A DNA stretch of 63,447 nucleotides, filler included, from Salisapilia sapeloensis CBS 127946 (Eukaryota > Protista > Oomycota), in NCBI GenBank assembly GCA_023334545.1. It is 12 parts of 12 records of this genome, joined end to end, with 100 filler letters (N's around TTAATTAATTAA, not from the genome) between each part and the next. Parts side by side here need not be neighbours in the genome. Positions count along the whole stretch, not along the records: positions 16,025 to 40,706 come from JAADVB010000259.1; 11 more parts are not named here. The stretch is one strand, 5' to 3'. Positions 1-63,447 of this stretch are shown here, in pieces (within the stretch, counting starts at the first letter, position 1; the number at the start of each line of letters is the position of its first letter). The notes below the pieces were generated by a model. It did no database searches, was not told the DNA's origin, and saw only the letters and a program-made list of their open reading frames with translations. Position numbers and translations under genes: made by a program.

Positions 1-29
1 AGTTTAGCTCCAAGCCCTCTTTTCCTCCT

Positions 30-437
30 CTAGGTCGGATATGGTGGTATCTTCGGACTTAACACGGGGTAGGCCATCCACCAACGTAATACGCGACGAA
101 GGCTGCGATGCAAGACGTGCAAACATCTTGTACTGACGTTACCGAGGTACGACACATACGTACACCCTTTGAAGTCTGTATCGGTCTGACATGGGGACAC
201 AGCATGCAGCGATGAGAGTAACCGTCTCTCTCCCCCACTCGGGCACGGTGTTATCAAGTTTGATCGGAATAAGGGTACACCGCACCGTACAGACATGGGC
301 ATCCGTTCAGATTCGCTGGACGGCAGGTACATGGACCGACGAAATGCGCGTACCTCGTCCATATCAGGAACACGTCGCCGAAGCTCGTCGACGTCATGTC
401 GGCATATCGATTGTATGCCAATGAGCTCGGGGCGCAA
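30..437 (-). other. Possible short spliced gene, unresolved
   Basis: 135-aa ORF with a non-ATG start; GTACG donor-like sites at 353 and 163 on the minus strand. No splice model gave a recognisable protein. Confidence 0.2.
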
Positions 438-717
438 TTAACTGCGACACCGCGGGTTGAGTGCCAAGGTGTTCAAGAGCACTTCAAAAATGGTCCTGTG
501 ACGAGGCGCGGAGCGCGTCACTTGTGGCGTGTACCTTTTTCCCACCAATCGCAAACTTTGAAATTTTCTAGAAGCGCGTCGATTGGCTGCGAATCTATGG
601 GTTGCTCGGGGTTTGCAACGGGGTTACCAAGGGTCAGTTAAGGACAGTCGGGGATCGCATGCACGATACGCAGAGCTCGTGGTGCGTGTGTGTCGGTCGC
701 AGAATGCGGAAGGACAG

Positions 718-733
718 GCTCATTCACAAATTT
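718..733 (+). promoter_or_regulatory. Oomycete INR+FPR-like core promoter
   Basis: GCTCATTCACAAATTT resembles the GCTCATTYBNNNWTTY consensus (1 mismatch) and lies about 30-45 bp upstream of ATG 765. Confidence 0.45.
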
Positions 734-764
734 GCTTGCCTCAGCTCAAGGCGTACACACAAAC

Positions 765-1349
765 ATGATGGCATCCGTTGAATGTCCAGTAGCCTCCTTC
801 GGCGCACCGCAGCTCCAGCTGTCCAAGTTCGAGCCCAACTTGCCTTCCAAGGCAGCGGCACCGCGTGCGTTCTTACAAAAGATCGAGCACGTTGAGATCA
901 GCTCTGTGCGAGAGCGCGGCGGCGTCTCCTACTTTGTGGTGGACATCTACCTCCGGCATCACCGGAGTCACATCCCGACCAAGCAGCGTGAAGAGGAGCA
1001 GGCATGCTCCAGCAAGCACAGCAAGGGACCGGACTACCAGCTCGAGAAGCGCTTTACCGATTTCGCGGAACTTCGGCACGATGTCTGGATGCACACGCAG
1101 CAGCGACATACGTCCCGATGCACGTACTGCGACGACTTTATGAACTTCATCGTCTACAGTTGGTCGCAGCCGCGGTTGCTAGTGAAGTTGACCAGCACCG
1201 ACCATCGTGTCAAGATTTTCAGCAAGTTCCTGCGCCACTTTTTGGTTCTGGCAAAGGGAGCCAAGTGTCCGAGCGCGGCTCGCTACGCTTCCTGCAGCGG
1301 CGCCGAAAAGGTTCCGTCGATTGTGGCGGATTTTTTGCGGAAACCTTGA
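765..1349 (+). CDS. Oomycete PX (phox)-like domain protein
   Basis: KIEHVEISSVRERGGVSYFVVDIY...YQLEKRFTDFAELRHDVW...CTYC..FMNFIVYSWSQPRLLVKL is a pattern typical of an expanded oomycete PX-like family. ATG 765 is in frame with ORF 690..1349. Confidence 0.75.
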   Translation: MMASVECPVASFGAPQLQLSKFEPNLPSKAAAPRAFLQKIEHVEISSVRERGGVSYFVVDIYLRHHRSHIPTKQREEEQACSSKHSKGPDYQLEKRFTDFAELRHDVWMHTQQRHTSRCTYCDDFMNFIVYSWSQPRLLVKLTSTDHRVKIFSKFLRHFLVLAKGAKCPSAARYASCSGAEKVPSIVADFLRKP

Positions 1350-1568
1350 TTCGGTTCAGATAGATAGAGCAAGAGAGAGCAAGATGTGGCGCTCGTATGA
1401 GCAGAGCGATTTCGGTCGCAAGGACTCGCTGCGGCTCCATTCGCCATCGGTAGGATAGACCAGTAAGCTGTATTTACACGAGTCTCGAGTCCAGCCTCGA
1501 GTGTGTCCATAATACATAGACGCAAATGAAGCGAACTCGTAACACCCACAATCGAAAATTAAGTGTGA

Positions 1569-1668
1569 NNNNNNNNNNNNNNNNNNNNNNNNNNNNNNNN
1601 NNNNNNNNNNNNTTAATTAATTAANNNNNNNNNNNNNNNNNNNNNNNNNNNNNNNNNNNNNNNNNNNN
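1569..1668. other. Artificial contig linker
   Basis: N44-TTAATTAATTAA-N44, with stops in all six frames. Confidence 0.97.
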
Positions 1669-2855
1669 TGGATAGCGACGTTTGATGAGATGCGCCCTCA
1701 TTACGATGTGAACTCGTGCATCGACTCATTGTCTTTGACAAAGATCGCTTGCCCTTCGAGCACGTACGTTTGACTATGGTAGATACTTAATGACGTGGAC
1801 TGAAATTGCGATGGACTTGAAAGTGTAAATCGTGGCTGAGATGGCATACGATTTAATCCAGGATGTCTGTTGAGACGTTCACGGACAGATTGAAATGTCA
1901 GGATAGGAGGCGAGGGAGCGACTTAATGGTTTATTAAATTATAGCGGTAGATCTTGACTGAAGTGCCTTGTGTCGTTGAAGACGTTTGATGCATGTCGAG
2001 TACCCGATCTCTCTACGGAAGCAGAATGGATGATTCATGGAGAGGATGCATTTATTATTATTATTAAGTTTGTGGCATATTATGTTTCGTCTACCTACAA
2101 ACAGTGAACTAATATTCAACATTTGAAAGGGGGTGTTCCTAAGACACAAGACAAGCAGTGGTAAAAGAAAATGAGAACGCTATCTAGGGCGGCTGTCTCT
2201 TTTCTAGGAGGACCGTCCAGATATTCTCAAGTAGGTAGAGGTGAGCTCTCCGACGATCAGGAGATAGACTATACTGGGTTGAGGATGCATTTAGCTAGAC
2301 TTCTGTTCAGAAGAGCATCAACAAGTCATGCTTCATATATTTTCGTGTGGCAAATATCCTTGAAGTAGCCTAGCATCAATGTACGTACTGTCAAGTTACA
2401 TCGTACACTGGAAACTAGCAAAATCTCAGACTTCACTCTTAATAGCTAAAGCCAATACGCTCCTCTTGCGAAAACACATTTGCTGGGATTCGCTTAAGCA
2501 AACACCGAAAGTATAAAAGTCGAGCGATATGTACAGATCGAGTGACGAACCCTCGGATCATTCCAAAATTCAAAGCTATATCCTCTACTTCAAGTTAAAC
2601 GTAACGATTTCATTGGCACTTGGAGCCACCTTCCAAGTGCAAACCTTCATGTAGTCCATTTCTCAATTTGCCAACAATTGAGTTTTAGCTCAACACCTCT
2701 CTCGATCTAGTCCGGAGAAGATACACAATAATAACAACCGCCTAGGAACATACATTAATCTGGCAGGTATCTGTAAGAGCTATTCGGTCGACGATATTTA
2801 GTTGAGCGAAGAAGTTATCACAAGACGACTAGACCCACCTCCAACCTCTTCAACG

Positions 2856-3899
2856 ATGCATGGAGAGCGACGTGCACACAACACTGTTGAAAATGCTGTG
2901 GCAATGACGGGGAGTGACACTTCATCCTCGAATGCACATCGTGAGCATCAGATCGAACAGTCTTTGAGACAAGAGTGGGAGCATCTCGTAGAGGCATTGC
3001 GATTGCATCTCTTATCCGAGAATCGGGATTTGAAAAAAAGGAATGAGGCACTGGTGACGACCAAGTATTTACGCTTGGTCATTAAAGATATGCGTGCACA
3101 AAACAAAAAGGTGCAATCTGATGCGGCGGCAGCAACGGGGCATGGCATTTCATCTTTGAATCCGCTACGCCGTGATGAACAAGATGAGAAGTGGATGAAA
3201 CCTAAATGGGAATTTCTAAGTGAAGTACTCCAGTCGCATATAAAAGCTATGGAGCGGGAGTTGAAGGCGCAGAATGAGACACTGGTCGCAACGAGGAATT
3301 TGCATCTGTTGGTTGGGAACATGCGAGACCGTATTGCGACGGCATCGGATGAAGATCCTTTGGCCATGATTCCTCTATACAGTCTTGGTCATGGAGAGCA
3401 ATCGATACGAGAAGAAATGGAGAAGTTGACGGAAGCGCTTGAAAGCGATATAGGTGCACCGGAGGATGAACTCGAATGGCTGCATACGACACTGGTAGCA
3501 ATCAGAAACCTGTATCAGTTGTGTCAGGGCGTGCATACCCAGGAGGATGAGATGCGCATTTGTCGGGACGAAATGACCGCTCAACAAGAAGAGATGGGAG
3601 TCCAGTTGGTTGAAATGAGTACCCAGAAGAATAAGATCCGAGCGCAGTTGAACGAGATGCGCATTCATCAGAATGAAATGCGCGCACAGATGATTGGAAT
3701 GGGTTCCCCTCCAAACACTTTGATCTCGAAAAAGCTAAAAGCGCTAGAAGGGGGTATTACCACGTTGGAACGACAGTGGGAGGACCTAGGGAAGAGCATC
3801 GGCGATCTGGATGATAAGCGGGAAATGCTGGCTGGAGCTATTTACATGCAGGAATTCCATAGGGACCTGCTGCTAGAAAGTGGTGGCATGCAAGAGTAA
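2856..3899 (+). CDS. Hypothetical coiled-coil protein with three imperfect internal repeats
   Basis: Stop-free ORF 2802..3899, first ATG at 2856; E/L/M/Q-rich heptad character; repeats start at 2973, 3204 and 3414. Confidence 0.6.
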   Translation: MHGERRAHNTVENAVAMTGSDTSSSNAHREHQIEQSLRQEWEHLVEALRLHLLSENRDLKKRNEALVTTKYLRLVIKDMRAQNKKVQSDAAAATGHGISSLNPLRRDEQDEKWMKPKWEFLSEVLQSHIKAMERELKAQNETLVATRNLHLLVGNMRDRIATASDEDPLAMIPLYSLGHGEQSIREEMEKLTEALESDIGAPEDELEWLHTTLVAIRNLYQLCQGVHTQEDEMRICRDEMTAQQEEMGVQLVEMSTQKNKIRAQLNEMRIHQNEMRAQMIGMGSPPNTLISKKLKALEGGITTLERQWEDLGKSIGDLDDKREMLAGAIYMQEFHRDLLLESGGMQE

Positions 3900-5062
3900 C
3901 GGTAGCGCATGCTCCGTAAATTCTTCAAGCGAGCCTATCGTCTTTATGGCCAAGATACGGAACTTAAAGAAGATGGGCCCTTGCTGCATGTGTAGTATTG
4001 CGCTACGATCTTGGCATTAAGTCTTCTGACATGAATTTATTCTTCTTGATATAGTATTTGTTTTCATAAGAATCTACAAACACAAGCCTAGACTTCTCTC
4101 GGTTGTCTGCTTTTTTCTTCTCTAGCTGTCTCATCTTCTGGATGTACCTAGAGTACTCTACGAAGAGATCAGCGAGTATGACGAAGAAGATAGCGTTCAC
4201 ATCGTGGCGAGCTATCCTTCCAGAGCCAAATATTTTGAGGCTGAACAAGTTCGTCAACTGCTTTTTCTTCCTATGTTATCGCACATGATATTCATACGAC
4301 CAAACGTAGATGAACGGATGTCGAGGAACTTGGTGCGATTGTCGAGGATGATTAGGTGGATAGAGTTGTCATCGTCCTGACTGACGTTGCTGTTAGTGAC
4401 AGATGCAACCTGGAGTAGTCTCCACAGTCATTAAAAGGGGCCTTGATAAACTTTTACGATGGTGACCGAGCGAAATAGGTCATCGACATTGACGTGCCCA
4501 TCAAGTGGTCGATTGATCTTAAGACCTATGCATTTCCGATACTAGTATAGTATTCAATCTCTTAGTTTGACTACCTACTGTCCCATCCAGTACATACACA
4601 ATATCAAACGGATAATAAGTCTTAGTAGTCTGCGTAGAGGGGATTTCCGAAGTAGACAGCGCTGCCTTTGGTCCATGCAGTAGATATGAGGGCTGCTACT
4701 TATTTTCAGACTCAGACGATCAAGTTGTGCTTTATGTAATATAAGCTTTTCCGCAACGCATCTTGCGTCAAGAAAGTTTAACTTGTTGATGACATGAACG
4801 CCATATCGAACGACTGCATGAGAACGAAGAATCTGTCATCAACGGCGAAATATAGCGCCACCGGACATAAAAAACCTGCATCAAACACGCCCCAAGCTGA
4901 TTATATCCTGCGCTGTGCACAGCAATTTCAGTCCACGTCATTAAGTATCTACCATAGTCAAACGTACGTGCTCGAAGGGCAAGCGATCTTTGTCAAAGAC
5001 AATGAGTCGATGCACGAGTTCACATCGTAATGAGGGCGCATCTCATCAAACGTCGCTATCCA

Positions 5063-5162
5063 NNNNNNNNNNNNNNNNNNNNNNNNNNNNNNNNNNNNNN
5101 NNNNNNTTAATTAATTAANNNNNNNNNNNNNNNNNNNNNNNNNNNNNNNNNNNNNNNNNNNN
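5063..5162. other. Artificial contig linker
   Basis: N44-TTAATTAATTAA-N44. Confidence 0.97.
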
Positions 5163-5505
5163 AATGCTCTTTATGGGCTTATACGCCTCATTCTTGATTC
5201 GACATGTATCTGCAGATTTCCAAGAAGCCATTTGGATCTTTGCATCAAGCGTCGTTGTACTACTGGGATGTCTGGTCATCTTACCATTGGCGTATATGGT
5301 AAAAATGCCAGCTACAAACTTGTTTACTTTCTTGTCTGGATCAATCTTTTTGTGCACAGCTCTCGTTATGGGGCTCATGCTAGCACCAAAATTTATGCGA
5401 CTTAAGGAGTTGTCATATACATCAAGACTAACAGGGGGTACAGCTGCTCTCAAGGCATCAGAACCAACTCAAAACATGCACGATTTAACAAAAACAAACG
5501 AATAA
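5163..5505 (+). CDS. C-terminal fragment of a class C (family 3) GPCR-like 7TM protein, 5' truncated
   Basis: GLYASFLIRHVSADFQEAIWIFASS and LMLAPKF match the TM5-TM7 pattern of 7tm_3 (G.fLA..tR.v...FnE.k.I ... lf.PK); three hydrophobic helices; begins at the contig edge. Confidence 0.65.
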
Positions 5506-6444
5506 TGCACAAGACCTACACAAACCACGTATCATCAGCGAATACTAAGGAGTGTATACTCGGCGAACGAAAAGATAATTTAATACATTGCTAAGACTGC
5601 GTTCGGCAGAATAGCATATACTTTTAAAACAGCATTCTTTCGCCAAATCAATTTGGTCGTGTCCGTTGAGCAGATAATCGGGGATTATGCGAGGAATAAT
5701 AGGCAGTAATTGAGCAAACACGAGAAAGCCTTAATCGACATTATGCCTCGATAATCACCCTTCTTCTAATCGACGAGAAAAGAAGAGTATGCCAAAGGCT
5801 GTATCGATTTAAACCTAAGTCGCCCGAAAGCATCATCTGTGTGCTGCAATTTCCCACAGCTTATGCTATAGCGAGCATGGTGACGGGAGCCTCAATTTTA
5901 GCATAGGATAGAGCATAAGGGACGAGTTTTATTAATAACATAAAGTGGCATCTCCATTTCCAGCACTTATCACTTGCTTTTGCACTCGTAATTTGGCGGA
6001 AAAGTTATATTGAAGTGTTTCATGAGGTTTACAATTGCACGTGGCAAAACTCGGCAATTCTCAACGAACGCGGAATTACCCGATTCGATTATCGTTCATA
6101 GAGCTATAAAATCTTAATTCCCCATTATGCCGAATCGATATTTAGCGCGAACACGGCCTGAGATTTTAAAAGAGTAGACGTATCATCTCTTAAGTTGCTG
6201 CACTCGTGGAATTTTTAAAGATGTGTGCTAATGCGCCTTTGTCTGTTGCTGCAGTTGTAGGAGAGTAGAAAGCAGCCTTTATCTTCTTGCCATTGACCCG
6301 AAATATAGGTAGATCTCGCTTGGCATCTCATGTCAAAGATGCTGGATTCACTTTAAGGCAAAAGTCATTATCAATATTGGGTCACAAGAGATATCGAACA
6401 GGCGCAATGGATTAGCTTTTTCGGGTCCTATGCGGCTCTTAATC

Positions 6445-6483
6445 CTATGTGGTCCTCACCATATCGGACCGAGGACCACATAG
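6445..6483. repeat. Perfect 13-bp inverted repeat (hairpin)
   Basis: CTATGTGGTCCTC (6445-6457) and GAGGACCACATAG (6471-6483), with a 13-nt loop. Confidence 0.8.
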
Positions 6484-7489
6484 AACCATCAATAAACTCT
6501 ACCGGCGCAATGGCATGACCGAATAAATCAATTTCACTGTCGATTTTCTTTTGAGATTTCTGAACATTGTCTGTCTCCTTCATCTTCCATGTAACTACAG
6601 CAATATTCTTATTATTTATTGATAAGTATTGGATGAAAGGTTATATTTACGAGTGTATTAATTGTATGAATTATACTATACCTTCGTATAGGATAGGGAA
6701 TCCCTATGGAGGCAAATCGCCCTATCTAGGGCCCTCATATAGGATAGGGAGGATGCCCTACCTATGCGATGGTTCCGATCCCTGGATAGCGGTATCATGA
6801 AATTCTCAAGTCTTCTAGACATAAGGAAATATCGGATTGATGCAGACATCAAGCAGCTTCAAGTCGATATGATATGTTCAGTTTTTTTGGATCTTGACAG
6901 ATAGTAAATAAAATTTTGATATTGTCTTTGAGTGCTTCCGATCGACCTCAGCAAGACACTTTGCCAACTTAGGAATCGATCTCGATGAGCGTGAATGCTG
7001 CTTCGTCATACCCTTCAAACACTCAATCAATTGATGTTCACCGAACGTAGTCATACAGATGCCCCAGCAACGTATATGCGCGCATTGCCTATCGAAAAAA
7101 TCAACGCCAATATAGCGATAAGCTGTGCATAACATCGGTTCATCCGGTCGTCGATTGAAAGATCGGAATTTGTCGTCAAAAGCTGGCCGAATTGACTGTC
7201 CTCTACAGTGGAGAGTATGCCTACAGCAGCAACACAAAGAATCAAGAAAATGAGCAAAGTCTCACTTCTAAAATCTGCGACCGTATAAGCGAGTCGGCTT
7301 GATCCGGATGATTGGCGAACCTGTTCTTCCTCATCACGCCTTTTGCTGCGTCAACAAGAAACCGACTTGCTCGTAGCAGCAGTCGTGTGTAATTGAATTA
7401 GGCTGCGACAAGGTAACTCGAATGGGAAAAAGACGCGACCTACCTTTGACCACTGCTCTCTTCAGTCATTGCCATCAAAAGTGTGCAAG

Positions 7490-8705
7490 ATGCAGCGGCC
7501 GAGAGCGTTGACCGTACCTGCAGGTCCGACGATCCCGCCGGAGAAGAAAAAGGCATTGCTCCAAGCGCTGGAAGCATCTGTGAAGGACACCATGGAGTCG
7601 CTACGTGGCGGTCTCCAAGAAAATCACACGTGGGAAGTTCGCTTTCGCAAGAAGAACAAGGCGTTTTTCATGGACAAGAACACAGAGCCAGACTACTACA
7701 GGTACTGCTGCGTCACGCACTCTTCCATCCCGGTTGCATCCTTCGTGTCAGCACTAATGGCTGACAACCGCTCCGAGCTTCAGGAGGTGTCACGCGTTCT
7801 GCACAAAGACTTGCTGGAAGCTGCCATCGTCGGTCATTTGCTCTCTCCTGACGAAGACCACCCACACCGCAGCGCGTACGTTTGCTACCAGAGCTTCCAG
7901 GGCTCGGAAGAGCGGGAGCGTCTTCTCGCCGTCGCGACGGACGTACTCCACTATGACGATGGGAGTACGACAGGGTATTGCCTCTGGGACTCTATCGATT
8001 TAGACGACTGGAGCATGCCTGGGTTTAGAAGAGAAGAGATGTTCCAGTCTGGTTTCTACTTTCGGTCCTACGCCAACCAGCCTGCAAACTTCAGCTTTGC
8101 CGAAACGTGCGACGACCAGAGCGAAGTGGACGGATCAAATGTCTCTAGCAACGACAGTGATAGCAGTATGCAGCGCAAAGGCCGGACAAAGGTAATGTAC
8201 TTGGTGGGCGTTCCGTCCCTCAAGCCGCCGACCGCGAAAGCCATCGAACAGTGTGGCGTGCAAGTGGACAATCTGTGCTCTTTTAGCCGTCGGCAGGCCA
8301 TCGACCTGACGCGCTTTGTGCCCAAAAACAAGTACAAACGAAAAAGGTATGCTCCCTAGATGCAACATCATTCTTACTCTCCGAGTCTTACAGTGTCCCC
8401 TGCTGTCTAGTACTGCCAAGCGATGCTTCCGATGTGTACGCAATTTCTGGCCGTTGACGAGACGAGTAAATTGCCAGTGCTGCGGAGAGGTCGTGTGTCG
8501 GGACTGCTTTCTTAAAGAACCAGTGAACCTGTTTTCTGTCGGCCAGCAAATGCTGAACATTTGCTACTTTTGCCTCGAGACGCTGACCTTCGAAGAAAGC
8601 AGGTCGCTACGAAACGTCATGACAAGAGACTATTACAGTGACGACGGGAATGAATCAACGTCTTCAGGCAACTTGCTCAAGTCTGCACGGAGTCTCCCGG
8701 TCTAG
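7490..8705 (+). CDS. START-like + FYVE zinc-finger protein (oomycete-expanded family), 2 exons
   Basis: Exon 1 from ATG 7490 (START-like region); intron 8347-8410 (GTATGC...CTAG, 64 nt) joins in frame to STAKRCFRCVRNF...VNCQCCGEVVCRDC (FYVE-type). Confidence 0.8.
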
Positions 8706-8891
8706 CTTGGTCCACATCGACCCAAGTTCGGAAGATATCCATTTAACTCATTATAATTGAATATTGGTCCTATTTTGTGACTACTTTTGGTAATAATCCG
8801 AAAACACATCAAAAGATAGCCTGTATTTTCACTACTAGCCGCCTCAACCCTTTGAATCTATCTGGAGTAGCCCTGCAGACAGGAGCCTGAG

Positions 8892-9677
<786 letters not shown>

Positions 9678-9705
9678 TTCGAATAGAAATTTTCTCTTCA
9701 CCTTG

Positions 9706-10206
9706 TTAAGCCACGACACTACTGACAGCATTCACTACTCCCACCGCAATGCTCACGACCCCCACTCGGAAGCACATTGCTCGCATCGGCTGCTTTTTCT
9801 TGGCGTACGCAATCGTATGAACCACCCGCGCACCAGTGTACGCAACGAGACACCCGACCTGCACCTTGTCGTTCGCTCCCGTCAGCACGCCGCCTAGAAA
9901 CACGAACAAGGCGAGCGGGATGGACTCGAGATCGTTCTGCACAATCTGCTTCCACCTTTTTTCCTCTTCACGCCGCTCCTCGAGCTTAAACGACTTCTCC
10001 GCCACCTTCTCATCGCTACTCGACTGCAGTCCAAAGGTCTGCGGCGGATTGTTTTTCGCCAAGGGATGATACATGTCCTCCGGGCTCCTGCCTCCAGCCT
10101 CGAACGTTTTCTTCGCCTGGAGCAGCGTCGTGGTGAGGAACTTGGTGTAGAGCACTCCTGAGCAGCACACGAAGGCAGTGAGACTGGGTGAAGGAGCGAG
10201 AACCAT
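9706..10206 (-). CDS. MAPEG family (microsomal glutathione S-transferase-like) membrane protein
   Basis: RWKQIVQNDLESIPLALFVF motif, YTGARVVHTIAY, and four hydrophobic segments; 166 aa. Confidence 0.85.
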   Translation of the reverse strand: MVLAPSPSLTAFVCCSGVLYTKFLTTTLLQAKKTFEAGGRSPEDMYHPLAKNNPPQTFGLQSSSDEKVAEKSFKLEERREEEKRWKQIVQNDLESIPLALFVFLGGVLTGANDKVQVGCLVAYTGARVVHTIAYAKKKQPMRAMCFRVGVVSIAVGVVNAVSSVVA

Positions 10207-10241
10207 TCTATTGGCAGGAACGTAAGAGCGTGAAGCCGACT

Positions 10242-10255
10242 AAATTGCAAAGTGG
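10242..10255 (-). promoter_or_regulatory. Oomycete INR+FPR core promoter of the MAPEG gene
   Basis: Minus-strand CCACTTTGCAATTT fits YCAYTY.NCAWTTT and lies about 36-50 bp upstream of ATG 10206. Confidence 0.6.
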
Positions 10256-10398
10256 CGTGTGTGGAAGGCGACTGCTCTGGAATTAGAAATCCGACGCTCT
10301 ATGTCGTATCTTTGAGAGAAAGATACGACTTGAAGCGTCGAAAGAACGCTACGGAGGCTCTACCGACATTCAAAGTCATACAAAAAGACAAAATGCGT

Positions 10399-10761
10399 CT
10401 AGTCCTCAATCACTTGTTTCGCCTCCTCCATTCCAGAACGACGTTTTTCTACCATCTCTTCAAACATGGGCTTGAACATGTCGTCCCAGTCTTCCATCGT
10501 AATCTCCTTGTCGTTCCAGTTTGCTCCCTGCCCGGTGGAAATGTCCTTGCCTCTCCGGAACTCTCGCCACTTGCACCCCGTGTACTGACACAAGTTCCGG
10601 TAACCCCAGCGATACTTCTTATGCGGAAAGATCTCCAACACAGGCACACCCGGCCGCGCCCACATCACATTCACCATCCCGGCGCCATGCATCCCGATCA
10701 CAAAGTCGCTCTCGACAATCGTCTGCATCTGCTCCTTCATATCCATGCCCACGAACTCTAC
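10399..10761 (-). CDS. Glycosyltransferase family 61 (EOGT/DUF563-like), C-terminal fragment
   Basis: EQMQTIVESDFVIGMHGAGMVNVMWARPGVPVLEIFP is the GT61 signature; truncated by the linker. Confidence 0.8.
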   Translation of the reverse strand, partial: VEFVGMDMKEQMQTIVESDFVIGMHGAGMVNVMWARPGVPVLEIFPHKKYRWGYRNLCQYTGCKWREFRRGKDISTGQGANWNDKEITMEDWDDMFKPMFEEMVEKRRSGMEEAKQVIED

Positions 10762-10861
10762 NNNNNNNNNNNNNNNNNNNNNNNNNNNNNNNNNNNNNNN
10801 NNNNNTTAATTAATTAANNNNNNNNNNNNNNNNNNNNNNNNNNNNNNNNNNNNNNNNNNNN
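10762..10861. other. Artificial contig linker
   Basis: N44-TTAATTAATTAA-N44. Confidence 0.97.
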
Positions 10862-10862
10862 C

Positions 10863-11087
10863 GGACCTCGTGGTGGCTTTGGTGACCGTGATGGGCCTCC
10901 GCGTCGCGGCTTTGGTGACCGTGATGGACCTCGTGGTGGCAGCCGTCGCCCTGACGACCGTGAACCAAAGGACAAGGACGCTGACGATCGATTCTTCGGT
11001 CGCCGCGAAGGCAGCTACCGTCCGCCTGGACGCGACGGAGGCGCGTCTCGTTCCAGCCGTGCTCCTGAATCTGGCAGATGGAGATAG
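10863..11087 (+). CDS. C-terminal R/G/D-rich repeat tail of a truncated gene (eIF3a-like or RNA-binding protein)
   Basis: A frame absent from the ORF track reads GPRGGFGDRDGPPRRGFGDRDGPRGGSRRPDDREPKDKDADDRFFGRREGSYRPPGRDGGASRSSRAPESGRWR*, with stop TAG at 11085-11087. Confidence 0.6.
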   Translation, partial: GPRGGFGDRDGPPRRGFGDRDGPRGGSRRPDDREPKDKDADDRFFGRREGSYRPPGRDGGASRSSRAPESGRWR

Positions 11088-11227
11088 GTAGAAGTGGAAT
11101 TGAGAGTGGACTGGACGTACATGCAGAGAGTCTATTTCTAGTCGGTAGAAAGGAACATGCTTGGGTGAGGAATAAGTAATTTAACCAGTGTTGCATTCCA
11201 CCTTTGGCCTGTCTATATAGTTGTCAT

Positions 11228-12400
11228 CTACGGGTAGTCTTCGAGACAGAAGCGAGCAGTGGACTGTGCTGTGTCGGACAATGCGTCATCCATTTCCGTC
11301 CTAGTATCTCGCCATTCGCCTGAAGTAGAATGTTTCTTCGCATCTGACTGTGGAAAACTGTGGTTGATGTCGAATGCTATTGGAAGGACCATTGGTCGCT
11401 CTACCGTCGACAATGTCTTAAGATTCCTTGCGAGTGTCTCAACTCCCGACAGAGCATTCATAACAGCGTTGCTCGGCTGATGGTAGCTTCCACTCAGATG
11501 TGGATCATGACAAGGGAAAGTGCTGAGCAATGAATTGGCAATGGATGGGGAACAAATTAAGTGATACTTGCATGAATCTGTGCGACGAAATACGTCAGAT
11601 TCGTCCTCAATAGAAGGATAGTGTCTTGCAGACATGAGAGCTGGACCTTCACATGCATCCACCTCGCTTTCTACAATAGCGAGGACTCGTTGCATCGTTA
11701 CACTACTGTGGACATACAATCCGGTAGGAGATTCTAGTCTCAAACTCTGGGTGTCGTCAGAGGTGATGTACGACACATTGTTGCCTTCTGCCTCGTCCAG
11801 GATCCCACTGAGGTTGGAATTTGGCTCTGAGCTCGTTCCGACTGACTGGGTACAGCTATTCTCAATTGGCTTTGCTTCGTCGCAGGAGTTTCCATCATGT
11901 ACAAGAAAGAGCTCCTCATCGACGCTTTTAAACTTACGCTCTTCCGAGTCGTACCGCTCAATAAACTTTTTCAAGTTTCGGCATCGACGTTTGATAAAGG
12001 CAGACTCTTCTGGGTACTGCTCGTAAATTTGTTGCGAAGCTCCAAGCGGCATGCTGTGCTTTAATTGCATATAGAGAAACTTCTCCAGGGCATCAAGTGC
12101 TCTTGCAACCCAAGTGCCTTTGCTGCCCAGTTTCTCATCGAACTTTCGCTTCAAGGTAGGATGATCACCTGCATCAAACTCAATGACAGGCCCGTTCTCG
12201 AGTGCATAGCTATGCTTGGTCCGCCATGAAAGACCATACTTGTGTCCATGATGAGCAATTGCCTTCTTAAGACTCTGAATTGGAGCAGTTTGCTTCTTGA
12301 GCTTCTCATTGACAACCTTGTTCTTACGAAGGAAGTCTTTAAGCTCTTCTGGATGCACAGTGCTTCCACTGGAGTAGACGAAGAAGGCAGCCTCTTGCAT
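11228..12400 (-). CDS. Hypothetical protein (basic globular N-terminal half, low-complexity C-terminal half)
   Basis: 390-aa ATG-initiated ORF with no recognised family. Confidence 0.65.
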   Translation of the reverse strand: MQEAAFFVYSSGSTVHPEELKDFLRKNKVVNEKLKKQTAPIQSLKKAIAHHGHKYGLSWRTKHSYALENGPVIEFDAGDHPTLKRKFDEKLGSKGTWVARALDALEKFLYMQLKHSMPLGASQQIYEQYPEESAFIKRRCRNLKKFIERYDSEERKFKSVDEELFLVHDGNSCDEAKPIENSCTQSVGTSSEPNSNLSGILDEAEGNNVSYITSDDTQSLRLESPTGLYVHSSVTMQRVLAIVESEVDACEGPALMSARHYPSIEDESDVFRRTDSCKYHLICSPSIANSLLSTFPCHDPHLSGSYHQPSNAVMNALSGVETLARNLKTLSTVERPMVLPIAFDINHSFPQSDAKKHSTSGEWRDTRTEMDDALSDTAQSTARFCLEDYP

Positions 12401-12635
12401 CTTTTCCGATGTACCGATGTCAAGCTCTCTTCGTGTTTTCTATGTACTCTTGCGAGTTTTCTACTTCACCAAAAAACACTTTTCCACAAAAGTCACAAAT
12501 TGGTCAGTGATAAGACAAAATTTATCGTCACTCGCATAATCTACCCCCACCAAAGCCATTTCCAACCTTCACGACTATATTATCAACCTCATTAAGCTAA
12601 AAATTGCTGCTTTACTATTCTCGATTATGCATGTT

Positions 12636-12786
12636 TTAGGTGTAAGCAGGCAGCGTGTCCACGGGCCCAAAGTCGCAGTGGCCTGGGCGGTAGCTCTTCA
12701 CGTGCGTCGCCATCTGCGCGATCACGCACACTTGGCAACAAAAGCTGCTCCACATGTCAAAGCAGCAGTTGCCGGGGATTGAGAAC
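12636..12786 (-). CDS. PLAC8 family cysteine-rich protein, C-terminal fragment
   Basis: Manual translation FSIPGNCCFDMWSSFCCQVCVIAQMATHVKSYRPGHCDFGPVDTLPAYT* has the typical oomycete PLAC8 ending. It is not in the ORF track and is truncated by the linker. Confidence 0.8.
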
Positions 12787-12886
12787 NNNNNNNNNNNNNN
12801 NNNNNNNNNNNNNNNNNNNNNNNNNNNNNNTTAATTAATTAANNNNNNNNNNNNNNNNNNNNNNNNNNNNNNNNNNNNNNNNNNNN
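12787..12886. other. Artificial contig linker
   Basis: N44-TTAATTAATTAA-N44. Confidence 0.97.
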
Positions 12887-12997
12887 GCTATACTAAGTGT
12901 GCACTGCTTACTCGATACCTCAGCTGCCAAGATCATCCCATCGCAAGGCCTACTGGCGCTTCAAGGACGTTATGGTTGCACAGAGCAATCTGTCTGC

Positions 12998-13239
12998 CAT
13001 GCCTTACGTGGCCGTCGTTGTATGAAGCATCCAGGTTGGGACCGCCGCATTGACATCGCGCCTCCTTTAACACTGTTCACGGACGTTGAGGATTCTTCCT
13101 CATGCCTTAAGTGGCCGTCGTTGTATGAACGCTGTTGAAGACTTGAGCGTCGATAGCATTGGATTGTCATCGCCTTTGATACTGTTCACGGACGTTGAGG
13201 ATTCTTCCTCATGCCTTAAGTGGCCGTCGTTGTATGAAC
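12998..13239. repeat. Degenerate tandem repeat with 103/109-bp period and a 59-bp identical core
   Basis: ACTGTTCACGGACGTTGAGGATTCTTCCTCATGCCTTAAGTGGCCGTCGTTGTATGAAC at 13072 and 13181; partial copy CATGCCTTACGTGGCCGTCGTTGTATGAA at 12998. Confidence 0.85.
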
Positions 13240-14732
13240 ACTGTTGGAGACACGAGCGGCAATTGCATTGCTAGGATGAAGTCCACGGAGAAAAAGTTGC
13301 TACTGCTGATGATTACGGAAAGAGAGGAGAGCAACTGTAGCATAGAAGAAACTAGATGAGCTCGAGTATGAACTAAAGAAGATGAATGAAAGCATTTGGA
13401 AGGATGATATCGGTTTTATTCCATTCCGTTTTCCAAGCATTCTGCAATTGTGATCTTGTAACTTCGAATTGAAGTACTATCTAGCTAACATCATTTATTG
13501 CCTATCCGCGTCGATGTGGTGATGAATCGGAGGTGCAGGTAGCACGCATAAACCGAAGAGCAGTAGGATATTCTGGAGCATACTATGCATACGAACTCAA
13601 GTTACTTTTTACGTTTGATACAATTTGTCGTGTTGAGTGCTCTGCAGTAGTGTACGTCGCATTGTGAGCAGCCTTATCAGAAGCGGTGGCGTTGAAGATT
13701 AGCTCCTCATTTGAATCATTACAGTCCCGGCTTCACGCTCAGCAATTTAGCATCCTCAATGGACACATTGTCTGTTCAAACGAATGCAGACTCCTGTCAT
13801 CGCTCTTTTTCCATTTGAGCGCTTGAGGCAGGATGCATGCGTGGTTCTCACCTGTTTATCGCTCTAAGTCGAATTTAGTAGGAAGTCCACTTTCCCGCCT
13901 TGTGCGCTTAGGGGGCTCAAGTGTCGGACTCACAGTTTCAATAATCAGACAAGCAAGATGAACATTCCGGATGCACCAGATGAACCTCCATCTTCTAAAG
14001 CATTGACGCCAGGTAGCACGCAATGACGGTCATGCGTCGAGTCTTGCATCCAGTCCCTTTCTTCTGTATAGAGCTGAGGATGATGGTGGAAATGCAAGTT
14101 TGATCGGAGAAGCAGGATAGTAATCATGGTAAGATAGTGCTGACAAATATGCAAGCAGTCATTTCAGCGTTATAACGGCTACTGATCCGTCGTGATTACA
14201 ACGCCGCCATCATATCCTGCCACTAGGTTGATAAGCTTGAAGGGTGCATACCCCGATGGAAGAATAGTCAAGTACTTTAGCATTATGCATCCTCCGGCGC
14301 TCCTCGTTACTCTTTGTCCTCTATTTCTCAGTCGATACCCATGACGTCGGCGCCTCATATGTATGCATTCGTGCTCTGCCATCTTCCTAGTCACTCAACG
14401 TAGTGGACGTATATGAAATAGATGCAATTGAAGATCAACACGATTTGTATAACACGCTACAAGATACCTTCTTACTCATCTACATCATATTTTCCGCACC
14501 AGGCACTGGAGTATGCATTTGGTCCTTGAGACGCAGATTCGGAGCTGGTCCACGCTTCCCACCAGTCATTACCAGTCGCTGGCTTGTGCCAACGTTGGAG
14601 CGTCGTAGATGCCTTCACCGACCATGAAGGCGGTACAAAGCTTCACTCGAACGTGCTTCCGCTTTCGCTTATTCTTCTGAATCACCACCTACAACTGAGC
14701 CATCAACTACCGCTGCACCTTCGACGCCTAAA

Positions 14733-15164
14733 ATGGTCTCGAGGGAGGCATAGGATCCGCCTGTTGAGTACATGGACGTTGGTGTCGATTGAGCGGACAA
14801 GGACAACTGGGAACAAGCCGATGGTAGTAGCTACTATAATGGGATGCTCGCTGACGACGACATCAAACTTACCACCAGCAAGAGCAAGGAACCCATCCGG
14901 ATGCATCAAGGATGGCATGGTGAACGGTTCATGCTTATCGAATAGAAATGCTCTTCCTCGAGCGACACGAACATCCTGATGCTCAATACCAAACTCCAGG
15001 GGCAATGCATGGTCGTACTCGGTCAAGCTCGATATTTCCGAAATGGTTACACAAGGTGCTATCGATCGACCTGTACACAGCTTTTCTGGCTGTGGCGGCT
15101 TCTCCGACATCGCCAGTTAGGATCAGCTTACCTTGGACGTGAGTCCAGCCGCCGAGAACGCTGA
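14733..15164 (+). pseudogene. Decayed coding-like frame, identity unknown
   Basis: One frame stays protein-like over 144 codons but has stops at 14751, 14790 and 14943. Confidence 0.25.
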
Positions 15165-15924
15165 TCCGTGCTTCTGCCCGATACGTTTCTTCAAGCGTGT
15201 CTAGTACGAGGTCATTTGGCCGGTGGTCTGTGGCCACTCGATTGCGACAGTATTCGCTCGTAATATGCACGGTCAGCTCTTGCAGCTTATCAGAACCCTA
15301 CTGAGACCAAGGGAGGTAAATTGAACGGTCAGGACACGTACGACGAAACTCCTTATTCTTCTTGTTATCACGCGCTTCAGACAATTGTCTCTCGGGTTCT
15401 CTAGAAGAAAGTCACCCGACGCTGCTCAAAACTTCTATACAGTAGCCTAGGTTTCCAGATCAATTGTCACGCTTCGCTCGGATGTATCGATCGAGTAGTT
15501 CGTAAGGCTATTGCATATACAAAGCTGACTCTCGGGATGAGTCCTCGCTTGTCTTCATTCTCTTGCATGACCATATCAGCAGAGCGGCCGACGTAAAAGA
15601 GCATTCTGATCTTTTAGTGTGCATATCTTCCAACTATCGATACGGTGGTACATCCAGAAACACCTTTGAGCGGCATCTTCCCAATTGACGCGCAATCATG
15701 CTTTCTTGCGCGATCTAGCTTGGGCGCTAGAAGAATAACACATGTATTTGCTCGTCGATCTACTCGTGAGCATCCAGATTCCGTCCTCTGGCCTTTCGCT
15801 TTCTAGCTTGACGTGTGTTCCTACAAACTTCAAGTGGAGATACTTGAAAGGACGGATAGATCTTCCAGCGAGCTCTCATGAGGCAAGGAATGACATGTAG
15901 AGTCTCTGGATCATCCCATTAGAC

Positions 15925-16024
15925 NNNNNNNNNNNNNNNNNNNNNNNNNNNNNNNNNNNNNNNNNNNNTTAATTAATTAANNNNNNNNNNNNNNNNNNNN
16001 NNNNNNNNNNNNNNNNNNNNNNNN
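15925..16024. other. Artificial contig linker
   Basis: N44-TTAATTAATTAA-N44. Confidence 0.97.
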
Positions 16025-16991
16025 AAGTGAAGCGACTGTTTCGCGCGCTTTTTCAGATGTGCGCATTTCGAGCAGCAGGCGTGTATGGAAGTCTTCTCGA
16101 AGATCGCTCCCCTATGGCTTACTTGAAGATGAACGATCACTTGTTTTTGTATTCCTAGATTGGTGTGGAAGTTGTATTGAAGTGCTGCGTTAGGTTTCCA
16201 ATGGCAAGTGCACAGTAAAACCGACTACTCTCCCCGTACGCTAATTGCCGCTTCGATTGTCGTGAATAGAATGACACCATGTGAATCCCCAATTCCTCTG
16301 AACACTGATTCAGCGCGATTACGACCTAATTCATTCATTCCTCTGGGGAGGGACACATGGAAATGTATTCCTGAACAGGTATGCTGTCGGCACTGGAGTA
16401 CATACAGAAACGTCTTTGAACGATGCCTTCGAGATTGGCGCGTTATGTATATGCACGGTGGTGGTCAAAAAATCGATAAACAGCACGATGTCGTATATGA
16501 ACTTAAGAAGGAATCCCAGCTGGTCTTAGCTTCCGCACTCGATGAGAAGCTAGAACGGGTCTCTGCGAGAACGGAAGCATTGCTGGCTTGGTCATCACTG
16601 GCGAGTTTCTAGTTGAACTGCAATAGAGCGATCAAATAGAAACCTTAAGCACATCTTCACGTTGCGTGGGCGATATGAATATCACCATATACGAATTCTG
16701 GTCATCCAACATGGCCTCCTCCGAGACGAAAAGGATATTGCGAGACTGATCTCTAGTCTGTAACGACTAAATAGCATTAAATAGCTCTTGTAAATTTCTG
16801 CACGGGTGTTAGAAGTACGGTGGACGTACTCGCTCTATCGTCAATCTACTCATGAGTATCCAGTTCTAATACTATAACTAAATTTTGTGGCAAAGAAGTA
16901 TATTGAAGTTATATGCCTCTTTGGAATCGCTGAAGATTCACCGTCGCCGAGAGTGAATCTTTTTTCAAGAAATTGCTGGTATCTCAACCGC

Positions 16992-17438
16992 TTATGGAGA
17001 ACCAAGTTTACTCCAGAGGGTAGAACAGTCGCCGTTGACCTCCACAACGAGGTTCCGGCCTTCCTGCGTGATGATCTCACCAGCTTCGTTGAGGAAAACA
17101 AGATGAGGAATCGAATTGACGCCGAATTTCTCGCTGAGCTTTGCCTCGGTTTCACGGAGCTCAAACGGAAGTGTGAGGAAAGACATTTTCTTGTAGTACC
17201 CGTCATAGCTTTCAACATCTTGATCAGCCGAGACAAAGATGAGTTCAAATTCAGGGTGCTCCTTGACCATCTTCTCATACGTTTCGTTCAAAGTGGGTGT
17301 AAATCCTTGGCAAGGAGGGCACCAGCTTGCACTAAAGTAGAGCCCAATCACTTTCTTCCCCGCCAAGAGCTCAGATGTCGACTTCGTCCCTTCCTTTGAG
17401 CGCAACGTATCGCCCAGCATGTCCTCAAACGCTCCCAT
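16992..17438 (-). CDS. Nucleoredoxin/tryparedoxin-like thioredoxin
   Basis: GKKVIGLYFSASWCPPCQGFTP...FELIFVSAD...FGVNSIPHLVFLN; single domain with a WCPPC active site. Confidence 0.92.
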   Translation of the reverse strand: MGAFEDMLGDTLRSKEGTKSTSELLAGKKVIGLYFSASWCPPCQGFTPTLNETYEKMVKEHPEFELIFVSADQDVESYDGYYKKMSFLTLPFELRETEAKLSEKFGVNSIPHLVFLNEAGEIITQEGRNLVVEVNGDCSTLWSKLGSP

Positions 17439-17464
17439 CTTCTTTCTTTTCTATCTCTGAATAC

Positions 17465-17599
17465 AAAGCGGGGTTTCACTCACGAGGGAAGTTGCGAACT
17501 GAGCATTCAGCAGGGTTTCACTCAGGAAGCAAGTATGAATTGGGTACAAAAGCGAGGCTTCACTCACGAGGCAAGTGCGATCTGGGTCCAAAAGCGAGG
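17465..17599. repeat. 42-bp imperfect tandem repeat (about 3.3 copies) in a divergent promoter
   Basis: TTCACTCA core at about 17475, 17517 and 17559; AGCGAGG at 17551 and 17593. Confidence 0.85.
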
Positions 17600-17707
17600 A
17601 GGATCTTTCTGTAAATGATTTCTGATAATTTCTTCAACATATATTCAAAAAAGTACCGTGCTAAATATGTTAGACAAGTCTTATAACAAGATAGGAACAC
17701 GGCGGGT

Positions 17708-20373
17708 ATGAGCCGCATTGGCATCGACCAGTCTTTGCTATGGCGAAAGCTATTCGCTTTTGATGAGTCAGATATAGGTCCTTTAAATGAAAGTAGTATG
17801 AAGGAGCTGCAGGAAAAGTTACAGTCTTTGGATACGAAAGAGGAAGGCAGACCGTTGCGTGCGATGGTCGTTCAGCGCCTGGCCTATTGGCTACGAGCTG
17901 ATATCGTGCCTACATTTCACGAGTTCTTCACATCTCTACGCCATAAACCAAGCGCGAGTTATAAAAAGAGGCGTCAGTTCGCTGCTAATTGTGTGGAGCA
18001 AATGACTTTAGCCATGCAGTTCGCGACGGACGCAATGACTCCATGCCAAGCACTGTCCGACCTTCTACCAAAGAGTTCAGATTCAGGTACGTTCATACTA
18101 TTCGTAGCTGTATGATACAAGAGCGTTTGACGATGGTATTTGTGGTAATTGTAGATCATGGTTTATCCGTTATGGAGGAAGTACTGCACATTTTCCGAGG
18201 TCTCGTCTTTGAAGAGCTTTCATATAAACAGGTAGATTCTTCCCACTCGTTCCAGTATCTAGTAGCAAAGCTGATAATTTTGTGGTTTTGGATGATAGAT
18301 ATTTATCGAAGTGATCGCGATGGCTTTAGCGAGCCGCTTGCGTACCATTCGATGTACGTGTCTTCGTCTAATTCGATGCTACTATCTACCATTCACCTTA
18401 CATCGTCAATAAGTAGCACACAAGACAGAGGAGAGCGACTTGACAGCATTATTACATGCGCTATGGTCCGTTGGGTGGAGCGATTTGGTGCAAGATGCTC
18501 TAGATCAGTTGTTACGAAGTCAATTGGAAGGCATCGTGTCTCTTAAATGTGGCGACTCCTTCACAGAAACCTACTTGACAGACATCCAAGAGTGGGTAGA
18601 AATAGATCTCCACCCATGGATCTATACAATGTGTCAAACAAAGTACTTTGGATCGAAAGACGGACAGGAATGGAAAAAGTTTATGCACACAAACCTCCAA
18701 GAGGTATAGTCCCTACCTCTTTATTCGCTCCTAAACTCTTAACGACACTATGACCGCATAGATGTTTGCTCGTAAACGCATCACCCAGCTCTTTGACATA
18801 ATCAAAGAGTTTCCTGAAAGGTAGAAAAGTACATTTAAATGTCTTTATCATGTCTTTATCGAATGGAAATGTGTAGTGTACCAGCACTGGAGGAATTAGC
18901 AGAGTGTCTAGAAAGCGGTCAATTATCTTCCCTTGTCATCGAAAGCTTCTCAAACGCTTTACGTACTCGTCTACTACATCCAGGCACAACGACAGCACAG
19001 ATTCTAGACATTTACATTCTTACGATTAAAGCTTTCCGCATCATCGATCGAGATGGTGTCTTACTAGAGCATCTTGGCGTACTATTCCGACAGTATCTAC
19101 TCAAGCGAAAGGATACGGTTCGTTGCATCGTATCGAGCCTCACTGAGGAAGAGGAAAGTGACTTGTACGATGAACTACGACGCACCTACGGCGGTCTGAC
19201 AGAGCAGGATGATGACAGTGACGACGATGAAGTGCGTTTTTCAGCTATATACTCTCCTGCTTATACTTATTAACCGTGACTATCGTATGCTATAGGAAGG
19301 CAATCCGGACGAGTGGGAGCCGGATCCGATTGAAGCTGAGCCGGGGAAGACTACTCGGAGCCGACGTAGTAATGACATTTTACAGATGCTAGTAAACATC
19401 TATGGCTCCCGTGAGCTCTTTGTGAACGAGTATCGGATGATGCTCGCAGATAAATTACTTCAGAACCTATCCTTTGATACATCTCATGACGTCGCGACGT
19501 TAGAACTATTGAAACTCCGATTCGGAGAAGAGTTACTGAAGCAAGGAGAGATCATGGTACGTGACATTGACGACTCAAAACGCTTAAACACATCGATCCA
19601 AGAAGCGTTCATCGAAAAACAACGTCCACTCGCCGTTCCAATAGACGCAACCATCGTCTCGCATGAGTTTTGGCCACGATTTAAAACGAATGACTTTGCA
19701 TTGCCACCACAAGTCAAGCAAAGTGTCGACATGTTCCAGGAAGAGTATAATCTGATGCGAAAGCCTCGATCGCTTGATTGGAAGACATCTCTCGGCTCTG
19801 TCCAAGTAGAAATTGAGCTAGAAGGAACGACTCGAGAGTTCACCGTGTCTCCTCTCCAAGCTTCCATCATTGTCTTCTTCGATGAAAAGGATAATTGGTC
19901 TACAGATGACCTATCGACACGTCTGGAAATCACGACGGAAGCACTGGTTCAGCATGCGTCTGTGTGGGTAAACTGTGGCATCTTGGTCCTGTCATCGGAC
20001 CGGAGTGAACTCATGGCTGCATCGTCCTTCCGAGATCGGGAGGACCAAGCCATGGTAGGTGAAATGGTGACGGCAGTATCGTCGGATGCACAAGCAGAGG
20101 AAGATCTAAGAGTATTTGAAAGCTACATCGTCGGGATGCTGACGAACTTTGGATCGCTCAGTCTCCAACGCATTCACAACATGCTCTCGTCCTTTGCACG
20201 CACCGGTGCTCAGCCATGTACGTCGTCGTAAAACTTTTTATAGCTGAACAGAGCTCAAGTATGTATTCTGCTTAGATAACAAGACGATTTCTGGACTATC
20301 TGCTATACTCGGGAAGCTCGTGGACAATGGAAGGTTGGAAGTAGCTGCTGGAGAGTATCGTCTCGCGCGGTAG
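17708..20373 (+). CDS. ANAPC2: Anaphase-promoting complex subunit 2 (cullin-homology), multi-exon
   Basis: ILDIYILTIKAFRIID, YLLKRKDTVRCIVSSLT, WEPDPIEA, MLVNIYGSRELFVNEYRMMLADKLL, LELLKLRFGE and LQRIHNML. The last exon ...LSAILGKLVDNGRLEVAAGEYRLAR* ends at TAG 20373. Confidence 0.9.
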
Positions 20374-20385
20374 AGTTGGAAGGTG

Positions 20386-20904
20386 TTAGAAACCATGGGG
20401 GCATGCCTTGTAGGTATGACCAAGAGATGCACAGGTGACACACATTTGCTCTGGTTCCGTTGTCGGGTCCTTCAAGGCTAATAGGCCGAGGCTATAGGCT
20501 CGTATCAGTCGCGTCGAGTAGCATAGTCCAGCATGTGGACCAAACTAAGAAAATTCCTTGTCAATCCATACGTTGATACAGTTTAGCACATTATCTACCT
20601 TGTGATCTTCTTCAAAATCCACCGGTACGACATACTTATCCTAATCCATACAGCAATTAGACCAGCAGTAGCCAGTAGATACTCCAACAAGCACCTCGAT
20701 AAACCCAACGGTCTTCTTCATCCGAACCGACGTCTTCTCATGAACTCGACGCGTGTACTTGACTTGTCGATAGATAAACAATGGAGCATGTACATCTTCT
20801 CCATCCTCTCCATCCTCTTTCTCTCTACTTGCTTTCACTCTCTTGACTCCTTTATCCTCCGACGTGAGGTGCTGTCGCTTCGCTTTCCGAAAGTATCCTT
20901 CCAT
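20386..20904 (-). CDS. Three-exon 136-aa protein with a DNA polymerase delta subunit 4 (p12)-like motif and a C-terminal CCHC zinc knuckle
   Basis: Exons 20904-20695, 20640-20599 and 20544-20386; two 54-nt GT-AG introns, phase 0. Product ends ...GFIE|DKYVVPVDFEEDHK|FGPHAGLCYSTRLIRAYSLGLL...CVTCASLGHTYKACPHGF*. Confidence 0.7.
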
Positions 20905-20969
20905 TATTATAAACACCCTTTCAAGATCGCCTATCAAACCCTCCACGCGTCCATTTTGAAAAAACGAGT

Positions 20970-21425
20970 ATGGAAGCAGAGCTCTCGACCGTAACTATTG
21001 CCGTCGGTGGTGCACTTGCTGCGGCTGCTGTCGGATTCACGGCAACGAAAGTCTTTGGCAGTAGCAATAAAAAAGTGACACAAGCTCCGAAGAAAGACAA
21101 GAAGGATAAGAAGGCATCCAAGAAAGCTAAGCAACAGGCGAAAAAACAAAAGAAGGAGGAGGAGGACTCCTCCTCATCTGACGACAAAAAGGTCGACTTA
21201 GATGAATTCGTCGGTGACTTTACCGACTCGGAGGAAGAGGAAGCGAAGCGTCTCGAGAAGAAGCGTCTTAAGCGCCGTCAGAAGATGAAAAAGAAGAAGA
21301 GCAAGGCGTCTGCTGCAGCCAAGAAGGAAGCTGCCGAGCAAGATCGCGCTGCTCAGGACGAACAGCAAGTCGAGGACGGATGGCAGACCGTTTCTCGCAA
21401 GCGTTCCATGAAGAAACAGAACTAG
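20970..21425 (+). CDS. Small membrane-anchored Lys/Glu-rich protein
   Basis: N-terminal hydrophobic helix (VTIAVGGALAAAAVGFTA), K-rich tail and DGWQTVSRK near the C-terminus; 151 aa. Confidence 0.75.
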   Translation: MEAELSTVTIAVGGALAAAAVGFTATKVFGSSNKKVTQAPKKDKKDKKASKKAKQQAKKQKKEEEDSSSSDDKKVDLDEFVGDFTDSEEEEAKRLEKKRLKRRQKMKKKKSKASAAAKKEAAEQDRAAQDEQQVEDGWQTVSRKRSMKKQN

Positions 21426-21506
21426 AAACCTAAAAAATACCACTAGGATGTCGACTCCCTTGATGCAAATCATTCGTACTCTTTCCGTCTTAAGCTGCTA
21501 GTTCAT

Positions 21507-22292
21507 CTAGAGCTTGGACTGCGGCTGCAGCTGCTTCAAGACCACCGGGAGCTTCATCGCCAAAGCCATATTGCCCTTCATCTTGAGCTTCCCCTTCATG
21601 AACGCTTGCTGCGGATTCAGCTTCCCACTCGCGATCGCAACAAAGTCCTCATCAGCTACCGTCAACGTCACATCCGCTGGCTTCTCACCTTTCGTCACAC
21701 TCGGTGACGACGACTTCAAATCGACGTTCCAAGCGCCACCTGGAGTGATGTTAAACTGGATCACACCCTTCACTTTCGATGCCATCTCCTTGCCATTGCT
21801 CTTGACAGCGTCATCCAGTGCCTGGAAGAGTGCTGCTGACTTGAGATTGCTCGTCTCCTTGGAAGTTGCGTTGCCATCAGAACTTTTCTGTTTCTTCATA
21901 TAGTCCTGTGTGGCTTTAATCACTACATTGAGCTTCATGGCCAAGCCCATATTGCCCTTGATCTTGACCAAACCTTTCATGAACGCTTGCTGCGGATTCA
22001 GCTTGTTCGCGATCATTTTCAAGAAATTTTCTTCCGACAACTACTTCCGACGTATTAGCCGTTATGTATGCATGAGATAGAAAGGTATATGTACGGAAAT
22101 GGTAATGTCCTGCTTATCGGAATCGCTCGCTTTACGGACATCGCCGTTGCCATTCTTGAGGTCGACGATCCAAGCACCAGCTTTATCGATGTCGAACTTA
22201 ATCACACCTTTGATCTTGGGCACGAGTGTTGGACCGACGTCGTTCACGGCTTGGCCCATGACCTGAAATACTTGCTCCGCGGAAGTCGCCAT
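21507..22292 (-). CDS. Tandem SCP2 sterol-binding domain protein, peroxisomal (PTS1)
   Basis: Two copies of KGVI.F.I...GAW.VDLK...LNPQQAFMKG.(L/V)K.KGNM.LAMKL; intron 22041-22094; C-terminal SKL. Confidence 0.92.
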
Positions 22293-22368
22293 GCTTATTT
22301 TCTCTCCTTTCGCCTTCTGACGTGACGGATCGCCGTTCGACGTGACATTGGTACATTAGTGGATCACG

Positions 22369-23899
22369 ATGCATGGACGAGCAGCGCAAGAGCATGCGCT
22401 TCGACAGGTACTGGCGCTTGGGGAGTGCAAGACAGAGATGCCTGCTCCATTGACAATCGTGTATGGAGGTGCTTCCACTGGCAAGTCTCTGTGCATGCAA
22501 GCTTTGGTATGGCACGACCGAGAGATCGTGGGAACCGTCGTGGATGCTGCTGGCATCTTCACGCCATCGGATTTCTATCGGGAAGTCTTGGCACAGATAG
22601 CAGATAGCCAAGGCAATAAATCGGAGAGTACCGAGCAAGATGAAGATGAACTTGTGATTGAAAAGCAGCCTCTTAAGACCAAGGAAGAGCATACCGATAA
22701 TGGGAGTAGCATGAATCTCAATTTTCTTAGTTTCGTGAAAGCGCTCGACCGAACGATGAAGCTGTGCCAGCAAAAGAAACTCTACCTGGTCGTCGATCAA
22801 GCTGACCGACTGCTCGATCGAAAACTAGCTTCATTGCTTACTTGCGTATGCTCCATTGGCACGCATCTCGCTTATACCAATGTACGCCTTCTACCTCACA
22901 TGAAATAAAGAGCATGGAGCTCATGTAGATAAAACTATAGATATTCAAGGAAGAGGTATGGAGTATCCACGTCGTGCTTGTTATGAGAGCCACGTCTCTC
23001 GAAATGAACCACGTCATCGCTCCTTTTACGCCATTATACATCTACTTTCCTCCATACACGAATGGTAACTTGGTATCCATTTGTATACCTGACAATGGTA
23101 ACCTCATCATCTATTGCGAGTAGAAGATATCACGAATATCCTAGTGGAGCACTTCGAGATGGAACATGTCGAACCGACATTCCGGCAATGGACGACGTAT
23201 CTCTTCGACCTCCTTCCAAGTGCTCGACTCGATTGGCTCGACTTTCGCCAGCAAGTGCAACAGCTACTACCGGACTTTGAAGCCTTTCTCGCACAAGACA
23301 CGTCCAATACGACTGTATCGTTGCAGCGATCTGCTAACGACAGTGTCTCCAAACTAATGAAGAAGCAGCGACGTCATCTCTTCGGCTTCGAGAAGCGTCA
23401 AGACAATTTCGATGGGACGCAAGAGACTTCCATCGCTGAGCTCAGCCACAGCAGTTTGCTACTAGTCGTAGCAGGCTACTTGGCATCTTTCAACCCGCAA
23501 GACACAGACGATGCATTCCTATCGTCCACAGGTGGACGCAAGCAAAAGCGGCGGAAGAAGGCGACGACAGCGGCGCCCACGACTTCCCAGAAGATGGTCA
23601 TCAACCAGCTTCTCATCGGCCCCAAACCTTTTCCATTGCAACGACTACTTGCTATCTACGACAACATCCGGCAAGAGGCTGCTGCTGACTTGGATGAAGA
23701 CGATCCGGATAGTACGACACCTCGAGAAGAGATTTTCACGCACCTCGCGACACTCATGCGCATGCAGCTCTTCCAACGTACGTCCGCAACGAACAGTCTC
23801 GACGACATTCGCTTCCGTTGCCTCGCGACTGCAAACTTTGTCCATGACGTTGCACGAACACTAGAGTTCCCATTGGACACGTACTTGAACCCAAGATGA
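22369..23899 (+). CDS. ORC5: Origin recognition complex subunit 5, 3 exons
   Basis: Walker A YGGASTGKS, LYLVVDQADRL, YFPPYT, and the ORC5_C motifs AGYLASFNP and QLLIGPKPFPLQRLLAIY. Confidence 0.88.
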
Positions 23900-23968
23900 A
23901 TGAATGATATTAGTATACTACGCTCGGTTACTTAGCCCACTCTCCTTCCCATCGACGATGAAAGTTGC

Positions 23969-26538
23969 TTATAGCAATTGCAGAGGTAACGAATCCTCAT
24001 TCTGAAGGACACTCTCCAAAACGCTACTCGCTTGCTTTAAGAACGGATGATCCAATGCCTCTTGCGCTGTTATCCGATTCTCCGTATCCTTCTCCATCAT
24101 CCGAGCAATCTACAATACATACGATCAGTCCGCTATCTTTTACATACACGAGAGATACACGTACGAGATCCTTTGCACGTGGAGAGATGGCGATCCATTC
24201 CGGATCTTCAAATTCGTACTCGACCGACTTGTTCATACGAATGAGCTCTTCGTCGTTCACGCCAAAGAACGGTTCGTACCCGCATAGCATCGTGTACGCC
24301 ACGACACCGACGGAAAACATGTCGACACCACCAGGATACGCCTCTCCTTTTCCTGCAAGTAGGATCTCTGGTGCGACAAACCCAGGCGTACCGCATCGAC
24401 CTTTAAGCTTCCCATCCGGTTGGATGAATGCTGCCATGCCAAAGTCCGCAATCTTAAGCAACGAGTAGCATAAGAAGTGGTCTGTCGACTCGACAAAGTG
24501 AAGCGCGAGATTCGATAGCTTAATGTCTCGATGCGCAACGCCGTTCTGCTGACAATACCCGACTGCTTGGACGAGACTTGCGATCAGATATGACGCTCGG
24601 TTTTCATCTACCGCCGTGTTTTGAACAATTTCGTCATGTAAATCACCAGAATGCATGAGCTCGAGCTCAAGAACAAGTAACTGACGTGTCTCAAAGAGAG
24701 ACAAGAGGCGTATGACAGGACAGTATCCTCCTTCTGCACGCACAGTCAAGACCGCTTGCGTTAGTATTTCACGAGCTACCGTATCTGGACGCTCCGTCTC
24801 CCTAGCGACTTGTTTCCAAAACGCGTCTTTATCCATAATCTTTAAAGCAGACTGCTTCCGAGTGCCTTGTCGACGCTGTGCTTGTTTTACGACAGAGAAC
24901 CGACCTCTTCCTAGCTCCGTATCACCAAAGTCAGTCACGAACAGATCTTCGATCGACAGCGTCGACGCAGACGACAGAGCTCGGAACCACTCTCCTGCTT
25001 GTGTCTGCGTCTCGAGCTGCATCCAACATTCATTGTGCAGCGCGCCACCATCCATAGAGGCTGTGCGGTAGTACTTAAGAGCGAATTCGAGAGGAGAGCT
25101 ATTCGGTTGGAAGTGGACAACGGATGCATCCGTGACATTAGCAAATCCAATCGGTCGACTACTCTCTTTTTCGTCTAAGTACTCCCATAGACAATTACGA
25201 GAGAGCGTGACGAATCGTTTGCTCCATTTGCGACCAGGCTGCTTGAGCCATGCCCACGCATGCATCCCGTCATTCTGCTTCTGAGCTTCTCTCAATGCCG
25301 TGAAGACATCGGATGGGAGGGACGTCGCCAAGCACGGGACAAACCATGAGGATGCATCCCACTTTGGATCTTCCGGAGAAGATGGAACAGGCGTCAGGAC
25401 TGCAGTTGTGTCATGGATATCCGCGACACTGTCCTCTGCAATGGAGTTCATGCCGAAGGACGAGGCACTACTAAAGCTCGTGGAACTGCTAGTACGCTGG
25501 AAAGCTTGTGCTCCATGGAGACTCATCTCATCTCCTAGGAATGCATGGGCACTGTTACCAGTGTTATCGTTATGGATCGTCGTGAAGCACTTGCGTAAAG
25601 CAGTGTCAACGGTGGATCCACTCGCACTAAGAGACGTTTCGAGTAATGGACAATTGATCATGATATGGTCTCCACCACAATTTGCACACACGGATGCTCG
25701 TTTCGGACTTTTATAATATGCAGCTTGAGGTAATTGCAATGGAGAAGGTCCAGTAACACTGGATGAAGTAGAGGAAGAAACGCTCTCGGTTAGGGTCGGA
25801 GACATCGTCTTAGTGTCCTCTTCTTTGGTTTTTGAAGGCGTCTCGTCCTCAGAACTTGTCGTGTCCGAGTGACCGGCATGCACATCAGTCAAGTTGAGCG
25901 AGTCGCGACGATCAATATTGCGTATACTACATGATGAATGAGCATTTGTAGGTAGAGATAAAGATAGAGAGAGGATCTTACCTTATATCTCCGCTCTCAT
26001 GAAGACTATTCATCATGAGACGCTGGATTAAAACGTCCATCTGCACTTCCCACGGCTTGACCTTGACATCCATCGATTGGGACGTCGTGCTTCCATCCGT
26101 CGCTCGCGGTGGAGCAGGAGACTTGGTCTCCTTATCAGACCGATCATCAGCGCTTGATGCAGCCTCCAACTCTGGTTCTTGCCCAGCGCTACCGTCGGCA
26201 CCGGCAGTTACGCGCACGGCCGTATGTGTCGCGAGATTTCCTTTTTTATGAATAAGTTTAAAGCAGCTCACGCAGTATGTATCATGGCAGCATCCTCGAC
26301 AACTAAGCTGAGCATATCGTAGCTCGCAGTAGACACAAAGCGATTGTCCATGTCTGATCGAAGCGTGCGACGGTTCTATCGTCTCCGTCTCTTCACCGCC
26401 ACGCTTTTGCTGCATGAACCATACTCTCCAGCTCGCATTCTCCAGTCGCTCCGCTTCACTCACAAACCGTCGCATAGTCGAGAATGACTGCCACGACTTG
26501 CGGACAGCCGTCTCGAGGTCCACACCCGTCGCCTGCAT
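23969..26538 (-). CDS. Multidomain CAMK-group Ser/Thr kinase (DUF1752-like motif, B-box, Zn-knuckle-like, PH, kinase), 3 exons
   Basis: Introns 25927-25981 (AG|GTAAGA) and 24110-24164 join ORFs 25978..26538 and 24024..25892 in frame. Kinase motifs LGRGRFSVV, ALKIMDK, HRDIKLSN, DFG, CGTPGFVAPE and RITAQEALDHPF. Confidence 0.9.
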
Positions 26539-26616
26539 CCTTCTCGCGACTTTTTCTGTCGGTCACTTGATGCTTGTCCAAACACTTGTGACGGACGCGA
26601 CGTGGTCGGCACGACG

Positions 26617-27392
26617 ATGGCCAAGGGCAAGCGATATGATCGGCAGCAGCAGACTGGCAAGGCAAGGGCGGACAAGTCACAAGAGGAAGATGTTATCCCG
26701 CCTCTACTTGACTTTAAACGTGAATATGGACACGGCTTGACGGCCGAGTTACTATATGGCGATTTGATCTACGCCGTGAAGAACTTTTTAAGCATGAACG
26801 AATGTGCACGCGTACGCAAGTATGCTGACCAAGAAGGCTTTGAACGAGTTACGCAACGTGCTTCTCGAGATTATGCCTTTCGTGATAATGATAGGATCTT
26901 GAGAAGACTGCCTGCCGTCGCAGAACTGCTGTGGGAACGCATTAAGCCGTTAGTCCCGGAGGAATATGAAGGCATGCGTGCTGTTGGATTGAATCCAGCG
27001 CTACGTTTCTACCGGTATACTGGTATCGTAAGAGGAAATGGAGTTTTATTGACGCATGCGATAGGTATCGAGCCGGACAGAGCTTTGGGTGTCACGTGGA
27101 CCAGAGCGACGTGGATCCAGTGACAGGCTACCACAGTCGCTTCACCGTCCTCGTCTATCTGAACGACGCGGAGGACTCGGATCTCAAGGGCGGGAGCACA
27201 GTCTTCTACGGCGAACCAACGAGTCGCAAGGCCAAGCAGAAACCTGTTGTGCTAGATGTCGCTCCAAAGACCGGCGCAGCACTTATCCATGGCCATGGCG
27301 ACCAATGTCTCCTGCACGAAGGAGCTGCAGTCTCCCAAGGCGCCAAGTACTTACTCCGTACAGACGTCATGTACACCAATACAAGCGGATAG
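26617..27392 (+). CDS. 2OG-Fe(II) oxygenase, prolyl 4-hydroxylase-like, 2 exons
   Basis: LNPALRFYR|YRAGQSFGCHVD (HxD), TVLVYLN, GGSTVF, LHEG and KYLLRTDVMY; intron 27015-27064. Confidence 0.88.
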
Positions 27393-27427
27393 TAGAAAAA
27401 TGATTTGTCTGTATTCTGCGTGTATGC

Positions 27428-30400
27428 TTAGGACCGAGTACTCGCTAGTAGCTCCCTTAGTCGTCTCGCAATCGCATGCAGGAACTTGTTACCCTATCGA
27501 ATACAACATGATTAGATTCCATCATCTACTAGATCAAATGATAAGATAAATAAGGTACCTCATGTGGCTTAAGTGTGCGCAATGCATCTGCAAGTGGATG
27601 TTGAACGGCATGCACCTTATCTTTCTCCAAGCCAGGAACGTAGTGGGCAAAGTGGAGCATCAGGACGATAGATAGATTCTCAATCGCAAACGTCATGCTG
27701 TCCGTATGATACTCCACAATGTTTCGCCAAGCAAGTAGCTTGTCGCTACGCTCGTGCTTGGCACACCCTCGACCTGCCGCAAGACGATCGAGTAGAAGCT
27801 GTCCACTCTCCAACGCCGTCGTGAACATCTGCAGTCGAGCTGTTGCGGCATCTAACGTCGGTGACTGTCTCCACAATGGCGTCGTCGCAGACTCGAACGC
27901 TTGCAAGTCTCTCGAAGCCAACGACGGGATGCTCCATTCGTCATTCCGCGCAGACGTCGATAGAGACATGAGTGGACTGCTCCCTTCGCCTTCATCCAGC
28001 ACACGCATGACACGATTGGCACAAAAGGCAGCAGCATTGCAGACGATCATGCGAGAAGCGTACACCTTGTCTTCATCAAACGCCGACAGCTCGAGCAACG
28101 ACGCACTGTCTTGCGCATTGCCGTCGCTTAGGATCTGCACACAGTCCGGACACGAGAACCGATGGGCACGACTCGCCTGCTGCTCCAATGCATTTGCCGG
28201 ATGCACCTTGAGCCACCACACTCCATCATCATCACGCATATCCTGATCGACTGGAAGAGGTTCTGATCCGTAGAAGAGAAGGACATGCAGCACCGACTGC
28301 GCCAATCGTTCCCACTTGGTTTCTGGAAGCACTTGGACGCACAAGTCGTCGAACTGACCGACGTACCGCAGGACGAACGTCACGTACGAGATCTCGCGGA
28401 GAAGCTCGAGACTCTGAGGCGTGCCTTCCTCTAGCTTTAGTGCTCCAGCGAACAGCTTCCGTCTGCTCGAGATGAGATGGAGTGTCTGGTCTGCAAAGGC
28501 ACGATGCTGCGGCAAGGACGAACCCATGGCACTCAGCAGACGGAGGACAGGTAGCCACTTGCGACTGTACATGGCTTCTAGACGCTGGAAGGTGGCGCGA
28601 GACGTCTCCTCTAGCTGTGGTGCATGCAGTCGAGGGCGATGCGTAGGTAAGTTCTTAGCGTTCGTGAGCACACGCAAGAGGTTGCTTTCCAGTAGGATGC
28701 GTGCGCCTTCTTTCGAAGCAGCGACACGAGAGAAGAGCGAGAGGAAACATTCGTACATGGTACCGACGGTCGAGCTGTCTACTCCTGGCGGCAGCACATT
28801 GTCCCTCCCTTCTCCAGCGTCTTCCTTAGCGAGCTCCGCATCTAGTTCACACAGACGCTGGAAGACATCGACAAAGTGGGCTAAGAATCCCTTCTCGCGT
28901 AGCGATCGAAGAACGACAGCGCCTTGCTCGAATGACGCAATGGACTCGAGACTCGAGATAGCTAGCGCCATGCTCAGCGGATCGTCTCCATCACTCGCAT
29001 CACGGCAGATCTGATCCACGACTTGCGTCGACAGCGCGTTCAGCCTCTTACCGACAGCAGGAGCTCCTGGCGCGAGCAACTCGAACGAATCGCTCGTCTG
29101 GCTTGCAGGCAGCATGTGCAGCACATTCATGACGCACGTGTACAGCATCGCTCGGGCGTGGCGTGCTGCAACTGGGTTTCCAGCCGCCGTGTGTGCATTG
29201 CAAATGGCTCGGAAGACACGTTCCAAGGTATCCACAAGCTTTTGATCCCTTGTCTCGGCGTCTTCCTGAGGTGGTTGACGCATCTCAAAGAGCATCGTAA
29301 GCGTGATACGTGCTGCAATCTCAAACAACTGCGCTGAGATACCTGCCTTAGTCGTCAGCTTTTGCAAAAGAGTCGAGACAAAGCCAAAGAGCAATTCGCC
29401 TCGGACATCAGCTTGGACCATCGTCCTCTGTTCATTCGAAGGAGACAAATAGTCGACTACAAGTACTTCTGCCAAGTCACCAAGCGCTCGAAGCGCATGG
29501 CTTTCCGCTGCCACGCGTTCAGAGTAGAGATTCCAATGGACAGCCCAGCGTAGTAGCTGCTCGACATTGGAGCTCCCGACAGCAGATTGAGAGACACCGG
29601 AACGCATTCGCTTGGCACTTGAGGCCGGTAAAAAGTCGAGAGCATTCGGAGCACTAGCTTCCATCGCTTGGAGTTCACGACAGAACGTCTCGACATCAAT
29701 ACGTAGCCACTTGTAATATCCTCTCGTGACCTCACCAGCAGCTTTCTCTGCGATCGACACGACCTGCTTGTCTTCCGGTACGTCCGGTGGGAAGAATTCA
29801 AACGCGCTTTCGTCTAGCAGCCGACTAATAAGCGTCTTCTCACCTTCTTTCTCAAACAAAAGTTCTAGGACGCTCGCCATGGAAGGAGTGACGGGAGCTC
29901 GTTTGAGCAAACCGACGTGTAGGTACACTGCGAGACCTTTGAGGAACCACCCGCGCATGTTAAGCGACGCAATGACTTCCGACGGACTGCGACGACGACC
30001 GATACGCATCAAAGCGCTGAAGAGTTCCATCTGACACGCAAAGTAGTCATACGCACGACTCTCAAGCACCGTCGTCACGACCTCAGAAGAGAACTCACTA
30101 GCTAACAAAAGGTAGAGGACGTGGTAACAACGTTCCGCAAGCTCCGGGTACTCGAGGACAAAGTCTGCGTTCGAAACGAGCGTAATGATCGCATCGAGAC
30201 CGGACTTGATGTACCCCCCGTCTTGATTCGACCGCATGTGCAGCACACCTAAGAGCAAGTGCGCAACGTTGGGCGCCGATCGGTTCAGATTGTCTAGCAG
30301 GAGATCTAAGATAGCGCTGCGGACACTTGGTCGAGGCGTCCGACGTTCTGACAGTTCGAATTGAGCTGACGATGTCGCTGGATCCAGTCGCTTGCGCTTA

Positions 30401-33400
30401 CGTGTCGATGGTATGGTGATGTCACCAGCATCGAGACTGTCTACACTAGCAGCACGACCTTTTCCAAGTTGTTCATCCACTTCGATCGAGTCGTCATCGG
30501 CACTAAGCAGACGCTGCATGTAGCCAAGCACGATCGGTGTCGCGGCACCACTGTCCACGAGGAGATCGACTAGTTCCTGTCCTGTCAAACGACTACTGAC
30601 CATGCGCATGATTACGGCAGACAAGTGCGGAATGTACGATGACTTGGTGTACTGGATGTACATGGCCATATTGACAAAGTCCGAGCGGTAGCGACACAAG
30701 ATCGAGTGCAGTAACTCCACTTGCAGCCGATGCGAAGGCTGGCGACACAAGTCCCAGTTGACAAACTTCTGGTCGTTCTCGAGCACCAAGACCATGATCT
30801 CCATCGCATGCTGCACGCACCTTTCCCGCAAGAGCCCGACAGTCGTCGTCTCTAGGCGGTGCTTGGCTCGCCTACGCGATGGCACATGACCAGCATAGTT
30901 AAGTGCACCATACGTCGCCTCAGTCGTCTTCTTGACAATGTCCAGACAGTAGACGAACGCATGTTCCAGGTGGACTTCTAGCGACGTGTTCTCTAGACCT
31001 TCCGCACCAGCATCACTGGACAGAATGAGCAATAACTTCGTCAGCAACGGACTGCTGGACAGTATGCGAGCTAAGAGCTGATGAGAAAGACTCGATTCGT
31101 CGGTCGAGTTATCACCGTTACGCAGAACTTGCTTGAAGATCGACAAGGCACGACTCGCGAGTGCCCACTTCTCTTCTTCAAAGTCATACTTGCGCTGATC
31201 AAACTGGAGGAAGATACGGTCAACTAGGAACTCAAAGTAGACTTGAATCGCAGCCACTTTGCCATCTCCTTCGAACGCTCGCCAGGCGTGAGGAGAAGCA
31301 AAGAGCTCCGTCAAGAGTGCTAAGAAGCCTTTTGTCGCAGGATACGTTCGACTTGCACTCTCATAGTGCTCTAACTCGTAGCTTAGATCTTCTCGACCGT
31401 ATATAGATACGTCTGCGGACGTCCGAAGGATCTGGAGAGCATCTACGTGTTTCCATAGGAACGGAGCGATCTCCGGTACGCGTGCAAAGACGGCCAGTGT
31501 CTTCATGAGAGAACCTTTTAGAGCACTCGGAATACGACATTGCAATAGCGACACGAATGTCGGGACAGGTACCCAGTCGTGGTTGTGGAAGAAGATCAGA
31601 GCGAGTTGATGATCGGCCACGACTGCCTGGATGACTGCTTGAATCGCTTGTAGCGCCTCTAGCTCCTTTGGACGGATGAACTTTTGACCTGGATTGGACG
31701 TCGCATGCGCTGTGAGTGCGCCGGACAAGTCTCCAAACTCCTGCGGCTTCTCAGCGTCCGTCAATAGACGCTGGTACTTGATCATGACAGCAAAGTAATG
31801 GTCCCAGCAGAGGATTGTCGGGTTCTGCTTCACGTGCTGGAAAGCCAATTGGGCACAGTCTGGACCTCTAGCAGCAGCTGCCACGAGCTCCATATACGAA
31901 GGCAAGCACGCAGGGTTCTCATGTGCTGCGTCCCGACAGATGATTAAAAAGTTATGACAACGACCAGAGTACCCTTCGACACCGACAAAGCTCGAGTCAT
32001 CTGTCGAAGACACTTCTTCCATATCAGAACGTTGGGAAGTCATGTCTTCAACACGCCAAAAGGCACGTGCAAAGGACGAATCGAGACTGCAGAGTGCGAT
32101 GGCATAGTCCATCAAGTTCTCGAGGCAGTCTCCTGACTTATCTTCATCGTCTTCACTCATGGCAGACCGGTCCGCGACAGTCGGTACATTCGTCACGAGT
32201 TTCGAAGAGTACTTGACAAAGAGCAATTCGAGACTACGTTCGTGCATGGCGAACAAGACAGGATCACGATCACGATCGGGAAGGTGCTTGAGGAAGACGT
32301 CTGTCAAGGTCGAAAAAGCACGGTCTTTAATGGCTTTCTTCACAATTCGAGGCGCTTCATCTGCCTCCGTGAAGCACGAGTTGTCCGAGAGACTGTTACC
32401 AGTGGATGCACCGAGGAAGGCTGCCCAGCACAGTCTCGCAACGCTCTGGAAGTTCGATTGTTCCCATTCTTCCTTATGGAAGACAACATGGAGGTCAGCG
32501 ACGGTGGAAGAATGATCCGAGTCGAATAAGACGCGACCGGACACTCTGTTCCCTGTGTTTCGATCCGTTTTCTCGCCGTCCGGAAGCAATACTTGCAGCA
32601 GTGCCACCTGCAAAGACGCTAACGCACGTAGCGTATACGATACGAGCTCAATGTCGTTCTTAGGGGAGGCTCCGGCGACAGATGTGCTGTCGGATAGCTG
32701 CGAGAAGGAAGACAAGTTGAGGATATGCGGAGAGACCTTGGCGACGGAAGCTCCGAGACGGTCTGAAAGCTTGTGCAGAGATTTACCCAGCGACACGGTC
32801 TCCTGTGGCGTCACCTTGTAGCTCGATGCGATCAATACGACGCAATCTGCAATCAACGCATGCCAGTAGCTAGCCAATTTTTTGGCACTCGCTGTCTGGA
32901 CGAGCTTGGGCAGTTGGTTCTCATAGCTGCTTAGGAGGTTCGTCAATAGGCCCTGGTCTAAGAGTTTATTGGAAAACGTAGTGATGAATTCAAGACGATC
33001 GACAGGCAGCGTCGTCTCGAGACGTAGCTTGAGCAAGTCCTTTACAATGAGCAATTTATACTCGAGTTCCGAGACTAGAATGTGACGTGCTGCTGCTGGG
33101 ATATCCTCTGCGATGGCACCATCTCCCAACTGATCGACACGTTCGAGCCACTGTCGACGCCCGGCATCGCTCGCCAGTAGCCATAGTTCGCAGCTCTTCT
33201 TTTCATTGTACTGCCACTCGTCACTGAGTTGAATGATCGCCTCCTGCACTCGTGAAGGGACGTCGACCGACTTTCCTTTCACAGTCACGCGGTTTTGCTG
33301 CAATGCCGATCGCTCTTGTGCCTGTGGTGGATCAAAGGACAGGGGAGCGACGAGAGATCCGATTGCAGCCTCGAGCGACTCGACAAAAGTCTCGGCGTCA

Positions 33401-33504
33401 TCGTCGTTCATCGATTGGGCGGCATAGGACCGTAGCTCTTGATACAACGATCGGTAGGTAAGCGAAGGCGCAGTTTCAAGCGCAAGCGTCGGCGCGTCCG
33501 CCAT
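27428..33504 (-). CDS. NUP205: Nuclear pore scaffold protein Nup205/Nup192
   Basis: About 2000-aa helical protein with LLQCRIPSALKGSLMKTLAVFA, ELEHYESASRTYPATKGFLALL and LNMRGWFLK. Intron 27494-27558 gives the terminal exon GNKFLHAIARRLRELLASTRS*. Confidence 0.85.
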
Positions 33505-33725
33505 CCTGCTGCCGGTTATTACTGGATTGGCAGCGATCGAATACTTTGCAGCTGCGGACCAGTAAACGACGAAAATATCCGATTTAATAGATGCATTGGT
33601 GTCGACAATGTGGAATTGTAGCCATTCTTGTCCCGATACAAGCTTTTGAACGAATCAAATAATGGTAATATATTTTTATCTTTCCAGCACACTACCTCAA
33701 AGCACCAAAATCGAACGAATCCAAT

Positions 33726-35062
33726 ATGATGCTCCGTCGATCGACCTCTTTATCGCTAATTCGTCGCCGTAGTGTGGCTGCAATGAGCACTTCGAAAGCT
33801 ATGAATGTGCAGGAACTCTCGGAGCGTCAGTCGCTACGTGGAAAGCGTGTGCTCGTGCGTACGGACTTTAATGTACCGATGAAAAAAGGCGAGTCACCCG
33901 CTGTAATCTCGGATGATACGCGCATTCGTGCAGCGCTCCCAACGGTTAACCTTTTGAAGGAGGCTGGAGCACGTACGATCCTGTGCTCCCACATGGGTCG
34001 TCCGAAAGGCGAAGTCAAGGAAGAACTAAAGATGGCTCCGGTCGCCAAGCGTTTGTCCGAATTGCTCGGATCGTCTGTCGAACAGCTCGACGACTGCATC
34101 GGCGATAAAGTGTCCTCCAAACTAGACCAGATGAACGACGGAGACATTGTCATGCTCGAGAACCTACGTTTCTACAAACAGGAGGAGAAGAATGATCCGG
34201 ACTTTGCCAAGCAATTGGCACACAACGCAGACGTGTTCGTGAACGATGCTTTCGGTACTGCCCATCGTGCTCATGCGTCCACAGAAGGCGTCACGAAGCA
34301 CATCGAGACGAACGTTGCTGGTTTCCTCATGGAAAAGGAGCTCCAGTACCTCGCTCGAGCCGTCGAAAGCCCCACACGTCCACTTGGCGCAGTCATTGGT
34401 GGTGCGAAAGTGTCCACCAAGATTCCAGTGCTCAAGTCTCTCCTAGAAAAGTGCGATAAGATCCTCGTCGGTGGCGGCATGATTTTCACCTTTTACAAGG
34501 CTCAGGTAGAGATCAATCGATTGCTATTATATACAAACGCGTACTCATCGTCTAGTAGGGCTATGACGTCGGCAAGTCCGTGGTGGAAGAAGATATGGTC
34601 GAAATGGCCAAGGATATCCTCGTGGAAGCGGATAAGCGTGGCGTGAAAGTCTTGCTACCGACCGATATCGTCATTGCCGATCGATTCGAAGCTGACGCCG
34701 AGTCTAAGACGGTGCAAGTGGATGCAATCCCATCCGAATGGATGGGCCTCGACGTCGGTCCATCGACTTTGTCTCAATTCGAGACAGAATTGAAGGAATG
34801 CAAGACGATCGTTTGGAATGGACCGATGGGTGTCTTTGAATACCCCAAGTTCGCACAAGGCACGGTGCAAGTTGCACAAGTCCTAGGTGAGTGCACCAAG
34901 GCCGGCGCGACTACGATCGTTGGTGGTGGCGATTCCGTCGCAGCCGTCGAAGCAGCGGGTCTAAGCGACACGTTGAGTCACATTTCGACCGGCGGTGGCG
35001 CCAGTCTCGAACTTTTGGAAGGAAAGGAGCTTCCAGGCGTAAAGGCCCTTTCGAGCGCGTAA
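33726..35062 (+). CDS. PGK: Phosphoglycerate kinase with a predicted mitochondrial targeting peptide, 2 exons
   Basis: [49 protein letters not shown] and [16 protein letters not shown]; intron 34506-34558; Arg/Ser-rich N-terminus. Confidence 0.97.
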
Positions 35063-35337
35063 CTGGATTGAATGAAACTGTTCCGATCAGCTTGAGATTG
35101 CCATAAGATCGTTTAAGGTACTTGCATCGTTTCAGGATTGGGCGTCCGATTACTTTTGCATCTTCTATAGAAACAGTTGTATTGATATGGACATCGCCAT
35201 GGTCGTGGCATTGTAGTACCACATGACCAGGAGCTCCTCTACCAGTGCACAACGTGTAAGCGATCGTGCACTGTAGGACGTAAAGAGTACAGACAAGAGT
35301 AAAAAGTCGTGGCAACTGGAGAGATAGATAGTTCGAT

Positions 35338-38300
35338 ATGCCGCCGAAAGAGGTTTCCACGGACTCGAAGAACTCGACGCCAGAGGCCGAGGTGCTCGGG
35401 CTGAACGTCGGGACGAAATGCTATCTAGCAGACGACAAAGAGGTGTGGCTCCAAGTGCGTGTCGAAGAAGTTGACTGGGACGCCAAGACCGCCGTCTTAT
35501 GCAACCAGAATGATGATACGGACCGACGGACGATTCCTCTGGATCAAGCAGCAGCCCTGCCGCTTCAGAATACGTCGATGCTTAATCAAGAGTCTGATAG
35601 TCCTCGAGCCGGCGTAGACGACCTCATTGAGCTGAATCATCTTCACGAAGCTGCGATCCTGTACAACCTGAAAGAACGATTTCATTGTCAAACACCGTAC
35701 ACATATACGGGCGATATCTGTCTCGCCGTGAATCCATACCAATGGCTTGAACATTTGTACTCGAAGGACATGCATGAAAAGTATTTGAGTGCGAAAAAGA
35801 GTAAAGACTTGCCTCCTCACATCTACGCCATGTCCGTCGACTCGTACAAGCGACTGTGTGACGATGGACAGAACCAGAGTATCCTCGTAAGTGGTGAATC
35901 TGGCGCTGGGAAGACTGAAACGACTAAACTCTTGATGGATCACGTCGCGTCCATCGCCGGAGGCATGAACAACGCCACGATCAAACGTATCGTAGAAGCG
36001 AATCCGTTGCTCGAGTCCTTTGGAAATGCCAAAACCGTCCGCAACGATAACAGTAGTCGCTTTGGTAAGTTCACGCAGCTCCAATTCGATGACAACTTTA
36101 CCCTGTGTGGAGCACAGTGCGAGACATACCTCTTGGAGAAAACGCGAGTGGTCTCACAAGAGCCAGGAGAGCGTAATTACCATATCTTCTATCAACTATT
36201 CCGAGGCGCGACAGATGAAGAGCGTCAGAAGTATGGTCTGGACGGACGAGAGCCTTCCTCTTTCACTTATTTACTGCCGAAAGCTCCTTCCAAACCAAAG
36301 AAAAAGGGTCAGCCGCCTCCACCACCAACGGAGGACGCAAAGCTTATTGCACGAGACGGGAAGAACTTGGATAAAACGAAGAAAGCATTAGGTCTATTAA
36401 ATCTATCAGAAGAGCAGCAAAGCGCGATCTTTGAGACGATCGCTGGTATCCTCCACCTCGGTCAGATCGAATTTGTGGCCAATGAGGACGATGATGAAGC
36501 GAGTCATTTGGTCGAGTCGTCGGCCCAAGTGTCTGGAATGCTTCTTGGGCTCGATATATCTGCCATGAACAAGGCTCTAAGCACTCGAACGATGAAAGCC
36601 GGTGGTGAAGTCTACGCTGTGCCATTGGATGCAAGTAAAGCCGAGTCGTGCCGAGACGCATTAGCCAAGGCCGTGTACGCGAATTTGTTCGACTGGATGG
36701 TCGAGCTGATTAACGAGAGCCTTGGTGCCTCAGGAGAGGCACGAGGAACGATCGGTGTACTAGATATCTTTGGCTTTGAGTCCTTTGAACATAATTCGTT
36801 CGAGCAGTTGTGTATCAATTACGCGAATGAAAAGCTCCAGCAGAAATTCACACAAGATGTCTTTCGTGCCGTGCAGGAAGAGTATGAAAATGAAAAGATC
36901 ACGTGGGCACACATTACGTACCCAGATAACACTGAGGTACTTGCACTCATTGAAGGTCGCATGGGAGTCATATCGTTATTGAACGAAGAGATTGTACGTC
37001 CGAAAGGCAATGCTGAAGGCTTTGTCAGCAAATTATCTAGCAGTAACAGTCAGAGGAAGTCAGTCATCGCTTTCCCACGTATCTCCAGGACTCAATTCAC
37101 TATCCATCACTACGCTGCAGCAGTTACGTACGAAGCGGACGGGTTCCTAGAGAAGCATAAAGACGCATTGTTCCCAGACTTGTCCAACCTCATGCTCGAT
37201 AGCTCGCACGAGTTCGTGTGTCAAGTTTTCAAACGTAAAGTGCTGATAGCAAAGCAAGCAGAAGCAGTAGCGGCCATGTCTGGGTCCAAAGGATCGCGCG
37301 CAAAGAATGATGCGGCTGGAAGCACCGTCGGATCGCAGTTCAAGACGTCATTGAACAAACTCATGGAAACGATCAACGATACTGGCGTGAGCTACATTCG
37401 ATGCATCAAGCCTAACAGTTCCAAGAGTGCAGAAGCGTTTGAGCTCAAAATGGTAGTGGATCAACTACGCTGTGCTGGTGTCATTGAAGCCATCCAAATC
37501 GCTCGCGCTGGATACCCGAATCGTCTACGTCATGCTGAATTCGCTAGTGAATTCGACATCTTCCTCTCCGATCAACAGATCGAAGAAAGTAGTGCTGATG
37601 CCAATTGTCAATTTCTCGTGAAACAATTCAAACTCCAGACGCCAGAAGAGTATCAAATGGGTGTTTCCAAGATCTACCTCCAGAAAGGAGTATTAGAACG
37701 TGTGCAGCATATCAAGGCACAGAAACTCTTCGCCTATGCCGCAAGTATTCAGAGTCGATGGAGAGGTATCGACGGTCGTCAGATTGCTCGAGAACGGTAT
37801 GCGGCGTTGCTCTTACTACAAGAACACTGTCGAGTGTTTGCAGCTATGATCAAATTCTGGAGACAGAAGCGAGCTGTTCGAGCGATACAACGACTGTATC
37901 GTGGTCATCAGGGACGCAAACTCTACTTTGCTGCCTTGTGTCAGCTCAAAGCACTTCAGATCCAACGCGTGTGGCGAGGACGCGTCGGTCGAAAGCTCTA
38001 CTTTGCCTTCTTGTGCGACGTCCGAGCACGCAAAATCCAACGCGTCTGGCGTGGTCATGTCGGTCGACAGCGTTTCCACACGTTTTTGTGTGAAGCCAAG
38101 GCTCTGGAGCTCCAACGTGTTTGGAGAGGACATGTTGGACGGCAGATTTGCCATGAAGCACGAAGACAACGATCAGCAACCACGATCCAAGCCATGGTGC
38201 GCTGTCTACTGGCTAAAGCCGAGTTAAAGAGGAGGATCGTAGCCCATGAAGAGGAAGTAGAGCGACAGCGACTGCTAGAAATCCAAAGACAGGAAGAAGC

Positions 38301-40002
38301 CAAGGCGGAGGAGCAACGACAGCGTAAACAACGAGCGCTGGAGATGCGCAAAAGGCGAGAGAATGGAGCGACGACCGTTCAGCGGTACGTTCGAGGCTAC
38401 CTTGGTCGGTGCAGATTCCAGCGGATCCTCGAGGAAGAGAGAGCGGAACAACAGCGGCTCCTAGAGTTCCAACGGATCAAGGAAGATATGTGTGCAGTGT
38501 TTATCCAATCAGCTGCGAGAGGTTTCCTCACGCGAAAGCATGTCTCTTTGGATGAACTCCGCTTTGAGCGTAATTCCAAGGCTGCTTTAGTCATTCAGAC
38601 GACCACAAGAGTCTTTATGGCTCGACTGTATGTCTCTCGATTGCGTCAAGAGCGCATGATGCAGACAGCAGCGTCAACAGTCATCCAGTCTGTTGTACGC
38701 GGCTGCATCGCTCGGAAGCAAGTCGCAGCTATTCATGAGCAGTTGAGAGTACAATCGAATGCAGCAACGATGGTGCAAAAGACGATTCGAGGGAAGTTAG
38801 CTAGAAAGCGATATGCTATCTTGAAAGAGCATTGGAACCTCGAACGTGGCATGACACTGCTTCAAGCTGTTGTAAGAGGAAAGATCGAGCGAAGGCGGTA
38901 CGAGCATTTGCGTCAAGCTATCATTGCGAGCATTGCCGTTCAGAAGATCGTTCGTGGGTGGCTTGCTCGACGACAACTCCAGAAACTGCGGATGGACAAG
39001 GAGAATATGGAGGAGCGAGCAGTCATTTACTTGCAGTCCATTGCTCGTGGGTATTTGGCCCGTACAGCCTTTGCTACCATGATGCAACAAAAGATAGAGA
39101 TTGATGCTGTCGTGCTTATTCAAGCAGTTGGTCGTCGATATTTGGCGCGTACAGCATTTGTTGTTATGGTACAAGAAAGGATGAAGAATGATTCCATTGT
39201 ACTTATGCAAGCAGTCGTTCGTGGCTACTTAGCCCGTACAGCCTTCGCTACCATGATGCAACAAATGAACAAAGATAACTCCGTCGTGCGTATGCAAGCG
39301 GTCGTTCGTGGATTCTTGGCTCGTACCAAGGTTGCTGGTATGGTCCAAGAGAGAATTGAAGACGATGCGATTGTGCTCATGCAAGCAGTGGGTCGTGGGT
39401 ACTTGGCAAGGGTCAAGTTTACTGGTATGGTACAAGACAGGATTAAGAACGATGCTGCTGTGCTTATGCAGGCGGTGGTTCGCTCGTATCTCGCTCGAAA
39501 GCATGCTTCAGCCATGATGACAACCGTCGTATCGAAAGAGGAGGTCGAGATGGAGCGTAATCGACTAGAGGAAGAGCGTAATCGATTAATCGATCAATAC
39601 CAACAGCTTGTCGACGCAAACGCCAAGCTAGAGGAGATGATAGATATGTGGGATGAAGACACGAACAAGCAGCTCGAGTCGTTCCGAGAGCGAGAGCAAA
39701 GTGCCAAGGAAATGATCGATCTTCGAGAGTCTCGACTCCAATCCATTCGTCAGCAACACACTCATCTAAGCGAGTATCTGAACAAGAATAGCATCGGTTC
39801 GACGGATCGTGAGAGCTCCACTTCGGACCCGGAACGACAGACGATAAAAGAGAATGCCGATCCAAACGAACCGGAAGCGCCGAAGAAATCAAAGCAGGGC
39901 ATGGGCTCTGTCATGAAGAGCGCTAGGAACTGGTGGAGAGGAAGCTCCAAAGCTCCAAAGAAGGTTAATGATGAAGATGATGTTCGCCGGGACCTTTTGT
40001 AG
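35338..40002 (+). CDS. Myosin heavy chain with about 20 IQ motifs and a short coiled-coil tail
   Basis: GESGAGKTE, EANPLLESFGNAKTVRNDNSSRFGK, LDIFGFE and YIRCIKPN, followed by a long IQxxxRGxxxR array; single 1554-aa ORF. Confidence 0.96.
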   Translation: MPPKEVSTDSKNSTPEAEVLGLNVGTKCYLADDKEVWLQVRVEEVDWDAKTAVLCNQNDDTDRRTIPLDQAAALPLQNTSMLNQESDSPRAGVDDLIELNHLHEAAILYNLKERFHCQTPYTYTGDICLAVNPYQWLEHLYSKDMHEKYLSAKKSKDLPPHIYAMSVDSYKRLCDDGQNQSILVSGESGAGKTETTKLLMDHVASIAGGMNNATIKRIVEANPLLESFGNAKTVRNDNSSRFGKFTQLQFDDNFTLCGAQCETYLLEKTRVVSQEPGERNYHIFYQLFRGATDEERQKYGLDGREPSSFTYLLPKAPSKPKKKGQPPPPPTEDAKLIARDGKNLDKTKKALGLLNLSEEQQSAIFETIAGILHLGQIEFVANEDDDEASHLVESSAQVSGMLLGLDISAMNKALSTRTMKAGGEVYAVPLDASKAESCRDALAKAVYANLFDWMVELINESLGASGEARGTIGVLDIFGFESFEHNSFEQLCINYANEKLQQKFTQDVFRAVQEEYENEKITWAHITYPDNTEVLALIEGRMGVISLLNEEIVRPKGNAEGFVSKLSSSNSQRKSVIAFPRISRTQFTIHHYAAAVTYEADGFLEKHKDALFPDLSNLMLDSSHEFVCQVFKRKVLIAKQAEAVAAMSGSKGSRAKNDAAGSTVGSQFKTSLNKLMETINDTGVSYIRCIKPNSSKSAEAFELKMVVDQLRCAGVIEAIQIARAGYPNRLRHAEFASEFDIFLSDQQIEESSADANCQFLVKQFKLQTPEEYQMGVSKIYLQKGVLERVQHIKAQKLFAYAASIQSRWRGIDGRQIARERYAALLLLQEHCRVFAAMIKFWRQKRAVRAIQRLYRGHQGRKLYFAALCQLKALQIQRVWRGRVGRKLYFAFLCDVRARKIQRVWRGHVGRQRFHTFLCEAKALELQRVWRGHVGRQICHEARRQRSATTIQAMVRCLLAKAELKRRIVAHEEEVERQRLLEIQRQEEAKAEEQRQRKQRALEMRKRRENGATTVQRYVRGYLGRCRFQRILEEERAEQQRLLEFQRIKEDMCAVFIQSAARGFLTRKHVSLDELRFERNSKAALVIQTTTRVFMARLYVSRLRQERMMQTAASTVIQSVVRGCIARKQVAAIHEQLRVQSNAATMVQKTIRGKLARKRYAILKEHWNLERGMTLLQAVVRGKIERRRYEHLRQAIIASIAVQKIVRGWLARRQLQKLRMDKENMEERAVIYLQSIARGYLARTAFATMMQQKIEIDAVVLIQAVGRRYLARTAFVVMVQERMKNDSIVLMQAVVRGYLARTAFATMMQQMNKDNSVVRMQAVVRGFLARTKVAGMVQERIEDDAIVLMQAVGRGYLARVKFTGMVQDRIKNDAAVLMQAVVRSYLARKHASAMMTTVVSKEEVEMERNRLEEERNRLIDQYQQLVDANAKLEEMIDMWDEDTNKQLESFREREQSAKEMIDLRESRLQSIRQQHTHLSEYLNKNSIGSTDRESSTSDPERQTIKENADPNEPEAPKKSKQGMGSVMKSARNWWRGSSKAPKKVNDEDDVRRDLL
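37885..38160 (+). repeat. Four 75-bp coding tandem repeats (IQ motifs)
   Basis: (I/L)QR(L/V)(Y/W)RG units start at 37885, 37960, 38035 and 38110. Confidence 0.85.
39019..39500 (+). repeat. Six 87-bp coding tandem repeats (IQ motifs)
   Basis: 29-aa units of the form A(V/I)V(L/Y)(M/L)QAV(V/G)RGYLART..., starting at 39019, 39106 and onward. Confidence 0.85.
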
Positions 40003-40080
40003 ATGTACAATGCATCCTAAATTTAGTCATGAATCGGAGAAGATAAAGAATGAACTCCCTTTTTGTTTATGCAGCTAACT

Positions 40081-40380
40081 TTATGTGTTCATATTTATCA
40101 GCAACCTCTTTCGTCCGCTCTCGATGAGTTGGTAAATCGACGTGACTACGATCAAGGCAATCGTGAAGTCCCATGCTCCATATATGTCATCATTTACTCC
40201 GCACACATCCAATAGCCACGCGAATTTATTAAAGAGACCACCGTAGAAACGAACAAAATGTCCAGGATAGCTCTTAATAAACCTTTGCGTCTGTCGAACA
40301 AAGTCGTCGACCACCTCGGAGTTATCAAGCCAAATCAACGTAGAAACAACTACAAGTAGACCAATAGCTTGAATCTGCAT
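40081..40380 (-). CDS. Small hypothetical membrane protein
   Basis: MQIQAIGLLVVVSTLIW...WDFTIALIVVTSIYQLI has two hydrophobic segments; the start and any upstream exons are uncertain. Confidence 0.35.
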   Translation of the reverse strand: MQIQAIGLLVVVSTLIWLDNSEVVDDFVRQTQRFIKSYPGHFVRFYGGLFNKFAWLLDVCGVNDDIYGAWDFTIALIVVTSIYQLIESGRKRLLINMNT

Positions 40381-40706
40381 CTTGTATCCACGCATATCAG
40401 TCGAGGAGTAGGTGGCGAGAATAGATGGATGCATCTGTTATATATATCTCGACTTGTAGACTCGTAGACTTGTGTAAAGGTAGATGTAGACTCCGACAGC
40501 GCTCGGAAGTTTTGTGCTGGGCAAAGCACGCAACTTTGGTCCACACAAAGTCTCTGAAAAGCCGTCGTGTTGTCCCGATTCGTGCGCATTTAGCGAAAAG
40601 TATCCGTACATAGACGATGGTGCGACGACCACGATCTGATTTCGGTGACTCTTCAAGATACTATCCGTAGACGCTCGAGGTTTCTATGACCGCCCAAGAT
40701 ACTATC

Positions 40707-40806
40707 NNNNNNNNNNNNNNNNNNNNNNNNNNNNNNNNNNNNNNNNNNNNTTAATTAATTAANNNNNNNNNNNNNNNNNNNNNNNNNNNNNNNNNNNNNN
40801 NNNNNN
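40707..40806. other. Artificial contig linker
   Basis: N44-TTAATTAATTAA-N44. Confidence 0.97.
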
Positions 40807-40979
40807 CGATTTTCCTCCGAAGGCGATGACGCGGGTTTAGCCGTCGGGTTCACATCGTCCGCGACCACTTTATCCCACTCCCCTTGCTCGACTTGAGTTT
40901 TAAAGTTTACAGCGTTTGCCGCACTTGTAAGGAAGATGAAACACAAGATACACGAGATTACCGGAAGAGCAGATCGCAT
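40807..40979 (-). CDS. N-terminus of a putative secreted protein, 3' truncated
   Basis: MRSALPVISCILCFIFLTSAANA-VNFKTQ... looks like a signal peptide with an A-x-A cleavage site; runs into the linker. Confidence 0.55.
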
Positions 40980-41209
40980 TCTCGCTTGATCAGTTGATAG
41001 GAGCTTGGAGATATTTTGTGTCCGATGAGAGAGTATGGAAGTGACTGTCCGGCACACTTGTCTAATCATGAGGAGTGCCATCCCAGGTCATGCATACATC
41101 CTGCAGAAACTTGATTTCATCTGATTGCCGGTTGATAGTGACCAAGGTTATGATTCACCCGGTTGCAATCGGACGGCCTTACTAGATTTCCATTCGTGCG
41201 CTACAGGAA

Positions 41210-41680
41210 TCAAGAGGCTTTCATGTGCGTCTGGTATGAATTCTGGTGTGCGATGCACGAAGAGCCGGCGACTTGGTTGATAGTCGTGTCGAACGAGGAA
41301 CTTTGGTGTGAACGCAGGGCCTTTCGCTGCATACGTCTACTTGATTTCTTTTCCATTGCAGCTACTTTTCGTTTATAAATCGAGTTGAGATCGTCAGTAG
41401 TGAATAGATTAGAGATCGCTACTGTGATAGCGAGTCCTACGTAAGGCTTAGAATTCCCCAATGCCTTTTATTCCTTTTGAAAGTAAGCCACGTAGACGTC
41501 TATAAGCGTACTATATTTAAAGCCAAACGCCTTCTGGGTCTGAAAGTCTGTAGCCACAAGCAAATCTTTGAATAAGCAGGTGCAAATGAGTATTCTCACT
41601 TCCACTTCGATGTCGACCGCCGATGCAAGCAACTTCCTGATCCAAGCACTGCATGCATTATTCATAGGTACCTTCACCAT
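41210..41680 (-). pseudogene. Coding-like frame interrupted by one stop
   Basis: ORFs 41468..41680 and 41210..41461 are in the same frame and are separated by a single TAA (41468-41470). Confidence 0.25.
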
Positions 41681-43835
41681 AGCCGACTACTAAAGTTTAT
41701 CAGGATAGCTTGAACAAGGAAGAGGTTGGTAGCTTGTATATATTTCTTATTGGAAGACTTTCTACCTACTTTGAACGAGTCGTCAACTCCGAAAGCCTTT
41801 AACTTCCACACCACCTATCGTCTCATCGGAGGCCCATATTCAGTGAATGCACTTGTCGATTTGCCTGCAGTGAGTAGACCCGTCAATAGACAACTGAGTC
41901 GTCCCAAGCCATGATGTGTGACGCCTGAAAGCTAGAGACTGAACAAGGCTCCAGCCTTTTGGTTCTGGAATAACCTATGCGAAGGAGGCGACTTGCTAGG
42001 TACTTGTTGAGTCTACGAAGTGGGTAGAATAGTACACGCATTTGCTCTTTATGCAGAAATAAACGGAAGACGGGTCCAAACGTAAGGAAGTAAAGAAGAA
42101 ATACAGCTTTCCATTAAATATTCGGACGCTAGATTCCACGAGGTGATGACGAGTATTGGCATAGTTGACCTCAGACAGAGGAGTTACCACGGGAATCCAA
42201 TCCCGACCCGCAAATGCCCCGATGCAGTATCCGCGCCCGATCCCTCCGTAAAGGATGGCACGGGCATATTTGGAATTTTCGTACTGCCCTCGAAGGACTG
42301 CCCCACTGTCTGCAGATAGCGTAGGCCTTGTACGGCCCCGATTTCTTCGACCGAGGCATTTCCAAAGTTGGCGATCACGCCAAGGCCAGAACCGAGAGTA
42401 TGAATAAATCCAATCCGAACATTCTTCCTTCGAGTACCTGCTGGGAACTTGGAGAGGGCGTAGCGTTGGACTTCGAGAGTTTGGAAATGAGTGTCCAGTG
42501 CAGGCGAGTGCGCGTGTGAAGTGCAGTCCTGGATCGGAGGTAATATTGATTTCCTGGTAATCTACGCTTGGCAAGTGGAGGGACGTCTTCCGACCGCTGT
42601 TGCTTCCTGGTGGTTGCTTTAGTAGATTTTCAAGGAATCAACAACGGTTTGTGTCGAAGAGAAAGTATATAGAGACATGAGGATACATCAACCTTGCCGT
42701 GGAGATCTATCCGGCGAACCGTAATCGGAGGACTATTCTAGATTTCCATGTCGAGATTGCAGGATCGAGGCGACTTTGGAGGCACATCCGTTAGATTTCC
42801 AGCATGTGCCACGCTGAAGAAAAGATCCCGACTCGGCTCGCAGTGATGTGGACGAGACACCTGGGCGCGCACGTAGGTTCTGTTTTATGGTAGGTTTCTA
42901 CTGGATGTCGAGGATATGCGTAGAACTGGACGCCATCATCCACCACATGTGTACGGTTTTATTCGTATAGGAGGATAAGAAAGGAACGAGATGAAGAAGA
43001 GAGAGGGAGATATGGATCCTCATCACGTATGCGTTTATTCTGAGTCTAGTCGGAGAGGTGGAAGAGAGAGATGGCTGGCTCACCACGAGGTTGAAGCAGA
43101 GGCTGAATCAGACGCGACTGACGTGACTGGTGACAGGGCTTCAGGCGAAAGAGCAGTTCGAAGCAGAACGAGTGTAGGATTCGGTAGGAGCGCGGCAAAG
43201 GGTTCGGATCAGCAGTGACAGCTTCAAGCAGCTGCCGGGTTTTAAAGCGCCCGGACCTGGGTTTCTACCGAGTGCGGAGGTGCTCTTCCAGAGGGGTCGG
43301 AGATTAGAAAAAGAACCCACGTCGAGTATGCAACGACGCCGCGTCCATCCGTTGATCGGACGAAGCGAGCGCGGACGGAGAAAGCGGGCAGTCGCGGCGT
43401 GACAAAGACTTTCGGGGGTACAGAATCCGACGTGGAGGTCCATTCTATGTGTTTTTGAAGCGATCGGACGGCCAAGTTACTACTTGGTCCGGAAAAGTAG
43501 CAATGTCGAGTCCGAGGCAAGTGTCGATCCACCGAGATGGAAAGCTGAAGTTGACATGAGCCAGGGTACGGATGTAGTCCGTTGGATGGGCACCGAGCAG
43601 CCTTCTTCGGAAGCGGTGTCCATCTATTGTGCTGCTGTTCCGCGCGCGGAAAAGGACGGTAGCACCACGATGGACACCTGTGTCACCCAATCTCCCGCGA
43701 ACCTCCATCGACAGCTCGTACCGACACATAATGAAACCAAGCCATTTCCTCCACGCCACCCACGCGACTCCGGTCATCCGATTGACGCCCATCTGGTTGA
43801 ACTGCGGTGCGGAGCCGTTCCGCCGGCGTCTCCGT

Positions 43836-43849
43836 TCATTCTCCAATCC
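43836..43849 (+). promoter_or_regulatory. INR+FPR-like core promoter of the sugar transporter
   Basis: TCATTCTCCAATCC, about 55-68 bp upstream of ATG 43904. Confidence 0.55.
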
Positions 43850-43870
43850 GCCTCGCATCGCACAGGACTT

Positions 43871-43888
43871 CTCTCTCTCTCTCTCTCT
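43871..43888 (+). repeat. (CT)9 microsatellite in the presumed 5' UTR
   Basis: Read directly; lies between the INR-like motif and the ATG. Confidence 0.9.
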
Positions 43889-43903
43889 ACTGTCGATTGC
43901 AGC

Positions 43904-45085
43904 ATGAGTGAGCACGCCAAGACGCCCGAGCAGATTCGTGCGGACGAGCCTCCGACGGAGGGCAAGCGGACGTATGCCATCGTGGTGTGCCTCTTCGCGT
44001 CGCTCGGCGGCCTCTTCTTCGGGTACGACCAGGGTGTCACGAGCGCCGTTCTTGTCATGGAAGGGTTCATCAGCGACTTTTGCATCGGCTACGGAGGCAA
44101 CACGGAAGAACAGTGCCACTACACGGCGTCCAATCTGCCGACCAACTGGATCGACTTCCAGCTCTACTATAACTTGATCTACAACTGCGGCTGCGTCGTC
44201 GGCTCCATCCTCGGCGGCTACGTGGCCGACAAGTTCGGTCGCCGCGCTACCATCTTCCAGGCCGGCGTCCTCTTCTGCATCGGCACGTTCTGGCTCGGCT
44301 TCAACCCTGCGCACGAGCACGCTTCTCTCCTGTGCTCCCGCTTCGTCGCCGGTCTCGGTGTCGGTAACTCGTCCTTCTCCCTCCCGCTCTTTGGGTCCGA
44401 GATGGCTCCCAAGGAACTCCGAGGCGTTCTGTCCGGCTTCATGCAGATGACGGTCGTCACGGGCATCCTGCTGGCCAACGGCATCAACGAGGGCGTCCAC
44501 GAAATCGACATCGGCTGGCGTATCACCAACCTCGTGGCGTGCCTCCCTCCGATCGTGGTCCTGGCAGGCATCTGGTTCGTGCCGGAGTCTCCGCGTTGGA
44601 TGTACAAGTACAAGGGCCGAGAGCAGGCTCTGGCGACGCTGCAAAAGGTGCGTCAGACGGAGAACGTGCACTTTGAGCTGGACGTCATCGGCCAACAGAT
44701 TGAAGATGAGGAGAACACGGCGTCGTGGAAGGAGCTCTTGGAGCCGTCCATCCTCAAGCGTGTTCTTATTGCCATGGGTCTCCAGGTGCTGCAGCAGGCG
44801 ACGGGCATCAACCCCATGTTCACGTACGGCGGCGTCATCTTCAAGGACGTGGTCGGCGACGGCGTCCTCTCCGTCCTGATTGTGTCCATTGTCAACTTCG
44901 TGTCGACCATCCCGGCCATGTTCTGGGTGGATCGCGTGGGTCGCCGAAAGCTGCTCTTGATCGGCGGTGTTGGCATGATCATCGGACACTTGATCGGTGC
45001 TATCACGTTCACGGTCGGATGCGATGGTAATACCGATGATTCTGGTTGCGGCAAGACAAACGGCAGCATCATCCTCGTCGGCACG
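43904..45085 (+). CDS. MFS sugar porter (hexose transporter), 3' truncated
   Basis: ASLGGLFFGYDQG, ADKFGRR, GSEMAPKELRG, PESPRW, QQATGIN and VDRVGRRKLL; start taken as MSEHAK at 43904. Confidence 0.95.
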
Positions 45086-45185
45086 NNNNNNNNNNNNNNN
45101 NNNNNNNNNNNNNNNNNNNNNNNNNNNNNTTAATTAATTAANNNNNNNNNNNNNNNNNNNNNNNNNNNNNNNNNNNNNNNNNNNN
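45086..45185. other. Artificial contig linker
   Basis: N44-TTAATTAATTAA-N44. Confidence 0.97.
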
Positions 45186-46635
45186 AGCAGGGAATCCGTT
45201 GAGGAGAATGTCTCCCTTGATAGTACCTCCTGTCTTTCTTCCAGCAATGACATCCATCAACGTCGTCTTACCAGCTCCAGAGGATCCCATGAGCGCCGTC
45301 ATGGATCCAGGAGCTGCGTAACCAGTGATTCCCTTAAGAAGATCGATGGGTTCAGTAGACCTTCCGTGCTTCTTGGGACCAGGCACGCTGTACCAAAGGT
45401 CTTTGAATGCCACCGTAACCGGTGTATACATCTTTTCACGCTTAGTATCGACACGAATGGCATGCTCATCATTGCCTGATCTGATCTGATCATGGCCGCG
45501 AGGTGTCTGGACCATAGCGTACCCATCATGCTCTTGTCCATCAGACGACGTATCGCTATCAGCGCCAGAAGCCATCTTCTTCGGGGGTCCGACCGAAATG
45601 TTCAATGGCTTTTGGTGACGGTAGTTCTCTAGGATCAAGTACGCGAGGAAGGAGAAGATGACGTAGCAAGCTGCCATGTAGATGACACCAAGCCACACCC
45701 AGTTCTTGTTCGACGGAATGCTGTACAGACTCAGCGAGTACTCGCCCATCGTCATGCCATCATGCTTATCACAGTAGTTCGTACCTCCAACCACACAACG
45801 ATCAAACTCGTCGCTACGGTACTGACTGACCATAATACTACGCAGTGTCCATGAGATTGGATCGAGCCAGTAGACCCAGATGAGCCAGTCTGGGAGCTTT
45901 CCTCGTGGAACGATGAAGCCAGCAAAGACGATGAAGATTTGCACGGCAACCATTGAGAACGGCTTTGCTTCGTACAATGTACGTACGAGGCACGAGAGCA
46001 GAAGGAAGAAAGATAAAAAGACCAACATGCCGAGCATGAGAAAGACTTCGAAGATGAAGAAGTGCCCTGCTGTGCCGACTAAACCAGTCATCCAGTAGAC
46101 GATCACGACGAAGACGATACTTTCGACGAATGCCATGGGAATGAGACTTAGACTCGCGGAGATGACATATGACGACGTACGGTAGAAATTTGCCGCTCGC
46201 TGCTTGTAGAAAACGTCTCGAGCGGTGTAGAAGACGGGTGTCATGGCTGCTTGACCTAGGCCAAGGAATAGTGCAGCAGCAAAGACGACTCCCAAGACTA
46301 CTTGCGTGTTTTCCATGTCGACGTTAAAGAAGAGACTGCCGTAGATGAGACCCATGACGATCACAAGGATACTACGACTGCGGATGAATGGCTTGTTGCG
46401 CATGAGCACGAGCATCTGACGCTTCATAACTGTCCATGTGCCAGGGAAGAAGCCTTGGTGGAACTCGGATGCTGAGTCCATGTGCTCTTCGGCAATACGA
46501 AGCAGGCTATCGTCTACAGGTTTCTGCAATTCCGACATCATCGACTTGTAGATGGGCGAACCACGGAAGTACTCGGCGTAGACCGATGCGTCCTTCGGTG
46601 GAGTGGAAACCTCGGGCGACAGAGGCGTAATCTCG
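45186..46635 (-). CDS. Pleiotropic drug resistance (ABCG/PDR) transporter, internal fragment (TMD1 and start of NBD2)
   Basis: The frame is open across the whole contig: [37 protein letters not shown] and [28 protein letters not shown]. Confidence 0.95.
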
Positions 46636-46735
46636 NNNNNNNNNNNNNNNNNNNNNNNNNNNNNNNNNNNNNNNNNNNNTTAATTAATTAANNNNNNNNN
46701 NNNNNNNNNNNNNNNNNNNNNNNNNNNNNNNNNNN
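46636..46735. other. Artificial contig linker
   Basis: N44-TTAATTAATTAA-N44. Confidence 0.97.
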
Positions 46736-59500: not shown

Positions 59501-60203
59501 AGGCTCGAGTGTGAAGCTCGTGCATGCCATGGTCGACGTCATCAGTAGCAACGGGTGGCTCAAGCCTGCTCTTGCGGCTATGGACCTCGCGCAGATGTTG
59601 GTGCAAGGCGTCTGGAGCAGCGATTCGCCTCTCAAGCAGATTCCGTTCTTTACGCAAGACGTGTTGGATCGTGTCAAGGAGCTCGGCTTGCAGGAAGACG
59701 TCGAAGTGCCGGTGGATATCCTCAGTCTGGAGGACGACGTGCGAGAGAAGCTGCTGCCGTTTGAGAACAAGAAACTGTCGGCCGTCGCAGAGTTCTGTAA
59801 CGCCTTCCCGGATGTGAACATTGAGACGCAGGTGGAAAACGATGGAAAAGACATTCCAGCTGGATCGTCCGTCACGGTCGTCGTGCAGCTCGAGAGAGAG
59901 GCGGAGGATGAAGAGCAAGTTGGGATGGTCAAATCGGCCATGTTCCCGACGGAAAAGGCGGAGAACTGGTGGGTCGTTGTGGGAAATGCCGCGAAGAACA
60001 CGCTGTTGAACGTCAAGAGAGTTCCTTTCGGAAAGAAGAGTGTACAGGTCAAGCTAGAGCTTGCTGCTCCGAAAGACGTTGGTGAGTACACGTTCCAACT
60101 CTATGGCATTTGCGACGGATACGCCGGATGTGACTTGGAGAACGAGATCAAGCTACATGTCGTCGAGGCGCAGGATACGAGCGAAGATGAAGAGATGGAA
60201 TAA
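53550..60203 (+). CDS. BRR2: U5 snRNP 200-kDa RNA helicase
   Basis: MAEDSARSRQYAYVQNSNLVLQAD N-terminus, CAPTGAGKT, IIDEIHLLHD, GLSATLPN, QMLGRAGR, two Sec63 units and a degenerate second helicase cassette; intronless. Confidence 0.97.
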   Translation: MAEDSARSRQYAYVQNSNLVLQADRDSKRNADEPTGEVESLAGKIKYRMGDKAEKAQAPPSSAKRKRKTDKPEEQGEQALKKKMKQLSRADADASGDGGGMLLQTGGLASARSNILQESSTFESKTYAPTNPQSRDAYDQLLSVVTKHVGDQPGDLLAGVAEEVLSILKSDGFRDDQRYEEVGSLLKGITTDEFSDVVALGRRITDFRSDMGEEKQEDEAGQDLDKEVGVAVVFDEEEEEESDLEEVHEEEVQDSEEEEPTDHQMRLNDEEEEKEEQSSKFQLKPQDIDAFWLQRELSKYYTDADVSARLSEDILTALKDCGGDLGACENALVLLLEYDKFDLIKLLLENRGKVLYCTRLKQAQNDEERRAIELEMAQDESLQGEGEAILKELSTTSSADSWMADRMGRRETTSRAEAKRLREQQQQEQKEEEEEESQTKPSRYIDVEALIFEDGGHVMSNKECRLPEGTWRAQKKGYEEVHVPAVRTRIAASEEANRIRIDDMPEWTHDAFKGMDRLNRVQSRMFPASFKSSENLLLCAPTGAGKTNVAMLTILHELSKYRDEATGEVDLQKFKIVYVAPMKALVQEVVLNLGQRLAAYGIQVKELSGDQSLSREQLTATQVIVTTPEKWDVVTRKPGDDRAYTQLVRLIIIDEIHLLHDTRGPVLEALVSRTIRQIESSQQNVRLVGLSATLPNYEDVAAFLRVDKDKGLFFFDSSYRPVPLQQQYIGVMEKKPVKRLRLMNEICFDKVREQCTQDNQVLIFVHSRKETLSTAQALRDMFVENDAMQELLPERSASREILREESEKLEGSEDLKEILQTGFGIHHAGMKRSERQLVEDAFADGHLRVLVSTSTLAWGVNLPAHTVIIKGTQMYSAEKGGWTELSPLDILQMLGRAGRVQYDTQGEGIILTQHAQLTYYLSLMNQQLPVESQLLSRLADSLNAEIALGTVQSLSQAAVWLGYTYFFVRVLRNPSLYGASVADKKQDPSLLQYRTDLAHSAMTLLAKHSLVKYERRSGRVQSTSLGRVASHYYVAHQSVATYNQLLKPHLSDIELLRVFSLSHEFRHVMVRSEEKLELAKLMDRVPVPVKETLDGNSGAAKVNVLLQAYISRLKLDGFALAADMAHIHQSAARIFRALFEMCLQRQWAALAQRLLNMCKMVDRRIWFSHSPLRQLASSIPDQALRRIEKKDLPFDKYLELEPPDLGQLVSNSKWGKQLYKAVHQFPKLLVECHVEPITRGLLRVELTIEPDFDFVRDVHGNSEGFWCLVTDVDESTILHYEFVLLRRRLAQDETVVVFTMPLTEPLAPLCYLRLVSDKWLHAETTIPVSFHNMILPAKNAPPTELLDLQPIFVNNLLLKICSGRKTDAQKLKASMTRTRVSPWTFDKLNPIQTQVLPRVLDSDSSLLVCAPPGSGKSVLLEVALMKTLTALGQPDVNSDAFGDHLIVYLNSQEKVLDFRFRDWQAKFGDDSYWMQNVEKLTGDQSADVRALSQANILLATPAQFDVLSRRWKQRRRLQTIRLALVEEVQFLGSGQVGPTLEVVLSRLRFIAANKQEKENRTRIVAVGTSVANAKDVGDWLGAPSDNVFGFHPSVRPEPLEVRVQGFDVHDFSARMLAMSKPAFNFLSSEVVSSILFTPSSKQAQLSAIDLVTFALAENDPDKFRPLKAGEVQVDDPALQQTMERGVGYVTEAMTSTEVEEVVQAFRSGNLTTLVVPRLLAWSLAPAQIKCDSVLLLGAQFFDGKERRYVDYPLSDVLRMTKFGRSRCMLLCHSAKKSFYAKFLYDPLPVESNLRAALPDHMNAEVVTRTIESKQEAVDYLTWTFLYRRLLKNPNFYNMEGATTDHVSDYLSDLVEQTIGALEVSRCVQVDDEEDGLAPLNLGMIAAYYYIQYTTVEAFARSLSEDAKLPRLLLILCESSEFAVLPSRFGEDRKLETMAKHLKLQVPNADYTQPSTKAHVLLQMHFSRQHDRLNAFLRQDLDVLLGSSVKLVHAMVDVISSNGWLKPALAAMDLAQMLVQGVWSSDSPLKQIPFFTQDVLDRVKELGLQEDVEVPVDILSLEDDVREKLLPFENKKLSAVAEFCNAFPDVNIETQVENDGKDIPAGSSVTVVVQLEREAEDEEQVGMVKSAMFPTEKAENWWVVVGNAAKNTLLNVKRVPFGKKSVQVKLELAAPKDVGEYTFQLYGICDGYAGCDLENEIKLHVVEAQDTSEDEEME

Positions 60204-60322
60204 GCCAGGCGAACGAAATATAGCTTGTTTGATTCTACTAGTTACATGTTCAAGTGAAACCGATGTGGAGGATATGAATGATCGTTTGCTGATACGACGC
60301 GTCTTCACTCGAGAGCAGCGCC

Positions 60323-60395
60323 ATGGGGAACCGACAGTCGGAGCCGCAGGATAATCGGAGTGAAGCGAGCAGGAAGAGCGAGACGGCGGCGACGA
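60323..60395 (+). CDS. Start of a gene with an N-myristoylation-type N-terminus, 3' truncated
   Basis: MGNRQSEPQDNRSEASRKSETAAT is open to the linker; TCACTC INR-like motif about 18 bp upstream. Confidence 0.4.
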
Positions 60396-60495
60396 NNNNN
60401 NNNNNNNNNNNNNNNNNNNNNNNNNNNNNNNNNNNNNNNTTAATTAATTAANNNNNNNNNNNNNNNNNNNNNNNNNNNNNNNNNNNNNNNNNNNN
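60396..60495. other. Artificial contig linker
   Basis: N44-TTAATTAATTAA-N44. Confidence 0.97.
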
Positions 60496-62333
60496 ACGAT
60501 ATCATTTCCTCCATCAAAGCCTAGTAGCCATGCTGTATCGAACATCGAGATGAGAGTCGCCTCCGACCTGCGCTTCGAATGCTTCAATACATCGCTCTGA
60601 TTCGACAACGTTACCTTCTTCCCAACTGGTCATGGCAAAGAGAGAAAGGAAAGTATAGAGAACAAGCTCTATTCATCATGTCTGTGACCGCAAAGTGGAG
60701 GAACGTGTCCTCGATCTCAGCAATCCCGATATAGTAACCCAGATCTCCGAGGACGCCAGGAAATGCGGTTTTCATTCATACATAATGGTTGATACAACAA
60801 AACTTCCAAGTAAGGGCAAACGTGTAAACAACATTGACTTTGAACTCACCTTCCCAGTCGACATCTTCACTCCCTTGCTCCTGGTGACCACACTTCACGA
60901 TCGCATAGACCGATTCATGACACTCAGCTCAGACATCCACGGTTTGAAGAAGCTGGGTTTGCGAATACTATACGCTTCGTATATCCATTCGTTCGTCGAA
61001 GGCCATGGAAACTTGGATGACCGCGACGTCTATATAACGGACAAAATTGTCAGCGCCTCCTTCCCATCGGAAGCGGTGATGTGCTTCCCTCGTGATACGC
61101 AATTCATCTCACACAGACTGATCTCATGCGTACTAGTGCCTTATATCAAGACTTTGACAGCTAGTCCAAATAACTTGTCACTACCTTACCAGAAGCTACG
61201 GACCCAATGATGGACATGCCAGTTCATCGAGGTAGGTTCAGCGGCTTCCTGACATATACTTTGAAGGAAGCATGAGATCGAAATCTATGCATGCGCATAG
61301 CAAGTCTCAGTATCGATGGAGTGGTGGTGGCTTCGAATAACACCACAGACGCTCAGGTCAGTGAGGTCATTTGAGGCAAGTGCACTGAGCCAGTGCCGGT
61401 CATTCGACTATGCATCGCTCCATAGTCGCTATATCAGTGAATGCAGCTAAATGCCAAAGCTGACAGTACGTTCGATCTCGCGTGGATCCGAGTGGACCAT
61501 CTCGTCACATGCAACGCAGGATCTGCCGACGATGATGACGTAGACGGGTTCATTTGAGTTTCGAGCAAGGCAGCATCAAACGAGTGAGCACACATCAGAT
61601 TTGGTTCAGCCAAATAAACGCTCACTTCAGGAGGAGAGATGGAAACTGAGGGATGCTGTATCGCGTTTTGCCACTTTAAAAACAATATTTTTAGATCATC
61701 CCGTTGAAAGATCCACGTTATACATCTTCACTAGTTATAAGTGTAGGGCACCGACTTATCATTAATGCCTGACCGAGCTGATATGTACGTGTGTGGGAGC
61801 AACATCAGTTATATATCAAGTCAATATTAAAAAGGCATCATTTGATTTACTCAAAGGAAAATCACAAAGCAGAAACCACTACGCTTCTCTATATGCTTTA
61901 GTGGGAATGGAAATGGAAAACGCTATCCGACCAGACATACCAAGCTGTATTTGGCATCGGATGGATGAATGAAGATAACGGTGTTGATGCTCCATAGCTG
62001 CCCGAGCTTGAACGGATTGATATCAAAGTAGTCACAAATCAAACAGCGTAAGTTGGACGGCAAGACCCAAATCATGTATTCCATCTTTTACGTCAACGCT
62101 CACATTTCTCCGACCTGTTTTACCTACCTGCTTACGAAGCAAACGACGTCACAAAGGCAAGTACGCATCGGCGTTTCGCATCCGGATCGGCCGACTTTCG
62201 GCGGCAGCTCAACATCAAACGCACGCGAGACATGAGTACGGTGTCCGATGTAGATCCTCCGAGCATCGTGACAACGCGAGCTTCCTTGTCCGATTCGTCC
62301 AAGTCGGACTCACGGCTAAGGAAATCGTCAATC

Positions 62334-62433
62334 NNNNNNNNNNNNNNNNNNNNNNNNNNNNNNNNNNNNNNNNNNNNTTAATTAATTAANNNNNNNNNNN
62401 NNNNNNNNNNNNNNNNNNNNNNNNNNNNNNNNN
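62334..62433. other. Artificial contig linker
   Basis: N44-TTAATTAATTAA-N44. Confidence 0.97.
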
Positions 62434-62737
62434 CTAGATATGGAGTTGCTAATAATTTATAATTTTCACCGACTGTACATGTTTTTGAGCAGAAATCGAC
62501 GGAGTCGAAACGTTGTGAGCATTAAATGAAAGAATCCTACTTTATGGTGGCAGGATGTGCTATCGTTGAAGGCTGTACTTGCTTTATTAAAAGCACGATC
62601 TTTGACCGCCAGCGTGACAATTGAGAGACTAGATACCTCATAAATACTTCCCTAGTTGTATCTGAAGGTTTAGTAAATCACGAGACTAGAAGGAAGTGAT
62701 TTTGTGTTTGCTTAAAGCATTTAGCTTGTTTTGCTAT

Positions 62738-63447
62738 TCAAGAGAGGTCAAGAAATGCTCGAATTGACTTCAGGGCCACCAAAACTTTCCGATCAACGTT
62801 TTGTTTTCCCTCCACGAATGTATCTATACGCTCAAGTGTTGCTTTGGCTGCAGCAATTTCGTTTTCTTCCAAATTTAATGATACATCCACCAGCAGCAAA
62901 GAGCAGTACAGTTCATCTCTTGTGTCATAGTCGTCTGTAGATGGGTGTACTCCGAGAGATTTGTGGTAGGTCTCGATGCCATCTTTGCACCACGCTTTAG
63001 CCTTCGGAAGTGTTGTTGTCTTGTTGCTTTTCATTCTAGTTTTTAATTTGAATGTGTATTGATCAGGAAGGGTAGACCACAAATAAAACGCACCTATGCT
63101 CAAAGCAAGCATGACAGGCTGCAGCCTCGTACTCTAGCAATTCGTTAAAGTCCTCTATGCTGGAGGACGGAGACAGGTTGCTTTTCGCTTGTTCGATGGC
63201 AGTTTCATAGTAGCCAATGGCCGATTCGAAATGTTCCGTGGATGCCACTTGATCCTTTATGTCTAAGCTTGCTTTCGCTAGCTGTGCGTAAATTTTTCCA
63301 GGTACAGAGCCTAGAAGCAATGGTCTCTAGTGAGTATCTCGTATTATATAGTTATTGTTTCTTTATGCTACCTTCTTTCTCTGCGCGCTGAAGCCATTCG
63401 ATACACACTCTTGACTGCTCCATCAAGAGCTCTTGCTCGTTCTGTGA
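62738..63447 (-). CDS. TPR-like helical protein, 3' part (5' end outside the window)
   Basis: Introns 63311-63371 and 63036-63093 join ...LQRAEKE|GSVPGKIYAQLAKA...HFESAIGYYETAI...ACFEH|RMKSNK...AKAWCKDGIETYHKSLG in frame; stop at 62738. Confidence 0.65.

Follow-up and report, generated by a model that had tools for sequence, protein, structure and literature searches.

DNA polymerase delta (Pol delta) has a fourth subunit, p12, whose role in switching the polymerase between four- and three-subunit forms is known mainly from mammals. The subunit (PolD4/p12) is not universally conserved (PMC10087552). In human p12 the PIP motif is K-R-L-I-T-D-S-Y, at residues 4-11 (PMC10087552; PMC7048817), and for fungal PolD4, which has a Q-x-x-L-x-F PIP motif, binding of this motif to PCNA has been shown by crystallography (PMC10087552). 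The C-terminal hook of p12, Leu101-Leu107, is inserted into the catalytic subunit, with the exonuclease domain on one side and the CysB motif on the other, and makes the main contacts (PMC7048817). No paper describing POLD4 from oomycetes or diatoms was retrieved in our literature search.

Here we describe a gene of the oomycete Salisapilia sapeloensis, located in a window (the whole stretch of DNA analysed, 63,447 nucleotides with filler included) for which an earlier note had proposed a hidden spliced gene coding for a p12 (POLD4)-like core fused to a CCHC zinc knuckle. The spliced gene is real, intact and single-copy in its own genome, with three exons, and the 136-aa protein that it encodes belongs to an uncharacterised family of oomycetes, labyrinthulomycetes and diatom-like stramenopiles. 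The finding is a real gene, from a family spread through the lineage, whose link to Pol delta and PCNA can be tested; as the evidence stands, it is not a clean "unannotated POLD4".

Gene model and gene neighbourhood

The gene is located on the minus strand, and the segments 20904-20695, 20640-20599 and 20544-20386, translated exon by exon, together make up a reading frame of 136 aa, composed as follows:

20695..20904, minus strand: exon 1, 70 codons, with the ATG at 20904-20902 and a MEGYFRKAKR start; it contains the N-terminal motif, a short acidic/basic linker, a conserved H-x-P-x-F-I-Y-x-x-V-K-Y-x-R segment and, at its end, the beginning of helix 1
20641..20694, minus strand: intron 1, 54 nt, GT..AG, phase 0, terminal TAG in frame
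20599..20640, minus strand: exon 2, 14 codons, DKYVVPVDFEEDHK
20545..20598, minus strand: intron 2, 54 nt, GT..AG, phase 0, terminal TAG in frame
20386..20544, minus strand: exon 3, 52 codons (20544-20389) and the TAA stop (20388-20386); it contains the F-G-P-x-x-G loop, helix 2, a linker, the CCHC knuckle and the conserved protein end

Since an in-frame TAG ends both introns, the frame is open only once these have been removed, and, because the introns are also in phase 0, a list of open reading frames contains only a 101-aa piece of the gene. The size of the introns, around 54 nt, is normal in the S. sapeloensis genome, as judged from the neighbouring genes, in which we observed introns of 54 nt (GT-AG, at 22094-22041, in the SCP2 neighbour), about 60 nt (at about 19234-19295, in the upstream part of APC2) and 58 nt (20218-20275, preceding the last exon of APC2).

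The translations of the three exons tile the homologous proteins end to end, with neither gap nor overlap at the two junctions (alignment A2). Exon 1 aligns with the N-terminal two thirds of the relatives P0003, P0035, P0036, P0006 and P0011, and its end, F-I-E, corresponds to F-I-S in P0003; the counterpart of exon 2 in P0003 is E-H-Y-E-I-P-A-D-F-E-T-S-H-K, and exon 3 begins with F-G-P, no residue being lost or doubled. Two phase-0 introns at positions identical to those of the S. sapeloensis gene are present in the annotated Pythium insidiosum gene (L014), whose middle exon, with 42 nt, is equal in length to exon 2, and the relative P0006 (L013) is encoded by one ORF without interruption. 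For genome annotation, this case indicates that short multi-exon genes are recoverable through homology and conserved intron positions.

The gene is one of five, arranged in the order APC2 (plus strand), the 136-aa gene (minus), an ORF for a 151-aa Lys-rich membrane protein (plus), a double-SCP2 gene (minus) and ORC5 (plus). The features that flank it are:

20276..20373, plus strand: final exon of APC2, a convergent gene, with the stop at 20371-20373
20970..21425, plus strand: divergent neighbour ORF, 151 aa, with a membrane helix, rich in Lys/Glu and with an E-D-G-W-x-T-V end

The stop of APC2 and that of the 136-aa gene (20386-20388) are 12 nt apart. On the other side, the ATGs of the 151-aa ORF and of the 136-aa gene are separated by 65 nt, and, given this distance between their starts, the two genes probably share a promoter region. 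In P. insidiosum, the five genes recur, with their order and orientation relative to one another preserved (ORC5-like AAA, double SCP2, small Lys-rich ORF, family gene and APC2), including a homologue of the 151-aa ORF at the matching place. The tail-to-tail pairing with APC2 was identified in both L013 and L014 and is absent in Hondaea and in one diatom-like contig, a distribution that points to inherited microsynteny and not to a functional link.

The coordinates that had been proposed in the earlier note for the hidden three-exon gene, its two junctions and its 136-aa product proved to be correct, and its neighbours, APC2 and ORC5, are those that had been named. The gene model itself lies far beyond chance and is settled by the exon tiling, the P. 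insidiosum introns, the P0006 ORF and the single copy in the genome.

The protein family and its conserved elements

Conserved homologues of the 136-aa protein were sought, with single exons or natural homologues as queries, and were found among stramenopiles, collinear with it over the whole length. In an exhaustive search of 1.84 billion proteins, exon 3 alone matched 33 proteins at E<=1e-3, the six best relatives having E values of 1.3e-12 to 1.7e-9 and 56-60% identity (phmmer). In almost all cases, exon 3 matches the very C-terminal end of a protein of 120-340 aa; over this exon, identity is 57-60% to P0003 and P0002, both of oomycetes, and 47% to Hondaea P0009, which is more distant. The named relatives are from Pythium insidiosum (for example P43SY_007791), Lagenidium giganteum (N0F65_002068), Pythium brassicae and the labyrinthulomycete Hondaea fermentalgiana (FCC1311_009122), and the family also includes diatom-like sequences; its database labels are only "hypothetical" or "CCHC-type domain-containing", and it is assigned to no Pfam family. 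A feature search of the ESM Atlas with the P0003 domain returned one hypothetical cluster of 95 members, in which Bacillariophyta is the commonest phylum. The structure search of the same resource with this domain added zinc-knuckle and retroelement clusters, at TM <=0.35 only and none of them p12-like, and no usable match was obtained there with exon 3. Neither exon 3 nor exon 1 (within an 87-aa open frame) gave a match in word-index protein searches, owing to the length window of these searches and to the lack of 5-mers in common.

We identified three conserved elements along the protein:

20875..20904, minus strand: PIP-box-like motif, MEGYFRKAKR, defined by sequence pattern only
20746..20790, minus strand: conserved segment HAPLFIYRQVKYTRR (H-A-P-L-F-I-Y-R-Q-V-K-Y-T-R-R), with a family-invariant Tyr (column Y82 of alignment A1)
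20401..20442, minus strand: CCHC zinc knuckle, C-V-T-C-A-S-L-G-H-T-Y-K-A-C, with the exact C-x2-C-x4-H-x4-C spacing

A hydrophobic-x-x-aromatic-hydrophobic/aromatic pattern with a basic residue at +4 is the core of the PIP box of the PIP-degron type. In MEGYFRKAKR, Met occupies the hydrophobic position, Y-F constitutes the aromatic pair and a Lys is present four residues after. Six oomycete-type members have M-[AE]-K-I-[TS]-[SN]-F-M-R-x-T-K at the N-terminus, and the S. sapeloensis motif is a shortened form of the M-A-K-I-T-S-F-M-R-V-T-K of its relatives, without the three residues ahead of the hydrophobic position. In the labyrinthulid-type Hondaea P0009 and P0010 the motifs are I-M-D-M-F-H-S-R-K and I-P-D-L-F-K-Q-R, respectively, and P0011 has T-S-F-F-R-A-S-K-R-Q at the matching position. 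All of these, from the oomycete-type and labyrinthulid-type members, P0011 and S. sapeloensis, share this arrangement, hydrophobic-x-x-aromatic-hydrophobic/aromatic and a basic residue at +4, which in form and location is also that of the human p12 motif. In oomycete-type members, conservation is limited to the motif and does not extend to the next ~50 residues. We infer from this pattern that the N-terminal motif is a putative PIP box of the PIP-degron type. Diatom-type members have instead [KR]-[KR]-x-L-x-F (Q-R-K-L-V-F in P0007), which corresponds in form to the Q-x-x-L-x-F motif of fungal PolD4 and fits the cyclin-docking R-x-L motif equally well. Many S/T-P sites are also present in the diatom-type members.

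The N-terminal motif and the upstream conserved segment are separated by a variable disordered linker, the linkers of the family being rich in Lys, Glu and Ser. The family consensus of the segment at 20746..20790 is Y-V-P-x-Y-I-H-K-N-x-x-Y-x-R-x-G, and around residues 61-90 of the AF2 model of P0003, where it is located, pLDDT is 47-58. Being conserved but modelled with low confidence, this segment is probably a binding motif.

The C-terminal domain, of about 80 aa, is compact and consists of two helices, an invariant G-P-x-S-G loop and the terminal knuckle (alignment A1 and AF2). In the AF2 model of P0003, whose N-terminus is disordered, block-mean pLDDT is 90-97 for residues ~91-160 and 85 for residues 161-168; the helices are formed by residues 93-105 and 126-135 and are followed by the CCHC knuckle, and the loop between them reads I-P-x-D-F-E-x-x-x-x-[YF]-G-P-x-S-G. 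The family proteins end 2-4 residues past the last Cys, on a hydrophobic residue (A1). In the 136-aa protein, all zinc ligands and most of the invariant residues are retained; an Ala stands where 23 of the 23 aligned relatives have the Ser of G-P-x-S-G, and a Ser is found at a position occupied by Glu in at least 90% of the relatives.

Single CCHC knuckles (PF00098/PF14392) often score under the Pfam cut-off. Exon 3 reached 13.1 bits (E 0.075) against zf-CCHC_4, whose gathering score is 27, and the best relative reached E 4.8e-4 against the knuckle profile (Pfam scan). The C, C, G, H, C and P of the knuckle are invariant among the 23 relatives (A1), and the family profile retrieved the Air2 knuckle from the PDB at E 8.3e-4. 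Both ends of the protein had been described in the earlier note, and both descriptions hold: at the C-terminus there is a CCHC knuckle, as indicated by its exact spacing and the match to Air2, with the zf-CCHC profile score staying under the cut-off, and the N-terminus, likened then to a degenerate PCNA-binding segment, carries what appears to be a short motif of the PIP-box type, conserved in the relatives and shortened in S. sapeloensis.

Kinship with p12 and possible function

The part of the protein for which kinship with p12 had been proposed is:

20482..20619, minus strand: p12-like core, 28 residues, D-F-E-E-D-H-K / F-G-P-H-A-G...S-L-G-L, spanning intron 2

The human p12 core, which we take to read F-D..Y-G-P-x-T-G..R..R-A..G-L-x-P-P, can be aligned without gaps with the family pattern F-E..Y-G-P-x-S-G..R..A..G-L..P, and we consider this a lead. 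The p12 sequence assumed here agrees with the residue numbers given for the human protein, namely Gln51, Thr62, Gln68, Arg72 and Leu101-Leu107 (PMC7048817).

The Pfam profile PF04081 (DNA_pol_delta_4; gathering cut-off of 25 bits) gave sub-threshold matches in four of the 23 members: P0006 (E 0.026, 15.3 bits), P0003 (E 0.056, 14.2 bits), P0009 (E 0.08, 13.7 bits) and P0010 (E 0.33, 11.8 bits). In these matches, which are distributed over three divergent subgroups, [YF]-G-P is always at profile position 88 and the end is at 107-109. They coincide with the most conserved motif of the family, and the similarity extends over ~38 residues only. PF04081 is the only non-knuckle Pfam family matching several divergent members, most others being scattered singletons; noise matches of similar E were present in the same scan (Med13_C, 0.013, and PD40, 0.014). 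Exons 1 and 3 of S. sapeloensis had no match to PF04081 at E<=10, and none was found in a six-frame search of the whole S. sapeloensis genome, which is weak evidence in a genome with introns. PCNA, POLD1 (L011:503-3751) and POLD2 (L004:1474-2724) are encoded in this genome. Other candidates, a Cip/Kip-like CDK inhibitor, Cdt1, an Emi1-like APC/C inhibitor and Sld2/RecQ4, were rejected, their domain signatures appearing in no Pfam scan.

When the family profile and P0006 were run against PDB sequences, p12 chains were not reached at E<=10; these runs returned knuckles, a weak glycoprotein match (E 0.77) and a chance match to eL31. Neither was p12 returned when the AF2 model of P0003 was compared with the PDB by Foldseek, with 48,161 representatives by VIA-align, and in a VIA second look, the best fold match being to unrelated chains with a Z of 2.5, for a domain whose size is near the limit of these methods. 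The C-terminal domain of p12 is formed by three short helices (human residues 42-107), whereas that of the P0003 model has two helices and the knuckle, and the family has no C-terminal hydrophobic hook, this place being taken by the CCHC knuckle and the 2-4 residues that follow. The p12/POLD4 identity advanced in the earlier note is therefore not established, with PF04081 scores of at most 15.3 bits against the required 25 and no match to p12 in PDB sequences or folds, and remains a live lead.

As read from the sequences, the architecture seems to be of the PolD4/p12 type, with an N-terminal PIP, then a disordered linker and, at the C-terminus, a small domain, and the core is weakly p12-like in a consistent register; this core similarity may reflect remote homology or convergence, both being possible. 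The explanation that we favour, with moderate confidence, is that of a PCNA-tethered, small nuclear zinc-knuckle factor, accessory to replication or repair, for which PCNA binding is predicted and the replication role is putative. The N-terminal motif would tether the protein to PCNA and, in its PIP-degron form, would perhaps mark it for turnover in S phase or upon damage. A partner would be bound by the C-terminal domain, whose knuckle would contact single-stranded nucleic acid at the fork, and the protein as a whole would behave as a small PCNA-associated accessory factor of replication or repair. Against the PCNA reading, it should be considered that short PIP-like patterns are common, that CCHC knuckles are found more often in RNA-binding proteins and that no match to a replication family reaches significance.

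A narrower case of this explanation, raised in the earlier note, is that stramenopiles have in this family their true orthologue of PolD4/p12/Cdm1, which we regard as possible, though rather doubtful. The C-terminal domain would have POLD1, with its exonuclease domain and CysB motif, on one side and POLD2, with its OB domain, on the other, and the CCHC knuckle and the hydrophobic end would replace the third helix and the C-terminal "hook" of p12. The PF04081 matches in four divergent members, in one register and on the most conserved motif (E 0.026-0.33), argue for it, as do the p12-matching build (PMC10087552; PMC7048817) and a genome with POLD1, POLD2 and PCNA yet no canonical PF04081 match in six frames; moreover, the proteins end on a hydrophobic residue 2-4 places past the last Cys, as an inserted tail might. 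However, all scores are below 25 bits and noise of similar E occurs in the same scan, the S. sapeloensis exons are themselves without a PF04081 match, p12 was absent from the PDB sequence (E<=10) and fold (best Z 2.5) searches, and only ~38 residues are similar, the hook Leu101-Leu107 (PMC7048817) having no counterpart. We thus propose only tentatively that the protein is a stramenopile fourth subunit of Pol delta, homologous to p12, in which a CCHC knuckle stands for helix and hook and a PIP-degron-like motif is kept at the N-terminus. If true, PolD4 would be extended to a major eukaryotic lineage that is without its annotation, and the polymerase would gain an accessory subunit with a nucleic-acid-binding finger of its own. 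The family is, in this respect, a concrete and testable candidate for the Pol delta subunit missing from oomycetes and diatoms. Should it prove to be something other than p12, it is still an uncharacterised small protein, spread through the lineage and probably equipped with a PCNA-docking motif, which would make it a new fork-associated factor. The group of organisms that contains it includes major pathogens of plants and animals as well as key marine algae.

It is less probable, and in our view unlikely, that the protein is an RNA-binding zinc-knuckle protein, such as a nuclear/nucleolar RNP component or an RNA-processing cofactor, unconnected with PCNA or replication, in which the basic/aromatic N-terminus would be part of a nuclear-localisation signal or of another docking signal. 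The best PDB matches of the knuckle are to Air2, retroviral nucleocapsids, TUT7, SLU7 and Xrn2, the Lys/Glu/Ser-rich linkers are like those of many nucleolar proteins and the replication families are all below significance, but a single knuckle says little about its substrate, and the knuckle of a Xenopus RECQL4-helicase-like protein (RecQ4) is matched too. An RNA-binding role would, moreover, leave unexplained both the strict N-terminal motif (hydrophobic-x-x-aromatic, with a basic residue at +4) and the register-consistent PF04081 matches.

A non-functional sequence, be it a chance assembly of ORFs or a decaying pseudogene, is highly improbable, in spite of the Ala at the family-invariant Ser and of the shortened N-terminal motif, for the frame is intact over three exons with canonical splice sites, all zinc ligands are kept, intron positions and the synteny of five genes are common with P. 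insidiosum, and homologues are found with E values down to 1e-12.

Comparison with described systems

Like human p12/POLD4, the family members are small, and a degron-type, non-canonical PIP at the extreme N-terminus (putative in the family) is followed by a disordered linker that leads to a small C-terminal domain (PMC7048817; PMC10087552). Both also have the succession of a helix, an F-D/F-E...[YF]-G-P-x-[ST]-G loop and a second helix, from which the sub-threshold PF04081 matches in one register arise. They differ in that human p12 has a third helix and a hydrophobic hook, whereas the family has a CCHC knuckle, and in that an extra conserved upstream segment, Y-V-P-x-Y-I-H-K-N-x-x-Y, is present in the family. 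Fungal PolD4 (Chaetomium thermophilum, and Cdm1 of S. pombe) has a long disordered N-terminal region with a Q-x-x-L-x-F PIP (PMC10087552), to be compared with the [KR]-[KR]-x-L-x-F of the diatom-type members; the S. sapeloensis protein and the oomycete-type members use, in contrast, the p12-like form of the motif, and our searches gave no significant sequence match between the family and the C-terminal domain of fungal PolD4.

With the CCHC knuckles of Air2 and of the retroviral nucleocapsid, the family shares the spacing, the Gly before the His and the Pro after the last Cys. It differs from other members of the zf-CCHC clan in that its knuckle is single, located at the very C-terminus and, in the predicted structure, packed against a helical domain. 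Within the stramenopile "CCHC-type domain-containing" proteins, the S. sapeloensis protein is a direct member, collinear over the full length and with the same introns and gene neighbourhood as in P. insidiosum; relative to the other members of the family, it is among the shortest (136 aa), with its N-terminal motif shortened and an Ala at the invariant Ser.

Convergent 3' ends of the zinc-knuckle gene and APC2

The three-exon gene coding for the 136-aa zinc-knuckle protein and its neighbour APC2 are convergent, and their stop codons, read from the sequence, lie just 12 nt apart (window 20371-20388), so close that the transcripts of both genes must overlap at their 3' ends. The corresponding stop-to-stop gap is 21 nt in L013, the locus of the relative P0006, and 89 nt in L014, the Pythium insidiosum locus. 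The long APC2 ORF reaches only position 34 of 60 of the ANAPC2 winged-helix domain, the remainder being provided by the last exon.

20218-20275 (+): APC2 intron preceding the last exon, 58 nt, phase-1, GT-AG, from sequence
20276-20373 (+): APC2 last exon, completing the ANAPC2 winged-helix domain
20371-20373 (+): APC2 stop codon, TAG
20388-20386 (-): zinc-knuckle gene stop codon, TAA

Residue changes and the POLD1 and POLD2 genes

Alignment with 23 relatives identified an alanine in the window protein at a position occupied by serine in all 23 (G-P-x-S-G), and, at the start of helix 2, a serine where at least 90% of these relatives have glutamate. These Ser-to-Ala and Glu-to-Ser changes could reflect lineage-specific drift or altered regulation. 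The same genome encodes POLD1, in an ORF without introns, and POLD2, whose ORF spans both the OB domain and the phosphodiesterase domain, with a possible continuation in an additional exon.

20530-20532 (-): Ala substitution, residue 5 of exon 3
L011 503-3754 (G000:C721): POLD1, 1083-aa ORF
L004 1471-2724 (G000:C69): POLD2, 417-aa ORF

Upstream neighbours and microsynteny with Pythium insidiosum

A 151-aa reading frame diverges from the zinc-knuckle gene, with 65 nt between the two ATGs in the window, and its product carries a membrane helix at the N-terminus together with Lys/Glu-rich repeats, and ends in E-D-G-W-x-T-V-x-R-K; no Pfam family was assigned to it, the sole match, CCDC22_CC, being at chance level. 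Beyond it lie a gene with SCP2 sterol-transfer domains, whose 177-aa ORF (21507-22040, -) carries two SCP2 matches, and ORC5, with its coding sequence in at least two separate blocks (+).

20970-21425 (+): 151-aa ORF
21507-22292 (-): SCP2 gene, from SCP2 matches
22062-22292 (-): upstream 76-aa ORF of the SCP2 gene, from reading frame
22094-22041 (-): SCP2-gene intron between the 76-aa and 177-aa ORFs, 54 nt, GT-AG
22369-22908 (+): ORC5 block 1, AAA_16
23441-23887 (+): ORC5 block 2, ORC5_C, 124.7 bits

P. insidiosum has a clear homologue of the 151-aa ORF in the equivalent position (L014 3853-4458, -), and an oomycete-like origin for the window is suggested by five genes, namely the ORC5-like AAA, double SCP2, small Lys-rich ORF, zinc-knuckle and APC2 genes, that are common to window 18839-23887 and L014 955-8571, in identical relative order and orientation.

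Follow-up and report, generated by a model that had tools for sequence, protein, structure and literature searches.

In the window (the whole stretch of DNA that was analysed, 63,447 nucleotides from Salisapilia sapeloensis CBS 127946, filler included), the minus strand holds at 23969-26538 one gene with three exons, which encodes a protein kinase of 819 residues. The protein starts with a PF08550 (DUF1752) helix, followed by a B-box type 1-like domain, a disordered linker, a conserved helix, a knuckle-like motif, a conserved block, a PH domain and the kinase domain. We are almost certain of gene model, family and architecture taken together. The best explanation overall is a PH-CAMK kinase that would be docked on 14-3-3, a reading to which we give about an even chance.

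Gene structure and the oomycete family

The original prediction fused the upstream ORF in frame to the kinase by removing an intron at 25927-25981, and this was borne out by RNA, since transcript contigs of three runs (from two samples of one study) skip the intron exactly. The contigs begin at 26566-26589, run across the junction 25982/25926 and span exons 1-3, showing that this is one transcript unit; both junctions were confirmed by intron-free contigs, with all three exons on single contigs in the three runs. An in-frame TGA is located 9 codons 5' of the ATG. Intron 1 splits a Ser codon (AG in front of it, T behind it), and the resulting junction reads GDI-S-IRNID. The residues at this junction follow the pattern GD(I/V)-(S/G)-x-x-N(I/L) in 28/28 orthologs, mostly as GDISV(H/R)NID. 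Coordinates of all features are given in the table; Pfam and the other searches as well as folding were run with the exons taken separately and not with the joined protein.

Table. Features of the kinase gene, listed in the direction of transcription (positions in the window)
Feature	Position	Strand	Remarks
Exon 1	25982..26538	-	codons 1-185 plus 2 nt; ATG at 26538
PF08550/DUF1752 motif (aa 15-42)	26413..26496	-	Pfam; within predicted helix aa 6-47; proposed 14-3-3 docking helix
B-box type 1-like / ANCHR-like zinc-binding domain (aa 67-106)	26221..26340	-	PF22586
Conserved amphipathic helix KPWE.QMD.L.QRLM.NS...GDI (aa 160-185)	25984..26061	-	AF2 helix 162-179, pLDDT about 80
Intron 1	25927..25981	-	55 nt, GTAAGA..ATGTAG; left out exactly in contigs of the three runs (X1-X3)
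Exon 2	24165..25926	-	1 nt completing Ser codon, then 587 codons
eIF3g-type CX2CX3HX4C zinc-knuckle-like motif (exon-2 aa 80-92)	25650..25688	-	C80, C83, H87, C92 invariant
Conserved block LRKCFTTIHNDN..NS.HAFLGDE.S..G (exon-2 aa 105-138)	25512..25613	-	14 invariant positions
PH domain (Pfam: exon-2 aa 229-321; the fold starts near aa 198)	24963..25241	-	
Kinase domain, exon-2 part	24165..24920	-	Pfam Pkinase 149.5 bits
Intron 2	24110..24164	-	55 nt, GTACGT..TTGTAG; within kinase domain; skipped exactly in X1-X3 contigs
Kinase domain, exon-3 part (subdomain XI)	24038..24109	-	completes Pkinase profile positions 240-263
Exon 3	23969..24109	-	46 codons plus TAA stop

Orthologs with the matching architecture were found in Phytophthora, Peronospora, Bremia, Plasmopara, Pythium, Lagenidium and Albugo and furthermore in Aphanomyces, Saprolegnia, Achlya and Thraustotheca, a pan-oomycete family that occurs in Peronosporales as well as Saprolegniales and is apparently single-copy. 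The ortholog matches carry PF08550, PH and Pkinase (and PF22586) and are 48-57% identical over exon 2 (E 1e-187 to 1e-160) and 45-53% over exon 1; for the N-terminus of Albugo candida, identity to the window protein is 38%. Every domain is conserved across the oomycete orthologs, therefore chance is excluded. In a tree, the window protein is located on a long branch inside the non-saprolegnian oomycetes, without firm placement. With 819 aa it is shorter than its orthologs (860-950), owing to shorter linkers.

In Phytophthora infestans, the ortholog of the window kinase is PITG_06259 (XP_002998416 / D0N4G1), which together with the other oomycete orthologs ('CAMK/CAMK1 protein kinase') resembles it in domain order and in the residues at the exon junction. 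In the 2010 kinome paper, PITG_06259 is a CAMK1 kinase for which the PH domain alone is listed, and PITG_08008 is placed nearest to it (PMC3019232). Thus, the architecture is not as unreported as first thought, since the family is pan-oomycete and one member is already catalogued (CAMK1, PH; PMC3019232), but none of the papers found describes the PF08550 or B-box parts of the oomycete kinase. Likewise, the architecture is restricted to one lineage as proposed, but this lineage comprises all oomycetes with many genera. Per-gene-normalised array values of PITG_06259 suggest a strong drop in zoospores, if the columns represent hyphae, sporangia and zoospores.

A profile search of 1.84 billion representatives found the combination of PF08550 and B-box solely in oomycete kinases among the best 150 matches; after the orthologs these consist of generic B-box proteins, and relatives that have PF08550 only are not visible there. 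The N-terminal 115 residues of the Lagenidium protein yielded oomycete kinases alone in a word-based search, a method that does not reach fungal or Mondo proteins.

Predicted zinc-binding segments, PH domain and kinase

The B-box-like segment that had been noticed in the sequence was recovered by the ANCHR-like B-box profile PF22586, which is borderline in the window (27.2 bits vs cut-off 27.0) and is found in 29/29 orthologs at E<=0.01. All eight Cys/His ligands, spaced C-x2-C-x8-C-x2-C-x5-C-x2-C-x4-H-x7-H, are invariant, the complete set of invariant residues being C68, C71, C80, C83, C84, H85, C89, C92, H97 and H105. In the PDB the segment matches the ZFYVE19 B-box (2D8V, E 2e-4). The AF2 model (pLDDT 73-89) gave weak Foldseek matches (E 0.04-0.7) to CPEB1 ZZ, CONSTANS B-box, ZFYVE19 and PML B1, with an rmsd of 1.4-1.5 A over 45 columns for the CONSTANS B-box. 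The window protein has the type 1 B-box ligand spacing in common with ANCHR/ZFYVE19 (PF22586; 2D8V), but neither the FYVE domain nor the MIM motifs of that protein.

The knuckle-like motif CANCGGDHIMINC had also been seen correctly as a Cys/His motif, and its C/C/H/C residues are invariant across 29 sequences, but its type had to be revised. A canonical CCHC knuckle (CX2CX4HX4C) was rejected, since the spacing is CX2CX3HX4C and zf-CCHC gave no match. The spacing is shared with the N-terminal CCHC motif of eIF3g (PF12353); this profile reaches E 0.15 in the window and E<=0.01 in 6/29 orthologs (best 6.4e-13), and the window protein is without the RRM of eIF3g. Orthologs from Saprolegniales have several copies of the knuckle, the window protein has one. 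The conserved block at exon-2 aa 105-138 has no Pfam match and an AF2 pLDDT <50; in the AF2 models neither the knuckle nor the HNDN block takes on a confident fold.

Both the PH domain and the intact kinase of the original prediction were confirmed by Pfam (33.1 bits vs cut-off 25.1 for PH, found in 23/29 orthologs; for the kinase see table). The AF2 model of the PH domain has seven strands plus a helix at 307-321 with a pLDDT that is mostly >85 (maximum 96). Residue R237 is invariant and beta1 contains a Lys. In comparison with Akt1, the equivalent of R25 is kept and that of R23 is Ser or Cys, which we take to be a partial form of the basic phosphoinositide-binding signature of the beta1-beta2 loop. 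The PH domain is located directly N-terminal of the catalytic domain, as in Akt/PKB and in the oomycete protein PITG_08008 (EF-hand-PH-CAMK), and AF2 models PH domain and kinase N-lobe as one confident unit. In contrast to these PH-domain kinases, the window kinase belongs to the CAMK and not the AGC group, has no hydrophobic-motif tail and contains no EF-hand.

The residues required for catalysis are present and invariant (G-loop GRGRFS, K362, E386, HRD 465-467, N472, DFG 494-496, APE), and the activation loop contains T513 in a CaMKI-type CGTPGFVAPE. CaMKIV and CaMKI are the nearest solved kinases (PDB, E 1e-36 to 1e-34). Judged by its residues, this is a catalytically intact CAMK1-like Ser/Thr kinase. 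After the kinase domain the protein continues for just 22 residues; this tail has no Pfam match and no calmodulin-binding or autoinhibitory segment. The C-lobe is modelled unexpectedly poorly by AF2, probably since the sequence is cut at the exon boundary and the alignment is shallow.

The PF08550 helix and docking on 14-3-3

DUF1752/PF08550 was correctly assigned to the N-terminus: the Pfam profile (GATA_AreA) is covered completely (1-28/28) with 36.4 bits vs a cut-off of 20.9, and it matches 29/29 orthologs, among which the helix is near-invariant. A six-frame search of the whole genome (22.4 Mb) gave one PF08550 match (39.1 bits), and Pfam found no GATA match over all exons. AF2 predicts a helix at aa 6-47 with pLDDT 84-89 within an exon-1 model of pTM 0.33; the AF2 models are uninformative as to binding partners.

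The whole PDB was searched with two profiles, exon 1 (A1) and the 39-residue motif alone (A3). The sole significant match of the motif was the alpha2/MCRIII helix of ChREBP, a glucose sensor of animals, with E 7e-4 to 1.3e-3 against 0.5 for the second-best protein; the match to ChREBP is short and only moderately significant (about 21-22 bits). With a constant offset of 90, W16, F19, R31, L32 and N34 align to ChREBP W106, F109, R121, L122 and N124, and A35, W37, R38, W40 and Q43 to A125, W127, R128, W130 and Q133. The spacing W..F(x11)RL.NA.WR.W..Q is thus identical in the oomycete kinase and in MCRIII of ChREBP/MondoA (residues 117-137; PDB 4GNT, 5F74, 6YGJ). Of the eight Mondo-invariant MCRIII residues (W106, F109, R121, L122, N123, N124, W127, R128), seven are identical, with Glu in place of N123; P104 is absent in the window protein, and the position aligned to I120, a residue of the ligand-pocket lining, varies in the oomycete kinases. 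The likeness is limited to MCRIII; Pfam found no MCR I, II, IV, V or bHLH-zipper, and the motif is carried by a kinase.

In ChREBP, this helix is a 14-3-3 binding site that is independent of phosphorylation; R128A and W130A abolish binding, and N123 is dispensable for it (PMC3323566). R128 forms a bridge at the phosphate pocket, and a composite pocket is lined by W127 (PMC7414219; PMC11873037). These residues needed for 14-3-3 binding (R128, W130, W127) are conserved in the window helix. There is one canonical 14-3-3 gene in the Salisapilia genome, and both its phosphate pocket and its groove are intact.

Regarding the motif as fungal and AreA-type was justified by the PF08550 match but too narrow, since it also occurs in the yeast proteins Reg1/Reg2, in addition to the likeness to the ChREBP helix. 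In the fungal proteins (the GATA factors AreA/Gat1 and the PP1 subunits Reg1/Reg2) the motif is N-terminal too, and the hosts are 14-3-3 clients. In contrast to them, the window protein has neither a GATA finger nor a PP1-binding RVxF context, the motif being followed by B-box and kinase. DUF1752 of yeast Reg1 (residues 173-204) overlaps the Bmh-binding region mapped at 187-232. Reg1 missense mutants in and around DUF1752 retained 14-3-3 in co-immunoprecipitation at steady state (PMC12520357). Gat1, also a PF08550 protein, binds Bmh1/2 as well. The clients of 14-3-3 proteins number in the hundreds, and the associations of Reg1 and Gat1 are therefore weak on their own. Look-alikes in the ESM Atlas were solely fungal PF08550 clusters, below the 0.9 level, and with PF08550 excluded there were none; Foldseek with the exon-1 model found nothing at E<=0.001. 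The likeness to ChREBP could be a convergence on a W/R-rich amphipathic helix.

Sensing of nutrients or lipids, as first inferred, is conjectural; taken together, the sequence evidence points to 14-3-3 docking as a concrete and testable mechanism, which we put forward tentatively, as somewhat short of an even chance. The PF08550 helix would be the counterpart of the MCRIII/alpha2 helix of ChREBP and MondoA and would dock the kinase on the single 14-3-3 protein of the organism without need for phosphorylation. W37, R38 and W40 would act as W127, R128 and W130 of ChREBP, and R38 could bridge a phosphate-bearing ligand within the 14-3-3 phosphate pocket. Docking might set localisation, dimeric arrangement or activity of the kinase. 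The PH domain, abutting the N-lobe, may give membrane or lipid input or autoinhibition, and the B-box may give an additional protein contact. Activation probably also requires phosphorylation of the CaMKI-type activation-loop Thr (CGTPGFVAPE).

We consider it unlikely that the PF08550 helix regulates the kinase from within the molecule, for instance as an autoinhibitory helix packed on the PH-kinase unit or the B-box, with a convergent likeness to ChREBP. The near-invariance of the helix fits this, as does the single confident unit of PH domain and N-lobe; in addition, the kinase is without the usual C-terminal autoinhibitory segment, so that inhibition must come from elsewhere. However, the helix is not packed against the B-box in the AF2 prediction (pTM 0.33), and unrelated fungal GATA factors and Reg1 share the motif without having a kinase or PH domain, which argues for a common partner acting in trans.

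Improbable, in our view, is a generic assembly module at the N-terminus, in which the B-box, with the helix, oligomerises, the kinase autophosphorylates in trans and PF08550 is without a specific partner. Self-association is frequent among B-box type 1 and ZZ-like folds, the nearest folds include multimers of the PML B1-box, and the zinc ligands are all invariant, yet such a module does not account for the W/R face of the helix being so extremely conserved, nor for the fungal motif that occurs without a B-box.

The database names ('calcium/calmodulin-dependent protein kinase, putative') imply a conventional Ca2+/calmodulin-dependent kinase, in line with the nearest solved kinases, the CaMKI-type activation loop and the CAMK1 class of the family (PMC3019232), but the short tail devoid of an autoinhibitory or calmodulin-binding segment and the lack of an EF-hand make this very improbable.

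There is next to no likelihood left for two separate genes (a PF08550 and B-box protein beside a PH-kinase), suggested by separate short N-terminal models in the annotations of Pythium insidiosum and Aphanomyces astaci and by two calls for the Aphanomyces euteiches ortholog, which overlap on the same strand and look like an annotation artefact, and refuted here by the single spliced contig across all exons in three runs and by the junction residues kept in 28 full-length orthologs, or for horizontal transfer of the motif from fungi, for which we found no support: other PF08550 annotations are mostly fungal, but the motif has just 28 residues, has a metazoan look-alike in ChREBP and does not occur beside a B-box in any fungal protein among the best 150 matches from 1.84e9 representatives.

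Meaning for oomycetes and for DUF1752

Beyond the docked kinase, a wider and rather doubtful reading is that PF08550/DUF1752 and Mondo MCRIII are one ancient eukaryotic module for phosphorylation-independent 14-3-3 docking that could be tuned by a phosphate-bearing metabolite. Such a module would gate nutrient-responsive transcription factors of fungi and animals as well as a PP1 subunit, and its sole copy in oomycetes would be located on a PH-CAMK kinase and place it under the control of metabolite and 14-3-3.

Should the link of DUF1752 with the 14-3-3-binding helix of ChREBP be confirmed, a domain whose role is so far a blank would gain a function. Carriers of DUF1752 are AreA and Gat1, which regulate nitrogen use in fungi, and the AMPK regulator Reg1 of yeast, in which new missense alleles form an unexplained cluster; confirmation would tie Reg1, AreA and Gat1 mechanistically to glucose sensing in animals. 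For the oomycetes, the gene adds an ortholog to an already catalogued kinase that is found in every oomycete, including major pathogens of crops and fish. As an apparently single-copy, lineage-restricted family with a stack of accessory domains that none of the papers found describes, it makes for a clean target when Phytophthora is studied by functional genetics.

Gene model and neighbouring genes

The kinase locus gives one spliced mRNA. A run search found 93% of the gene's sampled words in four runs (two samples from one study), the share expected if just the two introns are absent, and contigs from three of these runs (X1-X3) were compared with window positions 22800-27600. Each of the three runs has one contig, starting at 26566 or 26589, that spans exons 1, 2 and 3 and omits exactly 25927-25981 and 24110-24164. 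GT..AG introns are likewise missing from three adjacent genes in these contigs, on the strands expected; thus the contigs are cDNA-derived, a point on which the run record itself is silent. The original prediction, that intron 25927-25981 joins the upstream reading frame to the kinase in frame, is thereby confirmed: the codon divided by the intron, AG|T, specifies Ser, and the protein reads GDI-S-IRNID at this junction. An in-frame TGA lies 9 codons upstream of the ATG, and the protein has 819 residues by count; the exons were analysed separately, not as one joined protein. We consider the gene model and the family assignment close to certain.

The kinase contig extends into the convergent ORC5 gene, whose stop lies 70 nt from that of the kinase. 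This joining reflects overlapping 3' ends and not a single transcript. The contig of one run keeps the second ORC5 intron. Contigs of the divergent oxygenase-like gene start at 26543-26597 and those of the kinase at 26566-26589, so the 5' ends abut or overlap, which suggests a very compact bidirectional promoter. Runs X5 and X6 (second organism, 2025) contain short contigs about 95-97% identical to the kinase and ORC5 exons, which points to a near relative of the source species.

Features of the kinase gene and protein, the adjacent genes and the 14-3-3 gene of the assembly
Feature	Position	Strand	Details
Kinase exon 1	26538-25982	minus	185 codons + 2 nt
Kinase intron 1	25981-25927	minus	55 nt, GTAAGA..ATGTAG
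Kinase exon 2	25926-24165	minus	
Kinase intron 2	24164-24110	minus	55 nt, GTACGT..TTGTAG
Kinase exon 3	24109-23969	minus	TAA at end
PF08550 GATA_AreA (DUF1752)	aa 15-42		all 28 model positions; Pfam 36.4 bits, cut-off 20.9
PF22586 ANCHR-like B-box	aa 67-106		Pfam 27.2 bits, cut-off 27.0
Conserved block after knuckle	25512-25613	minus	14 invariant positions, 29 oomycete sequences
PH	exon-2 aa 229-321		Pfam 33.1 bits, cut-off 25.1
Pkinase	exon-2 aa 336-587, completed by exon 3		Pfam 149.5 bits
ORC5 gene	22369-23899	plus	convergent; AAA_16; ORC5_C 1.3e-35
ORC5 introns	22882-22940, 23064-23122	plus	GT..AG
2OG-Fe(II) oxygenase-like gene	26543-27392	plus	divergent; PF13640 E 1.2e-4, under its cut-off; intron 27014-27063
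Nup192/Nup205 nucleoporin gene (large)	27529-33504	minus	PF11894 E 4e-88; first ORF 1991 aa; intron 27493-27557 confirmed by contigs
14-3-3 gene (L003)	G000:C180:52072-52731		intron-less across domain

Domains of the protein

The analysis established in which order the domains stand, that the kinase is intact and lacks a calmodulin tail, and that the protein is conserved across oomycetes. The predicted DUF1752/PF08550 match holds over the whole model, and the B-box-like segment passes the PF22586 cut-off; its ligands, all invariant in 29 sequences, have type 1 spacing (C-x2-C-x8-C-x2-C-x5-C-x2-C-x4-H-x7-H). The AF2 model of exon 1, built on the 29-sequence alignment, has a long helix at aa 6-47 (pLDDT 84-89), the B-box at aa 67-109 (pLDDT 73-89), a disordered linker (119-157) and a further helix at aa 162-179 within a conserved segment (aa 160-185); with a pTM of 0.33, the model does not predict how these parts are arranged relative to each other. 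Foldseek gave weak matches only, all of them B-box or ZZ cross-brace fingers (CPEB1 ZZ; CONSTANS B-box, rmsd 1.4-1.5 A; ZFYVE19; PML B1).

The proposed knuckle-like motif, CANCGGDHIMINC, is present, but its CX2CX3HX4C spacing rules out a canonical CCHC knuckle. It weakly matches (E 0.15) the zinc motif closing the eIF3g N-terminal domain in Pfam, and 6 of the 29 orthologs match the eIF3g family at E<=0.01 (best 6.4e-13). The window protein and Peronosporales orthologs have one copy of the motif and the Aphanomyces euteiches model (P0034) three; other Saprolegniales orthologs (P0122, P0123, P0125) carry precomputed matches to the eIF3g-family PF12353. The conserved block that follows, LRKCFTTIHNDN..NS.HAFLGDE.S..G, has neither a Pfam match nor a confident AF2 fold, and knuckle and block stay at pLDDT <50. 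Judging from its residues, the block holds a candidate basophilic site, L-R-K-x-F-T, that would fit a CAMK-type consensus.

The PH domain and the intact kinase were likewise found as predicted. No catalytic residue is missing, and all are invariant (G-loop, K362, E386, HRD 465-467, N472, DFG 494-496, APE; exon-2 numbering, to which 186 is added for full length). The activation loop, CGTPGFVAPE, agrees with that of CaMKI/IV, and CaMKIV and CaMKI come nearest among kinases of solved structure (E 1e-36 to 1e-34). Just 22 residues follow the kinase domain, hence there is no calmodulin-binding autoinhibitory tail. In the AF2 model of exon 2, confidence is high for the PH domain and the kinase N-lobe (pLDDT up to 96), without a break over the short junction between them; the C-lobe is modelled poorly, which probably results from the cut at the exon boundary.

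An oomycete kinase family

The exon-2 search returned full-length proteins (860-950 aa, 48-57% identity) from many oomycetes, all with the Pfam domains of the window protein, including those of Pythium oligandrum, Lagenidium giganteum, many Phytophthora, Peronospora, Hyaloperonospora, Bremia, Plasmopara, Peronosclerospora and Globisporangium. A search with the first 115 residues of the Lagenidium protein found the same proteins as well as those of Saprolegniales (Aphanomyces, Achlya, Thraustotheca, Saprolegnia) and of Albugo candida; past the oomycete members, the matches are generic kinases with identities near 30%. The Albugo candida N-terminus is 38% identical to that of the window protein, a value that excludes Albugo as the source organism. 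PF08550, the B-box and Pkinase were each detected in 29 of 29 aligned orthologs and PH in 23 of 29. The exon-1 profile, run exhaustively against 1.84 billion representatives, gave 17 matches at E<=1e-29, all named ones oomycete, and among the matches listed only generic B-box proteins stood beneath these. The 22.4-Mb assembly has a single PF08550 match, at the kinase gene. In a tree of exon-2 equivalents, the window protein sits on a long, unresolved branch inside the non-saprolegnian clade.

Public ortholog gene models are often wrong. In Aphanomyces euteiches (L002:147-2975), the annotation has two overlapping gene calls on one strand, of 187 aa with PF08550 and of 647 aa with the kinase, similar short N-terminal models exist in Pythium insidiosum (P0130/P0131, P0042) and A. 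astaci, and in Albugo candida (P0128) the ortholog is fused with a neighbouring NIF-domain gene. Database counts of domain architectures will thus under-report the family.

The P. infestans ortholog is PITG_06259; its kinase-domain sequence in the kinome paper supplement matches P0015 (PMC3019232). Judelson and Ah-Fong classified it as CAMK/CAMK1 and add only that it "also has a PH domain" and that the EF-hand-PH kinase PITG_08008 is the one to which it is most closely related; DUF1752 is absent from their accessory-domain table, which likewise shows no CAMK with a B-box (PMC3019232). Our literature search found no mention of PITG_06259 beyond that paper, and none of PF08550/DUF1752 for any oomycete or any kinase. 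The family is therefore public and auto-annotated, its function undescribed. The architecture is lineage-restricted, as proposed, but the lineage is all oomycetes and the family was already catalogued. The original interpretation is supported in part, its nutrient or lipid sensing being conjectural.

The PF08550 helix and 14-3-3

PF08550 had been labelled a fungal motif of the AreA/Gat1 type. The match stands, but not the restriction: the motif also occurs, at residues 173-204, in yeast Reg1 and Reg2, PP1 subunits that turn off Snf1/AMPK, where it is the site of new 2-deoxyglucose-resistant missense alleles (PMC12520357). Against all PDB sequences, the exon-1 profile matched the ZFYVE19 B-box (E 2e-4) and, with its helix, animal ChREBP (5F74 chain B, E 8e-4). 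The 39-residue motif alone retrieved only three ChREBP entries below E 0.5 (E 7e-4 to 1.3e-3), a short match of about 21-22 bits. The alignment keeps an offset of 90 throughout and pairs W16/W106, F19/F109, R31/R121, L32/L122, N34/N124, A35/A125, W37/W127, R38/R128, W40/W130 and Q43/Q133 (window/ChREBP). McFerrin and Atchley list W106, F109, R121, L122, N123, N124, W127 and R128 as MCRIII invariants of all Mondo proteins (PMC3323566); only N123 differs in the window protein (Glu).

Helix 116-135 of ChREBP is its 14-3-3 site, and binding is lost with R128A and W130A and kept with N123A (PMC3323566). In crystal structures this helix occupies the 14-3-3 groove without phosphorylation, R128 bridges 14-3-3 E182 and phosphate, AMP or a phosphonate in the K/R/R/Y pocket, and the lining of the composite pocket includes W127 (PMC7414219, PMC11873037). 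Binding of the yeast 14-3-3 protein Bmh to Reg1 was mapped to 187-232, overlapping DUF1752 (PMC10847541); Gat1 also binds Bmh1/2. The Reg1 missense mutants retained 14-3-3 co-immunoprecipitation (PMC12520357). The 22.4-Mb assembly (1365 contigs), unusually small for an oomycete and therefore perhaps incomplete, has at least one canonical 14-3-3 gene, the sole candidate among the matches listed, with intact pocket (RRASWR, HRYLAEF) and groove (YYEIL, TLIMQLL). A role of the PF08550 helix as 14-3-3 docking element is possible, somewhat short of probable, because the sequence match is short, the Reg1 mutants keep co-immunoprecipitation and 14-3-3 proteins have very many clients.

In such a mechanism, the N-terminal helix would dock on 14-3-3 without need of phosphorylation, and a phosphate-bearing ligand might modulate the docking. 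The B-box could provide a second protein contact or self-association, and the PH domain, close against the N-lobe, could convey a membrane or lipid signal or autoinhibition. An upstream kinase would act on the activation-loop Thr. The window gene is a further member of a known, unstudied kinase family, and the lead it adds is the possible link from DUF1752 to MCRIII and 14-3-3.
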